From an uncultured archaeon (GTDB lineage: Archaea; Asgardarchaeota; Lokiarchaeia; Sigyniarchaeales; SOKP01), in contig CAZALK010000001.1 in NCBI GenBank assembly GCA_964486045.1, positions 744,242 to 808,241 of the forward strand: a stretch of DNA of 64,000 bases, read 5' to 3'. Below the pieces are notes generated by a model. It searched no databases. It was not told where the DNA came from and worked only from the letters and a program-made list of their open reading frames with translations. Position 1 is the stretch's first letter. Every line of letters starts with the position of its first letter. A program made the position numbers and the translations under genes. Shown here piece after piece: positions 1-64,000 of the stretch.

Positions 1-1144
1 TTAGTCCGACTGCTTCTTTCCTCTCTACTTTAAAAGGGCTATATTGAATAATATATAAATAAGTATCCCAGGAACCAATTATTATCTCTTTTTTACCATT
101 ATTATTGAGATCATATAATGTAGGTGTAGCAAAAATAGGTCCATCGGTCGAATACTTTGTTAAGATATTCCCATGAAGATCTACTATGTAGACATTACCA
201 TCCCATCCCCCTATCACAATCTCAGGAGAATCGTCTCCAGTCACATCCCCTACTGTTGGTGATGACCATAAGTAGGTATTAAGATCAATTGGAAAACCAG
301 AGAAGGGTGTACCATTACTCCTCCAAGCATATAATTTATCAGAGCCAACTATTATTTCCTTTTGTCCATTTCCATCAAGATCATATATTGCAGGAGTTCC
401 AACTGTATAGCTTAGAGTCTTGTTTGGCCAACTTTGAAACTTTTTTCCATTTCCTTGAAAAATATAAATTTGATCAGAAGCTACAATAACTTCTTTTTTA
501 TTATTGCCATTTAAGTCTACAATTTTAGGAGAAGACCAAACAAAATGTCCGGTCTCAATTGGCCACCCACTTAAAGGAGATCCATTAATTTGCCAAGCAT
601 AAACTTTGCAATCCCAAGAGCCAATTACAATATTTGAATGACCATCATCATTAATATCTCCAATTGCTGGAGAACTTGATATAAATCCATTAGTTTTCTG
701 AGGCCAACCATTTAATAGTTTTCCATCAGGTTTCCAGATATAAACGTTACCATCATCTGAACCCACTATTATTTCTAATACACCATCCTTATCCAGATCG
801 ACTAGTTCAGGAGTACTGTAGACATCTCCTCCTGTTCTCAATGGAAATCCTTTTAAAATATTCCCTGATTTATCAAAAGCATATATACAATCATCATCAC
901 ATCCTACTATAATAACAGAAGAATCATTACCATATAAATCTCCAACTTTTGGCCTAGATGCGAAAAAATTTTTACCTTTAACCGGGAATCCTGATAAAAT
1001 TGAGCCATCTGATTTCCAAACATACACAGCATCCGATACAGCTATAATTTCATTATTTTTGTCACCTATAAAGTCACACACAGTTGCTTGCGCACTGATA
1101 TAACCCTTAGTAGGAAATCTCGTAGTGTGAATCTTTGTATTCAT
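1..1144 (-). CDS. FG-GAP/VCBS-repeat beta-propeller protein (partial, runs off the left edge)
   Basis: ATG at 1144 opens a frame (MNTKIHTTRFPTKGYISAQATVCDFIGDKNNEIIAVS...) with repeated SSPxIGDINDDGHSNIVIGSWD / GWPQ / GFPI motifs. Not in the ORF track because no stop lies inside the window. Confidence 0.85.
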   Translation of the reverse strand, partial: MNTKIHTTRFPTKGYISAQATVCDFIGDKNNEIIAVSDAVYVWKSDGSILSGFPVKGKNFFASRPKVGDLYGNDSSVIIVGCDDDCIYAFDKSGNILKGFPLRTGGDVYSTPELVDLDKDGVLEIIVGSDDGNVYIWKPDGKLLNGWPQKTNGFISSSPAIGDINDDGHSNIVIGSWDCKVYAWQINGSPLSGWPIETGHFVWSSPKIVDLNGNNKKEVIVASDQIYIFQGNGKKFQSWPNKTLSYTVGTPAIYDLDGNGQKEIIVGSDKLYAWRSNGTPFSGFPIDLNTYLWSSPTVGDVTGDDSPEIVIGGWDGNVYIVDLHGNILTKYSTDGPIFATPTLYDLNNNGKKEIIIGSWDTYLYIIQYSPFKVERKEAVGL

Positions 1145-1335
1145 CGTATGAACTCTAACTCATCTTCGACAATTTTTTTATTAAACTTGAGCATGTGATT
1201 TAGATCAAATTTTATTGGTAAGTATTAAAAAAACTCTAATTAAATTATAAGAAAAATATTTATATCTCAATCTAACAAACTTTTAATGTATTATTTAAGA
1301 TACAGTAAAATCTAAAACTTCCATTCCTATATATT

Positions 1336-3684
1336 TTGACAATTGTTAATTTACTTGGAAAATCGAAGTTATTATATCAAATTATACAGTATTTTGATTT
1401 GTTTGATTATCCAGTAAAATTTGCTGAATTAGTGCAATTACTAGACATAAAACCTAACGTAATACACAGTGAGTTGAAATTCTTAATATCCAAAAAATTA
1501 ATATCAAAATTAAAAGAATATTTTTTTATACCAAAAAAAGACTGGACGATTCTAGAAAGAGTTAAATCAGAGAATAATTTTCAAATTAATATTATCAAAA
1601 TTGTTAGAGCAGGATGGATTTTGTCTCATTTTCCATTTGTTAGAGCTATTATATTAACCGGTTCTGCTTCAAAAAATATTCTTGGGGAATACGATGACTT
1701 TGATTTTTTGGTTATTACAGAGCCAAACTATATTTGGATTTGTAGATTGTTTATTGATTTGTTTAAAAGATTAGTATCCTTAAATTATCATTATTCAAAT
1801 CCTAGATTTTTTGATTGCAACTATTTCATTAGCGCAAACAATCTAAAAATACAAGAAAAGAATGAATTTACAGCTTTAGAAATTTTTTATTGTAAACCTA
1901 TTTATAATTATCCACTATACACGAAATTTATTGACGAAAACGACTGGATATACCAGAAATTTAAAATTCCTTCAAATAATGGATTAAAGCTTTCAGTGAA
2001 TCGACGAATACAATTTATACAATTAATTCTAGAATACTTAATAAAGATCTTTTTAAAAATTTTTTATCGGGGAAATAAACTGGAAAAAATTATATATGCA
2101 TTATATCATCAAATTTTAAAGAAAAATCAGTTAATTAGTACTTATAAAGAATTTAGAAAAGATGCAAGTTTTTCTCGAATTAAAATACTTGGAAATACTC
2201 AATCTTTTATGGTTGATAGCTTTCAGAATATCTCCAAAATCCAGTATAGGAATAATATAAGAACGAAAGTTTTACGATCATATTTAAAAGCAAAACCAAA
2301 TGAATCTCAGGGTTTAGACATCATTTTAACTCATGCTTATTACTTGTCAAAGACGAAAAGAGATAAAAAAGTAAAAAAACCATACATACCTCTTGGTCCA
2401 CTCTACATTGCAAGTCACTTACAAGCAAATGGATTTAATGTGGCGTTTTATGATACGACATTTACGAAGGGACCTTCTCATTTCTCAAAGGACCTAATAA
2501 AAAGGTTCAAGAATAAATCTTTTGGAGTAATTGGAATTTATATCAATGAAATGACAAGAAAAAACGCGTTAAAAATGATAAAAGCGTGTCGACATATGGG
2601 TATAGTAGTAATTGTGGGAGGTCCCGATCCTTCAAATGTACCTGAATTATATATTAAGAATGGGGCAAACATAGTTGTAATTGGCGAGGGTGAGCAAACC
2701 GTATTGGAAATTTTACAAAACATTAAGAATCCAACAAAACCCTTAACAGAAATTAAAGGAATTTACTCAGGAAGAGGATTTTCACAACCTCGCAAATATA
2801 TAAACAAATTGGATGATCTTCCCTTTCCTGCATATGATCTACTCGTTCTTAAGCCTTATTTTCATATTTGGAAAAAATTTCATGGACATACTGAAATGAG
2901 TCTAATAACTTCTCGAGGATGCCCATACGATTGTAGTTGGTGTTCTAAACCAGTGTTTGGGAATACTCTGAGGCTAAGGTCACCTAGAAACGTAGTACAT
3001 GAGCTGGTTTACTTGATAGATAAATATAATCCTGATCTTATTCATATTAATGATGATATTTTTGGAATTAATGAGAATTGGTTAAAAAAATTTCATTTTG
3101 AAATCTTCAATAACAACGTTAGGATTAATTATGAATGCTTGTTAAGAATAGATATAGTAAACACTAAAATTCTACAGTTATTAAAAGAATCTGGATGTAG
3201 TTGCATATGGCTTGGCATAGAATCAGGATCACAAAAAATTCTTAATAGAATGAAAAAGAGGATAAATATTGATCAACTGGAACTGAAAGTGGAAATGATA
3301 AGGAAGGTTAAATTAAAAGTAGGGTTCTTTATTATGCTAGGATACCCCGGAGAAAATTCAACAGATATTGAATTAACTAGAAAATTACTTCAATTGACTA
3401 AACCTAATTTTCTAGGGATATCAATGGCATATCCTATAACGAATACTAAATTCTACAATGATATTGCTCCTTATTTGAAGAGATCACGATTTAAACTAAG
3501 ATTAGAAAGCAGTTCTCGTTTATTGTTTAAGACTAAATATCCTCCATTTTATTATGGAATAGTTAGAAGATTACTTGAAACCGAGAAAAAAATTTATAAT
3601 AATATAGGAGTAGCTCTATTTAATAAAATTCTCGCGAAAATTTATTCACTTATTTATAGAATTTTTATATTATGTCTCAATTGA
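1336..3684 (+). CDS. Fusion of an N-terminal nucleotidyltransferase-like domain with a cobalamin-binding radical SAM domain
   Basis: N-half has GSASK...DDFDF (pol-beta-type GS/DxD); C-half has PLGPLYIAS, GGPDPS, GEGE and the CxxxCxxC motif SRGCPYDCSWC. TTG start is uncertain. Confidence 0.85.
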   Translation: MTIVNLLGKSKLLYQIIQYFDLFDYPVKFAELVQLLDIKPNVIHSELKFLISKKLISKLKEYFFIPKKDWTILERVKSENNFQINIIKIVRAGWILSHFPFVRAIILTGSASKNILGEYDDFDFLVITEPNYIWICRLFIDLFKRLVSLNYHYSNPRFFDCNYFISANNLKIQEKNEFTALEIFYCKPIYNYPLYTKFIDENDWIYQKFKIPSNNGLKLSVNRRIQFIQLILEYLIKIFLKIFYRGNKLEKIIYALYHQILKKNQLISTYKEFRKDASFSRIKILGNTQSFMVDSFQNISKIQYRNNIRTKVLRSYLKAKPNESQGLDIILTHAYYLSKTKRDKKVKKPYIPLGPLYIASHLQANGFNVAFYDTTFTKGPSHFSKDLIKRFKNKSFGVIGIYINEMTRKNALKMIKACRHMGIVVIVGGPDPSNVPELYIKNGANIVVIGEGEQTVLEILQNIKNPTKPLTEIKGIYSGRGFSQPRKYINKLDDLPFPAYDLLVLKPYFHIWKKFHGHTEMSLITSRGCPYDCSWCSKPVFGNTLRLRSPRNVVHELVYLIDKYNPDLIHINDDIFGINENWLKKFHFEIFNNNVRINYECLLRIDIVNTKILQLLKESGCSCIWLGIESGSQKILNRMKKRINIDQLELKVEMIRKVKLKVGFFIMLGYPGENSTDIELTRKLLQLTKPNFLGISMAYPITNTKFYNDIAPYLKRSRFKLRLESSSRLLFKTKYPPFYYGIVRRLLETEKKIYNNIGVALFNKILAKIYSLIYRIFILCLN

Positions 3685-4493
3685 TTAATAACTATAAAAA
3701 TTCAAAGTTAGTTTGGGATAGTTTAGCGGATGCTTACGACGAAAGATTCAATCATCCATATATCAATCAATATATGAGAAAGATAAGCCAGGAATGCTTG
3801 ATAAAATATTTCAATAAAAGTTCTCATCTTTTAGAAATTGGATGTGGAACTGGTGACGAAGCTATTTTTTTTGCAAGGAAAAATAAAAAAGTTACAGCAA
3901 TTGATATATCCCCTAAAATGATAGAAATTGCTAAATCGAAAGCGATGAAAGAAAATGTTGAGAAAAACATTGATTTTTATGCAATCCCCGTTGAAAAACT
4001 AAAAAGTATTCCAAATATAAAGTATAATGGTATTTATTCATCTTTTGGTACATTGAATTTAGTGTCTAATTTAACCACTCTCGCGAAAACTTTAGAAAAC
4101 GTTATGTCACCCTCAAGTTATTTCATAGCATCAGTAATGAATAAGTATTGCTTATTTGAAATATTTTATTTCTTAGTACACGGAAAATTGAAACAAGCAT
4201 TTCGTAGAATTTCAAAAGATTCTGTTCCCGTAAGATTAAATCCTAAACTCCCATCATTAAACTGTCACTATTATTCTCCTACTTACTTCTACTATCATTT
4301 TAAGAAATATTTTTCTTTAGTAGAGGTTTGTGCTCTTCCCTTCCTTATTCAGGCACCATATATTGACACAGTTCAGAAGTTTGTTAGAAATATATTATAT
4401 AAAATGCTTTTTCTTGATAAGAAATTGTCAAAAATTTTCCCATTTAATAGATTTGGAGATCATTTTATTATAGTGATGAAAAAAAGAACTTAA
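3672..4493 (+). CDS. Class I SAM-dependent methyltransferase
   Basis: LLEIGCGTG motif I and AIDISPKM; overlaps the upstream stop, suggesting an operon. Confidence 0.9.
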   Translation: MSQLINNYKNSKLVWDSLADAYDERFNHPYINQYMRKISQECLIKYFNKSSHLLEIGCGTGDEAIFFARKNKKVTAIDISPKMIEIAKSKAMKENVEKNIDFYAIPVEKLKSIPNIKYNGIYSSFGTLNLVSNLTTLAKTLENVMSPSSYFIASVMNKYCLFEIFYFLVHGKLKQAFRRISKDSVPVRLNPKLPSLNCHYYSPTYFYYHFKKYFSLVEVCALPFLIQAPYIDTVQKFVRNILYKMLFLDKKLSKIFPFNRFGDHFIIVMKKRT

Positions 4494-4622
4494 TTATCTT
4501 TATTCATTGAGATATAAAAGAAAAAATAAAAAATATTAAGTTTGATTTGGTAATTTCTAAATCGATAAATTAGATAAAATGTAGTAAAATAATCATAAAA
4601 AAAAGTAAAAAATAATTTTTCA

Positions 4623-5693
4623 ATGATAATTTTAGGTTTAGATATTGGTGGCGCAAATACGAAAGCTGCCTTATTGCACTTTAGAGAAAAAAAAATCACT
4701 AAATCCTTTTCATACATTGAATATTTTCCATTTTGGAAAAATACTATTACAGAAATCCCTGATCTGTTGCGAAGGGTGTTTAAAAAGCTAGTTGAAGAAA
4801 ATAGTTTTACACATAAAAATATTGATTACATTGCTGTTACCATAACTGCTGAACTATCTGATGCTTTTCAAACTAAGAAAGAGGGAATCTCACTAATTTT
4901 AGATGCTTTGGAAACAATATTTAAAAAAGAAAAATTGAGATTCATAACTAATAAAAGTAAATTTATAAATCTCCAAAGGGCTAAATCTAACTGTTTGTCA
5001 ATCGCAGCAGCTAATTGGGCATCGACAGCTTTATTTTTAGGAAAATATATATCAATGTGTGTTTTGATTGATGCTGGTTCAACAACAATAGATGTAATTC
5101 CTATACATGAATCATTACCCGTACCTAAAGGAATAGATGATGCTTCACGTCTACTAAATCACGAATTGATTTATACAGGAGGTTTAAGAGCTACAATCCC
5201 CTCTATAACCCATCATGTTCTCTATAAAGGCAAAAATATTCGTATTTCCTTTGAAAAATTTGCTTTAATTTCTGACGTTTATAGAATTTTGAACTTAATT
5301 TCAGAGGAAGATTACATTAACGATACTGCTGATAATCGTTCAAAATCATTAAAAAATTGTTATTCTCGTCTTTCAAGAGTGATTTGTATGGATCCTGAAA
5401 CGATTTCAATAGAAGATTTAAATATTATTGCTAAATCCATTTATGAAAAGCATTTAAATATTATTACAGAAGAAATAAAATCATTTATGGTAATTCTTTT
5501 AGGGAGATATGATGAATTTAAAACAGAACCAAAATTTGTAATAACAGGATTATCTTCTGATTTTCTAATCAAAATTCCTCTAAAAAATTTAGGTTTTCAC
5601 AATATTTTAAGTTATGAAGAAATAACAAAGATTCCAAATAAAATAAGCTCATCTGCTTTTGCTGTAGCAGGAGCATTATTTCACCAATTATAA
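4623..5693 (+). CDS. mfnF: Hydantoinase/oxoprolinase-family methanofuran biosynthesis protein (MfnF-like)
   Basis: GLDIGGANTK, TAELSDAF, AANW, DAGSTTIDVIPI and ELIYTGGLR; adjacent to an mfnE-like kinase. Confidence 0.75.
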   Translation: MIILGLDIGGANTKAALLHFREKKITKSFSYIEYFPFWKNTITEIPDLLRRVFKKLVEENSFTHKNIDYIAVTITAELSDAFQTKKEGISLILDALETIFKKEKLRFITNKSKFINLQRAKSNCLSIAAANWASTALFLGKYISMCVLIDAGSTTIDVIPIHESLPVPKGIDDASRLLNHELIYTGGLRATIPSITHHVLYKGKNIRISFEKFALISDVYRILNLISEEDYINDTADNRSKSLKNCYSRLSRVICMDPETISIEDLNIIAKSIYEKHLNIITEEIKSFMVILLGRYDEFKTEPKFVITGLSSDFLIKIPLKNLGFHNILSYEEITKIPNKISSSAFAVAGALFHQL

Positions 5694-5707
5694 TTGAACT
5701 GAGGATA

Positions 5708-6433
5708 ATGGAATACGCTAGTGTGATATTTAAAATTGGAGGTAAGATTTTAGAGAACGTTGAAGATTTAACTTCTACTATTTCTCAACTTACTAATTTA
5801 TATGATAAGGGGCGTATACAGAAAATTATTTTAATCCCCGGTGGAGGAACACATGCAAATTTCATCAGAAAAGTATACAGCGAACTAAAACTTACTGAAG
5901 AACTTGGACACTGGATGGGAGTAATATCCATGAATTATAATGGAATTGAATTGGGTAAGAAATTCCCTGAATTGGAGGTTATTGAAGATATTAATAGATT
6001 AAAGAAATTTGATAAAAATATTTGTATTTTTCTTCCCTACCGGTTCTTAAAAGATATTGATAGACTACCACATAGTTGGGATGTAACCTCTGATTCCATA
6101 ACTCTTTCTATAGCAGAAGAGATAGGAATACCTTACTGTTTCTTAATTAAAGATATTGATGGTATTTTAAATAATGAAAATCAAGTTATCAAAGAACTTA
6201 CCACCTCAGATTACAAGAAAATGAAAGAATCTGGGAAGTTAGGTGTGTTTGAAAGTGATGAAGGTGAGTTAAAAAACCAATCTAGGCCAGTTGATTCTTA
6301 TTTACTTACTTTAATTGAAAAGTGGAAAATCTCTTGTGTGATTCTAAATGGTAAATCGAATAGTCAAAGAATTATTGATTATTTTGATATATCAAAATCC
6401 AACTCTGATAAAATCTTCTCAATCATTAAATAA
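5708..6433 (+). CDS. mfnE: Amino-acid-kinase-family methanofuran kinase (MfnE-like)
   Basis: KIGGK, IPGGGTHANFIR, HWMG, LPHSWDVTSDSI and KDIDGI motifs. Confidence 0.75.
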   Translation: MEYASVIFKIGGKILENVEDLTSTISQLTNLYDKGRIQKIILIPGGGTHANFIRKVYSELKLTEELGHWMGVISMNYNGIELGKKFPELEVIEDINRLKKFDKNICIFLPYRFLKDIDRLPHSWDVTSDSITLSIAEEIGIPYCFLIKDIDGILNNENQVIKELTTSDYKKMKESGKLGVFESDEGELKNQSRPVDSYLLTLIEKWKISCVILNGKSNSQRIIDYFDISKSNSDKIFSIIK

Positions 6434-6476
6434 ATAAAATCTTGACTATTTGTATTATTGAAAATGGTGCTCGTTT

Positions 6477-7754
6477 ATGGCTGATATAGAAAATATTAAA
6501 AATATCGCAATTATTGGGGGTGGTATAATGGGCTCAGGTATCGCTCAAGTTGCCCTACTTACAGGATATGAGAAAGTTACTGTTATTGATCTTAGTTCTG
6601 AAATTCTTGAAAAGTCAAGAAAACTGATTCAAACCCGAATGGAGGCTCTTGAATCTAGGGAAAAATTTACGGAATTTTTCGCCTCCAATTAAATGGTAAT
6701 GAATTTGGACATAAAGAAGAAATTGGGGAGTTTCGAATCGGTCGGTATTATCAGTAATAAAGTTGATACAAAAACCATTATGAGTCGCCTGTCAATAGAA
6801 ACGGAAATTTCGAAAGGAGTTGAAGATGCTGATTTTGTAATTGAAGCTGTTTCTGAAAAATTAGATCTAAAACAGAACATATTTAAACAGCTTGGAGAAT
6901 TTACTCCAACTCGAGCGGTCTTAGCAACAAATACATCATCAATGAGTATTTCAAAAATTGCTCAGTTTTCCAGGGAACCCAAAAAGATAATTGGTATGCA
7001 CTTTCACACTTTTTTCCCAATACTCGGAATGTTAATTGAGATCACTCCTGGGGAAAAATCATCAGAGGATTCTCTTGAAATTGGTCAGACAATTGCACAA
7101 AAATTTCCGTGCTTGACAGGTAAAAGGTTCACGTTTCAGCTTGAAAAAGAAACTGCTGGATTAATCGCAAACAGAATCTCCTTTCCTATTTTTCTCTACA
7201 CCAATTGGTTTTCAAAACATGCAATCGCTAATGGAATTTCTCGCGAGCAGTTAGATGCTGCCGGTTTTTCACTTGAAGTAGCTGATCGTATTGGTCTAGA
7301 TACTATTTATTTTCTTCAAAAATATCTCGAAAAATACCTTTCCCCTGATTTTTCTCCTGGTGAAGAATTAGCGAAATTAGTAAATGAAGGAAGGTTAGGT
7401 AAGAAGGTTGGAAAAGGATATTATAATTGGAATGAAAATGAGCCAATAAAGAATCTTCCCTCTTTAGATCCGAAAACAATGGAGTTTATAAGTAAAAATT
7501 TTAGTGCTGAAATAATCGAAGCCCTTAGACTAAATGAAGGTTGTAGGTTACTAGAAGAAGGAGTAGTAAAAGGTTATAGATTAATTGATAAGGTGCTTTT
7601 TAAAGGAAATTTCACCCCAGGGCCTTTTAGAGTAGGGAAAGATAAGTATAAAGAGTGGGTTAAACTGCTTTATCAAGTGGCGGAAAAATCGGGGAAATCC
7701 TATTTGAAGCCTTGTGAAATGATGGAATCGGGAAAGTTTATTTCTCTGGAGTAA
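6477..7754 (+). pseudogene. 3-hydroxyacyl-CoA dehydrogenase interrupted by one in-frame TAA (6690-6692)
   Basis: GGGIMGSGIAQ Rossmann motif lies before the stop; ADFVIEAVSE, LATNTSS, GMHF and GRLGKKVGKGYY follow in the same frame. Confidence 0.75.
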
Positions 7755-7890
7755 TCATTAGATGATTCAAAAACATTAAAGAAAAATCACTAACCGAATC
7801 ATAAGGAAGTTGGTAATTTTATAAATTAAAGTTTTAATTATGTTGATGCTAAATTAATATTAGTACGATCTAAAATTGAGAGCTATTAAC

Positions 7891-8394
7891 ATGTCAAATA
7901 TTGAAGAAATGAAGAAGAATGCTGAATTCTTGATAAATAATCTCCCCGGAAAAGATGTACCCGGTGTTGCTAAAATCAATGTGCGATATAAAAATTTAGT
8001 AAACTTCGCAAAATGTTTTGGTATTACCGATCCAAAATACGTTGGTCCTGAAGAAGAGGGAATAATTGCGTGTCATGCATATGCTAATGCCTATACAATA
8101 AAAGGACTTTACACACTAGTCCCTGGGGCTAGATTAGTCCAAGATGGAGAAGAACGTATGATTGTAAAAAATCCTAGAATGATACTTCATGCGGGAAATA
8201 AATATAATTGGGAAGGTTGCGTAGATGTAAAACCAGGGGATAAGTTAAAAGCCACTGCAAAATGGGGAAAAGTATGGTTAGTAGAAGCAAATATGATGTT
8301 ATTTGCGGAATTAATTACAACTATTAAAAATCAAAGTGATGAAATTGTATGTAATGTAGTAGTAACTGCCGGTATAAGAAAAGGAGGCTATTAA
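7891..8394 (+). CDS. MaoC-like hot-dog fold protein, probably a non-catalytic partner subunit
   Basis: MILHAGNKYNW...VKPGDKL hot-dog pattern; immediately upstream of a catalytic MaoC gene. ATG at 7891 preferred over TTG at 7876. Confidence 0.7.
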   Translation: MSNIEEMKKNAEFLINNLPGKDVPGVAKINVRYKNLVNFAKCFGITDPKYVGPEEEGIIACHAYANAYTIKGLYTLVPGARLVQDGEERMIVKNPRMILHAGNKYNWEGCVDVKPGDKLKATAKWGKVWLVEANMMLFAELITTIKNQSDEIVCNVVVTAGIRKGGY

Positions 8395-8398
8395 AGAA

Positions 8399-8947
8399 AT
8401 GGTTAAAATATCAGATTTAAAAATAGGACAAGTTTTTACCAATGAATTTGATGCTCTTACAAGGGATTTATTAAAGCAATATGCTAAGGCATCAGGAGAT
8501 ACTAATCCCATACATGTAAATGATTCTGTAGCGGAAGCCGCAGGGTTAAAGGGAGTTATAGCTCATGGATTATTCTCATTTGGGTTCATTAGTAAACTCT
8601 TTGAAGATCTCCTTGAGCATGGGAAATATGGTAAAATTATTGAGTTCCTGGTGGAGATGCGTGGGATGGTCCGGGTAGGAGATAAACTTGTAACAGAAGC
8701 TACGATTGAAAAAATTGAGGGGAAAAGAGTTTTTCTTAAAGTAACACAAATAAGTTTTACCAAAGTTGATATAAAAGACAACAATGGTAATATTGTCAAA
8801 CAATTTGAAGCTGGTGAAAGAGGGTATATTAGTGAAAAAGATATTGAACGAGGATTAGTAAAAACAAAAGAAGTTTCAGAAGGTACGTTAACTTATCGAG
8901 AACGAATTGCTATTCCTGGTAGTGCGATTATTGAACTTTCTGAATAG
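8399..8947 (+). CDS. MaoC-family (R)-specific enoyl-CoA hydratase/dehydratase
   Basis: Hydratase-2 motif YAKASGDTNPIHVN...GVIAHG. Confidence 0.9.
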   Translation: MVKISDLKIGQVFTNEFDALTRDLLKQYAKASGDTNPIHVNDSVAEAAGLKGVIAHGLFSFGFISKLFEDLLEHGKYGKIIEFLVEMRGMVRVGDKLVTEATIEKIEGKRVFLKVTQISFTKVDIKDNNGNIVKQFEAGERGYISEKDIERGLVKTKEVSEGTLTYRERIAIPGSAIIELSE

Positions 8948-9293
8948 ATGAAATTTTAAAATCTCAAAACTATCTTTTTTTAAGATTTAACCCATTAACT
9001 TAATTTATTACCATCCTTTAAAGAAAAGGCTGTCAATCGAAAAGTCTTTCTACCCAATAATCTCTAATATTAAGAAAAAATCAACATTGTTTCTTTAGGA
9101 CAATTATCTATTTATTAAAACTAAAGGTTTTATCATCCATTTCTTAAGAGGAATAATTTCTCTTAAGTTTTTTTCCTTCATTTTTTATGATTTTATAATA
9201 TTTGCCATAATTATTTTAAAAGATATTTATACTACTTTGATAGAAGAGATCTTTGAGAAAGAAATTTTTAAAAATGTAAAAATTCCAAGATAA

Positions 9294-12245
9294 TTGACAA
9301 CTCTAACTTTAGATACTGAGAGAATTGAAAGTTTAATCCTAAAAGGCATTAATGAAAAAGCAGCTGAAGAAATATTTAATGTTATCGATGAGCATCAAAA
9401 CTTTGCTGATAACGATCTTATTTATAGGTGCTTTAGTTTATTAAACTTGATTTGTGATAAGTCTTCGTCCATTTCGCTAAGAACAGTAAAATATGTACAG
9501 CATTTTATAAATAATTCTGACTCTTGGATACGATTAGTTACTTTAGAAATTTTATATCAGATAAGTATGTTTAGGCCAAATTTATTTATTAATTTAATTA
9601 GTAAAATTAGGGGAAGACTTTACGATCAAGATCCGACAGTGAGAAGACTTACTGTAAAAATTATAGGTAATTTGATTTTAAAATTACATATTGATTTAGA
9701 TGAATTACAAGAAATAATTGAAGAATATACTGAAAAATTAATGGATAATGACTGGAAAGTAAAACTCAATGTGATTAAAACGGTTCAAAATATTTTAAAT
9801 CAAGACTATACAAAAATTAGAAATTTAGAACCTTTGTTATCAATGGTTATTATTAACCTAAGGGATGAAGATGATGATGTTGCGAAAGCAGCTGTAGAGT
9901 TACTAAAAATTCATGGAACATATTTCCTTTCAAAAGAGAAGTTATTTTATATTCTTCTTAACTTGCTGTATAATGAAGAAAATAGAGTAAAAGAATTGAT
10001 AATTTGGCTTTTTGGTGAGATTGGAAAAGAAAAATCTTCTGAAATTATATCTATTATCCCTAAATTAATAAAGCTCTTAAAAGAAAAAGATTATCGTATT
10101 CAACTAAAAGTGATTGAGGCACTTGTTAATATTGCAGAAAATAACTTTGATCAGATATGGGCGAATCTACTGCATTCTTTACAAGGAACTAAGCATTCTT
10201 ATTATAGAAATTCACTAATAAATGCAATATATCAACTCAGTCACAAAAACATTAACATCATTTTTTCTTATTTAATTGATGAATTAGAAAATCCCTCTGA
10301 AATTATTAGGGATGGGATTTCCTTAGTATTTAAACGATTATTTGAAGAATATCAAGTTGAAATAGAAAATGAAATTACAAGAATTTTATATAAACTGGAA
10401 TCACAATATTGGCGTGAAAGGAAGAAAACTATAAATCTACTAAACCAAATTTGTTTCATATTAAAAAATCAAAAAATAGCGGTTTGGATTACTATTGAAC
10501 TCAATAATTCGTTACAAACTGAAAAGGATCCAGAAGTCAAAGATGAAGTATTTTATACACTAGAAAATATTCAGGCAAATTTTAAAAACATCGATACTAC
10601 TATTGAAAGAATTAATAATGATTTAGTTATATTTCAAGGGAAAATACTCAAATTTCAAAAAATACCCGCACAATTTAGGGAAAAACTAAACTCTTATATT
10701 AACAATTTTAAGTTTAATGAAACAGAAGTTCAATTAAATAAAAAGTATAATAAAATTCTAAAAAAGATAAAAAAATTTGATAATATAATTAATAGATTCG
10801 AATTTAAAAGATTAGTATTTGATTTGATTGAAGAGTGGGAGGAAACAAAGGTTCAAATCATTGAGGAATTGAGTATCATAAAAAGTTTTATCTCTGAAAT
10901 CTGTGAAGAGAAAAAAAGCGAATTTTTATTCAAGTTACAAGAAGAAATTAAGTTATTGGATAAACGTATAAGTATTTTAAAAGCTGAGTTTGATTATATA
11001 AAAGAAAATGAATTTAGCGTAGAATTAGATTCTAATATATCTATCCTTACCGGAAATAATGATGAAAATGACAAATTTGTATATATAACTCAAATAAGGA
11101 AAAAGACTTTTAAATTAGATGGTGATATAAGAGAGTTATTGATAAATAATGTTGAATTTGATGATTCCTTTAAAGATCTGCTAAGAAAATGGGTATCAAC
11201 TAAAATTGAGATTCAGGAATACTTAATTGATTTAGATCGACAAATGAAAACAATTAAAGATAGTTTAGTCAGGCAAGTATTCCAGATAAACCAGGTTAAT
11301 AGAACTTCTAATGATATTGGAATTGCTGGCGTGAATGATGAATTAAGAATTCAATTGCTTCAAGGTCATATACAATCTATTATTACTGAGAGAATTGAAG
11401 GTAGCAAGAAATTAAAGGATAACTTTAGTACGTTAACTTCGAAGGTGGAATTTTTAATTAAAAAAAATGAATTCTCAGATGCAAAGAAATTAATTAGATT
11501 AAACTCTTCTCAAATCCAAAACTACATAGAAGAGACAGAAAAACAAATAGAAAACGTTATTGGGAAAGAAAAGGCTCTAGAAGATAATAACATATTCAAT
11601 TTATATGTAAGACCTTACCTTAAGAAATTTTATGCTTCGAAAGATTTATTAATAAATCGGTTAAAGAATTTTGTCAGAAAAAGTGAGAATAAACTCCATC
11701 TAAATCAGATTAAATATTATCGGAAAATTATTAATCCAATTAAATTTGAATTACTTTCATCATATCTAGATTTAGAAAAGGATAAAATAAAGGAGATTGC
11801 TCTTAGATTCATTAATAAAAATAAATTAAATGCCAAAATAATAGATGAAAAACTTTATTATCAAGAACTTGAATCCGATATCCCAGATTCAAAAGAAATT
11901 TTCTTTTTTAAAAATATAAGAACTTCTGGTAATGATATTTATTTAAATTGCAAACTTACTAATCCCTCAAATCTTGAGTTTAGAGATTTTCAGATTTCTT
12001 TAAAAGTGCCTACATATGTTCGTGTACAAAGAGAAGAAAGTTTTCCAAAATATCTCCAACTAAATGAACTGAAACCCGGTAAAGCTTTTAAATTTAATTA
12101 TGTGTTAAAAGTTGATAAACAACAAGAACTAAAGAAGAACTTATTTGACCCCGCTGGTGATGAAATCAAGTTAGAATTATTTTATAGAGACCAATATGAT
12201 AACATGAGAAAGACTACTAAACATATTGAAATCTTTCTACCATAA
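9294..12245 (+). CDS. HEAT-repeat protein with coiled-coil middle, PCI-like winged helix and C-terminal adaptin-appendage-like beta-sandwich
   Basis: HEAT signatures (DQDPTVRR, DNDWKVKL, DEDDDVAKAA); LSSYLDLEKDKIKEIALRFINKNKLNAKI is PCI-like; the C-terminus is beta-rich (LTNPSNLEFRDFQISLKVP). Confidence 0.7.
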   Translation: MTTLTLDTERIESLILKGINEKAAEEIFNVIDEHQNFADNDLIYRCFSLLNLICDKSSSISLRTVKYVQHFINNSDSWIRLVTLEILYQISMFRPNLFINLISKIRGRLYDQDPTVRRLTVKIIGNLILKLHIDLDELQEIIEEYTEKLMDNDWKVKLNVIKTVQNILNQDYTKIRNLEPLLSMVIINLRDEDDDVAKAAVELLKIHGTYFLSKEKLFYILLNLLYNEENRVKELIIWLFGEIGKEKSSEIISIIPKLIKLLKEKDYRIQLKVIEALVNIAENNFDQIWANLLHSLQGTKHSYYRNSLINAIYQLSHKNINIIFSYLIDELENPSEIIRDGISLVFKRLFEEYQVEIENEITRILYKLESQYWRERKKTINLLNQICFILKNQKIAVWITIELNNSLQTEKDPEVKDEVFYTLENIQANFKNIDTTIERINNDLVIFQGKILKFQKIPAQFREKLNSYINNFKFNETEVQLNKKYNKILKKIKKFDNIINRFEFKRLVFDLIEEWEETKVQIIEELSIIKSFISEICEEKKSEFLFKLQEEIKLLDKRISILKAEFDYIKENEFSVELDSNISILTGNNDENDKFVYITQIRKKTFKLDGDIRELLINNVEFDDSFKDLLRKWVSTKIEIQEYLIDLDRQMKTIKDSLVRQVFQINQVNRTSNDIGIAGVNDELRIQLLQGHIQSIITERIEGSKKLKDNFSTLTSKVEFLIKKNEFSDAKKLIRLNSSQIQNYIEETEKQIENVIGKEKALEDNNIFNLYVRPYLKKFYASKDLLINRLKNFVRKSENKLHLNQIKYYRKIINPIKFELLSSYLDLEKDKIKEIALRFINKNKLNAKIIDEKLYYQELESDIPDSKEIFFFKNIRTSGNDIYLNCKLTNPSNLEFRDFQISLKVPTYVRVQREESFPKYLQLNELKPGKAFKFNYVLKVDKQQELKKNLFDPAGDEIKLELFYRDQYDNMRKTTKHIEIFLP

Positions 12246-12373
12246 ATTTTTAATATTACTTTTCCTAATTTTCTTCTTAGTTTTATTCATTTTTTAAATA
12301 AATTATATAGAAAAAATTAATATATCCGCAATTTCTACTTATACCTACTAATATGAGAAGAAAAAACAGATTT

Positions 12374-12380
12374 GAGGTGA
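12374..12380 (+). promoter_or_regulatory. Shine-Dalgarno-like GAGGTGA upstream of selD1
   Basis: GAGGTGA just upstream of ATG 12384; the same motif precedes selD2 (14598-14604). Confidence 0.6.
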
Positions 12381-12383
12381 AGG

Positions 12384-13418
12384 ATGCAAGAGTTAGAAAA
12401 TTATCGATTGACATTGCAAACGAAACTATTTGGTTGAAATTGTAAACTGGATGCGAAAATTTTAGACAGCCTTTTATCTAAAGTAGGTTTAAAAGGAGAT
12501 ATCGAAGATTCTGCTGTAATTCCTGTGCCTAATACCAACCTCGTTATGGTAAAGAACCTTGACATATTCACACCTATCCTAGACGAACCAGAAATAACTG
12601 GAGAGATTGCTGCTGTTAATGTTACTAATGATGTCTTTGCTTTGAATGTTCGCGATATTTCGGGTATGCTCGTATTCCTTGGAATCAAGAAGAACATGCC
12701 AACGTATGTTTCAGAAGGTATACTTCGTGGGATGAAAAATTTCATGGAACACAAAATAAATTCCAAAATCTTAGGGGGTCATACAATATACTCTGAATGG
12801 CCTCTGATAGGTGGAGAAGCTTCAGGATTCGTTGAGAAAAGCAAGATAATACAAAAGAACTATGTTGAATTAGGAGATAAATTAATCCTTACCAAGCCCA
12901 TTGGGAATCAAGCCATTATGGCAGCATATCGTCTACAGAAAAACAACCCCGCCCTTTTAGAAAGTTATTCATCAACCGAAATTGATACTTCAATTGAGAC
13001 CGCAATTAATCTTATGATAACACCGCTTCAAGATGTCGTAAAAACCATATATTCCTACGACGACACATCGTTTATCCATGGAATGACAGACGTGTCTGGA
13101 TTTGGCTTAGCAGGACATTTAAAAGAAATGCTCCAGGATTCACAGCTTTCAGCAGTAATCGAAAAAATCCCAAGTATTAAACTGACACAAGACTTAGCTC
13201 ATGAATTCGGATACAAATATGATGAATGTGAAATGCCTGAGACTGCTGGTGGGATGCTTCTATCTGTAGATCATAAATATGCTAATGAATTCACGGAAAA
13301 ACTAAACAGTGAATACGGAGTGAAAAATTGGATAATAGGGTCGATCGATAACAAAAGCAAACTTAAACATGTTCGCGTTTCCAAAAACGTTGAGCATCTT
13401 GAAATAACTAAAATATAA
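12384..13418 (+). CDS. selD: Selenophosphate synthetase, selenoprotein (Sec at codon 18, TGA 12435-12437), 344 aa
   Basis: MQELENYRLTLQTKLFG-U-NCKL in frame with ORF 12525..13418 places the TGA at the catalytic U/C-x-x-K site. Also DIFTPI, NVTNDVFA, GGHT, LILTKPIG, MTDVSGFGLAGHL and PETAGGML. Confidence 0.95.
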
Positions 13419-13491
13419 CGATGTCGATGAAACAAGCAAAAACGTAGTAATACGAGTGCTTGTTGAGTTTTCCACTGCAATGTGGCATCGT
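13418..13491 (+). promoter_or_regulatory. Eukaryote-type SECIS element in the selD1 3' UTR
   Basis: Helix I ACGATG/CATCGT; core ATGA (13427-13430) and GA (13465-13466); helix II AACAAGCA/TGCTTGTT; apical A-run with mini-stem CGTA-GTAA-TACG. Confidence 0.9.
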
Positions 13492-13559
13492 ACCTTCTTA
13501 AAAAAATTCTTTTTTAAAGTTAAAATTCCATTAGTTCATAGGGATACATTTTCATCATT

Positions 13560-14492
13560 TTGTATTTGGTGTTATTCATAATATTGACAGAAATAAAAGA
13601 AATTCTGAGATTATTGAATGCTACTTCAGAGGATAAAGTTAATTTTAAAGATAAAGTAATTTCTTTTCAAGGTTACAGTTTTATGTTTCGAGATCCCTAC
13701 TTAAAGTCACAAGATTCATATGTAACCGGAAAATTTAGTAGCAAATTCTCTTCGGTGGGATTTTGGAGTGATATCATAAAATATTCTTTAGAAAATCTTA
13801 ACAAAATAAAGAACCTTAATGACCTTAATTTAGAAGATACCAAGCACGATTTTCTTTACGGGGGTTCTTTGAAGACACTCGTGCCATCCTTAAAGTTTGG
13901 AGGGGATGAAGTTTTGTTTGATGTCTGGATACTTGTAAAAACTCCCGAGGGTTTCATTTTTCCCGCAACGCTTTACTATGGTAAAACAGGAACATCGTTA
14001 GGGGGTTGGTATATAGATGATGCCAAGGAAGTATTCCCCCCCGAGTTTTTTTCACTCATCAATTTCAGCCCATTTGATTTCGCACCCGAAGAGCGCAATG
14101 CGTTTATTGAAGCTCTTGAACTCTCACTTAAGATGGTACCCGTTACTGATTATTACGGCATCTGTAAGGGGGAGAATGGCTATACAATTATGGGTGTTAA
14201 AGATGGCAAACCATACCTCAAGGAACTTGGTTGGGTCTATGACGAGGTCAAAGAAGATAGGTCTTTTGACACGACAACAGATTTAAGAAAACGTTATTAT
14301 GTTGAGGGATATTTAGAAGAGCAAAACTTCGCGATTTGGTGTGCTGACTGTATTCTTGAACAAGAAATTGAAGTCCCTCATTATCCAATTTTTGTTCAGG
14401 GATATGAAGATAGCCCAGTTTGCGAGATTTGTGATAAAGAATTGAAAGTAAAAGTAGTTAATTACAGCAATGAACCAAGTGAAGGAGATTAA
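13560..14492 (+). CDS. Hypothetical protein with C-terminal CxxC...CxxC zinc finger; paralog of the broken gene at 37826-38899
   Basis: 310-aa ORF with CADC...CEIC; shares LKFGGDExLFxVxxLxKTP...FPATxY with 38120..38899. True start may be TTG 13584. Confidence 0.7.
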   Translation: MYLVLFIILTEIKEILRLLNATSEDKVNFKDKVISFQGYSFMFRDPYLKSQDSYVTGKFSSKFSSVGFWSDIIKYSLENLNKIKNLNDLNLEDTKHDFLYGGSLKTLVPSLKFGGDEVLFDVWILVKTPEGFIFPATLYYGKTGTSLGGWYIDDAKEVFPPEFFSLINFSPFDFAPEERNAFIEALELSLKMVPVTDYYGICKGENGYTIMGVKDGKPYLKELGWVYDEVKEDRSFDTTTDLRKRYYVEGYLEEQNFAIWCADCILEQEIEVPHYPIFVQGYEDSPVCEICDKELKVKVVNYSNEPSEGD

Positions 14493-14606
14493 GTTTAAAT
14501 CGTTTAATCTTCTTTGTAATATTTAAATCACTCAAAAATTCGAATAATTAAATTTAATCTTTAATTATCTTATTAAGAACAAAATTTTTGTGAAAGTGAG
14601 GTGAAT

Positions 14607-15665
14607 ATGCCTAGAAAAATAGAATATAGGTTAACAAAGCAAGTGAAAATTTTTGGTTGATCATGTAAATTAGGTGCTAATGAATTACATAAATTGCTAG
14701 AGAAAACTGGTTTGGCTGGAGATATTGAAGATGCTGCCATTATTCCTGTTCCTAATACTGACATTGTTCAAGTGAAGAGTTTAGACATTTTTACCCCTAT
14801 CGTTGATGAGCCTAATATAATGGGGCAAATAGCTGCTTGCAATGTAACGAACGATCTTTTCGCAATGAATGTTCCTGAAATATCGGGGATGCTGGTCTTT
14901 TTAGGAATTAGTACTAATACACCAATGGAGGTTGCTGAGGGAATATTAGAAGGAATCAAATATTTTGTGGAAAAAAAGATCCATTCTAAAGTAGTGGGAG
15001 GCCATACTATTTACTCCGAGTGGCCTTTAATCAAAAAAGTTGTCCTTTTTTGAGGGGAGATCGGAGGAGAGGCTTCTGGATTTGTCCACAAGGATTCTAT
15101 AATTTTGAAACAAGGTGTAAAAAAAGGTGATAAGTTGATATTAACAAAACCAGTCGGTATTCAACCAGTAATGGCTGCATATAGAATGTTAAAAGACTTT
15201 CCTGAAATGTTAGAAGAGTTTTCTAAAAAAGAACTTAATAAATCTATCGATATTGCAATTAAGATAATGACTACGTCAAATCAGAATGTGGTGAAGACTA
15301 TTCACTCTCTTAATGATTTTTCATTTATTCATGCAATGACAGACATTACAGGCTTCGGGCTTGCTGGACACATGCTAGAAATTCTTCAGAACTCGAATTT
15401 ATCAGCAATTATTGAAACAATCCCCTCTATTAAACTCTCTGAAAGTTTATCAAAAGAGATGGGTTATGCTTTTGATGAATGTAAATGTGGAGAGACGGCT
15501 GGGGGTATGCTCATGGCGGTCGATTCTTCAAAAACCGAGGATTTTTCACACACTCTCTCAAGTAATGGAATATTGAATTGGATTGTAGGTACTATTGATA
15601 CAATATCTCCTGGACTTGTGAGAATTTCAAAAAATGTTAAAAATTTAGAAATTTCAAGAATATAA
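14607..15665 (+). CDS. selD: Second selenophosphate synthetase, selenoprotein (Sec at codon 18, TGA 14658-14660), split by a 30-nt intron; join(14607..15029,15060..15665), 342 aa
   Basis: MPRKIEYRLTKQVKIFG-U-SCKL; ORFs 14694..15053 and 15105..15665 are in one frame and align end to end with selD1 once 15030-15059 is removed. Confidence 0.92.
15030..15059 (+). other. Archaeal BHB/BHL-type mRNA intron in selD2 (30 nt)
   Basis: Exon helix CTCCGA/TCGGAG, 4-bp central helix CCTT/GGGG, 3-nt bulges TA^A and AG^A, 9-bp intron stem TCAAAAAAG/CTTTTTTGA. Cutting after the second bulge base gives TGG CCT TTA|ATC GGA GGA GAG = WPLIGGE, as in selD1. Confidence 0.88.
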
Positions 15666-15734
15666 CTCCAAAAAGAATGAATTTTGTGAAGAAATGTTAG
15701 TCGCAAAATAACTGCCTAGCAAGGGTATTTGGAG
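15666..15734 (+). promoter_or_regulatory. SECIS-like element in the selD2 3' UTR (variant core)
   Basis: Helix I CTCCAAA/TTTGGAG; ATGA at 15677-15680; helix II ATTTTGTGA/TCGCAAAAT; AAA in the apical loop. The 3' core reads AA rather than GA. Confidence 0.75.
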
Positions 15735-15763
15735 AAAATAATTTAACAAATTGAAAAATCTGC

Positions 15764-16258
15764 TTATAAGAATAATTCCATGAAAATTTCATCTTCATAT
15801 TCTCCGTCTATTTTAACTTGCTCTGTAAGCACTCCTTTCTGGATAAATCCCAAATTTTTATAAAATTTTATTGCTCCAGTATTTTTCGCTCGTACATAGA
15901 TAAGTAGCTTTCTATAACCATTCATACGAGCAAATCGAAATGTATTTTCCGATAGATGTCTTCCTTTGGAGATTCTACGCCACTTAGGGAGTACGAAGGT
16001 TCCAATTTGACCAACATGATCAAATGAATCTGTAAATTTTCCCCATAAATCAAGTGATTGGAATGCAATTATTTGCTTTTCTAATTCTGCAATAAATATT
16101 CCCTCCCGATCTGAAAGAGAAGAGATATAATCCCGCTCTTGTTGAACTGTAAAAGGTTGATTAATAGCGGTAAATTTCCTTTCAGCACAAATTACTTCCC
16201 AAATAGAGGATATCGCTTCAGCATCATCAATGGATGCTTTTCTAATAAGAGTTTTCAT
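15764..16258 (-). CDS. GNAT-family N-acetyltransferase
   Basis: IRKASIDDAEAI, FVLPKWRR and NTGAIKFYKNLGF...G.L...VKIDG.YEDE patterns. Confidence 0.9.
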   Translation of the reverse strand: MKTLIRKASIDDAEAISSIWEVICAERKFTAINQPFTVQQERDYISSLSDREGIFIAELEKQIIAFQSLDLWGKFTDSFDHVGQIGTFVLPKWRRISKGRHLSENTFRFARMNGYRKLLIYVRAKNTGAIKFYKNLGFIQKGVLTEQVKIDGEYEDEIFMELFL

Positions 16259-16310
16259 AGAGATCTTCTTTTATAATTAATAAGGGTTATGTTTTACACT
16301 GAATTTGTAA

Positions 16311-17105
16311 TTATTCTTTTTTAATAATTTCACCATTTAGGTCTAATATTATCTCTTTTATTTCATCCAAGGCTTTATCAACCAGTTTTTCTCCATTCTC
16401 CACATTAAAAGCTGTTATAGAAACCTCAACTTCAACGGATAAACCAATTCTTGGATGAGTTTTGATCCAAAGTTGAGGATATTTATTTTCTAACTCACCC
16501 GTATATGGAGCAATCTGACTTTCTCCAATACCTGAAAATAGAAATCCCTTTTCTATAAACTTTCCTTGTTTCTCTTTCAAAATAGGCGTTATCACATTTC
16601 TAAATATTGATTTTAACTCTGTAGGCACTCCCGGTAATATGTAAATATGTATCCCGCCCTCTTCAATTTTAACCCCTGGGGCCGTTCCTATGGTATTGGG
16701 TAGCGGAATAGAGCCTTGGGGAAGATATGCCATTTTTTCTCGTTCTTTTGTCATTCCATCAAGCTTTAAAATATCCCTATCATAAGCGTGTTTATACATT
16801 TTCTTTATAGAGGAAAACGCATGTTTATTTAGTTCCAACTTCCTATTTAAACCCATTGCAATGCCTTCTAAAGTCATGTCATCAAAAGTTGGACCTAATC
16901 CTCCTGATGTTATTACTATATCTGGTTTTCTTTTTAAAACTTCTTGTAGTGCACTAGATATGGTATTCAAGTCATCTCCCACTGTAGTTATTCTTCGAAG
17001 TCGATGACCATATCGAGCAATCCTTTTTGCCATCCAATTTGAATTACTATCTACTGTTTTACCAATCAAAATTTCATTTCCAATGATTAAAAATTCAACT
17101 TCCAT
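16311..17105 (-). CDS. CinA-like molybdopterin-binding domain protein
   Basis: IIGNEILIGKTVDSNS, VGDD, TSGGLGPTFDDMT, GTAPG and LPGVPTE. Confidence 0.9.
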   Translation of the reverse strand: MEVEFLIIGNEILIGKTVDSNSNWMAKRIARYGHRLRRITTVGDDLNTISSALQEVLKRKPDIVITSGGLGPTFDDMTLEGIAMGLNRKLELNKHAFSSIKKMYKHAYDRDILKLDGMTKEREKMAYLPQGSIPLPNTIGTAPGVKIEEGGIHIYILPGVPTELKSIFRNVITPILKEKQGKFIEKGFLFSGIGESQIAPYTGELENKYPQLWIKTHPRIGLSVEVEVSITAFNVENGEKLVDKALDEIKEIILDLNGEIIKKE

Positions 17106-17232
17106 TGATAAATCAACACATGAGTTTAATTAAAATCATATTATTTTCTAAATAATTTAGTTTTATAAAACTTGATATATATTATTAATTTACATTATTT
17201 CCAACAAATTGAATAAGTAATTTTAAATTCAT

Positions 17233-17790
17233 ATGGCAATTGAAATCGATGATGCAGGAACCGGTGATTTAGTAGGAGATGCTTTTATAGGTTTTTTAAG
17301 AAAAAAATCCGGGGAGTTAATTTTTAAAACTATACCTGTAGATTTATTTAAGGGAGAAAATTGGAAAAACAAGAAGCCATTTTCAGAAACTGTAAATTTA
17401 GTTAAAGAAGGTCTAAACGAGTTAAATTTCCAGAGGGATGCTGAAGTAATCCGTCTGTGCAGAGGGAATATCTTTGATCAAGTTCGAGCTTACTTTTTAG
17501 AAGAAGGTATAAATTATGAAGACGCTATAGTTGAAGGCAAATTACAAGACGCTGTTGAAGGTAAATTAGTTGAACATCTCAGAAATGATTTAGGGGTGAG
17601 ATCAAAGAATTTAACTAAAAAGAGTGGAGCGAAACGATATTTTGTGCTTTTTAATTGGGTTTGTTACAACTTCCCTAAAAGAGAAATGTATGTCAAATCA
17701 GGATTTAAGAAATGGAATACTGTTTGGAGAGATCGAGCAATTGAAAAGTTTGATGAGATAAAAAAATCAAAAAATAATAAGCGCTATTAA
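17233..17790 (+). CDS. Conserved hypothetical protein with an RNase H-like N-terminal motif
   Basis: IEIDDAGTGDLVG resembles the RNase HII GIDEAGRG motif; also LCRGNIFD. Confidence 0.6.
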   Translation: MAIEIDDAGTGDLVGDAFIGFLRKKSGELIFKTIPVDLFKGENWKNKKPFSETVNLVKEGLNELNFQRDAEVIRLCRGNIFDQVRAYFLEEGINYEDAIVEGKLQDAVEGKLVEHLRNDLGVRSKNLTKKSGAKRYFVLFNWVCYNFPKREMYVKSGFKKWNTVWRDRAIEKFDEIKKSKNNKRY

Positions 17791-17874
17791 TTCACTGGAA
17801 ATAATTGAAAAGAATTAGGATAGAAATGTTTAGAATTTCTAATTACAATATAACATTAATAAATTTGAAAACTT

Positions 17875-18549
17875 TTAGTTTAATGTAGTTCCACAACTCT
17901 TACACAATTGAGCATCTTTAGGATTTTTATCATATCCACAGGCAAAGCAAATCAAATTTTTATCATTTTCTGGTTGTTCAAAATCAATTCTTTCTTGTTT
18001 TGGCAAAGAATGTTGTTCTTGAGATGGATTTTTTCCTGGACTAAGGTGCTTTTTAACAAAGTCATCATCATGAGGAGTTATTATTTTAAAATCATTTGAG
18101 GTTTGAATCTCTTTAAATCCATCAGGGATAACCTTCAAATCAGAATTTTTATCTATTTTAGTTTCTTTATCCTCAACTGTTTTCTCTGGGCTTATTTCTT
18201 CTGAAAGCTTAATTTCAGGAAATTGAGACTTAAATTTTTCTTTTTGAATTATTTCTGAAGATTCATTTTTATGAATATCCTCTTCTTGTGTGTAGCCATC
18301 ATTTTCAAACAAAATTTTATCTTTTTGGCCTGCTTTTAAGTTTTTAATGTGTTCAACAATTCCTTTTGTTCTATTAATAAGCATATTCCTAAAGGTCGAA
18401 TCAATTACCTTTGATTTAGAAAATTTAAGTGTAATTTCAGAAATTTCCAACCATAGTTTTATAGCTGAATCAATTTCATTTCTTTTCTCGTAGTTTTTTG
18501 CTAACCCAACCTTAGTTTTCAATTCATTGTTAAATTTTGTTATATCCAT
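17875..18549 (-). CDS. MIT-like three-helix domain, disordered linker and C-terminal zinc ribbon
   Basis: LAKNYEKRNEIDSAIKLW...IVEHIKNLK helical domain; CFAC...CKSC at the end. Confidence 0.65.
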   Translation of the reverse strand: MDITKFNNELKTKVGLAKNYEKRNEIDSAIKLWLEISEITLKFSKSKVIDSTFRNMLINRTKGIVEHIKNLKAGQKDKILFENDGYTQEEDIHKNESSEIIQKEKFKSQFPEIKLSEEISPEKTVEDKETKIDKNSDLKVIPDGFKEIQTSNDFKIITPHDDDFVKKHLSPGKNPSQEQHSLPKQERIDFEQPENDKNLICFACGYDKNPKDAQLCKSCGTTLN

Positions 18550-18735
18550 TAGTGAATCTATCCCATCTTCTTTAGTTTACAAGTTTAACATGGTAATTCA
18601 AGTTATTAAATATTTATTCGAATTCTAACTTAATATTTAAGCTAAAAATTAAATTTTTATTTCGAATCACTACTAGATATTTAAGGATTATAATTTCTGA
18701 TTAACATAACTTAATTCATAGAAACCACAATAACA

Positions 18736-20625
18736 ATGTCAATTAACCCATTTTCATTGAATGAAATAAAAAATCTTCGAGAAATTGTTGAGAAAAATGG
18801 TTGGAAAATCAATGGATCGATTGAAAATTATTTTCGGTATAGTATCAAAAGGGAGAAAATTCTCATTTTCACTATAAAATTTCCTATAACATTACCAATA
18901 AGGATTAATATACCATTTGAAGTTGTAAATTTCCGTGTTTCAATAGCTTTTCAATTATGGAATTTGAATCAGAATGCTTTCACTATTATACTTTATTTAA
19001 TGAAAGTTCTTCGAACTCTAGCAATTTCTCTAACTCTAGAACATAATTTTCCAATGAAAGGAAAAGAGTCGGTACTCATTGATTTATTAAATCTAATTAT
19101 GCCTGAGCTTATTATAGATGAACATGAGAATACTTGGTTAAATCGCATCAGGATTTCTCTCATGAATAAAAGTGAGCAATTAAAGGATTTATCTGAGCAA
19201 CAACATAGAAATCTAGTGGGATCTTTAATAAATCTTGGATTAGAACCTAGTTTTAGCTTACCTTGGGAATTAAAGAATGGAGTTCCTAAAATTCGAACAT
19301 CAGAAACATTATTTTTTTCAAATGATAAAGATTTTGATGAATTTTTTGTTTTAGAGAAAGGATTTTTTACATATTTCAAAGATCTCGAATATAAGAAATT
19401 TTATATCAGAAGCTCGTTTGACAGCTATTCTCCACATATTCTAGTTGAATTATTTAATGACCATCCTGACTTTAAATTAGAATTATTGGTAGAAAATTGG
19501 ATAAAATTTAGCAGAATAATATCAAATTCAATTATTGATGTAATTGAGAATGGAAAGATTAATCAACGCGAGCTTCTCAATTTCAGACCATCGAAAGAAT
19601 TAGTCTATCGAAGTAACAACTATGTTTTAGATCAAATTAATTTCCCATTTTCACCATTATGTTATGAGAGTTCAATAGCAAAAGAACTATTCCCCTTTCA
19701 TATTGACTTATTCAACAAACCCCCTACCAATTTTGAAGTAATTGAATCTATTAATCATTATACAGAAGCAGAAGAGCTTATTAAAAATTACCGTTTTGAG
19801 GAAGCAACTAAATTATTGAATGATTCACTAAAAATCTTTAACAAGAATCAACAAAAAAAGGTAGTAGTCTCAATTTTGTTAAAATTAAGAAAAATCGCTA
19901 CTCTATTAGACAATGAAGAGCTAGCAGTTAATTACTTACAGAGCGCTCTTAGCATTGCTAAATCTGGGGAAGTGCCAATTGATTATATAATTAAAATTCA
20001 CCAAAAATTAGGAATTAGTTATTTCAAAAATAAAAATTACGATAGAGCGTTGGATCATTTTAAAATAATAAAGAATTTTTTAGAAAAGGAGAAAATATCT
20101 CTTATTAAAGAAAGCTATTTAGGCATGGCCTATCTTTATACAGGATTAATTTATTTAGATCAAAATAAAATTGTTGAATCAAAAGCCAATTTTAAAGAAG
20201 TCCTTGAAATTGGAAAACGGTTCATTAAAGTAAAATTAAAATATTTCTTAACACGTGCTATCTATTTTAAAAATCAAGGAAATCTATCACAAGCCCAAAG
20301 ATTCTTAAAAGCGGGGTTAAATGTTAATGAGATTCGTTTTAATAATAACTCTCACCAAAATGTTTTGATTGATTTTATACTGGAGTTAGCCGAGTTCTAT
20401 ATTCATCATCGAAGAGATTCTAGAAAAGCTCTTTACTTTTTGAATAGTTTAGAGAACCACCTCTCTCCTAATGAAATTAATACTATAAAGAGAGCTATTA
20501 GATGGAATTTGCTGATGAGTGATTATTATAATGGTCTAGAAAAAAATCGTCAAAAATCACAATTCTATGTAAAAGAAAGCCAAAAACTAAAAAGTCAACT
20601 TCACACAATTGGGGTAAATAATTAA
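18736..20625 (+). CDS. Hypothetical protein with C-terminal TPR repeats
   Basis: LGISYFKNKNYDRALDHF and AYLYTGLIYLDQ are TPR-like helices. Confidence 0.75.
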   Translation: MSINPFSLNEIKNLREIVEKNGWKINGSIENYFRYSIKREKILIFTIKFPITLPIRINIPFEVVNFRVSIAFQLWNLNQNAFTIILYLMKVLRTLAISLTLEHNFPMKGKESVLIDLLNLIMPELIIDEHENTWLNRIRISLMNKSEQLKDLSEQQHRNLVGSLINLGLEPSFSLPWELKNGVPKIRTSETLFFSNDKDFDEFFVLEKGFFTYFKDLEYKKFYIRSSFDSYSPHILVELFNDHPDFKLELLVENWIKFSRIISNSIIDVIENGKINQRELLNFRPSKELVYRSNNYVLDQINFPFSPLCYESSIAKELFPFHIDLFNKPPTNFEVIESINHYTEAEELIKNYRFEEATKLLNDSLKIFNKNQQKKVVVSILLKLRKIATLLDNEELAVNYLQSALSIAKSGEVPIDYIIKIHQKLGISYFKNKNYDRALDHFKIIKNFLEKEKISLIKESYLGMAYLYTGLIYLDQNKIVESKANFKEVLEIGKRFIKVKLKYFLTRAIYFKNQGNLSQAQRFLKAGLNVNEIRFNNNSHQNVLIDFILELAEFYIHHRRDSRKALYFLNSLENHLSPNEINTIKRAIRWNLLMSDYYNGLEKNRQKSQFYVKESQKLKSQLHTIGVNN

Positions 20626-20640
20626 AAATTTGAAAGAGTT

Positions 20641-20844
20641 TTACCTTTTAAATCGAGATCTCTTTGCTCCAAGACTGTCCTGTTGACCACCAAATCGTTC
20701 ATTAATAAATCGAGCTTTATACAACTCTCTGAATCGTATTCTTGGAGGCTTTTTCTTACGAGAATTTACACCACTTCTTGCAATTCGTGGAGTTTGTTGT
20801 TTAACTTTTCCTGCTTTAGTTAACGAACCATGAGAACCAGGCAT
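20641..20844 (-). CDS. rps30e: 30S ribosomal protein eS30 (S30e)
   Basis: SHGSLTKAGKVKQQTP signature. Confidence 0.95.
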   Translation of the reverse strand: MPGSHGSLTKAGKVKQQTPRIARSGVNSRKKKPPRIRFRELYKARFINERFGGQQDSLGAKRSRFKR

Positions 20845-21008
20845 TTTTTTCTTATCAACTCAATATTATATTTATACTAAGAATATTAAATAATTTCAAA
20901 TTCTTAAATTTTGGCATCTAAAACTTTCCTTAAAGATTGGACCCCATTTTTTTATTAAGTTTATTCATAATTTCTTTAATTAAATTTAATCTTACCCTAT
21001 TTTCTATT

Positions 21009-21158
21009 ATGTCTGATAAAGGATTTGATAAAAAAAAAGTTGAAAAAGACGAGGAAAAAATATTATATAGCACTAGCAAGATAATCTGCTTTGCGTGCGG
21101 AGAACAAATTAAAAAAAAAACAAAAGTCTGTCCTTATTGTAAAACAGCTATATCGTAA
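21009..21158 (+). CDS. Small zinc-ribbon protein
   Basis: MSDKGFD...ICFACGEQI...VCPYCKT; ATG 21009 preferred over the upstream TTG. Confidence 0.7.
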   Translation: MSDKGFDKKKVEKDEEKILYSTSKIICFACGEQIKKKTKVCPYCKTAIS

Positions 21159-21235
21159 TAATTTCATTCATATATCTTAAACTTAAAGAAATATTATAAT
21201 TTATACAGAATAAATTATTCAAAAAATGCAATTAT

Positions 21236-21733
21236 ATGATTTCTAGTAATCGAAGCTCACAGAAAAAAAGCTTGTTGCGTGTATGGGTTTATTTGTTTAT
21301 ATTAATCACATCCTTATCTTTTATTTTATCTCTGATAGTAAATCCCTTCTGGTGGATCTTACTTCCTTTGTCATTTTTCTTATTTATCATAATCCAACTC
21401 ATGTCTCGGTATTTTTGGTTAGAGGAAAAAATTTGCCCTCGCTGTAATAATCCTGTAGGTAAATATAGTGAATTCTGTAGAAATTGTGGATTCAAACTTT
21501 TTTACAGGTGTATATCATGTGGAAAATATATGCGAGCTGATGCTCAATTTTGCGATAATTGCAACATTAAGCTTGAACACACCGAGGAAGAGAAAAAGAC
21601 AATTGAATATCCCATAGTAGAAAAAGGTTCTCCACCTCCTGAAATGCCTAATTTTTGCGAAACTTGCGGTACTGAAGTAAAACACACAGGCGTTATTAGA
21701 TTTTGTGAAGAATGTGGAGCAAAACTAAAATAA
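21236..21733 (+). CDS. Membrane-anchored multi-zinc-ribbon (DZR) protein
   Basis: Two N-terminal transmembrane segments followed by six CxxC motifs. Confidence 0.85.
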   Translation: MISSNRSSQKKSLLRVWVYLFILITSLSFILSLIVNPFWWILLPLSFFLFIIIQLMSRYFWLEEKICPRCNNPVGKYSEFCRNCGFKLFYRCISCGKYMRADAQFCDNCNIKLEHTEEEKKTIEYPIVEKGSPPPEMPNFCETCGTEVKHTGVIRFCEECGAKLK

Positions 21734-21907
21734 AATTTTAAAGGATTATCCCCTCTTCGAATCTTTAATAGCAGAGATTTTTAAACGTTAAAGCTAAAAA
21801 TTGTGAGTTTAAGCAAAATTTCTAAATAGTTCTTCATAATTTATATTTTCTCAAACCAATCAATAAAACCTTAAAGAATAGAAATTTTTTTATCTTAAAC
21901 AAGAAAA

Positions 21908-22543
21908 ATGGTGAGAAGATCAATTTCAGAAAAGAGAAAGGAAATTTTTAACAAAAGTGAAGGTCGACGAAAATCAATTTACCTTTCTAAACCAAGAGTT
22001 CCCCCCTTAGAAGAATCAAAGTGGGATGATGATGCTCGAAATTTGATAGAAGGGTGGCGAAAATTGAATAATAGAAAAGAAGTAATAAACATTTTGGCCA
22101 CAATGGCGAATTATTCGAAGTTATATAATCGATGGCGTGTTTTCGGGAATCATGTTTTGTATAAGTCCTCACTTCCTATTAGAGAAAAAGAAATCCTTAT
22201 TCTCCGTACAGGATGGCTCTGTAATTCGAAGTATGAATGGGGACAACATAGCCTTATAGGAAAACGTTTTGGCCTAAGCGAGGAGGAGATATTACGGATT
22301 AAGGAAGGTCCAAATGCTAAAGGTTGGAGCGATTTCGAATCTATATTGCTACGCGCGGCGGATGAATTATATGTTGACTCATTTATAAGCGATTCTACAT
22401 GGGAAGAGCTTGCTAAAACTTATAATACTCAACAATTGTTAGATGTAGTTTTTACTGTTGGACAATACAATTTAACAGCAATGGTCCTAAACTCTCTCGG
22501 CATTCAACTTGAAAAAGGTATGGAAGATTTTCCAGAATTTTAA
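21908..22543 (+). CDS. Carboxymuconolactone decarboxylase/AhpD-family protein
   Basis: LPIREKEILILRTGWLCNSKYEWGQH and LLRAADEL motifs. Confidence 0.9.
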   Translation: MVRRSISEKRKEIFNKSEGRRKSIYLSKPRVPPLEESKWDDDARNLIEGWRKLNNRKEVINILATMANYSKLYNRWRVFGNHVLYKSSLPIREKEILILRTGWLCNSKYEWGQHSLIGKRFGLSEEEILRIKEGPNAKGWSDFESILLRAADELYVDSFISDSTWEELAKTYNTQQLLDVVFTVGQYNLTAMVLNSLGIQLEKGMEDFPEF

Positions 22544-22760
22544 ATATGGATCTTACTTTGCTGATTTTAAAATTAATGGTAAGGATAAAAAAATTCGCCA
22601 ACATATAGAGTATTTGGAATATTTAGCTCGTTCCTATGGATTTAGATTAGAAGAGTACAAAAGAAGGAAAGGTTTTTTATTGAGATTTTTTGGTGATACA
22701 CAAGAGATTATTGATGAATTTGTATCGCTGTGTTGCAATACTGATTATATTGTCTGGTAA
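22509..22760 (+). CDS. Small hypothetical protein (start uncertain)
   Basis: 83-aa ORF with protein-like composition; overlaps the upstream gene by 35 nt. Confidence 0.4.
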   Translation: MKKVWKIFQNFKYGSYFADFKINGKDKKIRQHIEYLEYLARSYGFRLEEYKRRKGFLLRFFGDTQEIIDEFVSLCCNTDYIVW

Positions 22761-22882
22761 TAGGGTATATTTTTCTATGTTCTAGATATATAATTTATGT
22801 TAGATTAATATATTTTACAGATCTACTAATTATTTTAAGCATGAAAGTATTTATTCTTGGAATAATTTTATTACTTACCTAA

Positions 22883-23047
22883 GGGGACTTGGTGTAGTTT
22901 TCTAAGCAAATCGCTTAGTAAACATAACCCGGTGGCACAGCAGGCTCCAGATCCTACAAGCAAAAGCTGTTCCGTGGACACCTGTCGGTCGGGGGTTCAA
23001 TGTGGGATGCTAAAATCGCATTCTACGGATACATCCCTCAGTCCCCA
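22883..23047 (+). tRNA. trnW: tRNA-Trp(CCA) with three introns: 22898-22927 (15/16), 22951-22979 (37/38, or equivalently 38/39) and 23001-23032 (58/59)
   Basis: Spliced cloverleaf GGGGACT TG GTGT AGCCCGGTG GCAC A GCAGG CT-CCA-GA CCTGT CGGTC GGGGG TTCAAAT CCCTC AGTCCCC A. BHB motifs at the D-loop and T-loop introns; 3' CCA not encoded. Confidence 0.92.
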
Positions 23048-23321
23048 TTCTTTTTTCTTTTTCTAAATGTAAATTCATCAATAGTTCAGTACTAATTAAT
23101 CTTAAGTAATATAGAAAATCATACGGTCTAGGATAATAATATGGTTAAACGAGAGAAATTCGTTTAGAAATTAATTTGTTGAGAGAAAAAACTAACCATT
23201 TTACTTTTTAAATGTAATTAAATTAGAGTATTTTTTTATGAAATTTAACAAGTGAGTTAATCTTTTTGAATTTTCTCCTTTAATTTGAAGAATTAATATA
23301 ATTAGGTGAAAGCAAATTAAA

Positions 23322-23525
23322 ATTGGATGGAAATTATATAAGGGTACGTACCCCTTCGTATGTGATCGTTGTGGATTTTTTCAATATGAAAATAGGTCTA
23401 TTTGTGAGGGATGTGGAAGTAGTAAAACAATAAGGAAAATAACTAAAAAAGATTGGAAAAAACACCAATTACATAAGCACGCGAAATCAATAAAGCCACA
23501 TCCGTTGGAAGAAATACCTTATTAA
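23322..23525 (+). CDS. Small zinc-ribbon protein, probable ATT start (absent from ORF track)
   Basis: (M)GWKLYKGTYPFVCDRCGFFQYENRSICEGCGSSK...; no in-frame ATG/GTG/TTG before the cysteines; AGGTGA at 23304-23309; ATT at 23316 or 23322. Confidence 0.6.
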   Translation: MGWKLYKGTYPFVCDRCGFFQYENRSICEGCGSSKTIRKITKKDWKKHQLHKHAKSIKPHPLEEIPY

Positions 23526-23670
23526 TTTTCTAATTTTTTTCCTAAATATTAAAACAGCCTAATTAGACTCCTCAGTCTTCAGCAAAAATTTTAAAACTAA
23601 TTTAGAAACATAATAAACATTAAAATTTGTAATTACCTTTCATAATCAATATAGAATAAAGTGTTAGACT

Positions 23671-24597
23671 ATGTCAGAATTGTTTGATGAGATTGAGGAA
23701 GTATATATTGAAACGAATGGAATAAAGCTTCATACTGTGTTAATTGGATCTGGGAAACCATTAATTTTATTGCATGGTTTTCCTGATTTTTGGTATGGTT
23801 GGAAAAATATAATGCTTGGGTTGAAGGACCAGTATAGATTAATTGTTCCAGATATGCGTGGTTATAACCTTTCCGATAAACCTGAAGGGAGAGAAAATTA
23901 TACTCTTGAGCTTCTAATTAATGATATTAAAGGATTAGGCGAATCATTAAACTTGGGAAAATTCTACCTTGCAGGGCATGATTGGGGTGGTCCTATTGCC
24001 TGGGCGTTTGCTGGAATGTTTCCAGAATTATTAGAAAAGCTGATATTAATAAATGGTCCCCACCCTTTAATAATAAGAGACCTCATCGCAAAAGATGATG
24101 ATCAAAGAAAGGCTAGTTCTTACATTTTCGAATTTCTAAAACCTGACAGTGCTAATAACCTCATGGATAACGATTTTCAAATTTTGAAGGCAGTTTTGAA
24201 TATGGATTTTCAAAATTTAGCGGGTCTTCTTAGAGGGTCAGGTATAGATGATATTTCTGAAATGCCAAAAAGAGAAAAAACATTAAGCAAGTTTGATGAG
24301 GAAAAATATGTGGAAGCTTGGTCTCAACCAGGTGCGATTAACGCTGGATTGGATTATTATCGAGCCTCAGTTACTGAACAATTAATAGGTAATGTGTGGA
24401 GCGGAGAAATTAATGTTCCAACACTAGTCATTCACGGGATGAAAGATGTTGCTCTAACTCCAAAAATTTTAAACGGTTTAGATGACTATGTAAAGGATCT
24501 GAAAATTGTGAAGATTGAAAACGCCTCTCATTGGGTTATGGTTGATGCTCCTGATATCGTCAATTCTAGTATAAAAAATTTCATTAAAAATGGTTAG
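23671..24597 (+). CDS. Alpha/beta hydrolase, epoxide-hydrolase-like
   Basis: LLHGFPDFWYGW, PDMRGYNLSDKP, GHDWGG nucleophile elbow and ASHWV. Confidence 0.92.
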   Translation: MSELFDEIEEVYIETNGIKLHTVLIGSGKPLILLHGFPDFWYGWKNIMLGLKDQYRLIVPDMRGYNLSDKPEGRENYTLELLINDIKGLGESLNLGKFYLAGHDWGGPIAWAFAGMFPELLEKLILINGPHPLIIRDLIAKDDDQRKASSYIFEFLKPDSANNLMDNDFQILKAVLNMDFQNLAGLLRGSGIDDISEMPKREKTLSKFDEEKYVEAWSQPGAINAGLDYYRASVTEQLIGNVWSGEINVPTLVIHGMKDVALTPKILNGLDDYVKDLKIVKIENASHWVMVDAPDIVNSSIKNFIKNG

Positions 24598-24615
24598 GTT
24601 AAAAAAAGTATTTCA

Positions 24616-26550
24616 TTAGAGGTTTTCCAATCTTTCTTGTTCCTTTTTTTTCCTGCTTTCTATTTTTTTCTTTTGTTTATCAAGTTTCTTTCGTTTTTTT
24701 GCTTCTTGTTTTGCTTCTTTTTCTTTTAACTTTCTTTCTTGCTTCAACCTTTTAAGTTCCAATTTTTCTTTTTCAATGGCTTCTATTTCTGCTTTTTCTC
24801 TTTCTACTCGTTCCCTTTCTAATCTGATCTCTTCTCTTCTTTCTTTCTCAATTTTTTCTAATCTAGCTTTTTCTGCGTGTTCTTGCCTTAATCTTTCTCT
24901 TTCTATTCTTTCCATTTCTAAACGAACTTTTTCCTTTTTTGCCTTTTCTCGTTTTTCCCTTTCTATTCTCTCTATTTCTTCTCTCTTTCTCCTTTCTTTC
25001 TCCAAACGAATGCTTTCTAATCTTTCTCTTTCTTTCATCTCTTTTTCTTCGATTTCAAAGCGCCATGAATCAATTTTTTGACTTAATTCTTGTTTTTCTT
25101 TTAATGACAATCCAAGACTAGGTTCTTTTTTCATGTAGATGTTTGCATATTTACTCATTTCCCATATTTTTGTCTGATGGGTAGTGGTTGCACTAACTCC
25201 TATCTGTCTCATACTCTCCCTAGCGATTTCAAAAGCTTGTCCAATAGACCGCATCTCAAAGTTCTCTTCAATAACCTTTTTTAAATACTGTAGAATTTGT
25301 TTAATATCAGCTACGGGCGGATTGGGTAATGGTTTAAATCCAACTTTTTCAGATTTTAATGTTTCAAGCTCAAACTTTTCTTGTTTATATTCAGGGGTTA
25401 TCATAACGTTGACATCAGGACTTTGAATATCATTTTTTTTAAGATAAGTGTGGTGCTGTATTATTTCGGGTGGAACCATGGGTTCTTTTTTTGCTTTTCT
25501 CTTAAATTGTATTGGCCAGCTTGCAAATGCGTAAAGTCTATCTTCTGCAGAAGCAAAAATTGAATGTTTGGATGACTTTCTTCTTGTTAATTCTTTTTGT
25601 GGGGGAGATATATGGGAGATACCGGAACTTATCATGGTTGATGCATTTTCTAGGATTGAGAATAAATACATAGGATCAAACTCCAAATTAGAATAAATAC
25701 TTTTCAAAGAATTAATCTTATTTTCAATAATTGTAAGATTTTCTGGAGATAATGTTTCATCTAGCTGTTGATCAGCTGCAAAAACAATTCCGTTTAATCC
25801 TGCTACTGAATCTAAGTACAAAAGATCTGCTTTTTCTTTCATTTTATCAGAAACTAAAATCTGATTGTAAAAATTCCAATGAGTACTCAATAGCATATGA
25901 CCATCTTTAGCAATTTGATAGGAATCACCATTACGGATTGTTTCCATCATCTCTAAAAATATATCCTTATGTGGTATGAATATATTTCTCATTAAAGCAC
26001 CCTTTATGAAAGTTTTATGGCTCTCTGATTTATGTGATAAATCAACTGGAACTTTAATCACTTTTTCTGCGATGATAACATCTTGATCATCTTCTAAAGT
26101 TACATTTGCAGATGTAGCCATATTGTCATAAGCGAAGTCAGAAAGTATTAATCCCGTTAAAATTCTATTGTCTGTTATATACTTACCAGATTCTAATTCA
26201 AATTTTAAAAAATAATACCCTAAACCAAAAAGATTATGGAGTGTTCCTCTTTCAATCTCAATGGAATAGTCGTAACCGGCAAAGAAGATAACTGTATCTG
26301 AAATTATTTTTGAGACCTGATGATGAGCATATTTTCCTAATGTAGGATAACCTAACAAGGCGCCCCAACTGGGTATCATAAAAAGCGATTTACTGGGATA
26401 TAATTTGTTCTCCATTTTCAGTTTTTCAATTCTTTCTTTTTCAAGTTGTTCTTTTTCGAGGCGCTCTTTCTCTAACCTTTCCTTTTCCAATTTTTCCTTT
26501 TCAAGTCTTTCTTTTTCCGATTGTTCTTCATCCATTTTCTCTATTTCCAT
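24616..26550 (-). CDS. Hypothetical protein with EKERL-type charged repeats at both ends
   Basis: 644-aa ORF with N-terminal (EKERL)n pentapeptides, a long C-terminal E/K/R helix and a globular middle. Confidence 0.75.
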   Translation of the reverse strand: MEIEKMDEEQSEKERLEKEKLEKERLEKERLEKEQLEKERIEKLKMENKLYPSKSLFMIPSWGALLGYPTLGKYAHHQVSKIISDTVIFFAGYDYSIEIERGTLHNLFGLGYYFLKFELESGKYITDNRILTGLILSDFAYDNMATSANVTLEDDQDVIIAEKVIKVPVDLSHKSESHKTFIKGALMRNIFIPHKDIFLEMMETIRNGDSYQIAKDGHMLLSTHWNFYNQILVSDKMKEKADLLYLDSVAGLNGIVFAADQQLDETLSPENLTIIENKINSLKSIYSNLEFDPMYLFSILENASTMISSGISHISPPQKELTRRKSSKHSIFASAEDRLYAFASWPIQFKRKAKKEPMVPPEIIQHHTYLKKNDIQSPDVNVMITPEYKQEKFELETLKSEKVGFKPLPNPPVADIKQILQYLKKVIEENFEMRSIGQAFEIARESMRQIGVSATTTHQTKIWEMSKYANIYMKKEPSLGLSLKEKQELSQKIDSWRFEIEEKEMKERERLESIRLEKERRKREEIERIEREKREKAKKEKVRLEMERIERERLRQEHAEKARLEKIEKERREEIRLERERVEREKAEIEAIEKEKLELKRLKQERKLKEKEAKQEAKKRKKLDKQKKKIESRKKKEQERLENL

Positions 26551-26778
26551 GATATCAGCTCGAAATATGTTTGAAAAATTAAAAAAAATGATTTCTAATA
26601 TTATTATTATAATTACTATCTAATAATTTATGATTTTCTCATCCTATTCTAATTTCATGTTATATTTGAAAGGAATTTTATTAAATCGATTTGATATTGA
26701 ATTGCTTTATATAATAAAATTAATATGAAAAACTAACAATTATTTTATTTAGAAGTAATGAAATTTAAGGTTTAAATT

Positions 26779-27156
26779 TTGTATCGAATCGAAAAAATTG
26801 GGGAACATCATTTTTATATAAAAGTCTTAGGCTTATTTCCCCCATCAGTGGCAAAACGTTGTATAAAGGAGTTTAAAAAGAAGACAAAGAAATTAGAAGA
26901 GTTCTCTGCAATTATTGATGGTTTAGATTTTATATTTCTTAATCTCGATTCATTTAAAATTGTTTTAGACTACCTCAAAGAAAATGAGGAGAGATTAAAT
27001 AAATCTTCCTGGGTTATTTCAAAAAATCCCACATTAGATAAAGAAATCGAAATTCTTTTAGAGAGAGCTGAATCTCCTAAACGGAAAATTGTGCAAACGC
27101 TTGAAGAGGCAAAGGAATGGATTGGAGTTAGTGATATAAAAATAATGCGGGATTAA
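26779..27156 (+). CDS. STAS/SEC14 (SpoIIAA-like) domain protein
   Basis: Size and C-terminal TLEEAKEWI pattern. Confidence 0.6.
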   Translation: MYRIEKIGEHHFYIKVLGLFPPSVAKRCIKEFKKKTKKLEEFSAIIDGLDFIFLNLDSFKIVLDYLKENEERLNKSSWVISKNPTLDKEIEILLERAESPKRKIVQTLEEAKEWIGVSDIKIMRD

Positions 27157-27179
27157 CGCTAATTATTAATAAATAAGAT

Positions 27180-27980
27180 TTAATCTAAATTTAAACGTTT
27201 TTTACATAAATCAATCGCTGTTGGATTATTATCTACACCGATCCAATTTCTTTTAAATTTTTCTGCCATAGCTAAAGTTGTACCAGTTCCACAAAAAAAG
27301 TCAGCAATAAGGTCTCCTTCATTAGAAGATGATAAAATTATTCGTTTAAGCAGCTTTTCTGGCTTTTGGGTTGGATACCCTAAATATTTCTTTGATCTAG
27401 TTCTAGTTTGATAGGAATATATATCATTCCAAACATCTCCTATCGTATTTCCTGGTTTTTCATCTAAGTATTGTTTACCGCCACGCCTTTTTCTATAAAG
27501 TCGTCCATCCTCGTCTTTATATCGAAACATTTTTTTAATATATTCTTCCCTGTAAGGGATATATTGTTTATTAAAGGTGTATTTACTAGATTTAGTGTAA
27601 TATAAGATTGTGTCATGCTGACGTACCCAACCTTTAACTTGACTTTTAAATCCCGAAACACTTCCCACATTCCATATTATCTCTCTTCTAAAAAGTTTTT
27701 TTCCAAAGATACTATCACATAAGAGTTTGAGATCAAATACAGCATTCGCATCGCAATGACAGTAGAAACTGCCAGAAGTCTTTAAAACTCTATGTATTTC
27801 TTTTACCCTTTCTTCCATAAACATTAAATAACCATCAAAAGAGTCCCATATATCATCGAATTCCTTATAATTAACACCCGTGTAGAAGGGAGGATCAATA
27901 TATATTAGGTCAATATACTCAGAATCGAGTTTTCTCAAGAACTCTAAATTTTCTACTAAATAAACCGTATTCAATTTCAT
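27180..27980 (-). CDS. Orphan beta-class N6-adenine/N4-cytosine DNA methyltransferase
   Basis: IDLIYIDPPF (motif IV) precedes YPTQKPEKLL and DFFCGTGTT (motif I); ATG 27980 preferred. Confidence 0.92.
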   Translation of the reverse strand: MKLNTVYLVENLEFLRKLDSEYIDLIYIDPPFYTGVNYKEFDDIWDSFDGYLMFMEERVKEIHRVLKTSGSFYCHCDANAVFDLKLLCDSIFGKKLFRREIIWNVGSVSGFKSQVKGWVRQHDTILYYTKSSKYTFNKQYIPYREEYIKKMFRYKDEDGRLYRKRRGGKQYLDEKPGNTIGDVWNDIYSYQTRTRSKKYLGYPTQKPEKLLKRIILSSSNEGDLIADFFCGTGTTLAMAEKFKRNWIGVDNNPTAIDLCKKRLNLD

Positions 27981-28018
27981 TAAGTAATTAAATAGAACTA
28001 ATGATTTATACAATTATT

Positions 28019-28402
28019 ATGAGTAAGGAACGATTAAATAAGAATTTCTTGGATGAATTTAAGGAATATGATTTTTCAAAAATTCAAGAGAATAAAATTT
28101 TTCTGGTAGGATCAATCCGCTTTAAGGACTATTTTATCAAAATTGAATCGATTTTACAGATTTTATTTAAAAAAATTGTATATATTTGTTCGGTTGATGG
28201 ATTATTAAACAAGCAAAAGTTTTCTCCAAAAGAATGGGAAGGTTTGCAAGAAATTGCTTTGAAAAAATTGGAAGATCAAGATGCTCTATTAGTGTTGGAC
28301 GTAAATAATTATATTGGTGAGCATTCTAAAGAAGAAATCGAATTGTTTAGGACGAAATATAAAAAACCAGTATATTACCTAACAGAATTAAGGAGGAATT
28401 AA
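28019..28402 (+). CDS. Nucleoside 2-deoxyribosyltransferase-like Rossmann-fold protein
   Basis: IFLVGSIRF...KKLEDQDALLVLDVNNYIGEHSKEEIE...KPVYY pattern. Confidence 0.55.
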   Translation: MSKERLNKNFLDEFKEYDFSKIQENKIFLVGSIRFKDYFIKIESILQILFKKIVYICSVDGLLNKQKFSPKEWEGLQEIALKKLEDQDALLVLDVNNYIGEHSKEEIELFRTKYKKPVYYLTELRRN

Positions 28403-28558
28403 CAAACCTTCTATCGCTTTGTAAAGAATTATTTCTCAAACACTCAAAAATGGGTAGAAAATCATTAATTTTGTAATCTCATTTTTTTTTTAAGAAAAAA
28501 CTACTATTTAGATATAAGCTAATAATAGGAAAAAAAAATATAAAGGTTTAAACGCAAA

Positions 28559-29539
28559 ATGGAACTGTTCCAAGTTTTTTGGGACGATGGGAAACAGCTC
28601 TTCTTAGAATTTAAAAAGGATGAAAAAGAGAATCAAATTCTTCTTCCAGAAGAAATTAAGCGTTTAAACTTAAGATTTGAGATCTCCAAATCGTTAAGAA
28701 AAGAAGTTCATTCTAATCAACCTCCATCCCTAGTATCCATAAAAAAACTCTATTATTCAAATGAATTTCTATGCTTTTCTATTGATTTAAACGAGATCTA
28801 TGGCTATGATGATTTACAACTTAGAGTATTAAGATTAAATATTTTTCTGTATTCTGGACAACGTTTTGAGTATACATTTAAAGAAAAATTCAACATATCT
28901 GACATCTGGTTAAATGAGGATTGTTATGCGGGATTTGAGTTGATTAATTTAGGAGTAAAAAGAAATCAACAGAGTACTTTCACAAGAGAAAAATTCTATA
29001 AGGAAGTAAGAACAGATCCTAACCAAAACAAACAAGAAAGCACCATTATTTATGAAAAGAAAAGCATAAAAAGTGTATCAGTTGATCAATCATTAATCTC
29101 AATGATTAGCGAAAGTAATAACACATTGAAAAGCATAGAACAACAGCTAAAAAATCTAAATTTAACTCTTCAAAATGTATCCCAGACAAATTTTTCCTAT
29201 ACTCAAACTCCACGTCTTCCTAATAGAAATTATGGCCCAGGGATCGAAAGGATCAAAGGGCCATCAAATCCAAGTTTAATCCAAGGTCAAATCTCCTCCG
29301 GTAAATTAATGGTAATTAAAGAAATGAAGACAATTTTTAAACAAATTACTGATGAGAATTCACCCTTTAATATTAAGAATATTTTGAAACCTTTAACTGA
29401 AGAAGAACTTAATAAGATGATGTTGAATGATGAGATTTTAAAAGAAAAAGAAATAGAAGCTATAAATAACCAAATTAAGAGATTCAAGAAGGAACAAGGA
29501 AAAATAATCAAACTTAAGAAATTGAACAAACCGAAATAA
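28559..29539 (+). CDS. Hypothetical protein
   Basis: 326-aa ORF with a coiled-coil C-terminal half. Confidence 0.7.
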   Translation: MELFQVFWDDGKQLFLEFKKDEKENQILLPEEIKRLNLRFEISKSLRKEVHSNQPPSLVSIKKLYYSNEFLCFSIDLNEIYGYDDLQLRVLRLNIFLYSGQRFEYTFKEKFNISDIWLNEDCYAGFELINLGVKRNQQSTFTREKFYKEVRTDPNQNKQESTIIYEKKSIKSVSVDQSLISMISESNNTLKSIEQQLKNLNLTLQNVSQTNFSYTQTPRLPNRNYGPGIERIKGPSNPSLIQGQISSGKLMVIKEMKTIFKQITDENSPFNIKNILKPLTEEELNKMMLNDEILKEKEIEAINNQIKRFKKEQGKIIKLKKLNKPK

Positions 29540-29634
29540 CAAGATAATTTCTATATAGAAAACTGTCAACTGATTAACAAATCTTTAATTATTTTCTAAC
29601 ATTGGATATAAAGAGGTAATATATTCAGTAGAGG

Positions 29635-30420
29635 TTGAATAATATTTTACTAAATTATATCATAGGTACAGCGGGAAGTGGCAAGAGTACTCTAACTGGG
29701 GAATTAAAAGAATATATTGTAACTCGGGATCCAAAGACTTCCGCGATTACAATGAATTTAGATCCTGGTGTGAAAACTATGCCGTATGTACCTGATATTG
29801 ACATTAGAGATTTTATTATTTTAGAAGAAGTAATGGAAAAATACGAATTAGGACCAAATGGGGGTATGATTTTAGCCTCTGATCTAATGGTCAATTATTT
29901 AGATGATTTGAAAGACGAAATTGACGAATATAACCCGGATTGGGTAATCGTTGATACTGCCGGGCAACTAGAATTGTTTGCTTTTAGAGAAACTGGGCCA
30001 CTAATAGCAAGTGCATTAGGATTTGGTGATATCCAAAGATCTATTTGTTTTCTATTCGATTCTAATTTCGTTCTCAGGCCTAATGGTTTTATTTCAACCT
30101 TACTTTTAGCTGCTTCCGTTCAATTTCGGTTTAGGAACGTTTCGCAGGTAAATATATTATCGAAGGTAGATCTTATTGATGAAGATCAAATTGAAATGAT
30201 TGTTAATTGGAGTCAAGATTTCCAAGCATTAGCAGATTCCACAAATGATAGAGAAAAAGGATTGATTAGAGAATTATCCATGTTGATTTCAGAAGTATTT
30301 GTCCAAATGGGATCAACAAGTGAATTAGTACCCTGTTCAGTAAGAGAAGGTAATGGGTTAAATCTTCTATTTGGGACCTTACAAAGAGTTTTTGACTATG
30401 ATGAATCAAAATATTATTAA
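29635..30420 (+). CDS. GPN-loop GTPase
   Basis: GTAGSGKST, NLDPG, LGPNGG, DTAGQLELF and LSKVD. Confidence 0.95.
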   Translation: MNNILLNYIIGTAGSGKSTLTGELKEYIVTRDPKTSAITMNLDPGVKTMPYVPDIDIRDFIILEEVMEKYELGPNGGMILASDLMVNYLDDLKDEIDEYNPDWVIVDTAGQLELFAFRETGPLIASALGFGDIQRSICFLFDSNFVLRPNGFISTLLLAASVQFRFRNVSQVNILSKVDLIDEDQIEMIVNWSQDFQALADSTNDREKGLIRELSMLISEVFVQMGSTSELVPCSVREGNGLNLLFGTLQRVFDYDESKYY

Positions 30421-30470
30421 CCAACATAAATTCTTAAAGTAAGTGTAACGACAAGATTATTTAAAAGAAT

Positions 30471-31568
30471 ATGAAAATTATAGGACCAATAGCGGGTGTC
30501 GGTTCAAGATTAAGACCACTCACTTACAGTAAACCAAAGGCTTTCTTAACTGTGGCGGGAAAAACAGTTTTAGATCATATTCTTGAGAAATTTAGTAATA
30601 CTTTTGATCCTACTACTGAATTAATCCTAATTGTTGGGCATAAGAAAAGACAAATCATTAATTATGTAAAAAACAAGTATAAACATAAATTTAAACTTAT
30701 ATTTATTGAGCAGCATCCGAGAGGACATTTAGATGGTATTCCATTTTTTGGTGGACTAGGTGAAGCTGTTTATGAATCAAGTGTAAGATTTGAAAAGAAG
30801 AACTTTAAGACAAAAGAACAGGACAAAAGGGAAGGTTCACTTATCTTTTTAGGAGATATGATTCCTATTGATGAGTATTCTTATTTAATGTATCGGTATT
30901 TCGAATCAGATGTAGATGGAATAATTACTGTAATGGAAGTCCCTAATGAAGATGCAAAGTCATATGGGGTGGTAACTATTGATGAAAACTCAATTATCCA
31001 AAGTCTTGTTGAAAAACCAAAAAAATTTGTTTCAAATTTAGCAATTGCTGGCATATATGCATTTTCCAACTCAGCTACAATGGCTCTTTTTGAAATTATA
31101 AAGCAATATATAGATCAGAGGTCAGAAACTACAAACGAAATATATATAACACAAAGTTTACAAGATCTCGTAAATAGCGGCTTTAGAATCGCTGCAGTTA
31201 AATTGAAAAAAGGAATTCTTGATTTCGGACGACCTTCTGAATTATTAAACGGTAATAAATTTTTATTAAAGAGTAATTCTGTTAAAAAGGAAAATTTTTC
31301 AGAATTAAACATAACAATCGATCGCTCATTCATAAAAAATCCCGTTTTTTTAGGTAATAACACTAAAATTACTAATTCTGTAATCGGCCCGTTTGTTTCC
31401 ATAGGAGAAAATTCAATCATAGAGAATTGTATTTTAGAAAATAGTGTTATTGAAGAAAGAGCTAATTTAAAAAGCATTATTACAAGTAACTCAATCATTG
31501 GGTGTGATGTAAAGATTGAGATAATCAGTAAAGATAATTTAATTATTGGAGACAAGAGCAGTACTTAA
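30471..31568 (+). CDS. Sugar-phosphate nucleotidyltransferase (glucose-1-phosphate thymidylyltransferase-like)
   Basis: AGVGSRLRPLTYSKPK, LVEKP and C-terminal hexapeptide repeats. Confidence 0.9.
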   Translation: MKIIGPIAGVGSRLRPLTYSKPKAFLTVAGKTVLDHILEKFSNTFDPTTELILIVGHKKRQIINYVKNKYKHKFKLIFIEQHPRGHLDGIPFFGGLGEAVYESSVRFEKKNFKTKEQDKREGSLIFLGDMIPIDEYSYLMYRYFESDVDGIITVMEVPNEDAKSYGVVTIDENSIIQSLVEKPKKFVSNLAIAGIYAFSNSATMALFEIIKQYIDQRSETTNEIYITQSLQDLVNSGFRIAAVKLKKGILDFGRPSELLNGNKFLLKSNSVKKENFSELNITIDRSFIKNPVFLGNNTKITNSVIGPFVSIGENSIIENCILENSVIEERANLKSIITSNSIIGCDVKIEIISKDNLIIGDKSST

Positions 31569-31729
31569 TTGAATTTCTCGTCATAAACTCTTAAAGTTAA
31601 AAATTTGAGAAGGGTAATTTCTATATAATATAGTTAAATATTAATTTTAGAAAGATTAAAATAGTAATTAATAACTTCAAGATTTTGAACATATTATAAA
31701 TTTAATTCACACTTGTTTCATTTCAAATA

Positions 31730-33103
31730 ATGCCATATCACGTTGCTTTTGATGTAGCCCATAAACCTAGAGGTCGAATAGACGAGAATTTAACTGAACT
31801 TCGAGATCAACTAAATTCGAATGATTTTATTTGTTATAATTTTTTAGAAATTCCAATAACTGAAGAAGCATTGATACCCTATGATATTTTAGTACTTTTT
31901 TGTCCTGATTATTCACGAATCTCGCCAAACGAAATTACTCAAATAGTGAAATGGGTTAAGAATTCTGGTGGTGGATTATTATTATTATCTCATGCAGGTG
32001 GAGATAAAGGACGTGGAAGTAATCTATCTGAAATTTCAGAGCAATTTGGAATAATCTTCGAAAATGATCAAGTCTTAGATGAGAAGAATAACTTGGGATT
32101 AGAAAATATCCCTCTAATTTCTACTTTTAATATCCCTCATCCCATTACAGCTAACATCGAGAGTTTATGTTATAGATCTGGATGTTCTCTTTCTATTGTG
32201 GGGAGTGGAGCATTTTCAATAGCAGATTCAAATGAAACTTCGGAACCTTTCTCCTGTCCGATAGTTTGTGTAACCGAAATAAGTAATGGAAGAGTGTGCT
32301 GTATAGGGAGTTATGAAATGTTTCGTGATAAAATTGGAGGAGGGTTTCAGTGTTCTGATCATCCAAGTTTTGCATTAAATACTTTTAATTGGCTTGTATC
32401 TGATTATCGTATGGACTTGAGATCAACAACTGATAGCCCTACTCCCGCGTCTCAACCGATAGAACTTAATTCTACACTGGATGTCCAACCAGAAATTATC
32501 ACTTCCTCAGTTCTAAGTGAGAAACGAGAAATAAATATTGATTTTTCCATGAAAATTTCTAAAAAAAGTGAATTATTTGGACTATTGAAGACATTCCAAA
32601 ACCAAATAAGTACAATCAAAACGACAATTGATAAGTTAGTTGAATTATCATCAGAATCAGACGAAGCTATAATTGAATTACAACCTGATGAAATCTCTCA
32701 GACTCAAAAAAATGATCAGAGTATTCAACCTAAGGAAGAACCCCTCCCTGATCCCCCTAAAATGAGTGAAGATGTCAAAATAGATGAGAGCAAACTTACC
32801 GCCTTACCTCAAAAACCAGGGAGTTTGATAAAAGAGGAATTCGAAGAAATAGAAGAATCCGGTCTAAAACCGGTACCTAAACTGAAAACAAAAACTAAAA
32901 CGACGAAGGAATTGAAGGACGAACGACAAGGCTTGGAAACTAAGCTAACTTCTGTTCAGGATTTATTGGAATTTATTGACAAAAAACATTCATCTGGAAA
33001 GATTGATGATAGTGAATTTTCAAAAAGATCAAAGAAACTACAAAACGACATGAAGAAAACAAAGAAAAAAATTAGTATTATCGATAGGTTATTAGAAAAA
33101 TAG
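31730..33103 (+). CDS. GIFT (GldG/IFT52-like) domain protein with C-terminal coiled coil
   Basis: VAFDVAHK...YDILVLFCP...EITQIVKWVKNSGGGLLLL...SNLSEISEQFGIIFENDQV; no signal peptide. Confidence 0.7.
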   Translation: MPYHVAFDVAHKPRGRIDENLTELRDQLNSNDFICYNFLEIPITEEALIPYDILVLFCPDYSRISPNEITQIVKWVKNSGGGLLLLSHAGGDKGRGSNLSEISEQFGIIFENDQVLDEKNNLGLENIPLISTFNIPHPITANIESLCYRSGCSLSIVGSGAFSIADSNETSEPFSCPIVCVTEISNGRVCCIGSYEMFRDKIGGGFQCSDHPSFALNTFNWLVSDYRMDLRSTTDSPTPASQPIELNSTLDVQPEIITSSVLSEKREINIDFSMKISKKSELFGLLKTFQNQISTIKTTIDKLVELSSESDEAIIELQPDEISQTQKNDQSIQPKEEPLPDPPKMSEDVKIDESKLTALPQKPGSLIKEEFEEIEESGLKPVPKLKTKTKTTKELKDERQGLETKLTSVQDLLEFIDKKHSSGKIDDSEFSKRSKKLQNDMKKTKKKISIIDRLLEK

Positions 33104-33124
33104 CGTAAGTATGTAATGTAAAAG

Positions 33125-34453
33125 TTAGTGATTATTTTTTGACTTTACGGGGTGATCTTCTGGAATATAAGGTTGTGCGTAGCGATTCACAATATTGAAA
33201 AAATCCTTATCACTTACTCCTTCCGTCATTTTCTTTAATTCTTCCTTAACTATAAGAAATGACTTTCTTAATTCGGCTTTAGACGTCGTCTCATGCTTTT
33301 TTTTTACTTCAATAACGATCTTTCTTATGACTTCTTCTGGGATGTCTAAATCTAATACTTTTATTTTATTTTGTAAAGCATAAGTAATTGATTTTGTTCC
33401 CGAGAATTTTCCCAAATAAAACTTTCTCTGTCTTCCAACCATATGAGGATTTATGGGTTCGTAAGTTAACGGATGAGCTAAGATGGCGGCAATATGAAGA
33501 CCACTCTCATGAAAGAAGGCATTATCTCCAACAATTGGTTTATATTGCGATATGGGTTTACCAAAATATTTCTCACATAGTTGACTTAATTCTGGCATTC
33601 TAGTCAAATCAATTCCAGTTTTAATTCCTAATCTTTCTAGAATAATAGCAACTTCATCAAGCGCAGCGTTTCCTGCTCGCTCAACATATCCATTTATACA
33701 AATGTGCGGATATTGACATCCTTCTAAAACGCCTGTTATAGTATTTGCTACAGCTAAGCCAAAATCATTATGTGTATGAATTCCCATCAGTGTTTTTCGT
33801 TTTAGAGGGTTAACTATTTCTTCTTTAATACGTTTAATTAAGTAAGAAGTAGATTGTGGAGTTAAAACTCCTACAGTATCTCCTAAAACAATTCTTTCAG
33901 CTCCATATTCAATAGCAGTGACAAAAACATTTTTTAAATGCTCAAAATCACATCGAGTTCCATCTTCAGAAACCCAATTAACTTTTAATCCATTATCCTT
34001 GGCATACTGAATTGCAATTCTAATCTGTTCTAATTGTTACTCCTCAGATTGTTGCAGCGTTTTCCGAAAGATTGCTGAAATTGGCATAAAAATTACAATT
34101 TCTTTAAGATCTGTATCAATACATGCATCAATATCATCTTGTCTTGGTCTAACGATTCCTAAAATAGTGGCCCTATTAAGATTTTCATTAACAATTGTTT
34201 TTACAATTTTCTTCTCTGAATCTGATACTGCCGGAAATCCTACTGCGATTAATTTAACTCCAATCTCATCCATTAGTTTAGCTAAATCGATCTTCTCCTC
34301 GAGTGTTAAATAAACTGTAGGACTTTGTTCCCCATCACGTAATGTTTCATCCCAAATCTCTATTTTTTTAGGTAATTCATATTTTTTAAGAGAAATTTCA
34401 TTGTAATCAACGAGGAGGTCTCGAAGTTCCTCCTTAGAGAATTTGTATGACAT
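33125..34453 (-). pseudogene. 2-isopropylmalate/homocitrate/citramalate synthase family (DRE-TIM) gene interrupted by an in-frame TAA (34037-34039)
   Basis: DETLRDGEQ before the stop; same frame continues through GDTVG, HTHNDFGLAVAN and HESGLH. The usual GERAGN reads VERAGN. Confidence 0.8.
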
Positions 34454-34601
34454 ATTTATTCTTTGTTATTCTTAATAATAATTAAAATTATGGGGAACAA
34501 ATAAATTTCATTTTAGGATACATTTATCATAAAACATGAGAAAAGAAAAGTAACCTACTCATCTCTATAAACAACTTGTAGATCACAAATATGGAGAACG
34601 T

Positions 34602-35021
34602 CTATTTAATTATGTCAGTTATGAAACAAGTTTCCACAATCTTAATGCCTTTAACCTGAGAGATTTTATCCTCAATTAGAGGATTAAACAACTCAATACT
34701 TCCTATCTCAACCTTCATGAAGAGACCACAATCTCCAGATAGTCTCCATACATCAGTAATTTCTTCAATTTCTAGCAAATCTTTTATTATTCTTTTGATT
34801 TCTTTAAAATCAGTTTCAACTTTCACAGTTGCTCTAGTACGAGGTTTATTATCAATAGAATAATCTATTGTGAACCTTTTAATTATACCCTCTTCTGTTA
34901 ATCTTTTTACGCGTCTTCTAACTGTTGCTTCAGTTTTACCTACAATTTCAGAAATATCCTTAAAAGACATTCTACTATTTTCTTTTAATAATTCTAATAT
35001 TCTTATATCAACAATATCCAT
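34602..35021 (-). CDS. Lrp/AsnC-family transcriptional regulator
   Basis: MDIVDIRILELLKENSRMSF...EATVRRRVKRLTEEGIIKRFTI. Confidence 0.95.
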   Translation of the reverse strand: MDIVDIRILELLKENSRMSFKDISEIVGKTEATVRRRVKRLTEEGIIKRFTIDYSIDNKPRTRATVKVETDFKEIKRIIKDLLEIEEITDVWRLSGDCGLFMKVEIGSIELFNPLIEDKISQVKGIKIVETCFITDIIK

Positions 35022-35859
35022 AATTTTGAAATCATAACTTTATTTTAATATTCCTTATGTAAAAACAATTTAACCTCATTATTAAATTTGATCAGATTTT
35101 AATTAAATACGCAAAAAAAAATGTCAAAAAAGTCGTATAATAATATATCAACTTGACTATTTTTAACAGAGAAGATACAGTTCAGTTATTATTTGCACAC
35201 TCATCATGATTAAAAAAATGATAAATTTTTTATTATAAATGTAAAAAAATTTACTGAGTATTAAATCTTCAGTAAAACCTCAATAATCAATACAAAATTT
35301 AATTTTATTGAAAAAGCATCTTTTCAAGAAGTCTTACTTTACTTAGTAGAGCAAGTGTCGCACCAATAGTAATTATTCCAGTTATATTAAAGAAAAGCAA
35401 TATAATAATTTCCTCAATGTATAATTTTAAACCAGATCTCACCCTGTCTTGTAGGCAAAAGCTTTCGGGGTGTTTTTTTAACAAAAAAAAAAATGAGATA
35501 TTGAAAAATATTTTAATTAATTTTATACTCTTCTTTTTGATATGAATATTAAAATGATACTAACACCCCCGATAGCAAGAAATAATGGAGCATATTTTCT
35601 TCTTGAAATAGTACAATCAGTATTAGAAACACAGATGTAATACTTTAACTTAGAAAAAACTAAATAAGAGAAGATTTTACAAATGTTAATTTGAATTACA
35701 AATGAAATTTGGTCTAAAAATACGCTAAAAAAATTAGACTCCCTTGACAACAAAGTTAAAGTAAAAGCTGATTAGTTTTAAAAGAAATCGTAGTAATATT
35801 AATATTAATAGAGATTTATTAATTTTGCAATATACACTCATAGTGAAAGTAGCAGATTT

Positions 35860-36660
35860 ATGTCAAAACAAATTCCAAATAACGTTAAGGGTTCTTTGCG
35901 ATCGATTGGCTTAACAGATTATGAGATCTCAATTTATCTAACACTTATAAGCAAGGGTCCTATGGATGCTAGAGAACTCTCCGAGGCATCTGGGGTTCCC
36001 TACTCTAGAATTTACAATATTTTAACACAGCTTGATAAGGAAAAGATGTGGATAATTAAAGAAGAAGAATCACGCCCCTCTCGTTATTTTGCTAAGAGTC
36101 CAGATGAAGCTCTTGTAATTGCAAAAAAGCAGTATAATGATAGTTTTAATGAACATTCGAACAGGATTATCCAAACACTCAACCCAATTTATCAGTCTCA
36201 TGATACTCCAATAAAAATTGCCCTCTACATTCATAGAGGTAGAGATGTATGCATTAATAAAGCTATTTCATTGATAAATTTGGCTAGAACTTCAATTTAT
36301 CTAGTATCTACCAAACTAGAATTTCTGGAAGTATTTTATGACGATATTAAGAAAGCTAGAGCCCGTGGAGTCACAGATTTAAGACTTCTTGTTGAAGCAA
36401 AGGCCTTAAAAGATAGTAAATTTCAACCGATACTCAAAAAATATGATCCTCTCTGCGAAATTAGATGGAGAGACCAAATATTTGGAAGTTCAATAATTAT
36501 TGATGAAGGAGAAGATGCATTTATTGTACTATCTGAGAGTTTCTTTCCTGAAAAAATGTCTTTCTTTGGCATAGCAACGGATCATGTAGCTTTTGGACCC
36601 GCCTCTTTGTATTATTTTGATTATCTTTATAAAACAGCAAAAGTGGCAAATTTGAATTAA
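35860..36660 (+). CDS. TrmB-family transcriptional regulator
   Basis: LRSIGLTDYEISIYLTL...ARELSEASGVPYSRIYNIL...SRPSRY. Confidence 0.92.
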   Translation: MSKQIPNNVKGSLRSIGLTDYEISIYLTLISKGPMDARELSEASGVPYSRIYNILTQLDKEKMWIIKEEESRPSRYFAKSPDEALVIAKKQYNDSFNEHSNRIIQTLNPIYQSHDTPIKIALYIHRGRDVCINKAISLINLARTSIYLVSTKLEFLEVFYDDIKKARARGVTDLRLLVEAKALKDSKFQPILKKYDPLCEIRWRDQIFGSSIIIDEGEDAFIVLSESFFPEKMSFFGIATDHVAFGPASLYYFDYLYKTAKVANLN

Positions 36661-36868
36661 ACCCCTTCTAAAATTAAGTGAATTAAATTATCATTATTGT
36701 TTTTTAACAGTTTTATTAGAAGAAGAATTATGTAAATTACCATTTTGCTCTTATCACGTTTTCAGGGTATATTTCAACTCTATTTAGATATTATATTTAA
36801 AGCAAACCAAAGTCAACCTATTACAACTTTGTGAAATATGTAATAAAAAGAGAAAAAACTTAATTTAT

Positions 36869-37324
36869 TCATTTTAAAAACGTTCTCTTCCCCAGATAAA
36901 TAAAAAGCTCAGCTAATTCGAAGAGTGTTAAGGGCATTACCAGATTTGCCATGTCAGTACGAAGTTCTTCTTTATCTCTTCCAGAAAGGATTAAAGTCCT
37001 TATGTCTTCAACGTAATCATCCATGTTCAAAAATAATATTTCAATTTTATCTACACCAGTGAGTTCCTCAATATCTTTATCTAAATGTCGTTCTACATCA
37101 TTAAGTAACCCTAACTTCAACTTAGGGCTCAAATCGTACTTGACTATAAGCTTGTTCATTTCTTCGATAATAATATTTAAACTTAAGTTCCAATCTGCAT
37201 TTTCCTTATATTTTGGTATCAGAATATCGCTAATAATAATTTCAAAAAGCGTCGTCGGTGCTTTTTCATCAAATTCTACTTCTGTGCCCGTGCTTAATTT
37301 TACATTCTTAAGATCGTCACTCAT
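36869..37324 (-). CDS. Hypothetical acidic helical protein
   Basis: Open frame with protein-like composition; ATG 37324 preferred. Confidence 0.7.
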   Translation of the reverse strand: MSDDLKNVKLSTGTEVEFDEKAPTTLFEIIISDILIPKYKENADWNLSLNIIIEEMNKLIVKYDLSPKLKLGLLNDVERHLDKDIEELTGVDKIEILFLNMDDYVEDIRTLILSGRDKEELRTDMANLVMPLTLFELAELFIYLGKRTFLK

Positions 37325-37825
37325 ACCCAATCTCAACTTTAATCGTAAATTATGATAATACTTAATAATTAATGAATTACGATTTAATAAATATTTTTAC
37401 TCCCCAATATATTTAAAAAGTCTAAATTAGAAGAAAAATCTTTCATCATTTAAGGAAATGATAGAAAATTCTTTCTTTACTGTGTAGCATTTTTTTATCA
37501 TCCTTTTGTTATTTTTCACAATTATTAAAATAAAAAAAATTAAAAGATTAACTTTTCTTCAATATATTTTGAGATTGATTTAAAGGAAGATATGAACTCG
37601 TTTAACTCAAACACATCTGCTATTTTATTAGCCCATACGTTGCTATATGCGAAAAGTAGGAATGGGTTAATTACCCTCAACGAATTGTATTATAAAGAGT
37701 TAGACTACCTTAGTAAAGTGAATAGAGATTATGGTATTGGTAATAGGCTATTAAAGGATTTACCATTTTAGAGAGCCCATCATATTTATATATTCTTTTT
37801 TTCTTTAATTCATAGGGAAGATATA

Positions 37826-38899
37826 ATGGATTTTGAAGAAACCGTTCATTTATTATTGAGCAAAACAAGAAATAGAATTTGTCTAGATCATCAGTTGGTC
37901 GGTTTTGGAGATTATTCTTTCGTTTTTAGAGATATCAATTGGGTTTCAGAAACAGTTGATTCAAGCTACACAAGTGGTCTAGTAGGATTGGATCAACTCG
38001 TAATTTATTACAAACTTTTAGTGAAAATAAACATATCCTGCTAGAAGACCTAAAAGAGTTTCGTCTTAATGATTTATTTTATGTTGGGGCTGTCAAAACA
38101 CTTACACCTCTTTTGAAATTTGGGGGGGGATGAATTATTATTTGAGGTTGGTTTGCTGATAAAGACGCCAAAGAATAAGATTTTTCCCGCTACATTCTAT
38201 TGGGCTCAAGGAGGGCTATCTATAGGATGTTGGCAAAAAGAGATTCTTGGGAATTTCATAGGACTTAAAAATAATTTCCAATCCTATGAGTTTATACCTA
38301 TTCACTTTTCTGATATTGAAAAAAAAGAGTTAGCTGAAGCATTTGAGTCAACTCTTCGTAGTCTCCCTATTTCTGATTTTGAAGGCGAGTACTGGGATGA
38401 AAATGGGGGGATTAGAATGGGTATTGAATCAGGTATACCGTTTATTGAAGATATTCCGATTGAAGACAATGCATATTATGCCTTATGTTATTATGGCGGG
38501 ATGCTTATGGATATCATGAATGACTGCGCAAGTACAGAAGAGTTAGAAAGGTTTGAAAATCTATCACGGATTAAAAAGAATGTTGAATATAAAAATAGTA
38601 TCCTTTTAAAGTTCAGTAGGTATTTAATTCATAAATGCTATGATGACTTGATATTATTTCCCACTAAAAAAAAATCACGTTACTCTTTTCAGGCTTTGGG
38701 GTTATTCTTAATGGAAAATGGAATTAAAATACCTAACGACGTTAAAAAGGTCATTCTAGAAAGATCCCATTGGAAGGATGAATTCTTAAGATTTAAAGAT
38801 AGGAAAGAAAGAGCCAAAAGAAGAGAAGAATTGGTTGATTTTATTACAAAGATCTTAAATCATAGAGAAGGTAATTACATTTCTTTTCCTTATTTTTAA
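37826..38899 (+). pseudogene. Frameshifted paralog of 13560..14492 (one shift near 37960-38040, one in a G8 tract at 38122-38129)
   Basis: YSFVFRD, DLFYVGAVKTLTPLLKF and GGDELLFEV...FPATFY lie in successive, different frames but align contiguously with the intact paralog. Confidence 0.75.
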
Positions 38900-39000
38900 A
38901 ATATTTATCTTAAATTCTTATTTAGTTTCATTTGTCTTTTTTCTTCAGTTAATTTATTATATTCTTGCATTATCAACTTTTTCAACTTTTTCACACGACA

Positions 39001-39019
39001 AAAAGGAAATTTTTAAATA
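39001..39019 (+). promoter_or_regulatory. Putative archaeal BRE/TATA promoter for the candidate ncRNA
   Basis: Purine run AAAAGGAAA followed by TTTTAAATA about 25 nt upstream of the RNA's 5' helix. Confidence 0.4.
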
Positions 39020-39044
39020 GTAGAAAATTTCAACATATATTGTT

Positions 39045-39228
39045 AAAGAAAGATCGGATGACCATGAACGACAATATATTCTTAAAGTGCGGAGAATTAC
39101 TCCTCATTGGGAAATACCTAAAGTCGAGCAATCGGCTAAATACCTCAACCCTTAACCCTGTTATTAGATTAAATTACGTCTCCTCTTTTTAATTTTTGGA
39201 TTCGTGGCTTCCGACTTTTTGCTTTTTC
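39045..39228 (+). ncRNA. Candidate structured non-coding RNA (~180 nt), family unknown
   Basis: 5'/3' closing helix AAAG-TCGGA-CCATGAA / TTCGTGG-TCCGA-CTTT, three internal hairpins including AGTCGA-GCAA-TCGGCT, G-U pairs that favour the + strand, and a T-rich 3' end. Confidence 0.55.
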
Positions 39229-39319
39229 TATAAAACAAAATAAATACAATTTTTAATAGATTCTAGTTTAGCTTGAACTTAATTACTTAATTAAAGGCTA
39301 AAAATAATTAAAGATTTGA

Positions 39320-40513
39320 TTAAGACTTATTCAAATTAGGGATATATTTCTCATTTGAAAGCTCTATTAAAGAATTTGTATAATCAATTATTTTCTTCGC
39401 GATTTCTGGATTTTTGAGCATTTGTACTTCAACTTTTTCGCCCCTATCCCATAATAAATATGGAGTATCTTCAAAAGGTACTTGCTCTTTAACTTCCTTT
39501 ATCCAACTATCAGGTAATTCATTAGATAATTCTACATCAAGCATTTTCGCTAAAAAAATAGACCATGCTCTTGGTACGACAGTCATTAAATAACCTCCTC
39601 CTCCCATCGCCAACCATTTATTTTGACAATAATCACGTGAGGATGTTTTCAATGTTTGGGCTATATCTTTATAGACTGATAGTGAAAAACCCATCTCTGT
39701 TAAAGGATCATCAAAATAAGTATCTACTCCTAATTGTGTTATCAATATATCTGGTTTATATGTTTGCAATATTTTAGGTGTCGTCTTCCTAAAAAGTTTT
39801 ATGAATGTCTTATTATTTGTACCGGGTACTAAAGGAAAATTGATCGAATAGTCTTTACCCTTGCCCTCCCCTACCTCATTAATGAATCCCGTTCCTGGAA
39901 AAAGAGACCTCCCATCTTGATGATAAGATATTGTCAAAACATTAGGATCATCATAAAAAAGCCACTGAACACCATCACCGTGATGACAATCAATATCAAC
40001 ATAAGCAATTTTCATGTCTTCTTTTAGAGTTTTCAAATGGTGGATTGCTACAGCAATATCGTTAAAAATGCAAAACCCTGAAGCTTTTTCTTTACCAGCA
40101 TGGTGAAGACCTCCCACGATATTAAAAGCAACCTTAAAATCCTCATTATTCCATATTTTATCCGCAGCAACAATACTTCCCCCACACGCCATTGCAGCTG
40201 CTTCATACATTCCTTTAAATGGGGGGTTATCTCCCGGTCCTAAACCATAACTATAAGGATCTTTTGTTCTATCTTCCGGATTATTACTTAAATCTTTCAC
40301 GATATCTATATATTTGGGTGAGTGAACTCTTTCTAATTCTTTACGGGTCGCTTCTCGAGGTTTTAAGAGTTCAAGTCTATCATTTTCTAATAGTCTTAAA
40401 TCTTTCATAAGGTCATAAGTTAATTTAAACCTAAGAGGTTTAAAAGGATGGTCTCTTCCGAAATCGTATTTTTGATAATTTTCTGTGTAAATTAATCCAA
40501 CTTTGTCCACCAT
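39320..40513 (-). CDS. Histone deacetylase-family / AcuC-like deacetylase
   Basis: HPFKPLR, GGLHHA, SGFCIFND, YVDIDCHHGDGVQ, FPGTG and GGGGY. Confidence 0.95.
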   Translation of the reverse strand: MVDKVGLIYTENYQKYDFGRDHPFKPLRFKLTYDLMKDLRLLENDRLELLKPREATRKELERVHSPKYIDIVKDLSNNPEDRTKDPYSYGLGPGDNPPFKGMYEAAAMACGGSIVAADKIWNNEDFKVAFNIVGGLHHAGKEKASGFCIFNDIAVAIHHLKTLKEDMKIAYVDIDCHHGDGVQWLFYDDPNVLTISYHQDGRSLFPGTGFINEVGEGKGKDYSINFPLVPGTNNKTFIKLFRKTTPKILQTYKPDILITQLGVDTYFDDPLTEMGFSLSVYKDIAQTLKTSSRDYCQNKWLAMGGGGYLMTVVPRAWSIFLAKMLDVELSNELPDSWIKEVKEQVPFEDTPYLLWDRGEKVEVQMLKNPEIAKKIIDYTNSLIELSNEKYIPNLNKS

Positions 40514-40711
40514 TAATGTGACTAAATTTAAAATTAGTAATAATTTTTTTCAAATATAATTTCTACTCAAATATCTGAAATTCATTAGTATAATTGATAA
40601 AGCATAGAAAAAAACAGTATTATATAAGAGAAATTGTATTATCAAAATATCATAGGAAAAAATAAATATCTATAAATAGAATTCATATAAAATTAGTTTC
40701 TGTATTTTCAC

Positions 40712-41266
40712 ATGAGTATTTCATTTCGAAAGTTCATAACTCGAGTAGGTCAGCAATCAGAATTTAAACCACTTAAGAATCAATTATTAAATTATTTAAA
40801 ATTAGAAAGTGAAAATAAGTACAAAAACTACCCAAGATTACTTAACCTAATGAAAGGTTATTGGCCGAAATATAAAGATAGATCACGGATATCCCATCTT
40901 TTAAAAGATCATTATGAAGAAATCTTTTCCTTCTATTTGAATTCATTCTTTCAATTTCGAAAACGAGGTCTTTCATATGAAGATCCAGAAGCACCTACAC
41001 CTGTCGACTTTAAACTAATTTTCAAATATCATTATAACTTTAATGAAATTAGAGTAATTAAGGAAGTAATGAAGGAATTAAATATTCAAGGCACCTCAGA
41101 GTCTATTCTAAAACGAATTTTTATATTCGCTATAAGTTCCTTTAGCTACATGGTGGAACAAATTTTTGGAAGACCTTTTGCTTTTCAATTTTTCGATATA
41201 TCGTCTAATCCTCTTCCCAATGATGAATGTGAGGTAGTAGCGATAATCTCAGGGAGAGAACAATAA
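40712..41266 (+). CDS. Hypothetical protein
   Basis: 184-aa ORF with ATG start. Confidence 0.65.
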   Translation: MSISFRKFITRVGQQSEFKPLKNQLLNYLKLESENKYKNYPRLLNLMKGYWPKYKDRSRISHLLKDHYEEIFSFYLNSFFQFRKRGLSYEDPEAPTPVDFKLIFKYHYNFNEIRVIKEVMKELNIQGTSESILKRIFIFAISSFSYMVEQIFGRPFAFQFFDISSNPLPNDECEVVAIISGREQ

Positions 41267-41302
41267 CATCTTCAGTCTACGGATTATTAAATCTTCTGGA
41301 TT

Positions 41303-41734
41303 CTATTTTTCTTTTGTTAAAAATGAGCCTAAATCCATGAGATCATCCCCACGTTTAACTTGGATTTTACTTCTTATTCCCTTCGCTTTACGCTCTAAAA
41401 GTATAACGACATCAAGAGGGATTTTTCTTGGAACTCCACCTTGTTGTCGTAAAATTGCTAATAAATAATCTATGTTTTGTATTACGTCAGCACTTATTAG
41501 CTCATTATAAATAGATTGATAGACAGTTGGTTCCTTAATCCTTATATTACTCAGATAGCTGTATGCTTCTGGGGCTAATACTATCTTTAAGACATATTCA
41601 AGTTTATCCGAAATTGAAACATTTCTCTCTTTGGCGGCTTCTTGGCGCTTTTTAACCTCCATAGCAGCCTTCATTTTCCTCCTACGGATTTTTTCCAACT
41701 CGTGCTGTTCATAATCTTTATTGTCTTGATTCAT
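41303..41734 (-). CDS. PDCD5-like double-stranded DNA-binding protein
   Basis: ELEKIRRRKM...LKIVLAPEAYSYLSNIRIKEP pattern. Confidence 0.7.
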   Translation of the reverse strand: MNQDNKDYEQHELEKIRRRKMKAAMEVKKRQEAAKERNVSISDKLEYVLKIVLAPEAYSYLSNIRIKEPTVYQSIYNELISADVIQNIDYLLAILRQQGGVPRKIPLDVVILLERKAKGIRSKIQVKRGDDLMDLGSFLTKEK

Positions 41735-41944
41735 TTTATTAATTTTCTCCGTAAGTTTTTATCTTTGATAGTTTTCTATTATTCTAGAAGCTGTAATTTG
41801 TTAGTTCTTAGTAAAAATAAAACCTTGTTAGATAAAAAATGATAGGTAAAATAATAATTTTTTGAAGAAAAAAATTCCCCTAACAAAAAAATATTGGGTT
41901 ATTCTCCTTTTTCTCGTGATTTTAAAATATAAAATATGTTAATA

Positions 41945-42099
41945 TGGTCCCTCCCCCCGGATTCTTGCTGGATCCGATTCAGATCCATATTTCGAGCCGG
42001 GGACCGCTCGGTTTCGGCTGACGTAACCTCATTAGCTATAAGCTTTAGTACGCGATATTATCTACAGCCGAGCACTCTAAACCACTGAGTTAGGGAGGG
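41945..42099 (-). tRNA. trnY: tRNA-Tyr(GTA) with two introns: 42013-42061 (37/38) and 41962-41990 (59/60); CCA encoded
   Basis: Spliced CCCTCCC TA ACTC AGTGGTTTA GAGT G CTCGG CT-GTA-GA CCGAG CGGTC CCCGG CTCGAAT CCGGG GGGAGGG A CCA; C1-G72 and A73 match archaeal/eukaryal Tyr identity. Confidence 0.92.
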
Positions 42100-42396
42100 A
42101 GTATAATTTAAAATTAAATAGTATTGTAATTAATATATTTTTTATGGTTTTCTATTCTTTTAGAGAGGAATAATAACAAAAATATGTTTTCACTTTTTTT
42201 TGTACTCACAAAATTCCACTTTTAGTTTAGAAAACTATTAAATTTGTTAACTTTATAAGATTATTAATCAAAAAATTTTCCAATAAAAAGTACTAAAATA
42301 CTTTTGTTGTGAAAAATTTTAATACTTTAATAAATAGTTATTTAAAATTAAACTAATATTACTAAAACAATTTAAAAGGCTAAATTTTATCTTAAG

Positions 42397-42915
42397 GTGA
42401 GAACTATCAGAGAAGAAACAGATTATACTGAAGCGATCGAGACCTATAAAAACGAGCCGTTTATTATTTTAGAACCATGGGGTAGGAGTATTGACCATTT
42501 ACGCCTAACAATCATAGGAAAAAAAGGAACTCCCTATGGAGGAGGAAAATTTGTATTTGAAATTAAATTTCCAGAAAATTATCCATTCGCACCCCCTTAC
42601 GCTTATGCTGTTACTTTAATGTGGCATCCAAATATAGACTCCTCAATTCCTCCTGGAAAGCTTAATATATGCTTGGATCTTATTAATCCGGATTTAGTTG
42701 GGAAGGTAGATGCAAGTACCGGAGCTTCAGGGTGGACTCCGAGTAAAACATTAACAAATATAATAGAAGCTTTAAAAGGTATGATGCACTATGAAGCTCC
42801 CTTCTTTAATCCAGGAGATCCACTAAACCATGAGGCTGGAGAACAGTATTTTCGAGCTTTAAAGAAGTTCGAATCTAAGGCTGCGGCATGGTGTAAGAAG
42901 TATGCAATGGACTAA
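42397..42915 (+). CDS. Ubiquitin-conjugating enzyme E2 (UBC fold)
   Basis: GTPYGGGKF, FPENYPFAPP, WHPNI, catalytic ICLDLI, WTPS and DPLNHEA. Confidence 0.95.
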   Translation: MRTIREETDYTEAIETYKNEPFIILEPWGRSIDHLRLTIIGKKGTPYGGGKFVFEIKFPENYPFAPPYAYAVTLMWHPNIDSSIPPGKLNICLDLINPDLVGKVDASTGASGWTPSKTLTNIIEALKGMMHYEAPFFNPGDPLNHEAGEQYFRALKKFESKAAAWCKKYAMD

Positions 42916-43054
42916 AAAGAGGCTGTTGTAAACAACCGAAACACGTATCTGAGCAATCTATCTAATAAACCAATATTTTAATCTATTTATTTTCTTAAAA
43001 AGTTTTTAGGAATTGAAATATATGCCACAACATGAAGGAAACCATTCAATGATT

Positions 43055-43088
43055 ATTTTCTATTTTTATTTTCTATTTTTATTTTCTA
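43055..43088. repeat. Short tandem repeat, 2.6 x ATTTTCTATTTTT
   Basis: Direct 13-nt repeat in an AT-rich intergenic region. Confidence 0.6.
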
Positions 43089-43414
43089 AGTAAATAATTA
43101 ATTGATTCAAGAACTTACATTTCCCTCTCTTTAATAGAGTGTTTGGGAATATATTTATTATTTTTTATATTATTTTTTTTATAAAACTTTGACTGATTAC
43201 TTTTAGGAACTTTTTCTTTTTTCTGCTCTTTGCCTGATCCGGTTGACCTAAGCCTTTTCCCTTTATTTTTCCTCTGATAATTAGCGTTTTCTTCTATTAA
43301 GCTGGAAATAACTTCTACTATCTTATCAATTGTGGCGTTTTTTCAACCTGGATTTGTTTTATAACATAAATCTTTTTAAAAATAATTTGATTCTACAAAA
43401 TATCAGATTTAAAA

Positions 43415-44296
43415 GTGAAATTATTGCTCAAAAAATCAAAGGGATTAAAAGCTAATTATATCGATTTAAATAAATTTGATATATCTTTATTCAAAGGAGT
43501 TTTAGCAGAAAAAGCATCAAAAATAATACCAAAGATGTTTGCAGGTATTCAAAAAGCCCGAAGAGATTACAAAGAAGAATTGAAAAGCCCTCTATCAGAG
43601 AATCAAAAAGCACACCCGGAGTTGTGGGATGAAATTGTTGAAAAGTCTCAATCTTTTGGAATAGATCTTATTGGTTTTACCCCCATTGATGAAAATTTAA
43701 TCTTCGAAAAAGATTATGTAGGAGGAATTGAATTATTATACAAAAACGGAATTGTATTAGGAATGGAAATGGATTATGATGCAATCAACACTGCTCCCGA
43801 TCCCCCTGCTGGTTTAGAATCTCTTAGGATTTATGCTGAATTAGGAGATGCTACGAACAAATTAGCAGATTTTATAAGATCTAAAGGCTTTAGAGCTATT
43901 GCTTGTCATCCATTAGGTGGGCCCATTCTTTATCCTGCTATGGCAGTTAAAGCAAATATAGGGAGAATAGGAAGACAAGGGCTCTTAATCACTAAAAAAT
44001 TTGGTCCTAGACAAAGATTATCCTTGATTTCAGTAAATGCTTGGCCACTTCCGGAGAATCAAGATGACACATTTGAAATTTCGGAGTATTGCGCGAAATG
44101 TAGACGATGCATTAATTTTTGTCCTGTAAAAGCTATTATGGAAGAACCAGTTGTAAATGATGATGGAACAATAACTCGTATCAATAGTGACAAATGTTTT
44201 GAGTATTTTTACGAAACTACTGGATGTTCAGTATGCATAGAAAAATGTCCATTTCATAAAACTGGGTATCAAGTAATGTATTATAGGCGATTATAA
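43415..44296 (+). CDS. Epoxyqueuosine reductase / reductive dehalogenase-like 4Fe-4S protein
   Basis: AVKANIGRIGRQGLLITKKFGPRQRL, CAKCRRCINFCP and CSVCIEKCPF. Confidence 0.85.
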   Translation: MKLLLKKSKGLKANYIDLNKFDISLFKGVLAEKASKIIPKMFAGIQKARRDYKEELKSPLSENQKAHPELWDEIVEKSQSFGIDLIGFTPIDENLIFEKDYVGGIELLYKNGIVLGMEMDYDAINTAPDPPAGLESLRIYAELGDATNKLADFIRSKGFRAIACHPLGGPILYPAMAVKANIGRIGRQGLLITKKFGPRQRLSLISVNAWPLPENQDDTFEISEYCAKCRRCINFCPVKAIMEEPVVNDDGTITRINSDKCFEYFYETTGCSVCIEKCPFHKTGYQVMYYRRL

Positions 44297-44326
44297 ATAA
44301 ACATTATAATTTAAGATAAAAGAATC

Positions 44327-44944
44327 ATGAAGAGCGTATCATTTAAAGGCAAAAAAGTTATTGTTTTTGATCTGGATGGTACAATTGTAAGATTGTCTGT
44401 AGAATGGGTATCTTTAAAGAACAAATTAATGAACGATTATTCAAAAATATATGACGAAAGTTGCTTCTTTAAGAGTGTCTCTGCTTGTTTAAATAAAGTC
44501 GTGGAAAGAAGTGATAATCATGTTTTAGAGTCTTTTTTTAAGATTATTCGTAAATATGAAATAGAGAAGATACAAGAAACTCAGCTTATAGAAGAATCTG
44601 TTTTTTTTATTAAAAATAAAGAGTTATTTGGGGTAAAGGAAAATACTAAATTGACTATCTTATCTCTTAATGCAAGAAGAACAATAATTTCTTCTTTAAA
44701 ACTGGCAAAAATACGTAGTAAATTTGATTTTATTATAGGAAGAGAAGATGTAAGAAAGTGGAAACCAAACCCAGAGGGACTTTTAAAAATTCAAAATCAT
44801 TATAAAGTAAGGAAGGGAGAAATGATATACTTCGGAGATTTAAGGAAAGACATTTTAACAGGGGAAAACGCAAGGATCGATACCTTTCTTATAAACGATT
44901 TAATAAGTTTAGTAAGTAAAAAAAGCGATTTCAAGAATAATTGA
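44327..44944 (+). CDS. HAD-superfamily hydrolase (phosphoglycolate phosphatase-like)
   Basis: VFDLDGTI, KPNPEG and FGDLRKD. Confidence 0.9.
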   Translation: MKSVSFKGKKVIVFDLDGTIVRLSVEWVSLKNKLMNDYSKIYDESCFFKSVSACLNKVVERSDNHVLESFFKIIRKYEIEKIQETQLIEESVFFIKNKELFGVKENTKLTILSLNARRTIISSLKLAKIRSKFDFIIGREDVRKWKPNPEGLLKIQNHYKVRKGEMIYFGDLRKDILTGENARIDTFLINDLISLVSKKSDFKNN

Positions 44945-44947
44945 AAA

Positions 44948-46531
44948 TCACATAAATGCTATTACAACATTATATTTTTTAATTTCTGATTCTGCTAAAG
45001 CTTTACCTAAAGGACTTAAAGTTATAATATCGTTGCTCTTTATTTTTAAGGAGGTTAGTTTGATATTGGGGTCTTTTAATGAAGGCATATAAGGATTCCA
45101 ATAAATTTCTTTAGTCATGGAGTTAGTTATCATCCATAATTCAGGATCTAACTTGTGTTCTGAAATTTCCATTGCTTTAAAAATGTAATCGACATCTGCA
45201 TCAAAAGGCACAACAATTTGAACATTTTCTTCACCTTCAATTTCCCCACAAGCAAGACAGTCATCTCTTTTTAGAATATGTAGGTGATCAAATTGGCCAT
45301 AGATCCCATTGTAATTGACATATGGAGGTTCCATGGGTGCACCAATATTTCGACCATTGACTCTGAATAGAAGTTTAAGTGCCTCTTGGGATTCAATACT
45401 AGAGATAATAGAACTAACTGTTTGGATTGCTGGTATTTTATTTCCGAGGATATTCTCCATTTCTTCAAATTTGTAATCAGGACCGAATGTTTCATTGATG
45501 TTTGCCTTCCAATCTGCAGTCTCTTTTTCAGTTAGGGATAGTCGTTCTTCTTCTGCTACATTTTCATTGAATACTCGTTCCCGTAGTTTTTCCAATTCTC
45601 CTTGGGCAATTTCTTTTAATTTAAGCACTTCATCGTTTAGATTGAGATCTGGTTTATGTCCATATTTTTTTTCGAATTCAACCTCCGCTTTTATAACACA
45701 GTGATTTCGATTGCGCGGTAGTCCTTTTAAAGTACATGCAGCAACTAATTTATCGTCAGCAGGGGGTATAGGTACTAAACACCTATAACATGGAGTTTGA
45801 TCTAAAATCTCAGGAGCGTACTTCCAGTCAAACACCATCTCAATTTCTTTCCTAAACTTTTCTATTAAAGGATTTATTTCCCTTTCCTTGATTCGTCCAA
45901 TTTCTTCTTCTAATTCATCAATTCTTCTTTGAGCTTTAAAATATTCAGGATATTCCATTTCTGTAATGTCCCATAATCTTGTTTCAACTAAATTCTTGAT
46001 TTCCCTTTCCCTATTTTTATATTCTATCTTGGAATCTTTAGGAATTACAACTTGAACATGCCCTTCAAAGCCTACAGTTCCCCCCTCTACCATTGGTTTT
46101 TTCATTCTAAGACAGATTTTGTTCAAGTCTAGTCTTGCATTAAAATTATCTAAAGCTGCAATTACCACATCTGATTCTTCATAAGCGGACATTGGTAATT
46201 TTTGAAGTTTTTCAAAATAAAAATCAATCTTTACGTATGGATTCATTTCTTTCAATCGTTCAGCTGCAACTTCTGCTTTCGGTCGTCCTTCATCTCCAGG
46301 TCTGAAGAGCATTTGCCGTGATAAATTTGAAGTCTCTATTGTGTCTAAATCGATCAAAATAAGCTTACCAATACCCATCAGTGTGAAGTCCTTAGCAATT
46401 TCGCATCCCAACGCTCCGATTCCTACAATCATAATGCAGCCATTTGAGATAACTTCTTGATCCCAACCATCGATGAGTTGTTGTCTTGCATACATTCGTG
46501 ACTTAACAATATCTTCAATCTTTTCTGTCAT
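44948..46531 (-). CDS. Ubiquitin-activating enzyme E1 (eukaryote-like UBA/ThiF family)
   Basis: YARQ, VGIGALGCE, DLDTIETSNLSRQMLF, ALDNFNAR, CYRC/CLAC zinc site, catalytic ACTLKGLPR..HC and IPAIQT. Confidence 0.93.
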   Translation of the reverse strand: MTEKIEDIVKSRMYARQQLIDGWDQEVISNGCIMIVGIGALGCEIAKDFTLMGIGKLILIDLDTIETSNLSRQMLFRPGDEGRPKAEVAAERLKEMNPYVKIDFYFEKLQKLPMSAYEESDVVIAALDNFNARLDLNKICLRMKKPMVEGGTVGFEGHVQVVIPKDSKIEYKNREREIKNLVETRLWDITEMEYPEYFKAQRRIDELEEEIGRIKEREINPLIEKFRKEIEMVFDWKYAPEILDQTPCYRCLVPIPPADDKLVAACTLKGLPRNRNHCVIKAEVEFEKKYGHKPDLNLNDEVLKLKEIAQGELEKLRERVFNENVAEEERLSLTEKETADWKANINETFGPDYKFEEMENILGNKIPAIQTVSSIISSIESQEALKLLFRVNGRNIGAPMEPPYVNYNGIYGQFDHLHILKRDDCLACGEIEGEENVQIVVPFDADVDYIFKAMEISEHKLDPELWMITNSMTKEIYWNPYMPSLKDPNIKLTSLKIKSNDIITLSPLGKALAESEIKKYNVVIAFM

Positions 46532-46653
46532 TCAAAAAATCCTCAATTTTTTTAGATATACTAATAATTTAATTATCAAAATTTAAACTCTTTTAGATGA
46601 AATTAAAAGGGTGATTACTTCTAAAATAGTTAACTACTTTAGGAATAAGTGAA

Positions 46654-49600
46654 TTATTTTTTTTTTTTTTCCCCCGCCTCTTTAATCAATCTTTTTAAGT
46701 TATTTACTTCTTCTCTCTCTTTAGACTTTTGTAATTTTTCTTTAAATCCTGCTTCATCTTCCTCTCTTTTTCCTAATTCATGAATGAGTTCTTCTTTAAT
46801 TTTTATTAACTCCCCTACTTTTATACGAAAATCCTTAGATTCCTCTAAAATCTTTATTTTTTCTTGTTCTTCAATTAATTTTTTATTTAATCTCCTTTCT
46901 TCAATCAGTCTAGTTATTTCATCAGCAGATTGACGAACCTCACCAATAGTTCCTTTTAACTTTAGTTCTTCAGTTTTAATTCTATCTTCTTCTCTTTTTC
47001 TTTGTCGTTCTAATTGTTCTTGAATCTCATTGATCCTAATTTCTTCAGCTTTAACTCTTTCTTCCATTACTTTCATATTTTTAATCTCTGTTTCTATGTA
47101 TTTTATTTCTTCATGCCAGCCTATTTCTTCAAATTTTAGTATAGCTTGATCATAATTATCGTTGGCTTTTTTAAAATCATGATACGCTGCTTTTTTTTTT
47201 CCTTCATCAATTAATCTTAAACCTTCATCTTTTGTTTGATCTGAACGTCGCTTAGTTAACAGTAATGCTCTATATTGCCTTTCCTGCTCTCGTTTTAACT
47301 TTTCTTGTTCCAATCTTCTTAATCTGACTTCTTCCTGAAATATCTCATATTCCTTTTGTCTTTCTATTTGCGCAACTTCCTCTAATTGTTTCTTTTCATA
47401 ATAATTAGTTTGTTCTTGTTGTAAATCTCTTATTAGTGCATTCAAATTATTAATCTCGGGTTCCCATCCAATATTTTCTTCTAAAATATTCCTAGCTAGA
47501 ATATATAATGAAATTGCTTTGTCATAGTCAGGGATAGATTGTTTTAAATATTTTCCTGCTTCTTCTAAGAAGGAATAAGCTGATTCTCTTATATTCATTT
47601 GTTTCTGAATAACTTTTTCTCTTTCTTGAACAACTAACAGATGAGCTTTTTTCTTTTCCCTTTCTAGTCTTTGTCTTTCTTCAATTAATAACTGTAAGTC
47701 CTTTTCTTCTTGTATCTTTTCTAATTCTCTCTGAAATTTTAATTCTTCAGTCTTTTCTTTTTCCTTCATAATTAGTTTAACTTTAGTCACCATAGTATTA
47801 ATCGAATCGGTAGGAAAATTGATTTCATTTAAAATAAGCTCTGCCTTTCTATACATTTCGATTGCATGTTGATATTGGGTTTGTTTAAGATGAGATTCCG
47901 CTTTATTTAAAATTTTAAACGCTTGTTGTTTTCTCTCTTCCATCATTGACTTTCTTCGATCACTTTCTTCTAATTGTATTTTTTTTGCTAGTAATCGTTC
48001 TCTTTCAACCTTTGCTATTTCGGTAACCTTTTGCTGTAATTTCCATTCATCTTTATCCTTCTGTAGATAAAATTCAAAGGTTTTTTGTTTTTGCAGTTGA
48101 GATTCATTTTTTCTTTCTAGAACCTTTTGAATCATTTCTCTAATACCCTCAGTTGGGAATCTAATCTCGTTAAGGATTATTTCTGCTGAATAATAATATT
48201 TTAAAGCTTTATCATATTGAGCTTGATTCAAGTAATTTTCAGCAACTTCAAGAAAGTTAAAAGCCTCATTTCTTCTTTTTTCGTTATACTGATGTCTTTC
48301 CCTCTGCTTTTCGTATTCAATTTGTTTAGTTTTTGTCTTTAACTCACTAATTTTTATACCTTCCCGGATTTTTTGCTGGAACTCTCCTTCTTCGCGTTTT
48401 TTTTGAAGTAAAATCTCCAAGTGCTTTTGCTTTCTTAATTTATTTTCTCTATTTCTATCATGAACCTTGTAAATCATTTCTTTAACTGCTCCTGAAGGGA
48501 ATCCTATTTCACTTAAAAATAATTCTGCTTGGCGATATTTATCAATTGCCTCTTCATATTGACCTTTAATTAAATCCTTTTCAGCATCGTCCATTAAACT
48601 AAATGCCTTTGTTTTTTGGTGTTCTAACAAATTTGACAAATCTTCACGTTTTAGAATTTCAATTTGTTGTTTTCGTAATCTTTCTTTTTCTCTTTGAATA
48701 TTACGATTGATACTTGCTTGGAATTTCTCCTCTTCCTTTTGCTGCTCACTTAATAAGTGTTGTTCCCTTTCTTTCTTCTTTTCTATCTCTCTTTTTCGAT
48801 CATTAATAATATCTATAGTTTCATAGAATAATTTCAAATATTCTCCAGTCCACCCAATTTCTGTTAATATTACTATAGAATTATTGTATTTTGTCAAAGC
48901 GTTATCAAAATTATTATCTTTAAGCAATCTATCTCCATCTTCAATTAGTTTAAATGCTTCCTCTTGTTTAATTAAATTTTGGGTTGAAGTAAGTTTTTTT
49001 CTTTCTCTAAATTGTACCTCCTTTATTGCTATTTCTTTTTCTCGTTGTTGTTGTTGATCTATTTTTTCTAAGAAATCAAATCGAGCTTTATCATCTTCTA
49101 TTGCCTTTTCTAACGATCTCTGTTTCAATAAATCGTTTTCCCTTTTCTTGCTTTGAATACCTAGAATTGTTTCCTGAATGATAGGGATTTCATCAATCCA
49201 TTGGATTTGAGCAAAAATATTTGTTACCTCAAAATAAATTTCCAACGCCTTATCATAATTCGTCTGTGAGAGAAAAATTTGAGCATCATCTAATAATTTA
49301 AAGGCATATTCTTTTTGTTTCTCACGATAAGCAAGTTCTTTCTCTCGGTTCCTTAGAACAATTTGTTTATGCTTTAAATCTTCTTGCTGGATCCTTATCT
49401 CTTTTGAAATTTGTTCCTGAAAAGATTTTTCCAACTTTTCTTGTTCTAAAACTTCACTTAAATCTCTCTGCTTTTTTAATTCTGCCTTCCGCTTCCTTTC
49501 TTCAATTACATTTATGGCGTTTTCGATTAACTTTATTTCATCACCCCATTCAATTTCTTCAAAAAGTACTGTGGCATTTTGATATAGCTTTAGTACCTCG

Positions 49601-52600
49601 TTAAAATTACCTTTTTCCAAATGAGATTGTGCTATTTCTAATATGTTGAAGGCTTTCTCTTTCTTCTGTTCAGTTATTAGTCTAATGTCTTCCTGTTTTT
49701 TCAGTTTTTCCTGCTTTTCAATCATTTTTTGCTGTTCTATTCTAACTTTTTCAACAATTTGTTGTTGAAATATCAACTCCTCCTGTTCCTTCCTAGTCTC
49801 TAGCTCCAATTGCGTTATAATGTTTAACTCCTCGGTTCTCCTTTTTTCCTGAATTTTCTGAATCATTCCTTGTATAATTTCAGCTGGAAAACCAATTTCA
49901 TTTAGCAACAATTCAGCCTGTCGATATTTTTTTATTGATTGGTCATATTTACCTTGGTTCAATAAATTTTCTGCATTGGTCATAATTCCAAATGCTTCTG
50001 ATTTACGAGTTTCAATGCTTGATAATGTTATCTCGCGTTTTTGTAGTAGAATTTCTTTAGATTTAATTTTTTCTTGTTCTTTTTTCAAATAATCGGCTAT
50101 TTTTGCTTGAAATTGCTCTTCTTCTTTCTGATGATTCAAAGCTAATTTAAATTCAGTTTGGTGTGCTTTTTCTTTTTCTGACTTCCTCTCTTGTATAGTG
50201 CCAATCGTATCATTTAAGATTTTTAAGTAGTGTGTTCCCCACCCAATTTTATTTAATAATTCTATGGCTTCACGATAATTTTTTAAGGCTTCATCATAGT
50301 TTTCTTCGATAAGTAACGCTTCTCCTGCTTCAATCAGTTTAAACGCTTCTTGTTCTTGAGTTAAATTCTGATCAGATATAAATTTCTCCCGTTCCAGGAA
50401 TTTAAACTCCTTTATAGCATCCATCCTTTCTCTTTCTCTATGATATTTAACTTGCTCTACAAAAGCCCTTTCCTTAACCTCCTTCTTAATAGCTTTTCGT
50501 AACTGCTTTTGTTTATATAATATTCTTTCTTTCTTTTTCTTCTCAATATCTTGTATTGCTTGTGTTAATAATGGAATCTCATCTACCCATTGAATTTGGG
50601 TAAATATGCTTATTACTTTATGATAATTTTCAAGAACTTCATCGTAATTTCCTTGCGAAACTAATATTTGAGCATTTTCTAACAAATTAAACGTTTCTTT
50701 TTTTCTTTCTTCACGATAAGCAAGTTCTTTTTCTCTTTCTCTATGTATAATCTCTTTTTGTTTTAATTTATCTTGGTGTGATTTTAACTCTTTTGTTAGC
50801 TGTTCTTGAAAATTTTTTTCTTGCTTATCTCTTTCTAAGTCTGCTTGTATTTTGATCTGCTCCTGTAATGCTGCTTCTCGTTTTTTATTTTCAATTTCTA
50901 TTATTGAATTTTGAATTAAGCTAATTTCATCTTTCCATTGAGCATCAGCAAAGAAGTTAATAGAGTATTGCAATATTTCGATAGATTCGTCATATTTTCC
51001 TTTAGATGCTTCTTCTTTTGCTTGTTCAAGTAACTTAAATCCTGCTTTCCTTCTTTCTTCTTGATATTCTAAATCTTCTGCTCGTTCTTTTAATTCAATC
51101 TCTTTTTTCTTTATTTTTTCACGTTCTTGTTGTAAATTTTTAATAATTTGCATTTGAAAAGCGTCTTCTTCCCTCTGTCTTTCAATGGCTTCCTGCACCT
51201 GTTTTTGTTCTATTAATTTTTGATTTTTTCGTAACTCTTCAACTTCTAAAATTGAATTTTCAATTACTGCTATTTCATCTTTCCACTGAATTTCTGCAAA
51301 AATATTTCCTGCATTTTGATATGCTATAATTGTATTTTCATATTCTCCCTTTTTTATGAAATTGAGAGCAGAATCTAAATATTCGAATGCAACCTTTTTT
51401 CTCTGCTGAAAATAAATCAATTCTTTTTCTTTATCCTTTAATATAATCTCTTTTTGTTTTATACGCTTACGTTCCTTGTTTAACTGATTAACAATCTGAA
51501 TTTGAAATTCTAATTCTGATTTTTCTCGCTCCTCTAATTTCTGCTGAACTTCATATTGTTTCTTAAATTGTGAATTTTTAATTTTTTTGACATTTGAAAT
51601 CGTGTTATTGATTGTAGAAATATATGTTTCCCATCCAGGTCCTAAGTTTTCAATTAGATTTAGAGCTTCATTGTATTCACTAATGGCATCGTCATAATGT
51701 TTTGCTCGTAAGATGGTATCAGCATTACTTAAAATATTAAATAGTTCTTTCTCCTTCTTAGCTTCTCCAATTCTTTTTTCTTCATGCAGACTTCTTCTCG
51801 AATCTAGTTCCTTAGCTGATTCTAATATTTGCTCTTGTTGTTTTCTAGATATAGATTTCTGAAGATTTTTTAAATCTCTTTCCCTCCTTTGTCTCAACAA
51901 TACTGCATTCTTTTCTCGATCCTTCTTCTTTGTTATGTCTTCTATTAAATTAATAATTGGATGGATATATGAATCCCAATCTATGGATTTAAATAATTCA
52001 ATGGCGTTCTCAAATTTTTGAATAGCTTGATCATAATTTTTCTCCATTTCGAGTCGTTTACCAATATCTATGAGATTAAATGCATCATTTTGAATAGCTT
52101 CCTCTTTTTTCTTTTTTTCTTCAAATTTAATTAACCTTTCTTTCCCTAACTCCGATTCGGATTGTTTAGTTTTCTCCACAATAATTTTTCCTTCTATTTC
52201 GGTAACTGCTTGTTTCTGCTGAGATTGGAATTTTTCAAATTGATCTTTGTCTTTTTTAAGCTTTTCAATAATAACATTTATTTTTTTAGTTTGTTCATTC
52301 CAACCAATCGAATTCAACAATTCTATAGCTCTTTCATAATTCATTATCGCTTGATCATATTTTCTTTCTTTTTCAAAGATTTTTGCTTTATCAATATGAG
52401 CAAATGCATGGTCTTGTTTTTCTTCTTCTTGTTTTTTCCTTGATCTATATCGAGCTATAGATTCCGCTTTATCAACGCTTGTTTTTTGCCCGAACATATC
52501 CACAATTTCAATGTTTTTATCCTCTAATCCCTTTAGATATTCCTCAGATTGACTCAAGTCTTGAGGTTGTTTCAATTTCGTTAGTTGTTCTCTTTTTGAA

Positions 52601-53019
52601 ACCTCACTAAGATTTTTAATTTTTAATATAACATTTTCTAATTGACCCTCGGACCAACCAGATTGAGATAATAAATTAATAGCAGATAAATATTGCTTAA
52701 TAGATTCTTCAAAAAAACCATCAGATTCTAATTTTTTAGCACCTTCTAATAAAGCGAATGCTTGGTCTTGTAATTGCTCTGCTTGAGCTCTTATCTGAGT
52801 CTGTTGGTATATTTTCTCTTGTTTCAAAGAATTTTTTAGTTCATCTATTCTGTCATAGATATCATTAACTCTATGCATTAAATATCCGCTTTGCTTTAGG
52901 AACTCTACAGCATTTTCATAGTTTGATATTGCTTGTTTTGGATTTTTCTCTTCTTCAAATTTTTGAGCAAGTTCTAAAAATTTAATAGCTTCTTTAGCTA
53001 ACTCTTCTGGATTTTGCAT
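46654..53019 (-). CDS. Giant 2121-aa repeat protein: 18 TPR/MIT-like helical units separated by E/K/R/Q-rich helices
   Basis: Recurring AFxLLxxA...YDxAIxxYxxA...I[GQ][WF] unit about every 115-120 aa. Confidence 0.85.
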   Translation of the reverse strand: MQNPEELAKEAIKFLELAQKFEEEKNPKQAISNYENAVEFLKQSGYLMHRVNDIYDRIDELKNSLKQEKIYQQTQIRAQAEQLQDQAFALLEGAKKLESDGFFEESIKQYLSAINLLSQSGWSEGQLENVILKIKNLSEVSKREQLTKLKQPQDLSQSEEYLKGLEDKNIEIVDMFGQKTSVDKAESIARYRSRKKQEEEKQDHAFAHIDKAKIFEKERKYDQAIMNYERAIELLNSIGWNEQTKKINVIIEKLKKDKDQFEKFQSQQKQAVTEIEGKIIVEKTKQSESELGKERLIKFEEKKKKEEAIQNDAFNLIDIGKRLEMEKNYDQAIQKFENAIELFKSIDWDSYIHPIINLIEDITKKKDREKNAVLLRQRRERDLKNLQKSISRKQQEQILESAKELDSRRSLHEEKRIGEAKKEKELFNILSNADTILRAKHYDDAISEYNEALNLIENLGPGWETYISTINNTISNVKKIKNSQFKKQYEVQQKLEEREKSELEFQIQIVNQLNKERKRIKQKEIILKDKEKELIYFQQRKKVAFEYLDSALNFIKKGEYENTIIAYQNAGNIFAEIQWKDEIAVIENSILEVEELRKNQKLIEQKQVQEAIERQREEDAFQMQIIKNLQQEREKIKKKEIELKERAEDLEYQEERRKAGFKLLEQAKEEASKGKYDESIEILQYSINFFADAQWKDEISLIQNSIIEIENKKREAALQEQIKIQADLERDKQEKNFQEQLTKELKSHQDKLKQKEIIHREREKELAYREERKKETFNLLENAQILVSQGNYDEVLENYHKVISIFTQIQWVDEIPLLTQAIQDIEKKKKERILYKQKQLRKAIKKEVKERAFVEQVKYHRERERMDAIKEFKFLEREKFISDQNLTQEQEAFKLIEAGEALLIEENYDEALKNYREAIELLNKIGWGTHYLKILNDTIGTIQERKSEKEKAHQTEFKLALNHQKEEEQFQAKIADYLKKEQEKIKSKEILLQKREITLSSIETRKSEAFGIMTNAENLLNQGKYDQSIKKYRQAELLLNEIGFPAEIIQGMIQKIQEKRRTEELNIITQLELETRKEQEELIFQQQIVEKVRIEQQKMIEKQEKLKKQEDIRLITEQKKEKAFNILEIAQSHLEKGNFNEVLKLYQNATVLFEEIEWGDEIKLIENAINVIEERKRKAELKKQRDLSEVLEQEKLEKSFQEQISKEIRIQQEDLKHKQIVLRNREKELAYREKQKEYAFKLLDDAQIFLSQTNYDKALEIYFEVTNIFAQIQWIDEIPIIQETILGIQSKKRENDLLKQRSLEKAIEDDKARFDFLEKIDQQQQREKEIAIKEVQFRERKKLTSTQNLIKQEEAFKLIEDGDRLLKDNNFDNALTKYNNSIVILTEIGWTGEYLKLFYETIDIINDRKREIEKKKEREQHLLSEQQKEEEKFQASINRNIQREKERLRKQQIEILKREDLSNLLEHQKTKAFSLMDDAEKDLIKGQYEEAIDKYRQAELFLSEIGFPSGAVKEMIYKVHDRNRENKLRKQKHLEILLQKKREEGEFQQKIREGIKISELKTKTKQIEYEKQRERHQYNEKRRNEAFNFLEVAENYLNQAQYDKALKYYYSAEIILNEIRFPTEGIREMIQKVLERKNESQLQKQKTFEFYLQKDKDEWKLQQKVTEIAKVERERLLAKKIQLEESDRRKSMMEERKQQAFKILNKAESHLKQTQYQHAIEMYRKAELILNEINFPTDSINTMVTKVKLIMKEKEKTEELKFQRELEKIQEEKDLQLLIEERQRLEREKKKAHLLVVQEREKVIQKQMNIRESAYSFLEEAGKYLKQSIPDYDKAISLYILARNILEENIGWEPEINNLNALIRDLQQEQTNYYEKKQLEEVAQIERQKEYEIFQEEVRLRRLEQEKLKREQERQYRALLLTKRRSDQTKDEGLRLIDEGKKKAAYHDFKKANDNYDQAILKFEEIGWHEEIKYIETEIKNMKVMEERVKAEEIRINEIQEQLERQRKREEDRIKTEELKLKGTIGEVRQSADEITRLIEERRLNKKLIEEQEKIKILEESKDFRIKVGELIKIKEELIHELGKREEDEAGFKEKLQKSKEREEVNNLKRLIKEAGEKKKK

Positions 53020-53208
53020 TTTAAATGAATCTATTTAATTGTAATTTGAATTAAGAAATAACAATAATTTCTCTTACTTTAATGTATCCCAACTAAGTAA
53101 TTAAACTTTTTATATGGTGATAATTATGTTAACTAAAATATAGAGTACGCTAATTGTTTTTGGAGTTACTCTTAGAAAGAATTTAAAATTATTTAAAAAA
53201 ATAAATTT

Positions 53209-55179
53209 ATGGTAAAAAACGAAATGGATTTAAAAAATAAGAATATCCTTATTGATTTTGAGCCAATTTCAAGAAGAGTTTTACTTACAAACGATATATC
53301 AATCTATGATCTTCTTTCAGAATTGAGCATCCGAATAAGATCAATATGCGGTGGTGCAGGTACATGTGGAAAATGTAGAATTTTAATCCAAAAAGGTAAA
53401 GAATATTTAATTCCTCCAGGTAAAACTGAGAAAAATTTCTTAGATCAAGGAGAATTGAAAGAAGGATGGCGTTTAGCTTGCCAATCTAAAATAGATATGA
53501 GAAAACTTCATTCCCTAGAAAAAGTTACTACACCACAATTTCGAATATTCCTACCAAATGAGTTAATCCTTGAGGAATTTAATATCCTTACTTCTGGAAT
53601 GAATAATGAGGTAAGATTATTTCCCATGGTTAAGAAATATTATCTTGAAGTAAATAGACCTTCTTTAAAGGATCCAAAAGCGGATGTTGAAAGAATTATC
53701 ACTAAACTCCTTTCAGTGGATGAGGATTTAAGGAATATAAATCAAATTAATGTCGATTTCAAATTGTTAGATGTAATACCTAAATTATTAAGGGAAAATA
53801 ATCATAAAATAACAATTGCGTTATGGAATAATAATACTATAATAGCATGTGAGCCGGGAAACACGGCTAATGACAATTATGGAGTTGCATTTGATATCGG
53901 AACCACAACAGTAGTAGGATATTTACTTAATCTAAATAGCGGCAAAATCCATGCTTTAAGTTCATGTTTAAACAGCCAGACTGCGTATGGGGAGGATCTA
54001 ATAACTCGAATAACTCTCATAAAAAATGATAAAAAGAATCTTGATGTACTAAACTCCACCATAATTTCTGATATGAATGAAATCCTCTCGAAAGTATGTA
54101 TTAATGCCAGCGTTGACTCCTCTCAAATTTACGAAGCGAGCATTGTGGGAAATTCAGTAATGCACCACATTCTTTTAGGAATAGACCCTATTAACATTGG
54201 ATTAAGCCCATTTATTCCTGTGATACAAAAAGGTTTGAATGTAAAAGCTGAAAAACTAAACATCAACATTCTTAAAAATGGAAACATTTACACTGCTCCA
54301 ATTATCTCTGGCTTTGTGGGAGCTGATACCATAGGTGTAATTTTATCTTCAAAAATATACGAAAAAAAAGACCTAACTCTAATTATTGATATTGGAACTA
54401 ATGGGGAGATCATTATTGGGAACCGTAAAATTTTAGCAGTTGGATCATGCGCTGCAGGTTCAGCATTAGAAGGTGCTCATATAAGTAGTGGTATGAGAGC
54501 AGCTGCAGGTGCAATTGACACTTTAAAAATAATACCCGAAACTTTTGAAGTTAATTTTTCAACAATAAAAAAGAGAAAACCATTGGGAATTTGTGGATCT
54601 GGGTTGGTTGATGCTGTATCCGAAATGTTACGATCAAAAATTCTTACTCGGAGTGGTAATTTTAATAAAGAATTCCTTAATCATGAGAGAATTAATAAAA
54701 CAGAAAAAAAAACTGAATTTATTATAGTTAAAAAAAATGAAACTTCTCTCGGTAAAAACATAACTATCACTCAAAAGGATATAAGACAAATTCAAATGGC
54801 AAAAGCAGCATTTTATTCTGGAATGAGGCTAATTTTAAAACATTTGGGTGAAAAATTAGTACTAAAACAAGTATATTTAGCAGGAGCTTTTGGAAATTAT
54901 ATTAACAAGGGAAATGCCAAATTTATTGGAATGATACCTGATATTCCGGATAATAAAATATACCAGATAGGCAACGCAGCTGGAATTGGTGCTCAACATT
55001 GTTTGTTAAACAAGACTTTAAGAGTTAAAGCTAAAAATTTACTAAAGGAAATTCAATATATCGAAATTGCTGTAAAGGAAGATTTTCAAAAAGAATTCGC
55101 CGAAGCTATGTATTTTCCTCACTTGAATCTAGATTTATTTTCCAGCTTGAAAGAGTATGAAGAAATCCCAAAAAGATAA
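53209..55179 (+). CDS. ASKHA-type reductive activator of corrinoid proteins (RACo/AcsV-like) with N-terminal 2Fe-2S domain
   Basis: CGGAGTCGKC...RLACQ, AFDIGTTT, GFVGAD, DIGTNGE, GICGSG, LAGAFG and GNAAG. Confidence 0.92.
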   Translation: MVKNEMDLKNKNILIDFEPISRRVLLTNDISIYDLLSELSIRIRSICGGAGTCGKCRILIQKGKEYLIPPGKTEKNFLDQGELKEGWRLACQSKIDMRKLHSLEKVTTPQFRIFLPNELILEEFNILTSGMNNEVRLFPMVKKYYLEVNRPSLKDPKADVERIITKLLSVDEDLRNINQINVDFKLLDVIPKLLRENNHKITIALWNNNTIIACEPGNTANDNYGVAFDIGTTTVVGYLLNLNSGKIHALSSCLNSQTAYGEDLITRITLIKNDKKNLDVLNSTIISDMNEILSKVCINASVDSSQIYEASIVGNSVMHHILLGIDPINIGLSPFIPVIQKGLNVKAEKLNINILKNGNIYTAPIISGFVGADTIGVILSSKIYEKKDLTLIIDIGTNGEIIIGNRKILAVGSCAAGSALEGAHISSGMRAAAGAIDTLKIIPETFEVNFSTIKKRKPLGICGSGLVDAVSEMLRSKILTRSGNFNKEFLNHERINKTEKKTEFIIVKKNETSLGKNITITQKDIRQIQMAKAAFYSGMRLILKHLGEKLVLKQVYLAGAFGNYINKGNAKFIGMIPDIPDNKIYQIGNAAGIGAQHCLLNKTLRVKAKNLLKEIQYIEIAVKEDFQKEFAEAMYFPHLNLDLFSSLKEYEEIPKR

Positions 55180-55441
55180 AATAATGCCTAAAAAATAGCA
55201 TTGCCTTAATTGTATTATTATTATCTCTGAATCACAATATTGTATAAATTAGAATTAGAATGACTAAAATTGTGTTTAAGTTTTTGTGAATATATTTATA
55301 TTTTGAACATATTAAATCTATAATTTAATTTGTATTAATAAATTAAATAAACTATTAAATATCATAATTTTAATATTAATTTATATAAAAAACAAAATAA
55401 TTAATAATAAAAATCAAAAAAGGCGACGTGAGTAGACCTTA

Positions 55442-55966
55442 ATGTCAAGTTTTAAACTGAAAGTATTACTTACTGGCGCGGCTGCCGTCGGTAAGACAAG
55501 TCTGGTTCAAAGATTCATCAAAAAAAGATTCCAAGCTAATTACAAATTAACAGTCGGAGTTGACATTTTGACTAAGGATGTAGAATTCAGACCTGGGGAA
55601 ATAGCAACTTTAAGTATTTGGGATATAGGAGGTCAACAACGTTTCGAATTTATACGGAGCACTTTCTATAAAGGAGCTGCAGGAGCATTATTAGTTTTTG
55701 ATTTAACCCGAGAACAAACATATACAGAAACAAGGAAATGGCTCACTGAGATAAAACAATTCGCTGGAGAGTCAATCCCGTTTGTTTTAATTGGAAACAA
55801 AGTGGATTTAGTCGAAGATGTAGGAGAAGTAATAGATAGGGATGAAGTTCGTGCATTTGCAGAAAATGAAGGTAGTATATATATTGAAACATCTGCTAAA
55901 ACGGGAATTAATGTTGATGAAGCTTTCACTGAGCTTACAAGTCGAATTATTGATTTCAGAACATAG
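55442..55966 (+). CDS. Rab-like small GTPase
   Basis: GAAAVGKT, TVGVD, IWDIGGQQRF, FYKGA, GNKVD and ETSAK; no C-terminal prenylation cysteine. Confidence 0.95.
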   Translation: MSSFKLKVLLTGAAAVGKTSLVQRFIKKRFQANYKLTVGVDILTKDVEFRPGEIATLSIWDIGGQQRFEFIRSTFYKGAAGALLVFDLTREQTYTETRKWLTEIKQFAGESIPFVLIGNKVDLVEDVGEVIDRDEVRAFAENEGSIYIETSAKTGINVDEAFTELTSRIIDFRT

Positions 55967-56047
55967 AACCTGTTTTTAAATTCGATTCTCAGAACTAATA
56001 CGCTTAATATCTTATATTTTATTATGTGAAATATTATTTAAATTGGT

Positions 56048-57457
56048 TTAGGATGGAAAATCCTCATATAAATCATTATGAATAACATTTATTGCGTCAA
56101 TTAGTTTTTCTCTCTCAATCACTAATGATAAATTTAACTCATCATAACTTTGAGAAATTGCTTTAACTTTTACATTTTTTTTATCCAATGCACTGAAAAT
56201 TTCTGCCTTTGTTTTAGTTTCAAGGATTTTTAAACCTGTGATATTAATTACGGCAACATCTTCCCATTTAATTTCAAAAAATTCTGAAAAGAACTTTGAG
56301 TTGTTTAATGCTTCTAATGCTTTCTTTGAATCTTCCGCATTGACAATAAATGAAGTGCTTATTTCAGATGAGCTTTGTGCTACTAACGATACACTTATTT
56401 TATTCTTACTCATAGCTTTAAAAATTTTTGCTAAAACTCCAGGGACGTCTACTAAACTGCCAGATATTACATTTATAATCGTTGCAAATTCCACAGCTGA
56501 GATCCCTTTTATTTGTTCCTTATCTGAGTGATCTGAAATTTCTGTAAAATTATCATCTAATGGTTTATTAAAATTTCTAATTTCTAGAGGAATTTTATAC
56601 TTTTCTATCGCTTCTAAACATTTAGGGTGAAGGATCTTTGCCCCAAAGTTAGCAATGTGCTTTGCTTCATCATAATCCAAATTTTTAATAAGGAATGATT
56701 CGGGAACATATTTTGGATTTATAGCCAATAATCCGTCAACATCTTTCCATAAAATAACTTTAATATTTTTATCGTTTCCGATACTGTAAAGAGAATGGGC
56801 GAGGATTGTGGCTGTATAATCTGAGCCCCCTCTTCCTAAGGTTGTAATATAACCAATTTTATTTCTACCAATAAATCCTGTTAAACACATTACTACATCC
56901 TTTTTTGGGTTTTCTAAAAGAGGAAGTAACAGTTTTTGAATCCGAGAATTTGTTAAATCATATAGAGGATATGCATTATTAAATTCATCATTAGTTATGA
57001 TAATTTTATTTGCAGGAATATAAACAGAATCCAAACTACAACTTAAAAGATATTGGTTTAAAATAAATGTCGAAAGAATTTCCCCAAAGCTAAGAACATA
57101 ATCTCTATAATAAGGTTCTAATCCAAATTCTTTTATATCCGCAAACGCATCATCTAATTCACTAAGTTTGATATCAACCCAATCTTTTGCTCTAATATAA
57201 TGTTCAGAATCCTCTTCAAATATTTGTTCGATTATATCCAAATGTTTTTTTTCAATCAAGGATATATTCTGATCAGTTACTTTTACATCTTCTAGTCCCT
57301 GAGCAGTTTTTAAAAGTAAATCTGTTATTCCCTTTAATGCTGAAACAACAAAGATTTTTTTTACATCTTTATAGACGTTTGTAATTGACAAAATTTTTTT
57401 GAATGCTGTTTTATCTGTGAAACAAGAACCTCCGAATTTCATAACAATTATTGGCAT
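56048..57457 (-). CDS. lysC: Aspartate kinase
   Basis: VMKFGGS, VVSA, SFGE, TTLGRGGSDYTA, KDVDG, GAKILHP and two ACT domains. Confidence 0.93.
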   Translation of the reverse strand: MPIIVMKFGGSCFTDKTAFKKILSITNVYKDVKKIFVVSALKGITDLLLKTAQGLEDVKVTDQNISLIEKKHLDIIEQIFEEDSEHYIRAKDWVDIKLSELDDAFADIKEFGLEPYYRDYVLSFGEILSTFILNQYLLSCSLDSVYIPANKIIITNDEFNNAYPLYDLTNSRIQKLLLPLLENPKKDVVMCLTGFIGRNKIGYITTLGRGGSDYTATILAHSLYSIGNDKNIKVILWKDVDGLLAINPKYVPESFLIKNLDYDEAKHIANFGAKILHPKCLEAIEKYKIPLEIRNFNKPLDDNFTEISDHSDKEQIKGISAVEFATIINVISGSLVDVPGVLAKIFKAMSKNKISVSLVAQSSSEISTSFIVNAEDSKKALEALNNSKFFSEFFEIKWEDVAVINITGLKILETKTKAEIFSALDKKNVKVKAISQSYDELNLSLVIEREKLIDAINVIHNDLYEDFPS

Positions 57458-57569
57458 AAGTTTTAAACACCTTTTTGTAATTTTTAATTCTTGTAAATTT
57501 ATATTTTTTCAGCAAAAGTTAATAAATTTTAAAGAAAAAGTAAAATTTCAGACCCGATTCTCAAATAAT

Positions 57570-58442
57570 GTGATTGACTTTCATTTGCATTCAACTAGTT
57601 CTGATGGTTTAGACACACCCTCCCAATTAATAGACAAAGCAATTGAACTTAAATTAAAGGCAATAGCTCTAACCGATCATGATACTATTATTGGATTGGA
57701 AGAATTTTTATCTTATGGAGAGGAAAAAGAATTAATTGCAATACCCGGCTTAGAAATTTCGATTCGACATGAAATTGAGAGAGAATTGATAGATGTTCAT
57801 GTTATTGGATTAAATATAGACTACAAATCCCCACAGCTAATAAAAACAATTGATGATCAAATTAAAGGTCGAATAGAGCAGAAAAAAGCCATCTGTAAGC
57901 GTTTGAGAAATGAGTTAGAATTTGATATCACGTTCGAAGAAGTTAAGAATAACGCAGGTGGAATGATAGTTGGTCGACCTCACATTGTAGAAATCATGAT
58001 TAAAAATAATCCACAATTAATCAAAGGAAAATCTAAGAATGATCTGTTCAAGATGGTTAGTCTTGGCGGTATTGCATATGTTGATCGAGAAGTTGAACTC
58101 AACTTTGAGGAATCAATTGATTTGATTAAAGCCGCTGGAGGTATTCCAATTCTTGCACACCCTGGAATTTATGAAGTGTCAGATCGTGCAAATTTTATTG
58201 AATTTTGTGTTAACACAGGGATTGAAGGAATTGAAGTTGAGTATATATATTCAAAGAACAGACCATATTATGAAACAGATAAAGCCGAATGGGCTCAGGA
58301 GTTTTTCCCAAACTTCTATCGAAAAATCGCTGAAAAATATAATATATTAATGTCTGGTGGTTCAGACTATCATGGAGGGAAAAAAGGGATAAGAATGGGA
58401 GAAGCAAATGTCCCAAATGAATATTTAACAGGGATAATTTAG
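57570..58442 (+). CDS. PHP-domain phosphoesterase (TrpH/YciV-like)
   Basis: IDFHLHSTSSDG, ALTDHD, GRPHI, LAHP and GGSDYHG; GTG 57570 preferred over the long overlapping TTG start. Confidence 0.92.
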   Translation: MIDFHLHSTSSDGLDTPSQLIDKAIELKLKAIALTDHDTIIGLEEFLSYGEEKELIAIPGLEISIRHEIERELIDVHVIGLNIDYKSPQLIKTIDDQIKGRIEQKKAICKRLRNELEFDITFEEVKNNAGGMIVGRPHIVEIMIKNNPQLIKGKSKNDLFKMVSLGGIAYVDREVELNFEESIDLIKAAGGIPILAHPGIYEVSDRANFIEFCVNTGIEGIEVEYIYSKNRPYYETDKAEWAQEFFPNFYRKIAEKYNILMSGGSDYHGGKKGIRMGEANVPNEYLTGII

Positions 58443-58458
58443 GTTAAAGTTGGTGGTC

Positions 58459-60426
58459 TTATTTCTCTAAAAGTTTTTGTAATTCTTGGATTTGAATCTC
58501 AATTTTTTCTTCATATTCAATAATTTTTTTCTTTTTTTCTTCAAGTTCTTCCGCAGAAATTTCTCCCATTAGTTCTTTCATATCAAAGTCTAATTTCATT
58601 TTATATAAGTCTGCCTTCTTTAATTTTAGATCAATAAGGGTTTTTTTTGCATGTTCGGCTTGTTTTTTGTCAATAACAAGTGGTGTTTCCTCTGATTCTA
58701 TGAGTTCTTTTGAGAGTCCTTCTAAATCTTTGGATTCTTTTGGTATTTTTTCTGATTCTATGGATTCATGTTTTTCAATAGATTCTTTTATTTTTGAGGC
58801 TATGGGTGGTTGGGGTGGAGTACTTTGGCTGTTTTTTTCAAAGAGTTCGGAAGGTCGAGATGGTGATCTTACTTTTAATGATTTATCACTAACTTTACTT
58901 TCATCCGGTTTTTTTGGTTGATCTAATTCCATTTTACCTATTTGATTAGGTTCATTCTTAACATGACCGTAAGATGATGTTTTAAGTTTTGATTTAGCAC
59001 CTTTAGGGACTACTCCTATAGTTTTTGGTCTGATTTTTACCATATAATCTTCAGGATTTAATTTTAATCCTACTTTTACAACATCAGCTTTGAGGTTCTT
59101 CTCGATTATTTTATCTTGTAATCTTTTACTAGATTTTATCCATTGTCTAGAAGTATCTTGCTTTATATTTGGTGATACTGGTACCTTATCCTCTATATCT
59201 TTTTTTTGCGTTGATGTTGATGGTGGTAGTTTGGGTGCTGGAGGTAAAGCTACTTCTAAGGTTTCATTTTGGATTGAAGGTTTGGGTTTGCTAACATTTT
59301 CCGATATTTCTTCTTTTTGTGATTCTATATATTTTTCAGAATTATCGGATTCTATTGGATGCGCAGGAGTTGGCTGGGGTGCTCCAACTTGTTCTAACAT
59401 TATCTTGATTTTTTGGGATTTCTCATAAAATTCTTTCCCTAATGAATCATCTCCTAAATCTAAACATAGATAGCTAATTTTATCAAATAAAAAAGCAGCT
59501 TTTTCAAAATTTGCACTTTTTAATGACTTTGTAGCTTCTTCGATTAACTGATCTCTTTCTAATAGTGGTTTTAATAAGGGAGAGATTTCAGCACTCATTT
59601 CTAAAATATCGGCAATAATTTGAATCATTTTGTCTCGATTTTCTGGTTTCTTCGCAATCATAGAGTATGATTTTAAACCTAGAATTCTTTCTATATTAGC
59701 GGGATTTTCTGCTCCACCTAAATCTTGTTTATTTCCAATTACTGCTATGTGGGCATGAGGTGCTTGGTCTTTTATCAGTTCCAAAAAAAATTTGCTTTTT
59801 TCAACATTTACTAAAGTAGAATCCGTAATCAAAAGTACGGCATCACTTCCTTTAATGAAATTACTCCAAAGATAGCTAAATTGTTCTTGTCCAGCAAAAT
59901 CCCATAGATGAAAGTGTAATTTCCCAATTCTAACAGTAGCGATATCACCTGTAATTGTAGGTATATGTTGTATGGGTATCTCTTCCGCTCTTATTAATCG
60001 AGTTATTGTTGTTTTCCCCACTCCTGAAAATCCAACTAACGATATCTTTGGACGGAGGTTTTTATGGTTTACATCTACTATGGGATCAAAAACTTCAAAA
60101 GTTTTTGCATCAAAGCGATGTTGTAAGATTTCTTCAAATAAATCAACAAATTCCCTTCTACATTTTACTAATTCCTTTTTTATGTTCTCAAATTTATCTG
60201 TTAAGCCAGTAACAAATAAAAACACCAAGCCCAGGCTCTTTTTCGTTATATATGATACTCTAAACTTATAGTAATCATGAAATTCAACAGTATCTTCTTC
60301 ATTGAATGATTCGTCGTCCAATATTTCTGTAACAAGATAATTTAAAGCTTCATGTTTAAGTGCTTTGCCAAAATGTCTATAATATAAAAGTTCGTCTCCT
60401 TTATATATGAAAACTTGTCTTAATAT
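58459..60426 (-). CDS. Longin-like domain + Arf-like small GTPase + low-complexity linker + C-terminal coiled coil; probable ATA start
   Basis: Frame stays open 35 codons above the ORF-track start ((M)LRQVFIYKGDELLYYRHFGK); GGTGA lies 6 nt upstream of ATA 60426; GFSGVGKT, WDFAGQE and NKQD. Confidence 0.85.
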   Translation of the reverse strand: MLRQVFIYKGDELLYYRHFGKALKHEALNYLVTEILDDESFNEEDTVEFHDYYKFRVSYITKKSLGLVFLFVTGLTDKFENIKKELVKCRREFVDLFEEILQHRFDAKTFEVFDPIVDVNHKNLRPKISLVGFSGVGKTTITRLIRAEEIPIQHIPTITGDIATVRIGKLHFHLWDFAGQEQFSYLWSNFIKGSDAVLLITDSTLVNVEKSKFFLELIKDQAPHAHIAVIGNKQDLGGAENPANIERILGLKSYSMIAKKPENRDKMIQIIADILEMSAEISPLLKPLLERDQLIEEATKSLKSANFEKAAFLFDKISYLCLDLGDDSLGKEFYEKSQKIKIMLEQVGAPQPTPAHPIESDNSEKYIESQKEEISENVSKPKPSIQNETLEVALPPAPKLPPSTSTQKKDIEDKVPVSPNIKQDTSRQWIKSSKRLQDKIIEKNLKADVVKVGLKLNPEDYMVKIRPKTIGVVPKGAKSKLKTSSYGHVKNEPNQIGKMELDQPKKPDESKVSDKSLKVRSPSRPSELFEKNSQSTPPQPPIASKIKESIEKHESIESEKIPKESKDLEGLSKELIESEETPLVIDKKQAEHAKKTLIDLKLKKADLYKMKLDFDMKELMGEISAEELEEKKKKIIEYEEKIEIQIQELQKLLEK

Positions 60427-60466
60427 GATGTTTCACCAACAAAATTTAAATTAAATTCTACTGAGA

Positions 60467-60958
60467 TTACCTCGAGATGTGTCTTACTAGATCTTTAATT
60501 ATAGAATATTTCCCCTTTTTTATTTCTTCTTGTTTCAGAGTATCCCCGATTCTTGTTAATTCTTTAGAAAAATCAAACACAGAAAATTCTTTTATCTCTT
60601 CCGTTTTTGAACTCTCACTTAATTTCTTCAAAAATAAACTAATACTAGGCATAAATTTTGCTAAATTAACATTCAAATCTAATTTTGATATTAAAATCAA
60701 TTTTTTTGTGAACGAAAATAGATAATGATGTTCCTGAGCTTCTAGAGCAAATGAATTTATCTTTTTTAAATTTAACTCACTAGCGATTTGTTTTGAGTTT
60801 GAAATTAGTGAGAGTAACCCTTGAGGAATAATTTTTCCTTCAGAAAATTCTTTAATCTTCGATCCTAATATTATTCCGTACTTATTTGATATAGCACACT
60901 CCGCATTTAGATCAGATTTTAATTGCGCAATGATATCCTCGTAATTAATATTACTCAT
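60467..60958 (-). CDS. Roadblock/LC7-like domain protein
   Basis: CAISNKYGIILGS...SKQIASELNLKKINSFALE roadblock pattern; directly upstream of the GTPase. Confidence 0.65.
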   Translation of the reverse strand: MSNINYEDIIAQLKSDLNAECAISNKYGIILGSKIKEFSEGKIIPQGLLSLISNSKQIASELNLKKINSFALEAQEHHYLFSFTKKLILISKLDLNVNLAKFMPSISLFLKKLSESSKTEEIKEFSVFDFSKELTRIGDTLKQEEIKKGKYSIIKDLVRHISR

Positions 60959-61208
60959 AATTTGGAAATATTGTTTTTAAACACATAATGGAAACCTATT
61001 TATTTATATTTATTTTGTTAATAAACTCATTATTAGTCTTATCTCATTGAAGATCCTTAAAACCAAATTTGTGGTTAAATTAGTGCCTTCATAGGAAAAA
61101 ATGAGATAGAATTAAGCCTTGACTTTTTAGTATAAAAAAAGATTGCCCAATTGGTTTAAATTTGTGTATTCTAAGCACTCTAAACAAAGTTGAATCAATT
61201 AGTAACTC

Positions 61209-63512
61209 CTAAATGACCCAATAATAAGGAACTGTCTTACCATAAGCGCTTTTTGAAACATATATTCTATTCAAATAAGTTAAATTATAATACATTTCAA
61301 TTTCTTCTCCGGATAGTTGACCAAATAATTCAAAACCCGAGACTAAGAGATAATTATCTGATAGTATCAAGAAAACATCCTTTTCTAAACCAATTTTTAA
61401 TTCAATAAGTAAATTTACATCATTTTGAATATGAAAACGTGGATTAAGAAAGTCATTTGTAGCAGTACGGAAAATTAAAGTATCATTGAGTGGAATAGTT
61501 GCATTTCCTTCATTGAAGGGGTAATCATAATATATAAAAATTGAACTCCACCCGAATTCGGCAATTATAACATTTTGATTAGAACTATAGGTTGAATACC
61601 ATTGAACGGTACTAACTTCTTGTCTTGTTATACTATAAAATTCAACGGAGGAATTAAGTTCGAGATACGTTGCCAATAGAGAGAAGGTTGTTATAAAAAT
61701 TATAAAGATCTTTATTTTTAATGATTGTATTGAGTTGGTTTTTATTAATTTATAGAAATAGGATACAAATCCAATGGCAATAATAACAGATGTTAAATAA
61801 AAAATCCTAGAGAAGAAAGTGAGTGAACCTGAAATGAAATCAAAAGAAAAACCTGCTATTAAAATAATTACTAACACAAATCCCCACAGAAATAATGGTT
61901 TTCCTCGAGGTTTGAATTGGAATATAAATAATCCCCATATTGCTAATGACCAAATAATCAGTATTTCAAATCCCGTAAAAATCGTTATAATGTTAAAATT
62001 AAACAAAAAAAAATTAATAACAGCAAAAGAGGATATTAGGATTAACACTAATGCAAGAATTATGGGGAACAGGAATTTTTCCTCTATCTTTTTAAAAAAT
62101 TTATACTTTTCTCCCCGTAGTACTGAAGAATACCTACCTTTCGTAAAGTTTATGAATTTATGTGTTTGTAAGAGTACTAATCCTTCTAATATTGCTATTA
62201 TTACTATCCCAAATAAAATATACTGCCACGGTATAGATCCTAATCTAGTAAAAACAATAAAATGCCCCGTACTAATATTTAAGAGATAAAAAATAAAAAA
62301 TATACACAAACAAATACCCAATAGTATGAAATCAGAACCTCTCCTATAACTCTTAACAAAATATATCAAGTAAACCCACAAATAGGAAATTAAAAGTATT
62401 ACAGCGATTAAGGAGTGAATTAACAGGCAACTAATAAAAAACATTATGATTAAAAAGTACGAGAAAAACATATTCGATAAAATATGTCTTTTTTTTGGTA
62501 GCTTTTCTTGAATAAAAGACTGTAATCTTATATATAAAAGAAAGAATAATGCTATTCCAATGATTAAAGCAAGACTAGAAGGCCAAAACTGAAACATCAT
62601 ATTTAGGAACCCTAATGACGAAAAAAACAAAACAAAAATCCCGAATATAGCCAAATTTTTATTTCGAAAAATCCTCATTAGAAGAGTATAAACCAATAAC
62701 GAAGAAATTGGAATAGTGTAAAAAACAAAAAATCGAGGGATAAGGAAGATATCCAATCCTGAAAAAAAATGAATTACAGCCCCAAAAACATGGAATCCAA
62801 AAGTACCGAAATAATCGCTTAAAGGTAAATAATTAATATCTGTTATAAATTGAATGATTGAAATGTGCATCCAGGGATCTGTACCTACAAATGTACTGAC
62901 CCCCAAAACACCCAAAATACAAACTAAGAAGAGAAAGATAATTAAGAACACCGCGTTTGAGAATTTAAAACTTTTAATATATTCTAAAATAGAGAAATTC
63001 TCAGTAAATTCTTCTCTATAACCGTTAGTTAACTTAGATTTAAATGCATCTAGTGTTTCACTTCTTAAATTGAAAAAAAGGCTCAATAATATAACTAAAA
63101 TGAAGGTTATTACCAGTGTTAATAAAAAAAACCATTCAGTTATAGGAATTCCAAGATAGAATCCACCTATCCCAACTATAACATAAAATGATAAATTAGT
63201 TACAATTGTAAGAGCTAATTTCTCTAAGAGATTCAAATTTATTTTCTTAAATGTAATAAAAATAATCGGATAGGTTGGTAAAAATAATAAAGTAAAACAT
63301 GTACTCAGATAGACACAGAAATAAAAAATTAAATCTAGAAAAACTATTTGTGACAACCCTGAAAAAATGTTGAAATTAATAATTTTGAGAAAAATAAATA
63401 TTATGGAGATTGTAGAGATTAGTATTATGAAGAAATGAATTCTTGCCTTTAAGTAAAAGATTATATTATTTAAGTCCAATTTTCGATTTTCCATTTCAAT
63501 ATCATATTTCAA
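61209..63512 (-). CDS. Multi-pass membrane protein, possibly GT-C glycosyltransferase-like
   Basis: Many transmembrane segments and a GTDPWMH loop motif; overlaps the upstream sugar epimerase stop. Confidence 0.7.
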   Translation of the reverse strand: MKYDIEMENRKLDLNNIIFYLKARIHFFIILISTISIIFIFLKIINFNIFSGLSQIVFLDLIFYFCVYLSTCFTLLFLPTYPIIFITFKKINLNLLEKLALTIVTNLSFYVIVGIGGFYLGIPITEWFFLLTLVITFILVILLSLFFNLRSETLDAFKSKLTNGYREEFTENFSILEYIKSFKFSNAVFLIIFLFLVCILGVLGVSTFVGTDPWMHISIIQFITDINYLPLSDYFGTFGFHVFGAVIHFFSGLDIFLIPRFFVFYTIPISSLLVYTLLMRIFRNKNLAIFGIFVLFFSSLGFLNMMFQFWPSSLALIIGIALFFLLYIRLQSFIQEKLPKKRHILSNMFFSYFLIIMFFISCLLIHSLIAVILLISYLWVYLIYFVKSYRRGSDFILLGICLCIFFIFYLLNISTGHFIVFTRLGSIPWQYILFGIVIIAILEGLVLLQTHKFINFTKGRYSSVLRGEKYKFFKKIEEKFLFPIILALVLILISSFAVINFFLFNFNIITIFTGFEILIIWSLAIWGLFIFQFKPRGKPLFLWGFVLVIILIAGFSFDFISGSLTFFSRIFYLTSVIIAIGFVSYFYKLIKTNSIQSLKIKIFIIFITTFSLLATYLELNSSVEFYSITRQEVSTVQWYSTYSSNQNVIIAEFGWSSIFIYYDYPFNEGNATIPLNDTLIFRTATNDFLNPRFHIQNDVNLLIELKIGLEKDVFLILSDNYLLVSGFELFGQLSGEEIEMYYNLTYLNRIYVSKSAYGKTVPYYWVI

Positions 63513-64000
63513 TCAATTTCTAAATCAATTTGATACTTAGCGCAATACCATTTTAGATAATTCTTTAAACCCTGCTCTTGAATATACTCCGGCTCGAAGT
63601 TAATTAATTTTTTTGCTTTAGTTATGTCAGCATAACTATGTAGAATATCTCCTTGCCGAGGATCTGTATAAGTCAAGTTTAAATTTTCTTTATTTGTTAT
63701 TTTAAGCATCAACTTTGCAAGTTCAACTAATTTGATTGGTGAATTTGCCCCAATATTAAATATCTCGCCAGTAGTATCGAATTTTGCTGCTAATAAATTT
63801 GCCCGAACAACATCTTTAATGTAGGTGAAATCTCTAGAATTTTGCCCATCACCAAAAATTATAAGATCCTCATTTCGAATTATTCTCCCAAGCCAGATAG
63901 CTATAACTCCACTGTAAGTCGAATCTTTTTGTCTCGGTCCATATACATTAAAATATCTTAAAATTGTAGTATTTAATCCATAAAGTTGGCTATATACTTG
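63509..64000 (-). CDS. NAD-dependent nucleotide-sugar epimerase/dehydratase (partial, 5' end outside the window)
   Basis: LRYFNVYGPRQ, FGDGQNSRDFTYIKDVV, FNIG and RQGDILHSYADI. Confidence 0.93.
   Translation of the reverse strand, partial: QVYSQLYGLNTTILRYFNVYGPRQKDSTYSGVIAIWLGRIIRNEDLIIFGDGQNSRDFTYIKDVVRANLLAAKFDTTGEIFNIGANSPIKLVELAKLMLKITNKENLNLTYTDPRQGDILHSYADITKAKKLINFEPEYIQEQGLKNYLKWYCAKYQIDLEID

What the first reader, a model, noticed from the sequence alone, without database searches (positions are those of the whole stretch)
15014..15066. tRNA-type (BHB/BHL) intron inside a protein-coding selenoprotein gene, selD2
Seen: relative to paralog selD1, selD2 has exactly 30 extra nt (15030-15059) right after the conserved GGHT motif. 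The site folds as exon helix CTCCGA(15014-19)/TCGGAG(15061-66), central 4-bp helix CCTT/GGGG, 3-nt bulges TAA and AGA (the latter faces an unpaired GTGG, so it is a relaxed bulge-helix-loop), and a perfect 9-bp intron stem. Known: the archaeal splicing endonuclease cuts after the second base of each bulge, and mRNA introns of this type are best known from crenarchaeal cbf5. Applying that rule removes exactly the 30 nt and restores WPLIGGE. Inference: an Asgard mRNA is spliced by the tRNA endonuclease/RtcB pathway, and annotators would miscall the gene as fragments. I know of no description of a BHB intron in selD but could not search.
Basis: partly seen in the sequence, partly recalled or inferred. 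Interest (0 to 1): 0.95.

Follow-up and report, generated by a model that had tools for sequence, protein, structure and literature searches.

The report
tRNA-type mini-intron inside Asgard selD
The second selenophosphate synthetase gene of this Loki-type Asgard archaeon is not broken: it carries a 30-base insert shaped like an archaeal tRNA intron, and related genomes keep it in a way that fits only removal from the mRNA, which papers document for one other archaeal protein gene (cbf5).

Summary
selD2 (14607-15665, +) carries exactly 30 extra nt (15030-15059) with an in-frame TGA, compared with its paralogue selD1 and 34 same-genus orthologues.

I found 12 homologous inserts at the same codon in other Loki-type genomes and metagenomes, in both selD paralogues. 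All 13 keep a 4-bp helix between exon and insert, flanked by two 3-nt bulges. That helix covaries (C-G/U-A/U-G) between synonymous exon sites and the insert. Four inserts are 28-29 nt and shift the frame, yet the exons downstream stay under purifying selection (pN/pS 0.15-0.23). Inside the insert pN/pS is 1.34. Cutting after the second nucleotide of each bulge restores WPL|IGGEASG every time.

The genome encodes two EndA homologues and RtcB. It has the same 30-nt design in rpoA1 (exact Pfam junction 73|74) and other genes.

No RNA run was listed, so splicing itself is inferred. This scan has noted such introns before on other DNA, including selD of another Asgard class. I checked that case: the intron sits at a different codon. 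I found no paper describing it.

The parts
14607..15029 (+). selD2 exon 1 (ATG to ...TGG CCT TTA), N-terminal AIRS domain
   Evidence: Translation. 83% identical to the G013 orthologue. pN/pS against G013 is 0.11.
14658..14660 (+). Sec codon (TGA, codon 18) in the FG-U-SCK motif
   Evidence: Aligned with the single TGA of all same-genus selD genes.
15014..15019 (+). 5' strand of the 6-bp exon-exon helix of the MFE fold (pairs with 15061-15066); not conserved in homologues
   Evidence: 81% of cells paired, no double changes.
15021..15023 (+). 5' strand of the alternative outer helix h in the canonical register (UGG, pairs with 15061-15063 UCG)
   Evidence: G.U and U.G invariant; the middle pair is G-C, G.U or a mismatch.
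15024..15027 (+). Central helix H, 5' strand (CCUU, exon; Pro codon and first base of the Leu codon)
   Evidence: 4/4 pairs in 13/13 homologues. Covaries with 15054-15057.
15028..15030 (+). 5' bulge UA|A; predicted cut after 15029
   Evidence: Unpaired in the MFE and in the consensus fold. The cut rule restores the frame.
15030..15059 (+). 30-nt BHB-type intron (in-frame TGA at 15051-15053)
   Evidence: Absent from selD1 and from 34 of 35 same-genus selD2 orthologues. Homologous inserts appear in 12 other genes.
15031..15053 (+). Intron hairpin h': 9-bp stem 15031-39/15045-53, loop 15040-44
   Evidence: 94% of cells paired across 8 sequences; two pairs changed on both sides.
15054..15057 (+). 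Central helix H, 3' strand (GGGG, intron)
15058..15060 (+). 3' bulge AG|A; predicted cut after 15059
15060..15665 (+). selD2 exon 2 (ATC GGA GGA GAG ... stop), rest of AIRS plus AIRS_C
   Evidence: Translation. pN/pS against G013 is 0.19 downstream of the stop-bearing insert.
15666..15735 (+). Structured 3' UTR, candidate Loki-type SECIS of selD2
   Evidence: Fold z-score -2.59. Position as described for Loki SPS in PMC4989117. Not modelled further.
12384..13418 (+). Paralogue selD1 (Sec TGA 12435-12437), without an intron here
   Evidence: The selD1 clade is separate from selD2.

Best explanation
Positions 15030-15059 are a bulge-helix-bulge (HBh'-class) mini-intron in the selD2 pre-mRNA. In the transcript, exon bases CCUU pair with intron bases GGGG to form the 4-bp central helix. 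A 9-bp intron hairpin stacks on one side of it. The 3-nt bulges UA|A and AG|A lie on opposite strands. The two-subunit splicing endonuclease (EndA) cuts after the second nucleotide of each bulge. RtcB then joins ...CCUUUA to AUCGGA..., giving WPL-IGGEASG and a normal 342-residue Sec-containing SelD, and probably releases a 30-nt circle. Shown here: the insert, its fold, its homologues, the covariation, the frame-breaking variants, selection on the exons, and the presence of the enzymes. Inferred: cleavage, ligation and circularisation.
For: (1) The insert is precisely present or absent at one codon. Only G000 and G014 among 161 genomes of the class carry it, and 34 of 35 same-genus selD2 orthologues lack it. 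(2) There are 12 further homologous inserts at the same codon, in both the selD1 and selD2 clades. (3) All 13 with DNA have 4/4 central-helix pairs in one register and 3-nt bulges, whether 28, 29 or 30 nt long (L035 with its boundaries shifted by 2 nt); the cut rule restores WPL|IGGEASG each time. (4) Covariation: pair 22-51 reads CG:3 UA:3 UG:2 and pair 23-50 reads UG:4 UA:3 CG:1, linking synonymous exon sites to insert bases. Two stem pairs changed on both sides. 94.5% of cells are paired, against at most 71% when the partners are slid. The covariation score is reached by only 2-3 of 500 shuffles. (5) In G000 the CGA>TGA change is matched by G>A on the other arm (G-C to A-U) relative to its sister L034. 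(6) Four of 13 inserts are not a multiple of 3 and one has a stop. One MAG has both paralogues interrupted (28 and 29 nt). All exons are intact, and the downstream exons show pN/pS 0.15-0.23 at pS 0.45-0.69. (7) Within the insert, pN/pS is 1.34 at pS 0.15, against 0.17 at pS 0.74 in the flanks. The constraint is on RNA, not on a peptide. (8) G000 has two EndA homologues and RtcB. Asgard EndA is the (alpha-beta)2 type with the L1 loop that broadens specificity (PMC5829648). (9) The same 30-nt design interrupts rpoA1 with a TAA, with the Pfam RNA_pol_Rpb1_1 profile split exactly at 73|74, and also interrupts other genes.
Against: There is no RNA evidence for this gene or organism. The outer exon helix is weak or not conserved, so the 3' cut site lies in a relaxed context. 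In G014 the minimum-energy fold is a competing exon-exon helix rather than the BHB. Nine of 13 inserts are exactly 30 nt, and eight of these have an open frame, so translation of unspliced mRNA is possible there. The shuffle statistics rest on 8 related sequences. The 29-nt length of L289 differs from its sister by a single T in a T-run and could be an assembly error.
Confidence: 0.88

Rival explanations
1. The 30 nt are translated as a 10-residue insertion in SelD2. In G000 the second UGA is read as selenocysteine, directed by the 3'-UTR SECIS that already serves codon 18.
For: The insert is in frame. Eight of the 13 inserts have an open frame. Loki-type SECIS elements serve several UGAs in other selenoproteins (PMC4989117). 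selD2 has a structured 3' UTR.
Against: Four homologous inserts shift the frame. pN/pS within the insert is 1.34, with radical changes (G/R/E, L/P, K/E) that follow base pairing. The UGA aligns with CGA or CAA in homologues, not with Cys. The insert sits inside the nearly invariant motif GGHTIYSEWPLIGGEASG. TAA-bearing inserts of the same design in rpoA1 cannot be read through.
Confidence: 0.04
2. selD2 of G000 is a recent pseudogene, inactivated by a 30-nt palindromic insertion, and selD1 carries the function.
For: There is a paralogue, so loss could be tolerated. A stop lies in the frame.
Against: The exon downstream of the stop has pN/pS 0.19. The terminal branch is not lengthened. The insert is homologous to inserts in 12 other genes and keeps a covarying structure. 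In one MAG both paralogues carry frame-shifting inserts and have intact exons.
Confidence: 0.03
3. Ribosomes bypass the insert by programmed translational hopping, as in T4 gene 60, with the hairpin as the stimulator.
For: A hairpin lies in the gap. ATC stands at both ends in G000.
Against: Take-off and landing codons do not match in several homologues (ATC to ATA in L033, L034, L039; TTC to ATC in L287). No stop follows the take-off codon. The covarying exon-intron helix with 3-nt bulges is not a feature of bypassing. No such system is known in archaea (my own knowledge).
Confidence: 0.02
4. A conserved RNA hairpin with another role (pause site, protein-binding site, small mobile palindrome) that is not excised.
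For: The hairpin is the best-conserved part. The distribution is patchy, like that of a mobile element.
Against: This does not explain how frame-shifted or stop-bearing genes stay under selection. It does not explain why the helix that bridges exon and insert covaries at exactly BHB spacing.
Confidence: 0.03

Closest known systems
cbf5 pre-mRNA intron of Crenarchaeota (Desulfurococcales, Sulfolobales; Watanabe 2002; Yokobori 2009, PMC2738675)
   Same: A BHB-type intron inside a protein-coding sequence, removed by the tRNA splicing endonuclease and ligase. It shows lineage-specific presence and loss, and it causes gene mis-annotation.
   Different: The gene (selD), the phylum (Asgard, Loki-type) and the size (28-30 nt) differ. 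Here the intron is present at one codon in two paralogues. It is one of many such mini-introns in the same genome. Splicing is experimentally shown for cbf5 but not here.
Non-canonical (HBh'/BHL) introns of archaeal pre-tRNAs, abundant in Asgard tRNA genes (PMC5829648; PMC11291895; bioRxiv 10.64898/2026.10.13.758758)
   Same: The same motif geometry (4-bp helix, 3-nt bulges, intron hairpin), the same presumed enzymes, and repeated gain and loss.
   Different: The host RNA is an mRNA. [quoted passage not shown]
30-nt BHB insert in selD of another Asgard class
   Same: The same gene family, the same 30-nt design, an in-frame stop (TAA), and restoration of a conserved motif on removal.
   Different: The codon differs: NDVY|A.GA, about 60 codons upstream of the Loki site. 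The two are independent colonisations.
HAC1/XBP1 unconventional mRNA splicing (Ire1 plus tRNA ligase/RtcB)
   Same: Spliceosome-independent endonuclease cuts at stem-loop sites in an mRNA, followed by RtcB-type ligation (my own knowledge).
   Different: The nuclease (Ire1) and the motif differ, and that splicing is regulated. There is no evidence of regulation here.

Membership tests
Archaeal BHB (EndA-dependent) intron | 4-bp central helix flanked by two 3-nt bulges on opposite strands | tested here: met
   4/4 pairs and 3-nt bulges in 13/13 homologous inserts (one with boundaries shifted by 2 nt). 100% of cells paired, with CG/UA/UG covariation.
Archaeal BHB (EndA-dependent) intron | At least one flanking helix (h' in the intron or h in the exons) | tested here: met
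   h' is 9 bp in G000 and 94% paired across 8 sequences. h is weak (3 wobble-rich pairs, 87.5% paired) or non-conserved (the 6-bp alternative). The class is therefore HBh', possibly hBHBh'.
Archaeal BHB (EndA-dependent) intron | Cuts after the second nucleotide of each bulge give a functional joined RNA | tested here: met
   Removal restores WPL|IGGEASG and the frame for inserts of 28, 29 and 30 nt. The product matches intron-less orthologues.
Archaeal BHB (EndA-dependent) intron | Host has the splicing endonuclease and an RtcB ligase | tested here: met
   Two PF01974 hits (102 and 67 bits) and one PF01139 hit (557 bits) in G000. The subunit type and broad specificity come from the literature only (PMC5829648).
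Archaeal BHB (EndA-dependent) intron | Excision seen in RNA (spliced junction, circular intron) | not testable with these tools
   No RNA run was listed for this DNA.
Second selenocysteine codon (recoded UGA) | UGA aligned with Sec or Cys in homologues within a conserved, translated segment | tested here: not met
   Homologues have CGA or CAA there, or lack the segment altogether. pN/pS in the segment is 1.34.
Programmed translational bypass (T4 gene 60 type) | Matched take-off and landing codons, with a stop directly after take-off | tested here: not met
   ATC/ATA and TTC/ATC mismatches in homologues; no adjacent stop.

The most novel reading that the evidence does not exclude
The selD intron is one member of a large, turning-over population of roughly 30-nt BHB mini-introns in protein-coding genes of Asgard archaea, essential genes such as rpoA1 included. 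In that case the tRNA endonuclease/RtcB pathway works as a general mRNA-splicing system in the closest prokaryotic relatives of eukaryotes. Homologous introns sit at the same codon of two paralogues and are scattered over the gene tree, which further suggests that these introns spread by recombination or gene conversion rather than only by descent.
Probability: 0.75. Interest if true: 0.92.

Novelty: new member of a known kind. Interest (0 to 1): 0.85.

Why it matters
Published work confirms endonuclease-type splicing of an archaeal protein-coding mRNA only for cbf5 in Crenarchaeota (PMC2738675). I found no paper reporting it for Asgard archaea or for selD.

If this is confirmed, a key gene of selenocysteine synthesis needs two recoding steps: UGA read as Sec, and intron removal. 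Gene callers systematically split or truncate such genes, which distorts Asgard gene inventories and selenoproteome surveys.

Together with the rpoA1 and other cases in the same genome, it would show that mRNA splicing by the tRNA machinery is routine in the lineage closest to eukaryotes. That bears on how interrupted protein genes and their processing arose.

It is directly testable: one RT-PCR, or one metatranscriptome mapped to this locus.

Tried and rejected
**RNA evidence.** No RNA holder was listed for the gene. Read laying could only show DNA contigs.

**Pattern scans.** The scans of metagenome contigs and genome contigs used too degenerate a pattern.

**Rfam and ARAGORN.** Neither found anything in the window.

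**AlphaFold2.** The model of the G014 protein with the insert was poor (mean pLDDT 59.5, N-domain below 50). I make no structural argument about where the 10 residues would lie.

**Motif-only genome scan.** BHB-like hairpins are as frequent in the reversed genome as in the real one (196 against 194 at 30 nt). The motif alone therefore cannot find introns. The ORF-merge filter gave 2778 candidates, mostly gene boundaries. Only those with homology support are reported. One candidate, a DEAD-box helicase at C5:152059, was rejected because the 'intron' encodes the conserved VATDVA motif (by eye).

**Weaker cases.** The G014 minimum-energy fold is not the BHB. L035 (P0008) has a divergent insert with a weak hairpin and fits only with a 2-nt shift of the boundaries.

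**Other readings considered and rejected.** Group I or II intron and intein: too small, and no such features. Assembly artefact: argue against it.

Full report
**1. The observation**

The window holds two tandem selenophosphate synthetase genes. selD1 is at 12384-13418 and selD2 at 14607-15665. Each has a TGA at codon 18 in the FG-U-xCK motif.

Relative to selD1, selD2 has exactly 30 extra nucleotides, 15030-15059. In frame they read IKKVVLF-TGA-GE and lie between WPL and IGGEASG. ATC stands at both ends, so the DNA-level boundaries can slide by up to 3 nt.

The energy alone is unremarkable (z = -1.56).

A Logan contig of the probable source run is identical over 14900-15200 at depth 242.

**2. 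Distribution**

In 35 same-genus genomes both paralogues are present. Every selD2 orthologue lacks the insert except that of G014, which has 30 nt at the same codon without a stop. A DNA pattern scan of 161 genomes of the class found only these two.

A search of the large protein collection, scored on the region around the insert, found nine more proteins with a 10-residue insert at the same place. A second search used the truncated N-terminal ORF as query. It found five proteins that run out of frame just after WPL. Public records name some of these truncated N-terminal pieces 'AIR synthase related protein', partly marked 'partial'.

I obtained DNA for 13 inserts in all:
- nine are 30 nt long
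- three are 29 nt long
- one is 28 nt long

In one MAG (L287) both paralogues are interrupted, by 28 and 29 nt.

On a maximum-likelihood tree three insert-bearing genes fall in the selD1 clade and eight in the selD2 clade. They are scattered among intron-less orthologues, and at least eight gains or losses are needed. The sister of the G000 gene (L034) has the insert with CGA where G000 has TGA.

**3. RNA structure**

In an ungapped alignment of eight inserts with their flanks (A1):
- The 4-bp helix between exon bases (third base of the Pro codon, first base of the Leu codon) and insert bases 25-28 is paired in every sequence. It covaries: CG:3/UA:3/UG:2 at one pair and UG:4/UA:3/CG:1 at the next.
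- The 9-bp intron stem is 94% paired, and two of its pairs changed on both sides.
- Sliding the 3' partners drops pairing from 94.5% to at most 71%.
- Only 2-3 of 500 shuffles reach the observed covariation score.
- RNAalifold recovers the same helix, 5' bulge and stem.

For all 13 inserts, whatever their length, the 4/4-paired helix and the two 3-nt bulges keep the same register relative to the two ends (L035 only with its boundaries shifted by 2 nt). Cutting after the second bulge nucleotide restores WPL|IGGEASG. Length differences are taken up inside the hairpin. That is what a BHB substrate predicts and what a translated segment does not.

The outer exon helix is weak. The 6-bp helix of G000 is not conserved. 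The canonical-register helix has three wobble-rich pairs. The motif is therefore HBh', possibly hBHBh'. In G014 a competing exon-exon helix is the minimum-energy fold.

**4. Coding or not**

Summed over sequence pairs, the flanks have pS 0.74 and pN/pS 0.17. The insert has pS 0.15 and pN/pS 1.34. 'Synonymous' sites are conserved and amino-acid changes are free and radical (G/R/E, L/P, K/E), following base pairing.

The G000 exon downstream of the TGA has pN/pS 0.19 against its orthologue in G013. The downstream exons of the four frame-shifting cases have 0.15-0.23 at pS 0.45-0.69. These are not decaying genes.

Take-off and landing codons for a ribosomal hop do not match in several homologues.

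The Sec read-through idea could apply only to G000. It is contradicted by the frame-shifting relatives and by the lack of peptide constraint.

**5. Machinery and genomic context**

G000 encodes two EndA-family proteins and RtcB. The literature assigns Asgard archaea the (alpha-beta)2 enzyme with the L1 loop, which allows relaxed motifs (PMC5829648).

ARAGORN finds only 31 tRNA genes in this 99%-complete genome, 20 of them with introns. This is in line with reports of heavily interrupted Asgard tRNA genes (PMC11291895; bioRxiv 10.64898/2026.10.13.758758).

I ran my own scan for BHB geometry whose removal merges two long ORFs. It recovered selD2 and the following:
- A 30-nt, TAA-bearing insert in rpoA1 that splits GHFGH|IELARP. 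The two halves match Pfam RNA_pol_Rpb1_1 positions 2-73 and 74-312.
- A 30-nt insert in an AIR-synthase-like gene.
- A 30-nt insert in a Zn-ribbon/LOR gene.
- A 32-nt candidate in an AAA ATPase; this one is less certain.

First-stage notes of this scan list further cases in the same genome (fwdA, histone, cdhA, EF-2, uL11, adk, a Rab-like GTPase). Apart from rpoA1 and the AIR-synthase-like gene, I did not check them.

**6. Comparison with what is known**

The mechanism is that of the cbf5 pre-mRNA intron of Crenarchaeota. The papers I searched give cbf5 as the only experimentally confirmed archaeal mRNA intron of this type (PMC2738675).

Neither the two Asgard selenoproteome papers (PMC4989117, PMC11227280) nor my full-text searches mention an intron in selD or BHB introns in Asgard protein genes.

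Earlier notes of this scan describe a 30-nt selD intron in Jordarchaeia. I checked two genomes of other Asgard classes (G277, G274). They do carry a 30-nt, TAA-bearing BHB insert in selD, but at another codon, NDVY|A.GA, about 60 codons upstream. selD has therefore been colonised at least twice.

**7. Verdict**

I put the probability that the 30 nt are removed from the mRNA by the EndA/RtcB pathway at about 0.88. The remaining doubt is that no RNA data exist for this organism and that the 3' cut site has only a weak outer helix.

As a kind of system it is known (cbf5), so I class it as a new member of a known kind. The interest is high because it lies in Asgard archaea, in a selenoprotein gene that also needs UGA recoding, and within a genome-wide set of mini-introns that includes rpoA1.

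Noticed in passing
L283:502-531 (= G000:C13:44101-44130): A 30-nt BHB-shaped insert ending in an in-frame TAA splits rpoA1 at GHFGH|IELARP. The two halves match Pfam RNA_pol_Rpb1_1 positions 2-73 and 74-312 exactly.
   Followed up: partly
L284:672-701; L285:653-682 (- strand); L286:695-726: Further candidates of the same design: 30 nt in an AIR-synthase-like gene, 30 nt in a Zn-ribbon/LOR-family gene, and 32 nt after the Walker B motif of an AAA ATPase. The last is less certain, since its exon 2 has no Pfam hit.
   Followed up: partly
L287:469-496 and L287:1856-1884: In one Promethearchaeota MAG (GCA_054391335.1) both selD paralogues carry frame-shifting inserts (28 and 29 nt) at the same codon. 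Each is annotated as two ORFs.
   Followed up: yes
L293:1774-1803 and L294:1759-1788: selD of two genomes from other Asgard classes (G277, G274) has a 30-nt, TAA-bearing BHB insert at a different codon (NDVY|A.GA). Its stems differ between the two genomes but pair in each.
   Followed up: partly
window 13560-14492: A 310-aa ORF of unknown function lies between selD1 and selD2 here. In the relatives I looked at (L033, L034, L036, L038, L287) the two paralogues are only about 300-400 nt apart.
   Followed up: no
window 13419-13495 and 15666-15735: There are structured 3' UTRs directly after both selD stop codons. The selD1 one reads AUGA-stem-GA, like a Loki-type SECIS (z = -3.06 and -2.59).
   Followed up: partly
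G000 whole genome: ARAGORN finds only 31 tRNA genes, 20 of them with introns, in a genome rated 99% complete. This suggests many tRNA genes are interrupted at non-canonical sites.
   Followed up: no
G071:C18:1115-2134: A same-family selD has an in-frame TAA besides the Sec TGA, with no change in length. It could be a sequencing error, a pseudogene or something else.
   Followed up: no
window 9294-12245: A 983-aa ORF lies upstream of selD1. Its counterpart in L037 carries Adaptin_N/HEAT Pfam hits, so this is a conserved neighbour with a eukaryote-like domain.
   Followed up: no
G000:C32 about 1280-1420 and the region near 14779 on the - strand: Repeated GC-rich units (…CCCCACACACGTGGGGGTGTACCGG…) with spacers showed up in the scan output. 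This may be a CRISPR array. Contigs C40 and C45 are GC-rich and look foreign (contamination is rated 7.8%).
   Followed up: no
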